Assembly: GCF_007097485.1 (NCBI RefSeq)
Contig: NZ_VKDE01000007.1
Span: 25,402-57,401, forward strand
Direction of reading: 5' to 3'
DNA length: 32,000 nucleotides
Source of the DNA: Carboxylicivirga sp. M1479
GTDB lineage: Bacteria; Bacteroidota; Bacteroidia; Bacteroidales; Marinilabiliaceae
Of the stretch, positions 1 through 32,000 are shown in pieces; the first letter of the stretch is position 1; every line of letters begins with the position of its first letter. Under the pieces are notes generated by a model that saw nothing but the letters and a program-made list of their open reading frames with translations, did not search any database and was not told the DNA's origin. The translations under genes were made by a program, and so were the position numbers.

Positions 1-1730
1 ATAATCAAACAAGCGATGAGGTGATGCTTGAATTAGCTCAAGCGGGTCTGCCTGTAGTTGAACTTTATTATCGAACTAATAAGGGTATAGTTCATCGGCA
101 CGTGGCAGGTTATGAACTGGCCATGGAGGATAAAATTATTAAAAGTTCTTATCAGGTTTTTGCTTTGCCAGCCGGTAAGAGTGTTTGTTATCTTAAAGTC
201 AATACCAACTCAGAACCAATACCCCTTAATTTATACCAACCAAAAGCGTTTGAGTTGGCTTCCAATAGACAAAAGCTGGCCTATGGTATTTATCTCGGAC
301 TCATGTTTTTTGTTGTTTTAAACAGTTTATTCCTATTTATATCATTGCGCAAGCGCTTATACCTGTTCTACTCACTTATTGTATTTATTTATATTTGTTA
401 TTCGGCGATAGTTATCGATGGTTTCATCGTGTACTGGATACCCAACCTGGATCTTAAGCTTTTGTATACAAGTATTCCGGCCATAGGTATTACTCTGCAA
501 ACAATTTATTGCCTGGTGTTTTTGGAGGTTAAAAAGTACTCCATAATTACCTTTAAAGTTATTCGGGGCTTTATCGTTTATTTTGGGATTTGGATGATTG
601 CAAAGTTCTTCTTTACATTTCCAGTTGTTCAACCGATTAATACCATTCATGCGCTCATTTCTTTTGGGATTATGGGGTTTGTTGGTCTTAAAGTGAGCCA
701 AAAAGGAAATCGTTTAGGTCGATTATTCGCGTTAGCATATTTTATCTATTTTATTTTGGTGGCTATTCAAGCTCTTTATATTAATACGGGAGATCCACAT
801 TATATTGGAGGTTTGAGCTATGTGGCCTATGCCACACTTATTGAAGTCCTATTACTTTCGTTTTTGTTGTCGCGTCGTTTTGAGTGGGAGAAGCGCGAAA
901 TTGAAAAAGAAAAACTAGAAGCTCAATATAAGGTTGTTCAAAAGACTTTAGAGAATGAACGAATTGTTGAAGAGCAAAGAAAAATGCTTGAAAAGCAAGT
1001 TGAGGCCAGGACTGAGCAGTTGCAAGAGAAGAATGATCGTTTAATTGACTTGAATAAAGAAAAAGATGGGATTGTTCATGTTATAGCTCATGACTTAAAA
1101 TCGCCACTTTGCACTATTATTGGATATACTGAGTTGATCAAACACGATGCGCAACTTAGTGCCAATCAAATTGAATATTTATCCATTATGGATAAAGTGC
1201 TGAGTGAAGGAGTAAGTTTAATAGATGAGGTACTGGATGTGCATGCATACGGCGTAAGTACCTTGGTAGAGTCGCGAGAGGAGATTCATGTTGAGTCCTT
1301 TATGCTGGGGTGGTTAAAGACTTTTGAACAGGAATTAAAACGTAAAGAACAGGAGATCATCCTTAAAATAGATGTGCAGAATCCAAAAATGTTGAGTAAT
1401 CGAATTCAATTAAGTAGGATTCTTAATAATCTTCTGACGAATTCAATTAAGTTTTCGGAGCGCCAAACTCAAATAATCGTATCGGTAACAGAACTGGAGA
1501 ATACCCTTGATTTTTCTGTTAAAGATTTTGGTCCCGGTATTAGTGTTGAGGATCAGCGTAAGATGTTTAAACAGTTTCAAAAACTATCAGCTAAACCTAC
1601 CGATGGAGAAAGTTCAAGCGGTTTAGGTTTAGCCATTACCAAAAAACTAACTGAGCAGTTGAATGGAAAGATAAAGGTTAAAAGTAAGCTTGGTATTGGC
1701 ACCGAGATTATTATTAAGCTCAGCAAATAA
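1..1730 (+). CDS. 7TMR-DISM-type sensor histidine kinase, probably 5' truncated by the window edge
   Basis: The frame is open from nt 3 to the listed GTG at 21. The first ~85 aa have no signal peptide and look like the end of an extracytoplasmic domain. About 7 hydrophobic helices span aa ~85-290, followed by a coiled coil. Kinase motifs: H-box HDLKSPL, N-box LNNLLTNSIKF, G-boxes DFGPGI and GLGLAI. Confidence 0.8.
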   Translation, partial: NQTSDEVMLELAQAGLPVVELYYRTNKGIVHRHVAGYELAMEDKIIKSSYQVFALPAGKSVCYLKVNTNSEPIPLNLYQPKAFELASNRQKLAYGIYLGLMFFVVLNSLFLFISLRKRLYLFYSLIVFIYICYSAIVIDGFIVYWIPNLDLKLLYTSIPAIGITLQTIYCLVFLEVKKYSIITFKVIRGFIVYFGIWMIAKFFFTFPVVQPINTIHALISFGIMGFVGLKVSQKGNRLGRLFALAYFIYFILVAIQALYINTGDPHYIGGLSYVAYATLIEVLLLSFLLSRRFEWEKREIEKEKLEAQYKVVQKTLENERIVEEQRKMLEKQVEARTEQLQEKNDRLIDLNKEKDGIVHVIAHDLKSPLCTIIGYTELIKHDAQLSANQIEYLSIMDKVLSEGVSLIDEVLDVHAYGVSTLVESREEIHVESFMLGWLKTFEQELKRKEQEIILKIDVQNPKMLSNRIQLSRILNNLLTNSIKFSERQTQIIVSVTELENTLDFSVKDFGPGISVEDQRKMFKQFQKLSAKPTDGESSSGLGLAITKKLTEQLNGKIKVKSKLGIGTEIIIKLSK

Positions 1731-1755
1731 TACGTTATGTTACTAGCTTCTTATT

Positions 1756-3795
1756 CTAGATGTTTTCTAATAACTCCTCTTGTTCCAGTTTATTTTTAAG
1801 TAGTTGATGATTTTCCCAAAACTGCTTCTCAATACCAACTAAAATGTCCATAAATTCAGCATTGTCCTTTAGTTTATCAATCAAGGGATCCAAGGGTGTA
1901 AATAAGGGGACCCATATTTGAATGTGTTCTTCTTTGGCAAAAATTCTCAGATGTTCAATGGCACTCTCCTGATTATTCATATACGCCTCATAGCTGGCAA
2001 GCAGTAAATGACGATAGACCGAATTATCCTGATCGGCGTATGTTTTGTATTCCCTTATGAGTTCTTCCGCTTTGAGAAATTGATCCATTTTCTGATAGAC
2101 ATAAGCGATTTCCAGGTTCTTATGACTGTTCATTTCCAGGTTTAAATATTCTTTAATCCTTAGGTACTTTTCAAAATAGGTGTAAGCTTCTTCCCAATTA
2201 CGTTGGTAGTAACAAACATTTCCTATCTCCAACATAATATCAAAACGGGTACTGTCTTTTGCTAAGGCATTAACAAGCATCTTTTTAGTCTGATCAAGAT
2301 CTTTGTTTTTGGCATATAGCACATAGGCTTTTACGTACTCCGAAAATAGGTTGTTGGGGTTGTAGCTTAATGAGCTGTTGATGCTTTTAATTGCTTCATC
2401 AACAAAGCCATTTTGAATTAACGCATTGCTCAGGTGCAGGTAAATATAACTTGCTGTTAACGAATCGTACGAATTAATATCCAGTCGAATGCCTCGCAAG
2501 GCATACTCCAGATATTTTTGCGTATCGGGCAAGTGGTTGGTATATATATCTGAAAGTGTATTAATTACCATGGCCGAATTTGGGTTGTACTCCAATGCTT
2601 TTTCGAGGTAATCAATAGCTTGCTGGTGGTTGTTGATACGCAGGTAGTATAGTGCTTTTCCTGTTAATGCTTGTGGTAATTCAGGGTCGTACAGTAAGGC
2701 TTTGTCGGCAAAATAAATAAGAGAATCGTTAAACTGTTTATTGGCCATTAGTAGGTCTTGGTAATAATAGGCGATAGATAAAACACCGTAGGCCCGAGCA
2801 AATTTATCATCTTCTTGTACCGCTTGTCGTAGTAGGCTAATGCCATTGTTTAAACCTAGCTCTGTTTCTTTATTTAACTGTTCTACACCTTTTAAAAACA
2901 GATCGTATGCTTGCATATTATCTGTTGGCTTTTGCTCCAAGCGGTTTTGTTCATCTGGGCCGATGACTATTTCAACGGCACTGGCTATCTTTTGTGCTAC
3001 TTCTTGCTGAATTTGAAAGATGTCGGCCAACTCGCGGTTGTATTGTTGTGCCCACAAGTGCTTGTCCTTATCGGCTTGTATCAGCTGTACACTCAGCATT
3101 ATCTGATTACCTATTTTCTGTCCACTGCCCTCAACAATGTAATTAACGTTGAGCTCTTCAGCAATTTCAGGTATGCTTAGTTTCGATTTTCTAAATTTCT
3201 CAACCGAGGTGCGGCTTACCACCTTTAGGTTTTTTAATGATTGTAAATTGTTGAGGATAGATTCCATTAAACCATTTACCACATATATGTTGGTAGAGTC
3301 GTTGCTATCGTTCACAAATGGTAGTACGGCAATGGATTTTTCGAGAACAGTTGCTTTTTGTTTTTGAGAATATAAGTAGCTTAAAATGCTAATGACAATT
3401 AATAGTGCACTTACGGCAAACCACCATGTGTTGATTTTCCTAAGTGGCTTAGGTACGACTATGTGTTCTTCATGCTCTTGTTTTCCTGCCTCTCCAGGAG
3501 AATAGCCATATTGCTCTCTAAAGCATTTGATAAAATACGAGGTGCTACCAAAACCAACCAGAAAGGATATTTCTGATACGGTTTTATCCTTCTCTTTTAT
3601 CAGCAGCATCGCTTCTTCTAATCGAATATTTCGAATAAACTGACTGGCCGAGCAATTTTGTTCTTTCTGAATTCGTCGTAAAAGATTAGAACGACTCATT
3701 CCGATGGTTGCAGCTAATTCCGAGACACCAAACTTTTCGTTGGACAGGTTGCGTTTAATGTGTTCTTTCAATTGCTTGATAAATGCCGTATCCAT
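1756..3795 (-). CDS. Membrane-spanning AraC-family regulator: N-terminal HTH, one TM helix, TolB-N-like module, TPR array
   Basis: The N-terminus carries a two-helix-turn-helix AraC signature (GVSELAATIGMSRSNLLRRI ... VSEISFLVGFGSTSYFIKCFREQYGYSPGE). A TM helix follows (WWFAVSALLIVISILSYLY). Next is the IAVLPFVNDS...NLKVVSRTS...NYIVEGS...KHLWAQQY module typical of TolB-N-like sensor regions, then repeated TPR-like A/Y-rich helices. Paralog of 8567..10444. Confidence 0.75.
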   Translation of the reverse strand: MDTAFIKQLKEHIKRNLSNEKFGVSELAATIGMSRSNLLRRIQKEQNCSASQFIRNIRLEEAMLLIKEKDKTVSEISFLVGFGSTSYFIKCFREQYGYSPGEAGKQEHEEHIVVPKPLRKINTWWFAVSALLIVISILSYLYSQKQKATVLEKSIAVLPFVNDSNDSTNIYVVNGLMESILNNLQSLKNLKVVSRTSVEKFRKSKLSIPEIAEELNVNYIVEGSGQKIGNQIMLSVQLIQADKDKHLWAQQYNRELADIFQIQQEVAQKIASAVEIVIGPDEQNRLEQKPTDNMQAYDLFLKGVEQLNKETELGLNNGISLLRQAVQEDDKFARAYGVLSIAYYYQDLLMANKQFNDSLIYFADKALLYDPELPQALTGKALYYLRINNHQQAIDYLEKALEYNPNSAMVINTLSDIYTNHLPDTQKYLEYALRGIRLDINSYDSLTASYIYLHLSNALIQNGFVDEAIKSINSSLSYNPNNLFSEYVKAYVLYAKNKDLDQTKKMLVNALAKDSTRFDIMLEIGNVCYYQRNWEEAYTYFEKYLRIKEYLNLEMNSHKNLEIAYVYQKMDQFLKAEELIREYKTYADQDNSVYRHLLLASYEAYMNNQESAIEHLRIFAKEEHIQIWVPLFTPLDPLIDKLKDNAEFMDILVGIEKQFWENHQLLKNKLEQEELLENI

Positions 3796-4141
3796 AGACT
3801 ATTTTGGTGCTTGGTTTTTGAAAGTGGAAAGATACAAATTTATCCATTGTGGCGATTGTACGGAAGCTCTTATTCATAAATAATCAAGCATCTGCCAATT
3901 AAAAATAACTGCTTTTTAAAGTCCTCCTGCCAAGCTTATTTTATTGTAAAACCAGCATCAAAACTTATAGTATTAAAGAGAATGCATCATATTTTATACG
4001 CTTGCGCCATAATTATTATGCTGTGTTCAAACTTTATACTGATGGCTACTAGTGTTATAACAGGTGCGTCACGATTCGTGGCAACTTTACATCATCAAAT
4101 TAAAGTATTAATCATTCCCATGTGGATCAAATAAAAAAGTT

Positions 4142-4231
4142 ATGAAACGAGCCATGAGAAGTACTTCTCACACAGGAGTATGATTGATTTTGGCGAGTTC
4201 CATGTGGCAATAAAAAACAAAATATAAACAC
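4142..4231 (+). repeat. Leader module copy 1 (type A), ends at the ankyrin-lipoprotein ATG
   Basis: ATGAAACGAGCCATG, then hairpin GAGAAG-TA-CTTCTC (4156..4169), then CACACAGGAGTATGATT, GGCGAGTTCCAT and an A-rich tail ATAAACAC, immediately followed by ATGAAA of the gene. Confidence 0.8.
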
Positions 4232-4807
4232 ATGAAAACGCTTAAAAAATGTAATTGTAAAATGATGATGGTATTGGTTTCAAGTCTGCTTGTATTGGCT
4301 TCTTGTAATAGCATCGGTCAGAAAAACAATGAGACAAAAGTATCAACTAAAAGTGAGCAATTGATGGATATTCATGCCGCTGCATTTATGGGAGATGTCA
4401 ATACCATTAAAAAGCACGTTGAGGCAGGAACCGATTTAAATAAAAAAGATCAGTATGGATCAACTCCATTGATTGTAGCTGCCACCTTTAACAAAGTGGA
4501 AGTTGCCAAAGCCCTGATTGAAGGTAAAGCTGATTTGAACATGAAGAGCAAAGATGGATCGACTCCACTACATGTAGCCTCATTTTTCTGTCGTGCCGAA
4601 ATTGTAAAGTGTCTTTTAAAACATGGAGCCGATAAAAGTGCTATAGATGCATTTGGTGTCACAGCTTTGCAGTCTGTTTCGGGTTCATTTGCCGATGTGA
4701 AACCTATTTACCAACAATTTAACCGTGACCTTGGCGCTTTAGGATTCAAATTGGATTATGACTTTTTGGAAGAGAACAGACCGCTGATTGCTGAGCTTTT
4801 GAAGTAA
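4232..4807 (+). CDS. Ankyrin-repeat lipoprotein
   Basis: Lipobox-like signal (LLVLASC). Three to four ankyrin repeats (GSTPLIVAATFNKVEVAKALIEGKADLN, DGSTPLHVASFFCRAEIVKCLLKHGADK). Confidence 0.8.
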   Translation: MKTLKKCNCKMMMVLVSSLLVLASCNSIGQKNNETKVSTKSEQLMDIHAAAFMGDVNTIKKHVEAGTDLNKKDQYGSTPLIVAATFNKVEVAKALIEGKADLNMKSKDGSTPLHVASFFCRAEIVKCLLKHGADKSAIDAFGVTALQSVSGSFADVKPIYQQFNRDLGALGFKLDYDFLEENRPLIAELLK

Positions 4808-4827
4808 TCAGAACGATAAACTACTGA

Positions 4828-5883
4828 ATGATGATAAATACAGAGCGCCGATACGATATTGACTGGCTACGAGTAATAGCCATTGCTTTACTTTTGATAT
4901 ATCATGCCGCCATTGTGTTTCAACCCTGGGGTGTGCTCATAGGCTTTATTCAAAGCCAGAAGTCCATAGAAAGTTTGTGGATTCCAATGTCGATACTTAA
5001 TGTATGGCGAATACCGCTTTTGTTTTTTGTGTCGGGCATGGGAGTATGTTTTGCCATAAGAAAGCGATCGTGGAAACAATTACTGTTGGAACGTAGTCAG
5101 CGTATTCTGCTTCCTTTTATTTTTGGTGTTATAGCTATTGTTCCAGTACATGAGCTTTTATGGAAAGGCTACTATAATCAAGAGTTGACTTATACGATGA
5201 GTAGAGGGCATTTATGGTTTCTTGGTAATATTTTTTGCTATGTAGTATTATTGATTCCTGTTTTCTTTTACCTCAAAAGAAAAGCCAATGGCCGCTTAGG
5301 TAGTATGTTAGCGAAAGTATTAAGTCATCCATTGGGTATATTTGTGGTGGCTATTCCGTTTACGATGGAAGTCATGCTAGTAAATCCAGAAGCTTTTGAA
5401 GTGTATGCTATGACCTGGCATGGGTTCTATCTGGGCTTATTGGCTTTTCTGCTAGGTTTTTTACTGATCTATGTAGGTCAATCTGTTTGGAATAACCTAT
5501 TCCAATGGCTTTGGATGTATTTATGCCTTGCAACTGTCTTATTCCTTGTTCGTTTATTGGTATTTGACTTGCAAGCACCCAATTATTTGCTGCCTTTGGA
5601 ATCGATGGCTTGGATTTATGCTGTTTTTGGGTTTGCGTACAAATACTTAAATCGCCCAAGTGGCTTATTGACGTATTTAAGTGGCGCTGCCTATCCTGTT
5701 TATATTCTGCACATGATTTTCCTTTATATGGCAGCCATGTGGATTTTACCAATGGGTATTCATGTACAACTACAATTTGTTCTGGTAACCATTTTAAGCC
5801 TAATGGCAAGCATGTTGGTGTATGAGATTTTAATACGTCGCATACGATGGGTCGGTTTTCTATTTGGATATAAAATCAATTAA
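4828..5883 (+). CDS. Acyltransferase family 3 integral membrane protein
   Basis: N-terminal RRYDIDWLRVIAIALLLIYHA motif characteristic of acyltransferase_3. About 10 hydrophobic helices. Lies 20 nt downstream of the ankyrin gene on the same strand. Confidence 0.7.
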   Translation: MMINTERRYDIDWLRVIAIALLLIYHAAIVFQPWGVLIGFIQSQKSIESLWIPMSILNVWRIPLLFFVSGMGVCFAIRKRSWKQLLLERSQRILLPFIFGVIAIVPVHELLWKGYYNQELTYTMSRGHLWFLGNIFCYVVLLIPVFFYLKRKANGRLGSMLAKVLSHPLGIFVVAIPFTMEVMLVNPEAFEVYAMTWHGFYLGLLAFLLGFLLIYVGQSVWNNLFQWLWMYLCLATVLFLVRLLVFDLQAPNYLLPLESMAWIYAVFGFAYKYLNRPSGLLTYLSGAAYPVYILHMIFLYMAAMWILPMGIHVQLQFVLVTILSLMASMLVYEILIRRIRWVGFLFGYKIN

Positions 5884-5928
5884 GTTAAACTATTGTTGAT
5901 ACTGCGTTCTAAATGATGTTTCAAAGGT

Positions 5929-5965
5929 GCAGATTGAGGTTAAAACCCTCCTGCTTGATTAATTT
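5929..5965 (+). terminator. Weak putative terminator after the acyltransferase gene
   Basis: GCAG(att)GAGG-ttaaaac-CCTCCTGC forms an interrupted 8-bp stem followed by the T-rich TTGATTAATTT. Confidence 0.3.
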
Positions 5966-6020
5966 GGTGAACTATTTTTTATGATAAAAGTCAATTAATT
6001 GTAATTATTACTTTCTTTGT

Positions 6021-6086
6021 GGGTAATGCTAATATACTTGGTAGTACTAACTCTTTAAGGTTTTAGTTAGTACTGCATATTACCCA
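6021..6086 (+). promoter_or_regulatory. Extended imperfect palindrome / leader hairpin upstream of the REC-PAS kinase gene
   Basis: The inner arms AGTACTAACT (6043..6052) and AGTTAGTACT (6065..6074) are a perfect 10-bp inverted repeat. The outer arms are GGGTAAT (6021..6027) and ATTACCC (6080..6086). The structure ends 6 nt before the ORF start at 6093. Confidence 0.3.
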
Positions 6087-6092
6087 AAGAAT

Positions 6093-6335
6093 TTGATTAT
6101 GAAAAGGCATAACCTTCTGGTATTGAATAGCGATGATCACATCGATCAGGCGCTTATGCAGATGGATATTAGTTTTAAGAATGTTCAATCTGTAGATGAT
6201 TTATTGGAAGAGATGCCCGATGTGATTATTGCTGATGGTGAAATGGCTCGAAGAGGAAGATTTCGTTCAACAACTAAAAGCACAAACCGATTTCGCTCAT
6301 ACTCAAATTCTCATCTGCGCCAACAGTATTTCTGA
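6093..6335 (+). pseudogene. Out-of-frame N-terminal half of a receiver (REC) domain belonging to the downstream kinase gene
   Basis: The translation HNLLVLNSDDHIDQ...DVIIADGEM carries the REC acidic pair and the phospho-acceptor Asp. It then runs into junk (ARRGRFRSTTKS). The rest of the REC domain continues in the +1 frame of ORF 6229..8418. Confidence 0.55.
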
Positions 6336-8418
6336 TACTTCAAAACTTCAAACATACATTCTTAATCGAGATGTTGATTTTATTTGTAAACCACTTAATT
6401 CATCAGAGCTAAAATTACGCTTGCGTTTGGCTTATGAAAAGAGTGATGCGATTAAGCAAAAAAGAACCATTGATGGTGAGATTGCGACCCAAAAGATAGC
6501 TGATGCGAAGCCTGAAAAAAGCAAACAGCCAGTTTTTGAGGATGATGTCTTACAAACAATTTTAGGCGAGGATAAGGATAAATACCGTATGATCATTGAA
6601 AATGCTGGTGAGAGTATTCTTTTGATTCAACATGGACGTATTATTTTTTCAAATCCAGCAACAACAAAAATGTTGGGATTTTCCTTTGAGGAATTGTCGG
6701 GTGCTGAATTTGTATCTTTTTTGCATCCCGATGATAAAACGGAAGTGATTGATAATCATCATCAACGACTGAAAGGAAATACAATTCCATTGTATCAAAC
6801 TCGCGTAGTGACAAATAAAGGTGAGTATGTTCATGTTGAGGTAAAAGCAGCTCGCTTTGAATACGATGGGCAGCCGGCTGCTGTTGGATTTTTAACAGAT
6901 GTAAGCGATAAGCTCAAGGTTGAGTCAGCCTTAAAGGAGAATGAAGAGCGGTATCGTTTGTTTTTTGATAAATCAATCGAGCCAATTTGCATTATATCTG
7001 CTCAAACATTTCGATTTTTAGATGTTAATGAAGCTTTTACACAATTGTACGGATACAGTAAGGAAGAGTTGCTTCAAAAGAGTGTAAAAGATATTAGTGC
7101 CCAAAAAGATTTGAGCGAAAGTGCCATTAAAGAGACAGTTAAATCTGGAAGTATCATCATTCCTTCTCGTAAGCATCGGAAAAAGGACGGTACAGTTATG
7201 AATGTGCGTATCTCAGCAGGGCCATTTGTATGGAAAGGCGAAAAGGTGCTTTATGCCATTGTGAGGGATGTAACAGAGCAGCTTTTATTGGAGCAAGAGG
7301 TAAAAGATAGTAAAGAATTGTTGCAAAACATGGCAGATAGTATGTCGGCCTATGTGGGTGTTGCTGATGCAGAAACAATAAAATATAAATTCGTTAATCA
7401 GCGTTTTGTTGAGGCTTTTCAAAAGAAAAGGAGTGACATAATCGGAGCTTATTATGCCGATGTGATGGGGATAGAAAATGCCAATTTTGCCATGAAATAC
7501 ATTAATAAAGTAAGAGCTGGTAAGGCCGCATCTTATATTAATACATTTGGTTTAGCCAGTGGCAAACGTTGGATTAATGTCAATTTCACACCCTCATTTA
7601 ATAGTGAGGGAGAAGTTAAAGATATAATAATTCTAAGTCATGATATTACCAAACAAAAGCAAGCAGAGCTGGACCTGCAGCATGCTAAGGAGCAGTTGGA
7701 AATTCAGAATGGTGAATTAAGAGAGCTTAATGCGACTAAAAACAAATTCTTCTCAATTATCGCTCATGATTTAAAATCTCCTTTCAATGCGCTTTTAGGT
7801 ATCGGCAGCTTGTTAAAAGAGAATTTGAAAAATAATGATTTAGACGGTGCCGAAGCAATGGCTGATCTGATGTACGATTCGGCATCCAATAGTTTTGAAT
7901 TGCTTGAGAACTTACTGAATTGGTCAAGAGTGCAGATCAGTCGGATGAAAATTAATCCAAAGCAGGTAAAGCTTCAAGGGGTTGTTGATGAGGTAATTCA
8001 GCTTTATAATGTTAAGGCCGTTCAAAAGAAAATACAACTAAAAGAATGTTCTCAGAATGATATTGAGGCTTATATTGATGAGGATATGATTAGTTCTGTG
8101 CTTCGGAATCTGGTGAGTAATGCTATAAAGTATACCAAGCAAAATGGAGTTATTAGTATTGACCTTTCTATCGAAAAAGGAAAAACTCAACTAGTAGTAA
8201 GTGATACAGGAGTAGGCATGAATCAACAACGACTGGAAAACTTGTTTAAAGCTGAGAGTTGCTATACCACAGCAGGAACAGATAATGAACAAGGGACTGG
8301 ATTAGGCTTAATTCTTTGTCATGAGTTTGTGCACCTTAATAAGGGGGAGATCAGCGTTAGTAGTGAACCGGGTATTGGAACAACTTTTAAGGTTGTTTTG
8401 CCTTTGTCGAAAACTTAG
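6229..8418 (+). CDS. PAS-PAS-PAS sensor histidine kinase with the C-terminal half of a receiver domain at its N-terminus (hybrid kinase, apparent frameshift)
   Basis: LEEEDFVQQLKAQTDFAHTQILICANS...DFICKPLNSSELKLRL matches REC alpha3 to alpha5 and includes the conserved K-P. Three PAS-like segments follow, then a coiled coil. Kinase motifs: H-box AHDLKSPFNALLG, N-box LRNLVSNAIKYT, G-boxes DTGVGM and GTGLGL. Confidence 0.85.
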   Translation: MLMVKWLEEEDFVQQLKAQTDFAHTQILICANSISDTSKLQTYILNRDVDFICKPLNSSELKLRLRLAYEKSDAIKQKRTIDGEIATQKIADAKPEKSKQPVFEDDVLQTILGEDKDKYRMIIENAGESILLIQHGRIIFSNPATTKMLGFSFEELSGAEFVSFLHPDDKTEVIDNHHQRLKGNTIPLYQTRVVTNKGEYVHVEVKAARFEYDGQPAAVGFLTDVSDKLKVESALKENEERYRLFFDKSIEPICIISAQTFRFLDVNEAFTQLYGYSKEELLQKSVKDISAQKDLSESAIKETVKSGSIIIPSRKHRKKDGTVMNVRISAGPFVWKGEKVLYAIVRDVTEQLLLEQEVKDSKELLQNMADSMSAYVGVADAETIKYKFVNQRFVEAFQKKRSDIIGAYYADVMGIENANFAMKYINKVRAGKAASYINTFGLASGKRWINVNFTPSFNSEGEVKDIIILSHDITKQKQAELDLQHAKEQLEIQNGELRELNATKNKFFSIIAHDLKSPFNALLGIGSLLKENLKNNDLDGAEAMADLMYDSASNSFELLENLLNWSRVQISRMKINPKQVKLQGVVDEVIQLYNVKAVQKKIQLKECSQNDIEAYIDEDMISSVLRNLVSNAIKYTKQNGVISIDLSIEKGKTQLVVSDTGVGMNQQRLENLFKAESCYTTAGTDNEQGTGLGLILCHEFVHLNKGEISVSSEPGIGTTFKVVLPLSKT

Positions 8419-8566
8419 TTGGTAAATTTGTATCTCTTTTTTCAATTCAAAACAATCTACTAGACGGTTATTGTTAAGGAGTTTATTCTGAAATCCAAGT
8501 TTGGCCTTACGTTTTGCTTAAAAAAATCGTAATTTGTTTGATAGGCAAAATGAATGAAGGGAAAAC

Positions 8567-10444
8567 ATGTCGGATAAAGATTACCTAAGTAAAGTTAGAG
8601 AGGTTGTGCTTAGTAACTTGGGCGATGAGGATTTTGGCGTCAATGAGTTGGCACAAACGATGGGCATAAGTCGCTCACAGTTGTTCAGAAACTTAAAGCG
8701 AATTACACATCATTCTGCTAATGTAATAATTCGTGATATTCGATTGGAAGAAGCATTAGCACTAATTAAACAAGAACAATACACTTTTTCCGAAGTAGCT
8801 TATAAAGTAGGATTCAGTAGTCCTTCGTATTTTAATAAATGCTTTCACGATAAATACGGGTGTGCGCCTAGTGAGTATCTCAAAATAGCAATAGAAACAA
8901 TCGAAGATTCTGAAGATAGTTCCAAAAAAGGTTGGAGCAAAAAGTATATATATCCTATGCTTGGAATCATATTATTGGTTTCTATTTTGATTATCATTTC
9001 TAAGCATAGAAATAGTGTTGGGTTTGCCAATACCTCCGAAGAAATGGCCATAGCTGTGCTTCCTTTTTTAGATTTATCACAAGAACAGGATCGCCATTAT
9101 ATCGCAGCAGGTATTACGGATGCAATAATTCTCGAATTATCTAAGATTAATAATTTACGAGTGGTGTCTCGGGGATCAGCTGAATATGCTCAAGATTCAA
9201 TTAAGTTATACCCTAATATTGCTAAAAAGCTAGGCGTGAACCTTATTCTTGAAGGTTCTATCGTTTATAATAATGATAGCTTAAGGGTTAATGTGCAGTT
9301 GATACAGCCATTACCACAAGAAAAACACATGTGGGCTAGCATTTATGAACAAGGAACTTTAAACATTATGCACCTGAGCAATAGCATCTCAAAGTCTGTT
9401 GCTGACGAAATTCAAATGATTATTATTCCAGAAATTCAAGTGATAACAGCTTCTGACGTTAAGCCAGAAGTTTTCGACAGTTATTTAAAGGCTAAGCACC
9501 TATGGCAGCAACAAAGTCCACAATCTCTTCAAACAGCAGTTACGCTTTTGAATCAAACTATAAAAGTGGATCCGAATTATGCCCCTGCTTATAGTTTATT
9601 AGCTGAATGTTACATTAGCCTAAACAAGTTTATAAGAAATAATGAAGAGAAGCTTCGTAATAGGCAAGAGGGACGACAAGCAATTGACAGGGCTTTGGAA
9701 AGAGCTATTGAATTAGATGGCTCACTCGCCGAAGCCTACATAACAAAAGGCAATATACTTGGTAAGTTTGATTACAATTGGGAGGGAATGAAGTCGATGG
9801 TAGAAAAAGGCTTGGAATTGAATTCGAATAATGCAGCGGGTTACATTGCACTTAGCTATTATTATGCTGTACAAGGAGAATTGGAGCAATCAATAAAAAT
9901 GGCTCTTAAGGCCGAACAATTAGATCCTCTGAATCCTCGAACATGTAGTAATGTAGCAAAATGTTATACTTTGGCAGGTCAATTTAATGAGTCTTTAAAG
10001 CATTATACCTATGTGTTAGAGATGTTTCCTAGTTATGGCTTTGCGTGGGATGGTATTGGTTATGCTTATTATATGTTGGGAGAGAAGGATAAAGCTATTG
10101 AGTCGTGGACTGAGTTGCATCGATTTATTGGGAATGATGAATTGGTGTCCTATTACGAGAGTGAGTCGTTTGATAATTGTATTGCATACTGGTTGGGTAA
10201 AACAACAAGTGGTGAAAAACTCTTCTGTTCTAATCCTGTAATCATAGCAATGGTACACTTGTTTATAAATGATCAGGAAGGCGCATTGGAATATATTGAA
10301 TTTGCCTATAAGTACAAAGATTTAGATCTACCCTTTACAGTTATACTTCCTAATTTTAGTAGCCTATATGATAACCCACGTTTTATTGCTATTACAGAAC
10401 AAATTGGTGTGGATATAGCTAAGTACAAGTCTCGTAATCTTTAA
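8567..10444 (+). CDS. Membrane-spanning AraC-family regulator (HTH, TM, TolB-N-like module, TPR), paralog of 1756..3795
   Basis: Motifs in order: FGVNELAQTMGISRSQLFRNL ... FSEVAYKVGFSSPSYFNKCFHDKYGCAPSEY, TM helix (YIYPMLGIILLVSILIIIS), IAVLPFLDLS...NLRVVSRGS...NLILEGS...KHMWASIY, then TPR helices. Confidence 0.75.
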   Translation: MSDKDYLSKVREVVLSNLGDEDFGVNELAQTMGISRSQLFRNLKRITHHSANVIIRDIRLEEALALIKQEQYTFSEVAYKVGFSSPSYFNKCFHDKYGCAPSEYLKIAIETIEDSEDSSKKGWSKKYIYPMLGIILLVSILIIISKHRNSVGFANTSEEMAIAVLPFLDLSQEQDRHYIAAGITDAIILELSKINNLRVVSRGSAEYAQDSIKLYPNIAKKLGVNLILEGSIVYNNDSLRVNVQLIQPLPQEKHMWASIYEQGTLNIMHLSNSISKSVADEIQMIIIPEIQVITASDVKPEVFDSYLKAKHLWQQQSPQSLQTAVTLLNQTIKVDPNYAPAYSLLAECYISLNKFIRNNEEKLRNRQEGRQAIDRALERAIELDGSLAEAYITKGNILGKFDYNWEGMKSMVEKGLELNSNNAAGYIALSYYYAVQGELEQSIKMALKAEQLDPLNPRTCSNVAKCYTLAGQFNESLKHYTYVLEMFPSYGFAWDGIGYAYYMLGEKDKAIESWTELHRFIGNDELVSYYESESFDNCIAYWLGKTTSGEKLFCSNPVIIAMVHLFINDQEGALEYIEFAYKYKDLDLPFTVILPNFSSLYDNPRFIAITEQIGVDIAKYKSRNL

Positions 10445-10577
10445 CTATTCAAAAGTATAATGCGTTGCACTGTTTTTGTAATAGATGAACCATTATTTAA
10501 ATAGGATGCAACTTTATTAAAAGCCCTTGCAACACAGGATGTATGAACTTTGATTTGAATTTAAAAATCAAAGAGTC

Positions 10578-11258
10578 ATGAAAAAAGTTAATTATTTATT
10601 TGTTGTGTTCGTTCTTTTGCTGCTATTTTCATCTTGCCAAAAAGATCGTTTTATGGATTCTGTGCCTGTCGAAACTGAGTTGAAGTCATCTAATGCCGAC
10701 AAGACCAAATTGACAGGTTTTGATGATTGGGGCTTTAACTTTACAGCTCAAATATTTGAAGGCTATTTAATCAATGCCATGTTCGGCGATCCAGTTTTTA
10801 AAGATCAAGAACATTTTAAAGAGATGGTATACCATGGAGAAGGTATAAGTTTTTGGGAAGAGGTATTGGTTAATTATCCGTATTTTCAATACATGATGCC
10901 GTCTGGATTGCTCGATTGTAAGCTAAAAATGAAGTGGAATTCAGAGTTATTGTCCAGAGAGGGGATATATCCATCTACCTGGATTGATTCGAATGCATGG
11001 ATTGTATTTCATTATAAGATGAATACAGATGATCAACAATGGACGCAGATAAGAACTTTGGTTGCACTAAAGAGTAGTTATGTACTTAATAATGGGCTTT
11101 GGTATAATGAAAACGGTGATGAAGTTGGGAAACAATCCTATTATTGGCCTGAGTTGATGATCACAAAAGTGATAAATAATGGAGATAACCCTTTTGTGCC
11201 GATGGCTATGCCAGCAGATTATCGCAGCCCCAATGGAGCAGGTATGGGAAAGCCATAA
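10578..11258 (+). CDS. Hypothetical lipoprotein
   Basis: Signal peptide with lipobox (LLLLFSSCQKD). The mature part is rich in W/Y/N. I recognise no family signature. A hairpin plus T-tract follows at 11311..11344. Confidence 0.6.
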   Translation: MKKVNYLFVVFVLLLLFSSCQKDRFMDSVPVETELKSSNADKTKLTGFDDWGFNFTAQIFEGYLINAMFGDPVFKDQEHFKEMVYHGEGISFWEEVLVNYPYFQYMMPSGLLDCKLKMKWNSELLSREGIYPSTWIDSNAWIVFHYKMNTDDQQWTQIRTLVALKSSYVLNNGLWYNENGDEVGKQSYYWPELMITKVINNGDNPFVPMAMPADYRSPNGAGMGKP

Positions 11259-11310
11259 ATGTGCGTAAAACGTATTTTTCAATTTTAGGATCAGATTTGT
11301 AATCACTTTT

Positions 11311-11344
11311 CCAGGGGGCTGTTCGTTTATGCCCTCTGGTTTTA
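11311..11344 (+). terminator. Putative terminator after the lipoprotein gene
   Basis: CCAGGGGGC and GCCCTCTGG form a 9-bp stem (one G-U pair) with an 11-nt loop, followed by TTTT. Confidence 0.5.
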
Positions 11345-11555
11345 ATGAAAATTGATTAAGCTTTTGCGCCGAACTTTAATTAATTGCTTATTGAAATAAG
11401 TTGGGTAAGCTGTTTAAGCAATCGCATGTCGTATGTTTGATTTAAATTTTTTATATAATGAATACTGTTTTTAGCACATTGTTTAGTGATTGTACAACTA
11501 TATGCAATTCAGAAGCGTTTATAATTAACACTTGTATTGCTAATACAATTATAGT

Positions 11556-12143
11556 ATGGAAGACTTACTACGACAAATGCTCACAAATTTTTCAATGTTA
11601 ACTCAAGCAGAAATTGAGCTGATTATTGAACAATCAAATATTCAAAGCTTCAGTAAAGGAGCCGTTCTTCTGAAGGAGGGACAGGTTTCAAAAGAATGTT
11701 ACTCTGTTCTAAAAGGACTTGTTCGTGAGTATTACATAGTTGATGGAGAAGAAAAAACTACGGCTTTTTATACCGAAGGAATGCCAGTTAATGCCTTTAG
11801 TAGTTATACTAATGAAACGCCATCTAAGCATTTCCTTGTATGTGCTGAGAAATGTGTTTTGGTTGTTGGTAATCAAAGTTTGGAAGAAGAAATGTGCCAA
11901 CAAATTCCCAAGCTCGAGTCCATCATAAGAAAAGAAGTAGAACGTTTAACAGGACAAGCCCAAGATGAGTTTGCAGCTTTTGTAAGTTCGTCGCCCGAGC
12001 AACGTTATCTAAAACTGCTAGAAACAAAGCCAGACTTATTAAATCGTGTTCCTCAACATCAGATTGCCAGCTTGCTGGGCATTGCCCCTGAATCGTTGAG
12101 CAGGATAAGGAAACGGATATTTAGCAAGAAATTGGCTAACTAA
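11556..12143 (+). CDS. Crp/Fnr-family transcriptional regulator (cNMP-binding domain plus C-terminal HTH)
   Basis: 195 aa. The N-terminal beta-roll-like region (FSKGAVLLKEGQVSKECYSVLKGLVREYY) resembles cNMP-binding domains. C-terminal HTH: VPQHQIASLLGIAPESLSRIRKRI. Confidence 0.75.
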   Translation: MEDLLRQMLTNFSMLTQAEIELIIEQSNIQSFSKGAVLLKEGQVSKECYSVLKGLVREYYIVDGEEKTTAFYTEGMPVNAFSSYTNETPSKHFLVCAEKCVLVVGNQSLEEEMCQQIPKLESIIRKEVERLTGQAQDEFAAFVSSSPEQRYLKLLETKPDLLNRVPQHQIASLLGIAPESLSRIRKRIFSKKLAN

Positions 12144-13119
12144 ACGAATTATGTAAAAGAACAATATTTCCTTTTTTATGACCTGTATCCACGTGTTGAT
12201 GGGCTTCTTTAGCCTTATCCATTGGATATATTTTTTCAATAACAGTATGGTATTTTCCTGTTTCAGACCATTTAATAAGCTTCTCTAAAAGAGGTGTTAA
12301 AACATTGACTGGCTGTAGTCCTGTGGCACAAAACTTAGCTTTCTTCCTTCCTGTAAATGATGTTATTGCCGAATGTGCAAGAAGAGAAAGGGATAGAACT
12401 GGAGATAAGTAAGTTCCTTGCGGTTTTAATATGGCTCTGCATTTAGAAAATGAACTCTTACCAATGGTGTCAAAAACAAGGTCATAGCTTTCCATACCCG
12501 CAGTAAAATCTTCCTTTGTATAATCAATCACTCTATCTGCCCCTAATGATTTAACTAGTTGAGCATTGGTTCCACTACACACTGCGGTAATTGTCCAATT
12601 CATAAGTTGTGCAATTTGTATGGCGGCAGTGCCAATGCTACCCGAAGCACCATTTATTAGTATGTTTCCAACTTGGCTTGTGTCAACCAGATTATGCAGG
12701 AAATTTATTGCTGTCACGGCTCCGTCACATAATGTTGCAGCCTCCGTGAACTCCATTAAGTGGGGTTTATGCTTAATTAATCCATTTTCTGCAATTGATA
12801 TATATTCAGCATTGGTGCCAAAGCCTAAGGTTGTTTCTCCAAATACATTATCACCAATCGAAAATTTGTTAACCTCGTCGCCTACCTCTTCTACAATACC
12901 TGCAAAGCCGGTGCCTGTTATTTTGGCTTTAGGTTTTTTGAAACCTAAAAAAAGACGAGCAAACTTGGGTGTACCCTGTCTCATCATGCTTTCAGCCCTT
13001 GTTATGCTCGATGCAATTACTTTAACGAGTATTTTGTTGTTTTCAATTTTGGGCTTCGTTACTTCTTGTATTGATAGTACCTCCGGACCTCCATATTGTG
13101 TACATATTACCGCTTTCAT
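12136..13119 (-). CDS. NAD(P)-dependent medium-chain dehydrogenase/reductase (quinone oxidoreductase / Zn-ADH-like)
   Basis: MKAVICTQYGGPEVL...ILVKVIASSI N-terminal GroES-like fold. Rossmann glycine motif INGASGSIGTAAIQIA. C-terminal GHKKGNIVL, typical of the MDR family. Confidence 0.8.
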   Translation of the reverse strand: MKAVICTQYGGPEVLSIQEVTKPKIENNKILVKVIASSITRAESMMRQGTPKFARLFLGFKKPKAKITGTGFAGIVEEVGDEVNKFSIGDNVFGETTLGFGTNAEYISIAENGLIKHKPHLMEFTEAATLCDGAVTAINFLHNLVDTSQVGNILINGASGSIGTAAIQIAQLMNWTITAVCSGTNAQLVKSLGADRVIDYTKEDFTAGMESYDLVFDTIGKSSFSKCRAILKPQGTYLSPVLSLSLLAHSAITSFTGRKKAKFCATGLQPVNVLTPLLEKLIKWSETGKYHTVIEKIYPMDKAKEAHQHVDTGHKKGNIVLLHNSFS

Positions 13120-13288
13120 AATTATATTTTTAAAACTTTAACATGTGTGTAAAGATAAGGCAGGAGTGTAGTTATAATCATTGACTTAAGTTAAGAAATG
13201 TGGTGGTAATTATTAGTATAGCTCTTTCAAAGGGCCTGGCTTGCGCTTTTTCAGATGTATTGTTTAAGAATAAAATTATCTTTGAGAT

Positions 13289-13309
13289 TGAATGCATTGC
13301 TGAATGCAT
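13289..13309. promoter_or_regulatory. Candidate operator: tandem TGAATGCAT half-palindromes in a divergent intergenic region
   Basis: TGAATGCATTGCTGAATGCAT. Both copies contain ATGCAT; the first is the 8-bp palindrome AATGCATT. Spacing is 12 nt. Lies between the divergent MDR oxidoreductase and TPR-HTH regulator genes. Confidence 0.25.
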
Positions 13310-13383
13310 CACAAAGTTGATTACCCAATGTCTGTGAAGCTTTTTTTAATATATTTTAGTCGACGATTTATAGAACTTTACTT

Positions 13384-14931
13384 ATGAGGCTAATATTTTT
13401 GATAGTATCAATTGCTCTTTGCTCACAAGCACTCACGGCAAGTTCTGTGTCAAAACTTCTAAAAAGAGCAGCTCAAATTCAAGAATCAAACCCAGATAGT
13501 TGTATTTATATATCGCAAAAGGTATTGACCTTAATTGCCAATGATCAGATAGTGGAGAAAGGGACCAGTTATTGGAACTTGGCTCAGGCCTACTTATATA
13601 AACATCAATATCACACCTCACTTTTTTATGCACTTAAGGGAACCGAGCTCTATGCAGCAAAGGATACGGCGTTTATGCATCAACGAATATTGGAAACCAT
13701 TGGTTGGTTGTATTATGATATTGGTAATTATCAGCAAGCAGCACCTTACCATGGTAAGGCATTGGAAATTGCGCAGTTACGAAATGATTTACCAAGTGAA
13801 ATAGTTTACACCAATGCTTTGGGGCTTGATGCTTTAAGTGCCAAGCAAAACCAAAAGGCCTTGGGCTACTTTCAAAAAGCTCTTTTTTTGTTGGATACAA
13901 GCGATAAGCCACATAAATCTCTGAAATCAACCGTGCAAAACAATATGGGTATTGTGTATACTCGTTATGAAGATTGGACAAAGGCCGAAAGCTTTCTTTT
14001 GCAATCCATTGATAACAATAGGGGACATACAGCCGGCCTCTTAGAAACATATTCCTTGTTGGCAAAGGTGTATTTACGTACCTCTCAATACGAAAAGTGC
14101 CATTATTATCTATTGGAGGCTGAAGAGCTAAGTTACCTAACAACTTATAGTTTTAGCTTGATGGAGTATTACGAAATACGTTCGGAATACGAAAAAACCA
14201 TTGGTAATTTTCGTTTGGCTTTTCGCTACCAGAATAAATACCTGCAGTTGTATAACAAGGTTAATAATAAAGGTATTCAGGATGTGATGAACTACCTGTT
14301 GGGTACTCAAGAAGAAAAGATTAAACAAGATGAATTATTGATACAGCAGGCCGAGAAGTTGGAAAATAGTCGTTTACTTATTATCGGTATTCTAATTGTT
14401 TTTTCAACAGTGGTTCTTCTAATTTCTTACATTGTTTTTAAATCAAAAGTCGAAAAGGCAAGACTGAGACAGCAGTTGTTGCGACAGGAACTGCAAAAGA
14501 AAGAAGAGCAGGAAGCTGAGCTTAGTAATAAACTCGCTTTTAAAAATGAGGCCATAGAAACTTTGGCATTGACAATATCTAAGCGTAATGAATTGGTTAA
14601 GACGGTCGCTGAAAGTGTTAATAAATCAAATTCGGCAGAGGTTAAGGAAGCGTGGCGCGTTTTTGAACAGGCGCTTAGCCAGGATAGCACCAATCAACTA
14701 TCAGACGAATTTGTTGAGGATTTTAGGTTTAGACTTAAAAGCAAATATGCTAGCTTAACCGATAAAGAACTGCAATTGATTATTGATATCAGAAATAACC
14801 TTACCTCAAAAGAGCTGGCAGATAAATACCACGTGGAAGTGAAATCAATTGAAATGAGTCGTTACCGTTTGCGAAAGAAATTGCACCTCGATAAGGGCAT
14901 CCAATTGAAAGAATTCATCATGAAACTGTAA
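13384..14931 (+). CDS. TPR-TM-HTH one-component regulator (LuxR/GerE-like C-terminal HTH)
   Basis: Signal peptide, then about 300 aa of TPR-like repeats and one TM helix (LLIIGILIVFSTVVLLISYIVF). A coiled coil follows, then LTDKELQLIIDIRNNLTSKELADKYHVEVKSIEMSRYRLRKKL, a LuxR-type HTH. Confidence 0.7.
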   Translation: MRLIFLIVSIALCSQALTASSVSKLLKRAAQIQESNPDSCIYISQKVLTLIANDQIVEKGTSYWNLAQAYLYKHQYHTSLFYALKGTELYAAKDTAFMHQRILETIGWLYYDIGNYQQAAPYHGKALEIAQLRNDLPSEIVYTNALGLDALSAKQNQKALGYFQKALFLLDTSDKPHKSLKSTVQNNMGIVYTRYEDWTKAESFLLQSIDNNRGHTAGLLETYSLLAKVYLRTSQYEKCHYYLLEAEELSYLTTYSFSLMEYYEIRSEYEKTIGNFRLAFRYQNKYLQLYNKVNNKGIQDVMNYLLGTQEEKIKQDELLIQQAEKLENSRLLIIGILIVFSTVVLLISYIVFKSKVEKARLRQQLLRQELQKKEEQEAELSNKLAFKNEAIETLALTISKRNELVKTVAESVNKSNSAEVKEAWRVFEQALSQDSTNQLSDEFVEDFRFRLKSKYASLTDKELQLIIDIRNNLTSKELADKYHVEVKSIEMSRYRLRKKLHLDKGIQLKEFIMKL

Positions 14932-14937
14932 TTATAC

Positions 14938-14955
14938 GTAGAGGTTAACCTCTAC
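14938..14955. terminator. Perfect 18-nt palindrome just after the regulator stop codon (possible terminator or protein-binding site)
   Basis: GTAGAGGTTAACCTCTAC gives a 7-bp stem and 4-nt loop, starting 7 nt after the stop codon ending at 14931. There is no downstream T-tract. Confidence 0.25.
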
Positions 14956-15140
14956 AAATAGTAAATATCCACTTCTACATGTGTTTTTATTTCTACTTTC
15001 TAAATATCAGTATTTCAATATTTTGTAAACTTATTTTTCGCCACTCTTCAAATGTATAGATGCCGTATGGGTAAATAATTTTTTCTTTTGACGATTACTA
15101 TGCTAATTCGTATCATCAAATTGTTTAATCAGTTAGTTGA

Positions 15141-17153
<2,013 letters not shown>

Positions 17154-17331
17154 TTCTGGCGATAAGCCGTTTAGAAAGAAAAATGAATGTCCGTTTTAGG
17201 CATAACTAAAGTAAACACAGAGGCACAAAGTCGCAGAGTTTTTGAGTTTTACTAAAAGGATCTGCAAGTCAGGGTTTAAGTGTTTTGTTAATGTTTTATG
17301 CATGATTGGGGATGTTCAAAAAAATAAGATG

Positions 17332-17453
17332 ATGAAACGACCATGTAAATTTGACTATCCAAATTTTCACAACGGGGATGATAAAATTTACTTGCGAGTT
17401 CCATCCCGATAAATCGGGACAAGTAGTGGCAACAAAAAACAAAATATAAACAC
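17332..17453 (+). repeat. Leader module copy 2a (type B)
   Basis: ATGAAACGACCATG, then the 8-bp arms GTAAATTT (17345..17352) and AAATTTAC (17384..17391), then GCGAGTTCCAT. An extra hairpin TCCCGAT-AA-ATCGGGA follows, then a tail matching copy 1 at 33 of 34 positions (17426..17459 vs 4204..4237). Confidence 0.8.
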
Positions 17454-20658
<3,205 letters not shown>

Positions 20659-20672
20659 ATTAAAAGCGATAA

Positions 20673-20939
20673 ATGGAAACTTTACTGTTTTTAGGAGGAG
20701 GTATATTATTGGGGTTTCTTTTACGGAAGAAAAATAATATGCGTGCAGCTGTTGACAAAAGTATTACAGTAATGATATGGGTTTTGCTGTTGTTCTTAGG
20801 CATTTCAATAGGTGCCAACCAGCAAGTGATTGATAACATACATGTTATTGGTGGCAAGGCCTTGGTACTTACCATTGGTGGTATTGCCGGGAGTATTGTT
20901 TGTTCATATTTTGTTTATCGTAAATATTTTAAGGCATGA
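20673..20939 (+). CDS. lysO: LysO-family (DUF340) transporter, small N-terminal subunit
   Basis: 88 aa with 3 TM helices. Its end overlaps the next ORF start by 4 nt (ATGA). Together the two ORFs match the length and topology of single-chain LysO/YbjE. Confidence 0.6.
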   Translation: METLLFLGGGILLGFLLRKKNNMRAAVDKSITVMIWVLLLFLGISIGANQQVIDNIHVIGGKALVLTIGGIAGSIVCSYFVYRKYFKA

Positions 20940-21529
20940 AAGGAACACTAATCACCTTATTGTTTTTTGTGAGCGGATGTTTATTATCCGTTTATGGGTA
21001 TACACCACAGTTTCTAGTGGAAAATGATTTAAGTACCTATGCTTTATATGCTTTAATGACCCTTGTAGGTGTTAGTTTGGGTATGGATGAATCATCCATT
21101 AACATTCTTAAAAAAGCCAACCTGGGTTTAGTATTGGTTCCTATTTCAATTGGGGTAGGGAGCATTGTAGGATCGGGTATAGCTTACTGGATGATTGCAG
21201 AATCTTTTACCGAAGGAATGGCAGTTGGTGCTGGGTTTGGTTATTATAGTTTGTCCAGTATCATTATATCCAGTACCTACGATTCCATATTGGGAGTAAT
21301 TGCTTTGCTTTCCAATATTTCACGTGAATTATTTTCATTATTAATGGCACCTATATTGGTTAAACTATTTGGTAAAATGGCACCCATTGCTAGCTCGGGA
21401 GCCACATCAATGGACACAACACTGCCGGTTATTACTCGGTTTTCGGGTAAAGAATATGCTTTAATAGCATTGTTTAGTGGTATTGTGTTAACCATTTTAG
21501 TGCCCTTATTAATACCCCTAATTTTATAA
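20936..21529 (+). CDS. lysO: LysO-family (DUF340) transporter, large subunit
   Basis: 197 aa polytopic membrane protein. G/A/S-rich helices (GVGSIVGSGIAYW, ASSGATSMDTTLPVI) are typical of DUF340. Translationally coupled to 20673..20939. Confidence 0.65.
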   Translation: MKGTLITLLFFVSGCLLSVYGYTPQFLVENDLSTYALYALMTLVGVSLGMDESSINILKKANLGLVLVPISIGVGSIVGSGIAYWMIAESFTEGMAVGAGFGYYSLSSIIISSTYDSILGVIALLSNISRELFSLLMAPILVKLFGKMAPIASSGATSMDTTLPVITRFSGKEYALIALFSGIVLTILVPLLIPLIL

Positions 21530-21791
21530 TTATTAAATAGTTATTAGCTCATTAGATTAGAGATTTTACCAAGTCTGCCCTACTAATCTAAATTATCAAT
21601 TGAAAAAAGTAATTGGCTGCATGCAAGCTATCCCAAATTGCTAGTGCAAGTCATCGTTCTAATTAAGAGGTGAATAGGTGTTTTATTTTGAAAACATCTT
21701 CATCACCTTAATGGGAGGATACTGCACAGTTGGAAGAGTTTTGCGTGGCACATTTTGCTAAATCCATTGTTACACAATTTAATTATTCGGA

Positions 21792-24700
21792 ATGAAAAAG
21801 TTTTTGAAGAGGATGACGGGAAGAAGCTTGAAACGCCCCTTGTTAATGACACTTATTATGTGCATAGCAACGTTGGCATACGCTCAGGATACAAGGACCG
21901 TAACAGGTGCTGTAATTGACGAAACCGGGTTTGGAACGCCGGGAGTGAACGTAGTGATTAAAGGAACCAGTAATGGTACTGTTACCGATTTTGATGGCAA
22001 ATTTGCGATCGCAGTAAGCGAAGGTGATGTATTGGAATTTCGTTTTATTGGTTACATCGCTCAGGAGGTGTTAATCGATAATGCAACAAATGTTTATAAT
22101 ATTAATTTACAGCCAAATAACGAGCAGCTAAACGAAGTGGTAGTTGTTGGTTATGGTGTTCAGAAGAAAAGTGACCTGTCAAGTGCTGTGTCAACAATAA
22201 AGGCCGAAGAGGCTAATAAAATTGCTGCTGCTTCACCTGGTCAAATGATGCAAGGTCGTTCTGCTGGTGTAACAGTTGTGAATGGCGGAGCACCAGGCGC
22301 TGCACCCTATGTGAAAATTCGTGGTATGTCATCGTTTGGAGATGTACAGCCGCTATACGTAATTGATGGAATCCCAGGTGGCGACTTAACAATGATCAAC
22401 CCTGATGATATCACATCGTTTGAAATATTAAAAGATGGAGCTGCTGCTGCTATTTACGGTTCGTTAGCTGCCAATGGTGTTATTTTGGTAACTACTAAAT
22501 CGGGTAAAAAGAACCAGCCAGCACAAATCGATTTCAGCATGTATACAGGTGTGCAAAGCGCTACCAATACCTTGCCTATGGCCAATGCCTCGGAATGGTA
22601 TGCAACCATGGATCAGGCTTATAGCAACTCGGTTAAGGATGGCTCTTTAACAGAGGCTGATAAACCTGCTTATCTACAGCCTGGATCGGGTTTTGATTTG
22701 AATAATTATGCCGATACCGATTGGCAGGATGAGACCTTACAAACGGGTATTATTCAAAACTATTCATTGGGTATTAGTGGTGGAGGAGAGTCTTCCAACT
22801 ACAATTTCTCAACCAACTACTTTAACCAAGAGGGTGTAGTGGTCAATACAGGTACTGAACGCTATAATTTCCGCTTTAAGTCGGCTTTTGAAAAGGGCAA
22901 CTTAAAAGTGATGCCGAATATTATGTATACGCACACGGTAACCGATAATAATACGATGAGCATGTCCAACATGCAGAAAACATCGCCATTAGTGTCGGTG
23001 TATGATGATAGTAAAGAATCGGGATATGGATATATCAATGAATATGGTATTCGTAGTAGTGCTAACCCAATGGGCCAGTCGGAGTTAATCGACTCACAAA
23101 CAACAAAAGATCAATTACAGGCTAACTTAGGTTTAAACTACCAGTTTACCTCTAATTTCTTTGCCATGGGTAATGTTGGTGTTACTAAAACTTTTTATAA
23201 AGATCGAAGACATTCTCCAGCCTACGTATTGGCATCAGATACCCAGCGAGAAGATCCTTACTTGCGCGAGTACCGAGCTGATTGGATGGACTTGAACTAT
23301 GACTTCACATTAAATTATATGAAAACCTTTGACAAGCATAGTGTAACCGCTATGGCTGGTATCGTGGGTTATAAATACCAATATCAGAATGTGAGCATGG
23401 AAGCTACCGGTGGAGCGATGTTCCCCGATTTTGGTGGACTAGAGCCTTCATTTGATGGTATGGCATCGGGCGATTTTATTGGTACAGGTGGCTTTACCAC
23501 GGTAACACGCTTTAGCTACATGGGACGTTTAAATTATAGCTACGACGATAAATACCTTGTTCAGGCAACTGTGCGTACCGATGGTTCTTCTAAGTTCGGA
23601 CCAGATAACCGTTGGGGTACTTTTCCATCTGTTTCGGCAGCATGGAAAATCCATAACGAACCTTTCTTCTCGGATTTAACACATATTTTTCCTGAGTTAA
23701 AGTTCCGAGCTTCCTATGGTATTTTAGGTCGCGAAACTTCACTGGGAGCCTACTCACGTCAGGCCTTGGTTGATGGAGGATACTGGTATGTATGGAACAA
23801 CCGACCTGTAGGTGGTAATGGATCATTTGAGATGGCAAACAATCAACTGGCCTGGGAAGAGTCTAAAACAACGAACATTGGTATTGACTTTGGTATGTTC
23901 AAGCACAAGTTGTATGGTACCATCAACTACTACCAGAATAACTCAGAGTCACTACTCTTAGAAGAACCGAATACACCTCCATCAAGTGGTGTGTCTGCTC
24001 CAATTGTTAACCTTGGAACAATTTCCAACAAGGGACTTGAATTTGAATTAGGCTACCGTGGTGCTATTGGCGAACTAAAATATGATTTGAAAGGTAACTT
24101 AACAACCATTACAAATGAAGTTGTTTCATTGGGCGATAGCGAAGGAATGTTGCCTGGCGATGACATTGCCTGGTCTGGATCTTATACTTATTCAGCAGTA
24201 GGAGCAGCAGCATCTCAGTTTTATATGTACCAGACTAAGGGCTTGTTTCAAACGCAGGAGCAGGTTGATAATTATGTTGATGCTAATGGTAACAAAATAC
24301 AGCCTAATGCACAGCCTGGTGATGTTATTTACACCGATGTTAATGGCGATGGCATTATTGACTCTAACGATATTACAAATGTAGGTTCCCCACTTCCTAC
24401 CTTAGAATATGGTATTAATATTGGCTTAACTTATAAAGCCTTTGATATGTCTATGTTCTTCCAGGGTGTTACTGGTAACGACATCTTAAATGTTAACCGT
24501 TACGAGATGGAAGCTGCTAACTCAGGTTATAACGTTTCTAGTCGATTAATGAATGCATGGACACCTGAACACACCAATACCGATGTGCCTCGTAATGTTA
24601 TTGTTGATAACAATAATAACTACCTGATGTCTGACAGACACCTAGAAGATGGCTCGTATTTCCGTATGAAAAATATACAGATTGGTTATACACTGCCAAA

Positions 24701-24890
24701 AACTTTGTTGCAAAAGATAAAGGTTGAAAATTTACGCGTGTATGTGAATGCCGATAACGTATTTACTTTGACTAATTACACGGGATACGATCCTGAGATT
24801 GTACCAGTAAATGCTTTAACACAGGGTGTTGATCATGGTAATTATCCAATGTATAGAACGTTTACAGCAGGTTTACAGTTAACATTCTAA
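21792..24890 (+). CDS. susC: SusC/RagA-family TonB-dependent outer-membrane transporter
   Basis: Signal peptide. CarboxypepD_reg-like domain (VTGAVIDETGFGTPGVNVVIKGTSNGTVTDFDGKFAI). Plug domain (VVVVGYGVQKKSDLSSAV). Large beta-barrel ending in the ...TFTAGLQLTF C-terminal Phe motif. No N-terminal STN extension. Confidence 0.92.
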   Translation: MKKFLKRMTGRSLKRPLLMTLIMCIATLAYAQDTRTVTGAVIDETGFGTPGVNVVIKGTSNGTVTDFDGKFAIAVSEGDVLEFRFIGYIAQEVLIDNATNVYNINLQPNNEQLNEVVVVGYGVQKKSDLSSAVSTIKAEEANKIAAASPGQMMQGRSAGVTVVNGGAPGAAPYVKIRGMSSFGDVQPLYVIDGIPGGDLTMINPDDITSFEILKDGAAAAIYGSLAANGVILVTTKSGKKNQPAQIDFSMYTGVQSATNTLPMANASEWYATMDQAYSNSVKDGSLTEADKPAYLQPGSGFDLNNYADTDWQDETLQTGIIQNYSLGISGGGESSNYNFSTNYFNQEGVVVNTGTERYNFRFKSAFEKGNLKVMPNIMYTHTVTDNNTMSMSNMQKTSPLVSVYDDSKESGYGYINEYGIRSSANPMGQSELIDSQTTKDQLQANLGLNYQFTSNFFAMGNVGVTKTFYKDRRHSPAYVLASDTQREDPYLREYRADWMDLNYDFTLNYMKTFDKHSVTAMAGIVGYKYQYQNVSMEATGGAMFPDFGGLEPSFDGMASGDFIGTGGFTTVTRFSYMGRLNYSYDDKYLVQATVRTDGSSKFGPDNRWGTFPSVSAAWKIHNEPFFSDLTHIFPELKFRASYGILGRETSLGAYSRQALVDGGYWYVWNNRPVGGNGSFEMANNQLAWEESKTTNIGIDFGMFKHKLYGTINYYQNNSESLLLEEPNTPPSSGVSAPIVNLGTISNKGLEFELGYRGAIGELKYDLKGNLTTITNEVVSLGDSEGMLPGDDIAWSGSYTYSAVGAAASQFYMYQTKGLFQTQEQVDNYVDANGNKIQPNAQPGDVIYTDVNGDGIIDSNDITNVGSPLPTLEYGINIGLTYKAFDMSMFFQGVTGNDILNVNRYEMEAANSGYNVSSRLMNAWTPEHTNTDVPRNVIVDNNNNYLMSDRHLEDGSYFRMKNIQIGYTLPKTLLQKIKVENLRVYVNADNVFTLTNYTGYDPEIVPVNALTQGVDHGNYPMYRTFTAGLQLTF

Positions 24891-24910
24891 TAACTCATAA
24901 ATAAATTGTA

Positions 24911-25009
24911 ATGAAACGAACATGTAAATTTAACATCCAAATATGCACACAAAAGGATGATTAAATTTACTTGGGAGTTCCATCTGACAATTGAAAAAAA
25001 TATAAACAG
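24911..25009 (+). repeat. Leader module copy 3 (type B), fills the susC-susD intergenic spacer and ends at the susD ATG
   Basis: ATGAAACGAACATG, then arms GTAAATTT (24924..24931) and AAATTTAC (24963..24970), then GGGAGTTCCATCTGACAA and the A-rich tail ATAAACAG, followed by ATGAAA. Confidence 0.8.
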
Positions 25010-26449
25010 ATGAAAAATATATCAATATATATTCTGACAGTTATTTCAACACTGTTGTTTGCCTCATGCGATGATTACTTAACGCAGGAGTCGCCAGATA
25101 AACCAACGACTGATCAAATTTGGGTAAGTTACGATGCGGCTGAAAGTTACCTTGTAACTGCTTATTCATATGTTGCTTCAACAGGTTGGAGATACCATGA
25201 GTACATGTATTTACCACAAAACTTTAGAGGTGATGACATGTTTCCTGAAAGTGGAACTACACAATATGGTTATTTAGGACGAATTGTTGGTTTTACCAAT
25301 ACGGCCAATGACGTAAGTAGTGTCATGTGGAAAAACTGGTACCGTGGTGTTAAGCTGGCCAACGATGTGATTGCTAATGTACCAGATATGGACATGATTA
25401 CACAGGAAGAGCGCGACCAACTGGTGGCAGAAGCTAAATTCTTACGTGGTTTTTATTTCTTAAACCTGCAGATGAATTACCACTCCATCATTATGCCTTT
25501 AGCTGTGGCATCATCCCCAGCTGATTTGCAAGTGCCAACATCAACCAAAGAAGAGGTATATGAGCAGATAGAGGAAGATTTAACATTTGCAAGTGCACAC
25601 CTGCCTGCAAGTTGGTCGGATGATAACTGGGGGCGTGCAACAAGTAACGCTGCCAATGCCTTTTTAGGAAAATCACATTTGTTTAATGAGCAGTATCAGG
25701 ATGCTTTAGATGCTTTTTCAAAAGTTACTGGGCATAGCTTGGTAAGTGGAGCAGAATACCGCAGTATGTTCGATGGTAGCAATGAGGTAAATGATGAGGT
25801 GCTGTTTTCGCGTGGCTACACTGCCGATCAAATGGATATTCTATACTTATACCACCAGTTAGGTGTTGCTTTAGCACCAGGCGATCTAAAAGGTGGATGG
25901 GAGATGGCCAGTATCTCTGACTATTATTTGAGTCAGCTAGAGGCTGGTGACATCAGAAAGGAAGCATCGGTATTGTTAGATGGCGAAACATTTGATGGAG
26001 AAGTCATCAATTTCGACGATCCAACTTATAAAATGAGCATCAAGTATGTTGAATCATTAAATGCAATAAATAGTAACCGTAGTGTTGTTGATCTTATCTT
26101 GATGCGTTATGCCGATGTTCTATTGATGCAGGCCGAAGCCATGTATGAACTAGGTAGTACGGGCGATGCTTTGGATAAGGTTAATGAGATACGAGACAGA
26201 GCAGGACTGGATGATGTAAACCTATCGGGCACTAGCTTACGCGACGAGATACGTAAGCAACGAATGATTGAGTTGGTGGGCGAAAACTCACGTTTTTACG
26301 ACATGGTGCGTTGGGATATTGCCAAAGAGCAATTGACTTTAGCTATGCAGCCATATGCTCAGAATTTTGAAGAGAAACACAAGTATTTCCCAATTCCATT
26401 GGAGGAAGTACAGCGTAACAGTAAAATTGAGCCTACTCCTGGGTTCTAA
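25010..26449 (+). CDS. susD: SusD/RagB-family nutrient-binding outer-membrane lipoprotein
   Basis: Lipobox LLFASCDDYL. SusD-like TPR-like helices (RGFYFLNLQMNY, RYADVLLMQAEA, RQRMIELVGENSRFYDMVRW). Positioned immediately after susC. Confidence 0.9.
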   Translation: MKNISIYILTVISTLLFASCDDYLTQESPDKPTTDQIWVSYDAAESYLVTAYSYVASTGWRYHEYMYLPQNFRGDDMFPESGTTQYGYLGRIVGFTNTANDVSSVMWKNWYRGVKLANDVIANVPDMDMITQEERDQLVAEAKFLRGFYFLNLQMNYHSIIMPLAVASSPADLQVPTSTKEEVYEQIEEDLTFASAHLPASWSDDNWGRATSNAANAFLGKSHLFNEQYQDALDAFSKVTGHSLVSGAEYRSMFDGSNEVNDEVLFSRGYTADQMDILYLYHQLGVALAPGDLKGGWEMASISDYYLSQLEAGDIRKEASVLLDGETFDGEVINFDDPTYKMSIKYVESLNAINSNRSVVDLILMRYADVLLMQAEAMYELGSTGDALDKVNEIRDRAGLDDVNLSGTSLRDEIRKQRMIELVGENSRFYDMVRWDIAKEQLTLAMQPYAQNFEEKHKYFPIPLEEVQRNSKIEPTPGF

Positions 26450-26476
26450 TTTTGATTTTCGTTTTTATAAGTCAAA

Positions 26477-26505
26477 GGGTGTCTGTTTACAGGCGCCCTT
26501 TCTTA
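26477..26505 (+). terminator. Rho-independent terminator after susD
   Basis: GGGTGTCTG-TTTA-CAGGCGCCC forms a 9-bp stem (two G-U pairs) followed by TTTCTTA. It is preceded by AAA, so it may work in both directions for the convergent kinase gene. Confidence 0.6.
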
Positions 26506-26594
26506 TACCATTTAAATATTAAAATGCCCTGATATAATGCCGATACATATTTAAGAGTGAAGCGGACGAAAGGCGCATTTTGAATAGATCGGTC

Positions 26595-28025
26595 TTATTC
26601 TCCACTAATGGGTAGTTTAATGATAAACTCAACACCACCATCATGGTTTTTATAGGCTAAAGTTCCCTTGTGATCTTTTACCAGATTAAAGGCTGTTGAT
26701 AAGCCTAAACCAGTGCCCGAATTAATGCTTTTGGTTGTGAAGAAAGGATCTAATATGCGCTTTCCAATTTTATCTTCAATGCCAGCTCCTTTATTAAAAA
26801 TCGAGATGCAAGCATACTTTATACCAGCTTGAGTTAAAGGGTAACAATGTACTTTTATCAGTTTATCCTTGGCCTCTAATGAGGCACAAATGGCATTGTC
26901 AATAATGTTAAGTACCACTTGATGTATTTTCTCAGCAAAAACATATATTGGTTCCTTAAGTTCATATTGTTGCTCCACGTTTAAATCAACAGGAATTTTG
27001 CATTTCAGAAATAACAGGGTTGATTTAACGATGGACCGAACGTCGTACAACGCTTTTTTACTTTTGCCATCGTAGGAAAATGTCATGAGTGATGTAACAA
27101 TAAAAGCTGCTTGTTCAACTCCTTTATCTAATATTTCATTGGCTTGTATAAGATTTGATTCCAGGTCTTGGGGTGTCACACCATCTTGTAAATCATCTAT
27201 TCTATTTTTAATCAACAATGAACTAGTGGATATAAAATTAAGAGGCGTATTTATTTCGTGCGCCACACCAGCTGTCAGAATACCTAGGGTGGCCATTTTC
27301 TCAGAATGAACTAACTGCTCTTGTGTAACCCTCAAGTGTTCGTTTGTGGCTTTCAGTTCTTCCAAATGCTGATCCAGACGTTGATTATTTTTGATGAGCT
27401 TTTTCTCGTAATTGTTGTTCAGCCATTTTAAATAAAAAACCGAACTGTTGATAAACAGAAAGATGGCAATGTTAGTAATCTCGGCATATATCTGAAAGCT
27501 ACTGTATATCGCTTTTGAAGCTAGAGTGTTTGGCCCATAATGTAGAATCAGATCGTCGTTAATGATTAGTAAAAATAAGTAATAAGCCATCGATAATGTA
27601 TACAAGTATTTATTGGCCGATGGTTTGATGAGTAGTTGTGGAATAAGCGACAAGGCAATGATGATGGCGCTATAGCTGAAAAAACTATCGTTTTCAACAA
27701 AACCCATAAAGGTTGGTATGACAATGAATATCAAGGGTGCGGATAGGATTAGAATGGCCTTAGCCCACTTTGGGTGTTTATAATATGACAGTAATATGTG
27801 AAGAATATTAATACCCATCATCCACATGAGACGATAGCTGGCAAGTGTAATGACGGAATTGTTAAGCATCCTGATGTACCACATGCTAAGTGAGAGTATT
27901 ACCATTAGCAAAAATAAGGTGGCATTAAGCTGGTTGCTTAAGATGATGGTTCTTTTACGAATGCTACTTTGGTCATCGAGCCCCAAGAAAGAAATGCATT
28001 TCCAGGCTTTGCTTATCCAAGTCAT
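26595..28025 (-). CDS. Polytopic membrane sensor histidine kinase
   Basis: About 6 N-terminal TM helices and a coiled coil. H-box GVAHEINTPLNFI, N-box LNIIDNAICAS, FFTTK and GTGLGL boxes. No response regulator gene is adjacent. Confidence 0.85.
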   Translation of the reverse strand: MTWISKAWKCISFLGLDDQSSIRKRTIILSNQLNATLFLLMVILSLSMWYIRMLNNSVITLASYRLMWMMGINILHILLSYYKHPKWAKAILILSAPLIFIVIPTFMGFVENDSFFSYSAIIIALSLIPQLLIKPSANKYLYTLSMAYYLFLLIINDDLILHYGPNTLASKAIYSSFQIYAEITNIAIFLFINSSVFYLKWLNNNYEKKLIKNNQRLDQHLEELKATNEHLRVTQEQLVHSEKMATLGILTAGVAHEINTPLNFISTSSLLIKNRIDDLQDGVTPQDLESNLIQANEILDKGVEQAAFIVTSLMTFSYDGKSKKALYDVRSIVKSTLLFLKCKIPVDLNVEQQYELKEPIYVFAEKIHQVVLNIIDNAICASLEAKDKLIKVHCYPLTQAGIKYACISIFNKGAGIEDKIGKRILDPFFTTKSINSGTGLGLSTAFNLVKDHKGTLAYKNHDGGVEFIIKLPISGE

Positions 28026-28103
28026 ATTTATGGTGTAGGTTTATTATCAGCAAATTAAGAAAATAATCCTAAAACACGACAGAATGAACAAATAATGCAT
28101 TTT

Positions 28104-28826
28104 TTAAAAGCGATATTTATAAAAAAACAATAGGCTCAATATCAATCCTATGGCAATCTTTATTTGCCAATACGGAATAGCTATCCCAATGATGGCAATA
28201 ACAATCACTGCTTTAAGTAGTTTGTTAGATCGTTTATCTGCTTTTGATTTAAACTGTATTAATTTTAATTCGCGGTTTTCCATGTCTAATAAAAATACAC
28301 CATCATTTTCAACCACATAATCATATTCTAGTAGCTGTCGGCGAGTATTTCTATTGCGAGCACTAATGGCCGAGCTGCCACTTTTTACCTCAACAATGTA
28401 TTTCTTACCATTTTTTTTAACAATATAATCAGGCTGTATATCCGCTACCTGAACCTCACCATCTTCTAGGTAGCGATGCTCGTATGTGCTTTGGTAGTCA
28501 ACAATGGTATAACCCTCACTTTTTAGAAAACGTTTGGCGGCAAGTTCTAAATTATTTCCACGCTCAAATCGTTTTTTTACTTTTCGCTCCTTTAAGTATT
28601 GGCTTATTTTATATTTAAGAATTATAAAACTCAGGCTTAAAATAATTAAAGCAAGTAACAAGTAAATAATATGGTTGTGGTTGGAGTAGTAGAAGTCAAA
28701 CATGGAATGGTATTTATATTCGAAACAAAAGTAATAGCATTTGCTCAATTCAATGCGTTTTGCATGCAACAACAGTATAATTCCATTTTTTAATAAGTCC
28801 GAAATCTTCAATTTAATACTCATCAA
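28104..28826 (-). CDS. Hypothetical membrane-anchored protein with a PD-(D/E)xK (NERD/restriction-endonuclease-like) core
   Basis: The more likely start is Met42 at 28703 (MFDFYY...), directly before an N-terminal TM helix. The soluble core has LELAAKRFLKSEGYTIV ... QPDYIVKKNGKKYIVEVKSG (D...E-x-K arrangement). A C-terminal hydrophobic hairpin follows (AVIVIAIIGIAIPYW..GLILSLLFF). Confidence 0.5.
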   Translation of the reverse strand: MMSIKLKISDLLKNGIILLLHAKRIELSKCYYFCFEYKYHSMFDFYYSNHNHIIYLLLALIILSLSFIILKYKISQYLKERKVKKRFERGNNLELAAKRFLKSEGYTIVDYQSTYEHRYLEDGEVQVADIQPDYIVKKNGKKYIVEVKSGSSAISARNRNTRRQLLEYDYVVENDGVFLLDMENRELKLIQFKSKADKRSNKLLKAVIVIAIIGIAIPYWQIKIAIGLILSLLFFYKYRF

Positions 28827-28874
28827 CTATCACTCGAAACAAGTTTTCTAAACATTGAAAGCTAGTGATATTTA

Positions 28875-28923
28875 GGCTAGAGGCCTGGTTTGATAAAACG
28901 TAGCGAGACGCTACGCTTAACGG
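28875..28923. repeat. REP-like double-hairpin terminus (left), inverted copy of 29747..29794
   Basis: AGGCT-AGA-GGCCT hairpin, then an A/T spacer, then CGTAGCG-AGA-CGCTACG (28899..28915, 7-bp stem, contains GTAG). The reverse complement of 29747..29794 aligns along the whole length with a few mismatches. Confidence 0.7.
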
Positions 28924-28928
28924 GGAGA

Positions 28929-29301
28929 GTTGCTGAGGTCAGGAAGCTAACAACTAAAAACAGGCGAATTTTACCCACTTGCAACAGCGTTTCAAGCAAA
29001 TGCCAATAATCCTGAAAGGATAATACACGAATAGCCTTGTACAAAGTGCAAGGTGTTGTATGTGGTTGATGGTCTGCAAGCACAAAGTGCTTGAACTCAA
29101 AATGCGATTACCTTAGAATGGTAAATGTTTTTTGTGCTCAAGCCGCACGGGCTTCTACTTTTGATTCATGAGTGTTTTTTTTTATGTATTCACGATTTAT
29201 GCTACGCTCCAATTACCTACAGTCGTAAAAGTAGACAAAAGGTCCGCTGACGACAGCACTCGATGACCTTTCTAATTTTATTCACTGAATTAAAAGAACT
29301 C
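28929..29301 (+). repeat. Tandem noncoding unit A (373 nt) of a 442-bp-period duplication
   Basis: 28969..29058 is identical to 29411..29500 (90 nt). 29184..29301 is identical to 29630..29747 (118 nt). Contains hairpins at 28930..28945, 29009..29021, 29035..29053, 29077..29093 and 29140..29154. Confidence 0.85.
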
Positions 29302-29370
29302 CCCCGAAAAAAAATCGGGCTCAAACAGCTTTTAATCCTACGCTCATTGCAATTGAAAGGTGCCATCTGC

Positions 29371-29747
29371 GTTACTGAGGTCAGTAAGCTAACAGCCCAA
29401 AACAGACGTGTTTTACCCACTTGCAACAGCGTTTCAAGCAAATGCCAATAATCCTGAAAGGATAATACACGAATAGCCTTGTACAAAGTGCAAGGTGTTG
29501 AATGTAGTTGGTGGTCTGCAAGCACAAAGTGCTTGAACTGAAAATGTGATTACAATGGCTTAGAATGGTATATATTTTTAGTGCTCAAGCCGCAAGCTTC
29601 TACTTTTGATTCATGAGAGTCTTTTTTTTATGTATTCACGATTTATGCTACGCTCCAATTACCTACAGTCGTAAAAGTAGACAAAAGGTCCGCTGACGAC
29701 AGCACTCGATGACCTTTCTAATTTTATTCACTGAATTAAAAGAACTC
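29371..29747 (+). repeat. Tandem noncoding unit B (377 nt)
   Basis: Same as unit A at offset 442. Differences and small indels cluster in 29371..29410 and 29501..29629. Confidence 0.85.
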
Positions 29748-29794
29748 GTTCGGCGTAGCGTCTCGCTGCGTCGCTTTTAAAAAGGCCTCTGGCC
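29747..29794. repeat. REP-like double-hairpin terminus (right)
   Basis: CGTAGCG-TCT-CGCTGCG (29754..29770, one G-T wobble on the + strand), then a T/A spacer, then AGGCC-TCT-GGCCT (29783..29795). Lies 50 nt upstream of the RAYT-like ATG. Confidence 0.7.
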
Positions 29795-29843
29795 TGAATT
29801 AGCATTATCGATTAGAATGTTTATAATATCGTATATTCGGTAT

Positions 29844-30156
29844 ATGAGTACAGGCTATAAAATAGATAATCAAGAAGGTGCCTATTTCATCACTTTACAA
29901 ATAGTAAACTGGGCCGATTTGTTTTCACGTCAGGTTTATCGCGATATTGTAATCAACAACTTACAATATTGCATAGCTAATAAAGGATTGATTGTTTATG
30001 CTTATGTCATTATGAGCAATCATATTCATTTATTGGTGCAAAGTAGTAATGGTCAATTAAGTAATACTATTCGGGATTTTAAGAGCTATACGAGTAAAAA
30101 GTTCATTCAACATATTGAGCAAAATAATGAAAGTCGTTCTGAGTGGTTATTGGGTA
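29844..30156 (+). pseudogene. REP-associated tyrosine transposase (RAYT / IS200-like HUH Y1) gene, 5' fragment interrupted by an IS
   Basis: MSTGYKIDNQEGAYFITLQIVNWADLFSRQVYRDI...AYVIMSNHIHLLV contains the HUH motif (HIH). Homology stops after ...ESRSEWLLG at 30156 and the ORF then reads into IS sequence. ATG 29844 is preferred over the listed 29817. Confidence 0.8.
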
Positions 30157-31801
30157 GGCAATTTCAGAAGTACTACTTAAAAATAAAACTATATGAGGTT
30201 AATCTTAACAGATTAGCCTCTTTGTTTTTCATAATAATTTATTAACTAATAAGTAAGTTCATTCATGGTAAGATTGGACATACCAATCCCATCAAAAGAA
30301 GGTGTTTTCGGTAAAAGGTTTATGCAGCCAGGGATGCTTGATTCCACATTCGCCTGCCTATTTCAAGAGCATTACCAACATGGATGCCCATAAATATCCA
30401 AAGAATTTCAGTGTCCTTTGTCCTGGCTTTAATTCTGTTCAAATAATAATGTTGTTTGTCCTTTCCAAAACTACCTTCAAGTTTGGTTGCCCGTTCTTTT
30501 TTAATCTGTGCAGCCAACTGTTTACGTTGATGTTCATGTTTACCAGCCCGTCCTTTTCTGACAAAGTCAGTTCGAATATTATTAGAGGAGGCAAACTTTC
30601 TGTTAGCATTAGTAGCATAAATAGCATCTGCACCAGCAATCTTTACCTTTGTGTGGGTCAATGATTGAGCTAAGTACACCGATGCTTTAAAATGAGCACC
30701 TTCATTAAAAGCATCAAAACTAAGTTGTTGAATAAAGCTGATTCCATTAATTTGTATTTTATTGACCTTGGCTCCGAACTCTACAGCTTTAGTTTCTTTT
30801 CCCCTGACAATGGGCCGGATATAGCTTTTGGAAAGGCTGACTATTCGGTTCTCTGGTGATTTGCCCGTTGTTAACTTATAGTTTTGTTGCTCCAATACTT
30901 TTTCAATAATTACGTATTGCGTATAATATTTCCCAGGCATTTTAACATTCTGCTGCTTAAGTATGACTGCAAGTTCATCATGGAGTTTTTTTAGTAATTT
31001 CAATACCCCTCTAGTAATAGCAATTCGTTCTTTCTTGGGCTTCCGGCGTTTACGACTATAGTTCCAATAGCGCTGCTTCCATTTATTATACTTGCAGCGA
31101 GGCATGGCTTGTTTGCCATATGAGCAAAGTAGTTTCAACTGGTTTTGACACCAATCAGTTGCCTCCCATAGCAACTTCACATCCGTTGGGAAACGCAAGC
31201 TGCTTTCGTAGCAAGTAGCATCAGTAACTACTTGATCCAACTCTTCCATATAAGGCAGCCAATGCCTAGCTAAACATTTTTGTGCTTTGTCAATATCCAA
31301 CTTTGCTGCCAGCTCGCATCGTATCTGGCTAATGATTTTAAAATTGTTGATTTCTTCTCCAATACCCAGCAACAAACGACAAAATAACTGGTAGTGAATA
31401 TTGGAATTAAACTGCTCCATCAGACGTTTATCTGAACAGCAAGCATAGTTCTTTAGGAACATTAACGCCAGTTTTCCTTGTGGACTAAATGTACAATCTG
31501 GACCCATCTTACTTTCTGATAGACCAAAAGTGTCAGCCAACTCATCCCATGGGATGGCTTGGTAGATTTTGCCAAGTGAGCTGGCAAGGAATTGATTATA
31601 TACAACCTGAAAATTATCTTCAATAGAAAAAAGAGGAAGATGAGCCTGAAATTCCGGAATACTTTGTAATTTTATCACTACTAGAAAAAAAAGTAAACCC
31701 CGATTTATGGCAAAAGTGCCTGTTTTCGGGGGTTTGTTATATCTTTAAGATAGTGATAATTACCTAATTATCAAAACTATATCATCACTTATGGATGCGC
31801 C
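30157..31801 (-). mobile_element. IS5/IS1182-like insertion sequence (1645 bp) inserted in the RAYT gene
   Basis: Flanked by the direct repeat TGGGTA (30151..30156 and 31802..31807). Both ends begin GGC and form a weak imperfect inverted repeat (GGCAATTTCAGAAGT... vs the reverse complement GGCGCATCCATAAGT...). Carries a single DDE transposase gene. Deleting 30157..31807 restores the RAYT reading frame. Confidence 0.8.
30320..31678 (-). CDS. DDE transposase, IS5/IS1182-like (InsH-type N-terminal domain plus DDE_Tnp_1-like core)
   Basis: 452 aa. N-terminal LPLFS...IPWDEL...GPDCTFSPQGKLALMFLKNYACCSDKRLMEQFNSNIHYQLFC is DUF772-like. Candidate catalytic residues lie in VVTDATCYES, AGADAIYATNANR and ERATKLEGSFGKDKQHYYLNRIKAR. 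Confidence 0.85.
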   Translation of the reverse strand: MIKLQSIPEFQAHLPLFSIEDNFQVVYNQFLASSLGKIYQAIPWDELADTFGLSESKMGPDCTFSPQGKLALMFLKNYACCSDKRLMEQFNSNIHYQLFCRLLLGIGEEINNFKIISQIRCELAAKLDIDKAQKCLARHWLPYMEELDQVVTDATCYESSLRFPTDVKLLWEATDWCQNQLKLLCSYGKQAMPRCKYNKWKQRYWNYSRKRRKPKKERIAITRGVLKLLKKLHDELAVILKQQNVKMPGKYYTQYVIIEKVLEQQNYKLTTGKSPENRIVSLSKSYIRPIVRGKETKAVEFGAKVNKIQINGISFIQQLSFDAFNEGAHFKASVYLAQSLTHTKVKIAGADAIYATNANRKFASSNNIRTDFVRKGRAGKHEHQRKQLAAQIKKERATKLEGSFGKDKQHYYLNRIKARTKDTEILWIFMGIHVGNALEIGRRMWNQASLAA

Positions 31802-31807
31802 TGGGTA

Positions 31808-32000
31808 TATTTAAACAAGCTGCTTCAAAGCATAAGCGCAATAGTCATTATCAGGTTTGGACACACGAAAACCATGCTATAAATGTTTATTCAGATAAGT
31901 TTGTAACACAAAAAATCCATTATATACATATGAATCCAGTAAGAGCAGGATTGGTTCGTCAACCTGAAGATTATATTTATTCAAGTGCTTGTAATTATGC
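31808..32000 (+). pseudogene. RAYT gene, 3' fragment (runs off the window end)
   Basis: In-frame continuation IFKQAASKHKRNSHYQVWTHENHAINVYSDKFVTQKIHYIHMNPVRAGLVRQPEDYIYSSACNY. It contains the conserved Y-I-x-x-N-P-V-R-A-G-L-V region that carries the catalytic Tyr. Confidence 0.8.

Follow-up and report, generated by a model that had tools for sequence, protein, structure and literature searches.

Probable remnants of two adjacent REPtrons and an orphan local duplication upstream of an IS-disrupted RAYT gene in Carboxylicivirga sp. M1479

Introduction

A 0.9-kb non-coding stretch in Carboxylicivirga sp. M1479 lies directly upstream of a RAYT (REP-associated tyrosine transposase) gene, is bounded by inverted REPs, and contains a sequence of about 375 nt twice. 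The question raised by this arrangement is whether the stretch is one element, either mobile or transcribed, or a composite left by the history of the locus. A REPtron consists of a RAYT/TnpAREP gene flanked by inverted REPs, as surveyed by Quentin et al. 2018 (PMC6006769) and Di Nocera et al. 2013 (PMC3733652). We analysed the window, by which we mean the whole stretch of 32,000 nucleotides of contig NZ_VKDE01000007.1 (positions 25,402 to 57,401), and carried its numbering onward where a feature ran past its end (extended coordinates). The 0.9-kb stretch was found to represent, with a probability of about 0.6, two REPs of two different adjacent REPtrons together with an orphan local duplication, and not a single element.

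Results

The RAYT gene and its flanking REPs

The RAYT gene lies in two parts, and REPs were located on both sides of it and at the far end of the 0.9-kb stretch:

28864 to 28926, minus strand: REP at the left terminus, probable right-end relic of a REPtron that lay upstream and is otherwise deleted (71.6 bits on the REP covariance model, E 1e-18).
29744 to 29802, plus strand: REP at the right terminus, the RAYT gene's own upstream REP (REP model, 76.4 bits).
29844 to 30156, plus strand: N-terminal part of the RAYT, with the HUH motif NHIH.
30157 to 31801, minus strand: IS5-family insertion sequence splitting the RAYT.
30320 to 31678, minus strand: transposase ORF of the IS.
31802 to 32000, continuing past the window end to about 32068, plus strand: C-terminal part of the RAYT, with the catalytic Tyr motif YIHMNP.
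32060 to 32122 (extended coordinates, about 60 nt beyond the window end), minus strand: third REP, just past the RAYT stop, read past the window end.

The IS is flanked by a 6-bp duplication, TGGGTA, at 30151-30156 and 31802-31807, and removal of the IS and one TGGGTA restores the RAYT frame (compare locus L001). The reconstructed protein of about 189 aa, in which NHIH and YIHMNP are both present, scored 106 bits on NCBIfam REP_Tyr_transpos (cut-off 80) and 32.5 bits on Pfam Y1_Tnp. The gene is now inactivated by the IS, and a look-up of the IS transposase for other host DNA returned the same contig only. The sequence following the RAYT stop reads AGTGATATTTAGGCCAGAGACC...CGTAGCGAGACGCTACGCTTAACGG. 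Since this third REP lies just after the stop, the RAYT gene is flanked normally by inverted REPs, and RAYT and REPs together are a REPtron. The first-pass annotation had the REP pair enclosing the repeats instead of the RAYT, an impression created by the end of the window at 32000. Three REPs were present in the 41.7 kb of host contig read, all of them at this locus.

The REP is a double hairpin of 53-59 nt, with a stem of 9-10 bp and a second stem of 5 bp. In the right REP the large hairpin is GGCGTAGCG-TCT-CGCTGCGTC and the small one AGGCC-TCT-GGCCT, and an equivalent REP was found upstream of the RAYT in L002, L003, L012, L013, L020 and other loci. The core CGTAGCG-TCT-CGCTACG ... AGGCC-TCY-GGCCT is kept beside RAYT genes with no more than 55-65% identity, the loci concerned being labelled Bacteroidales, Cryomorphaceae, Salibacteraceae and Chitinophagaceae. 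A covariance model (R1) returned 140 REPs in 83 sources, usually 30-120 nt ahead of the RAYT start in plus orientation and 50-200 nt past the stop in minus orientation, and this REP(+)/RAYT/REP(-) layout recurs in dozens of Bacteroidota loci. Relatives carried extra REP copies within 5 kb of the RAYT, a distance to be read with many RAYT contigs ending a few hundred nt from the gene.

The REP hairpin fold is maintained by selection. In the REP alignment 97.9% of cells were paired, compared with 30-42% in slid controls, and at four pairs both sides had changed in a compensatory manner, with a covariation score reached by 0/500 shuffles. GTAG was present in 15 of the 16 aligned REPs, inside the large stem and paired with CTAC; one REP has GAAG/CTTC instead, itself a compensatory change. 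A conserved G-T wobble identifies the folding strand, which reads GGCGTAGCG-TCT-CGCTACGTC. The claim that the termini are hairpins of REP type that belong with the neighbouring RAYT was therefore borne out by their conservation beside RAYTs in many Bacteroidota and by the compensatory changes. Similarity to other RAYT loci was confined to the terminal 50 nt or so of the 0.9-kb stretch.

That the two termini are inverted copies, as annotated earlier, also held: 28870-28922 and 29747-29799 are 75% complementary over 53 nt. At both REPs the outer end, with the large hairpin, points toward the repeats, and the small hairpin lies outward. The left REP takes in the final 5 nt (AG TGA) of a RAYT reading frame, and 28864-28926 matches the REP that follows the RAYT stop at 95% identity over 63 nt. 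Being a copy of the downstream REP down to the stop codon, the left REP can be taken as the relic right end of an upstream REPtron. We infer that this second REPtron formerly stood in tandem upstream of the RAYT unit, and the 820 nt separating the two REPs would then be inter-REPtron DNA, external to both REPtrons.

The duplicated units

The DNA between the REPs was divided by alignment as follows:

28929 to 29301, no strand assigned: unit A, duplicated non-coding sequence of 373 nt, with no homologue and no family match.
29302 to 29370, no strand assigned: unique spacer of 69 nt, with CCCGA-A7-TCGGG and no significant similarity to the unit, the REP or the flanks.
29371 to 29747, no strand assigned: unit B, duplicated non-coding sequence of 377 nt.

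The units had been annotated as direct repeats, and the alignment agreed, with 28929-29111 matching 29371-29553 (93%) and 29176-29301 matching 29622-29747 (100%) at an offset of 442-446 nt; column identity over the full alignment was 91%. Their differences were likewise confined, as had been noted, to two segments, with 21 events in 28929-28968 and 29059-29175, and the identical runs measured 90 and 126 nt. This clustering went beyond random placement (largest gap, P about 0.003; both gaps, 0/20000). Tandem Repeats Finder reported no array, the repeat having fewer than two periods and a unique 69-nt spacer, and neither TIRs nor target duplications were seen at the unit ends by repeat comparison and reading of the sequence. 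As a degenerate REP or partial unit the spacer gave alignment scores within those of shuffles, and its CTACGCT, taken earlier for a REP remnant, was at chance level. The REP flanks were not significant as diverged copies of the unit. The G+C content of the unit was 39%, typical of coding DNA in the window, whose other intergenic regions have 28-36%.

The 32-kb window contained no copies of the unit beyond A and B. BLAST did not find it in 79 RAYT loci, the syntenic loci of relatives or the closest RAYT contigs, and blastn with 11-nt words gave no match in plasmids and phages. Three exact unit patterns had no match in viral contigs, nor did an exact 28-nt pattern in metagenome contigs. A REP-based metagenome scan yielded one contig (L087), which was without unit-like DNA. 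The nearest other species by the Cas4-like neighbour (78% identical) had a different gene order and no unit-like DNA. As a separate observation, the gene order around the locus is unlike that of relatives, indicating rearrangements.

A promoter motif in unit A and the folding of the unit

A Bacteroidetes-type promoter motif was identified in unit A:

29131 to 29163, plus strand: TTTG-N21-TACTTTTG, directed toward the RAYT (motif match only).

Full matches to this motif numbered just three, this one included, in 64 kb of both strands. Unit B keeps the -7 box TACTTTTG at 29601-29608 and has lost the -33 TTTG. The -7 motif also occurs at 28726-28733 on the minus strand, just upstream of the shorter start that homologues suggest for the Cas4-like neighbour, so that the motif is plausibly used in Carboxylicivirga sp. 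M1479.

Each unit had been described as packed with perfect hairpins. Hairpins do exist, but their density was only marginally above chance. Counting stems of at least 6 bp, unit A had one hairpin (shuffles average 0.79) and unit B three (P about 0.05), a number also reached by ordinary 377-nt segments of the same DNA. The hairpin TTACTGA-GG-TCAGTAA, attributed to both units, is perfect in unit B but has a G-G mismatch in unit A that arises by changes at both paired positions, and AAAACA-GACG-TGTTTT is perfect in unit B only. The minimum free energy of unit B had z-scores of -0.78 on the plus strand and +0.57 on the minus strand. Rfam gave no match at gathering thresholds, and relaxing the limit to E up to 10 added only noise (mir-60 and CRISPR-DR22); a search for tRNA and tmRNA was negative.

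These observations bear on the possibility that the unit serves as a regulatory leader or as a small non-coding RNA, started from the Bacteroidetes-type promoter near 29170 and/or 29615. The transcript would run through the 126-nt identical tail and either end at the REP(+) hairpin and its T-run or continue as a long structured 5' leader into the RAYT, with GTAC-AAA-GTGC and GCAC-AAA-GTGC, which lie upstream of the promoter at a distance of 41 nt from each other, as operator sites. The full promoter motif, the -7 boxes of both units and the one near the Cas4-like gene would suit such a transcript; the -33 box, however, is lost in precisely the copy nearest the RAYT. The REP(+) hairpin was flagged as terminator-like on the plus strand, and both the clustering of the identical blocks and the raised G+C content speak for the leader, whereas the two head hairpins are not kept between units A and B, folding is no better than in shuffles, and there is neither an Rfam match nor a homologue in which covariation could appear. 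The palindrome motif occurred four times against 1.2 expected but nowhere else among 92 loci; GYACAAAGTGC was rejected as a recurrent operator, being confined to the units. The unit is moreover absent upstream of every other RAYT examined, including those 82-89% identical. On this balance we regard a regulatory leader or small RNA as rather unlikely.

Reading frames and the possibility of a decayed gene

The ORFs in the stretch had been said merely to mirror the duplication; no ORF had a Pfam match. Of 13 stop-free segments reaching 30 aa or more, 9 were searched with Pfam and gave nothing real, the other four being unit-A or unit-B counterparts of those scanned. The 102-aa ORF, used as a query for spurious gene calls on other copies of the unit, returned nothing, and the longest frame, searched against 1.8 billion protein representatives (word-indexed and full HMMER), returned two spurious repetitive matches only.

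The units could alternatively be what remains of a decayed gene, a foreign DNA fragment or another mobile element that once lay between or inside REPtrons and was later duplicated. A G+C content like that of the coding rather than the intergenic DNA of the window would fit such an origin, as would the genes that occupy other REP(-)...REP(+) intervals and the rearrangements implied by the gene order. Against it, no frame had a Pfam match, and the longest had no real homologue among the 1.8 billion representatives. Searches of the stretch by tblastn with RAYT, IS transposase, neighbouring and equivalent-interval proteins found nothing, the DNA was not similar to IS or RAYT, and the substitutions between A and B in the longest frame were mostly amino-acid-changing (judged by eye from ORF translations against the alignment). 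We therefore consider decayed remains unlikely.

RNA partner and mobile-element readings

A more specific proposal would make the unit a lineage-specific regulatory RNA or leader, driven by its promoter through the upstream REP into the RAYT, whose palindromes and REP hairpin control RAYT expression or supply an RNA partner for the HUH enzyme, the duplication being a recent doubling of a control region. This is quite improbable. Were the orphan unit a transcribed RAYT regulator, RNA-level control of a RAYT would be described for the first time, and nothing that we found favours this. A structured RNA tied to the HUH enzyme had been suggested earlier, and the suggestion is not supported, given the lack of an Rfam match and of any homologue, hence of covariation, the non-significant folding energy, the hairpins not maintained between the units, and the missing unit upstream of at least 79 other RAYTs, some of them 82-89% identical. 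A novel structured RNA was likewise not supported, given no homologues, the z-scores above and two hairpins lost in unit A.

Very improbable is a non-autonomous REPIN/BIME/PATE-like element with RAYT-recognised inverted REP ends and the tandem units as cargo: its termini are genuine, inverted RAYT-cognate REPs and REPtron ends are evidently dynamic in the lineage, but the right REP is already the RAYT's own 5' REP, with its partner downstream of the RAYT, the left carries a RAYT stop codon and so derives from a REPtron end, the polarity, with large hairpins inward, is opposite to that of the RAYT-flanking pair and of the doublet at L001 2661-2752, the arms are 824 nt apart compared with tens of nt in REPINs, equivalent intervals in other genomes are filled with normal genes, and searches of the 32-kb window, fetched loci, plasmids, phages and viral contigs, and of metagenome contigs with the 28-nt pattern, did not reveal the cargo again. 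The earlier proposal of a PATE/BIME-like element mobilised by the RAYT is likewise not supported, the left REP being a duplicate of the downstream one. As a REPIN/BIME module the stretch was rejected on its arm spacing and inward large hairpins, which do not agree with a short spacer and with the polarity of the pair on which the RAYT acts. IS200/IS605-type PATEs are multicopy and have differing left and right subterminal hairpins on the same strand without inverted repeats; here one sequence forms both ends as inverted copies, the G-T wobble puts the folding strands opposite, and no other copies were found in the collections searched, so this assignment was rejected too.

Discussion

The twice-present sequence of about 375 nt is most likely leftover duplicated spacer DNA, neither a new mobile element nor an RNA gene. 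A function of the unit itself is improbable; at most it would provide a Bacteroidetes-type promoter from which transcription passes the upstream REP and enters the RAYT, now inactivated by the IS. Under the composite reading that we prefer, a second REPtron would once have stood upstream in tandem, its RAYT being deleted down to the stop codon so that the right-end REP was left over. The unit would then have been doubled locally by replication slippage or unequal exchange. A contribution of RAYT/REP activity to the doubling is possible because similar small duplications occur at REPtron ends in relatives: in L087 the RAYT 3' end and its REP are duplicated in tandem over 117 nt. Gene conversion may later have partially homogenised units A and B, giving the two perfectly identical blocks, although these blocks could instead reflect selection. 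A simple tandem duplication should leave no unique 69-nt spacer between the units, which calls for one more event at the least. The G+C content of the unit is not explained by spacer DNA, and hints at a decayed gene, foreign DNA or constrained sequence.

As it stands the locus matters little, documenting in a Carboxylicivirga genome one more Bacteroidota-type REPtron, its RAYT disrupted by an IS and its tandem partner decayed, together with a local duplication of the DNA between the two. Of modest use is the conserved double-hairpin core with its G-T wobble, which gives a clean substrate prediction for the biochemistry of Bacteroidota RAYTs. The repeated duplication, tandemisation and truncation of REPtron ends in the lineage also bears on the origin of REP singlets and doublets.

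A close precedent is L091 (GCA_019826085.1), a relative with intact tandem REPtrons, which reads RAYT1-REP(-)-290 nt-REP(+)-RAYT2-REP(-); the 290 nt are non-coding, and each RAYT shares 82-85% identity with that of M1479. The window has the same REP order and polarity; unlike L091, its upstream RAYT is deleted to the stop codon and its spacer is 820 nt instead of 290, unrelated, and internally duplicated. L001 carries an internally deleted mini-REPtron 1 kb upstream of a full REPtron, and in other loci the REP(-)...REP(+) intervals upstream of the RAYT hold ordinary genes. The REPtron of E. coli TnpAREP was reportedly described by Nunvar in 2010 and Ton-Hoang in 2012. Like known REPtrons, the system here has a Y1 HUH transposase above the REP_Tyr_transpos cut-off, inverted palindromic repeats bearing GTAG and extra REPs nearby, with hairpins backed by compensatory changes. 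It differs in that the REP is a double hairpin whose GTAG is paired in the large stem (GTAG...CTAC) and is not an unpaired 5' foot, the place of the conserved GT[AG]G in known REPtrons, in that the core is conserved across several Bacteroidota groups, and in the disruption of the RAYT by an IS.

Among Bacteroidetes TnpAREPs, subclass 2.4 has "double-foot" long REPs and subclass 2.6 atypical flanking structures (Quentin et al. 2018, PMC6006769). The M1479 RAYT shares with both the host phylum, a length of about 189 aa, the NH[IV]H motif and flanking secondary structures with further copies beyond the flanking pair, and its GTAG...CTAC arrangement resembles the "double foot" of subclass 2.4; YIHMNP is not an exact fit to either published consensus (YIxNNP or YIH[QN]NP; PMC6006769). 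Further known systems for comparison are REPINs (Bertels and Rainey 2011, PMC3116915), which consist of two inverted REPs, and BIME clusters. Two inverted REPs are present here as well, and a true REPIN-like doublet of the same REP family exists in C. marina (L001 2661-2752), whereas the pair in the window is 824 nt apart, of opposite polarity and drawn from two REPtrons, with an interior not found elsewhere. The system is thus of a known kind, a REPtron, to which an orphan local duplication has been added.

Identity of the repeated unit

The non-coding sequence repeated upstream of the RAYT (REP-associated tyrosine transposase) gene as unit A (28929-29301) and unit B (29371-29747) is probably an orphan, duplicated locally and partly homogenised, a passive reading to which we assign a probability of about 0.6. 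The features described in the first-pass annotation were recovered at their positions by a repeat finder and pairwise alignment. The repeat finder placed direct repeats at 28929-29111/29371-29553 (93%) and 29176-29301/29622-29747 (100%), at an offset of 442-446 nt, and a 53-nt inverted pair with 75% complementarity at 28870-28922/29747-29799. Tandem Repeats Finder reported no array; since fewer than two full periods are present and the 69-nt spacer is unique, the units form a spaced direct repeat and not a head-to-tail array. All 21 differences between the aligned units fell within 28929-28968 and 29059-29175, which leaves uninterrupted identity over 90 and 126 nt. The differences were clustered beyond random in a permutation test (largest gap, P about 0.003; both gaps, 0/20000).

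Two sequence signals were considered:
29131-29163, plus strand: complete Bacteroidetes-type promoter motif TTTG-N21-TACTTTTG (motif match)
29601-29608: repeat of the promoter's -7 box

The G+C content of the unit (39%, versus 28-36% in the window's other intergenic stretches) and its promoter motif are left unexplained if it is a spacer, and both would suit a promoter, leader or sRNA role. The motif is one of three full matches in 64 kb (both strands), its -7 box, TACTTTTG, also precedes the Cas4-like gene (28726-28733, just upstream of the shorter start suggested by homologues), and two related palindromes 41 nt apart, GTAC-AAA-GTGC and GCAC-AAA-GTGC, lie upstream of it. However, the motif is degraded in unit B, the copy nearest the RAYT, nothing similar occurred at any other RAYT locus examined, and the palindromes were found nowhere else; such a role is unlikely. 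A block AATATCGTAT(A/C)TTCG (29826-29846), conserved among Carboxylicivirga-like loci (also C. marina locus L001, 4986-5003, and loci L088 and L090), resembles the -7 box (TAnnTTCG); it ends 4-5 nt upstream of the RAYT ATG, too near to leave a leader.

Descent of the unit from decayed foreign or coding DNA is quite unlikely. The unit was not found in plasmid and phage collections or viral contigs, and Pfam gave no real match to its stop-free stretches of 30 aa or more in six frames (9/13 segments scanned, the remaining four being counterparts in the other unit). Its longest frame had two matches among 1.8 billion proteins, both spurious, and tblastn of local proteins against the 0.9-kb module (28875-29794) gave no signal. 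Among 79 loci encoding RAYT relatives, taken from species-representative genomes, BLASTN and nhmmer matched unit B only through its last ~50 nt, the right terminus, and nothing beyond. The unit was also unmatched on contigs of three of the closest RAYT homologues (82-89% identity) and in loci of the nearest species that have this Cas4-like gene in common with the window but in another gene order, and metagenome contigs lacked an exact match to a 28-nt pattern from it.

The earlier proposal of structured noncoding RNA gained nothing from Rfam, where no family was found. Folding energy was like that of dinucleotide shuffles (z -0.78 and +0.57). The units had been called packed with perfect hairpins; the count was at chance in unit A and marginal in unit B, and two of the listed hairpins are perfect in unit B but not in unit A. 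In one of these, both paired positions have changed to give a G-G mismatch in unit A, the reverse of a compensatory change. Neither the CTACGCT once read as a REP remnant in the spacer nor the resemblance of the spacer to REP or unit exceeded shuffle expectation.

The termini are REPs of the RAYT family

The RAYT gene and the element that splits it were mapped as follows:
29844, plus strand: RAYT gene start
30157-31801: IS5-family insertion sequence, 1645 bp, inside the RAYT gene
30151-30156 and 31802-31807: TGGGTA, 6-bp duplication bordering the IS5-family element

With the insertion removed, the RAYT frame reached 106 bits against NCBIfam REP_Tyr_transpos, whose cut-off is 80, also matched Pfam Y1_Tnp, and encodes the NHIH and YIHMNP motifs; its best matches were in Carboxylicivirga marina and C. 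taeanensis (86-87%). The insertion carries a 452-aa DDE transposase on the minus strand, and its excision in silico restored the frame as ...SEWLLGIFKQAA....

An alignment of 16 copies gave the REP consensus CCGTT-[AC][AG]GCGTAGCG-TCT-CGCTACGT[CT]...AAGGCC-TCY-GGCCTG. In its two hairpins 97.9% of cells were paired and four pairs had changed on both sides, a covariation score reached by 0/500 shuffles; sliding the partner columns lowered pairing to 30-42%. A G-T wobble at one stem position was kept in 14/16 copies, so the folding strand is the one reading GGCGTAGCG.... The covariance model built from this alignment found 140 copies in 83 sources, recurring at RAYT genes, which bears out the annotation of the termini as REP-type hairpins of the adjacent RAYT. 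The plus copy typically ends 30-120 nt before the RAYT start, and the minus copy begins 50-200 nt past the stop. The stem base differs in a compensatory manner between upstream copies (CGTTCGG...GTCG) and downstream ones (CGTTAAG...GTTT).

The usual account of REPs is that they are lineage-specific; the core (alignment A2; window 29744-29802) was nearly invariant beside RAYTs sharing only 55-65% amino-acid identity, at loci labelled Bacteroidales, Cryomorphaceae, Salibacteraceae and Chitinophagaceae. At locus L026 (1-50), a run of a 12-nt tandem repeat, GGTTGTTCGGTT, adjoins a REP and repeats its first bases (TGTTCGG), with several further REP variants, their loop 1 nt longer, within the next 1.3 kb.

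The REP pair does not enclose a cargo

Sequence past the window end was taken from uncultured Carboxylicivirga sp. GCA_947496295.1, reached through the neighbouring histidine kinase; it appears to be the same organism as isolate M1479, since its Cas4-like neighbour is identical to that of M1479 over 199 residues. There AGTGATATTTAGGCCAGAGACCTGGTTTGATAAAACGTAGCGAGACGCTACGCTTAACGG lies directly 3' of the RAYT stop, so the RAYT is flanked by inverted REPs of its own, at 29747-29799 and about 32066-32118. The left terminus (28864-28926) is 95% identical over 63 nt to this downstream REP, a match that takes in the last two bases of the final RAYT codon, the TGA stop and five more bases; the left terminus thus descends from the right-hand end of a REPtron (RAYT gene with flanking inverted REPs). 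The REPs around the RAYT point their large CGTAGCG hairpins outward and their small AGGCC hairpins inward, as do those of a REPIN-like doublet of C. marina (L001 2661-2752), and around units A and B this polarity is reversed. Units A and B accordingly sit beyond the ends of two REPtrons and not within a single element, contrary to the earlier view that an inverted pair encloses a cargo instead of the RAYT; a mobile cargo element is highly improbable. The module occupies the stretch from the relic end of one REPtron to a second, IS-disrupted REPtron with intact ends. The window probably once held two tandem REPtrons, of which the upstream one would have lost all but its terminal few bases and its REP.

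The upstream neighbour (28104-28826, minus strand) encodes a Dna2/Cas4 (DUF83)-like protein that has a hydrophobic segment at its N terminus; its true start is probably near 28703, because homologues have 199 aa. In relatives this gene stands beside DUF6155 in a different arrangement, indicating that the locus was rearranged.

Comparison with known systems

Related arrangements occur in relatives. Locus L091 (GCA_019826085.1) has the tandem order RAYT1-REP(-)-290 nt non-coding-REP(+)-RAYT2-REP(-), with RAYTs 85% and 82% identical to that of the window; its 290-nt interval (within 2-1561) is AT-rich, and each RAYT has REPs. RAYTs are usually described as single-copy; this genome has a third on another contig (L090). 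In C. marina a mini-REPtron with an internal deletion lies 1 kb upstream of the full copy, with a hydrolase-like ORF between. The three variants in C. marina (L001 2661-2752, 3577-3926 and 4919-4958) are a REPIN-like doublet of the window's REP, the mini-REPtron, whose two REPs bracket about 60 codons from the N-terminal part of the RAYT and its final codons, and a full RAYT whose upstream REP lacks the large hairpin. On metagenome contig L087 the RAYT 3' end and downstream REP are duplicated in tandem over 117 nt (reverse strand, last ~265 nt), with GGGG microhomology at the junction by the REP outer end (CTTAACGG|GGG). At other loci, intervals from an upstream REP(-) to the RAYT's REP(+) contain ordinary ORFs of 250-360 aa. 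Many of the contigs carrying a close RAYT homologue measure just 1-2 kb or stop within 100-300 nt of that gene (for example L004, L014, L024, L038, L055; P0076-P0084), which suggests that assembly is interrupted by repetition of the REP arrays beside the gene, or of the whole REPtron.

Together, the termini belong to a known kind of repeat, being REPs from a Bacteroidota REPtron, and the layout of REP and RAYT is the classical REPtron arrangement, known for Bacteroidetes TnpAREP subclasses 2.4 and 2.6 (Quentin et al., PMC6006769) and also described in broader terms (Di Nocera et al., PMC3733652).
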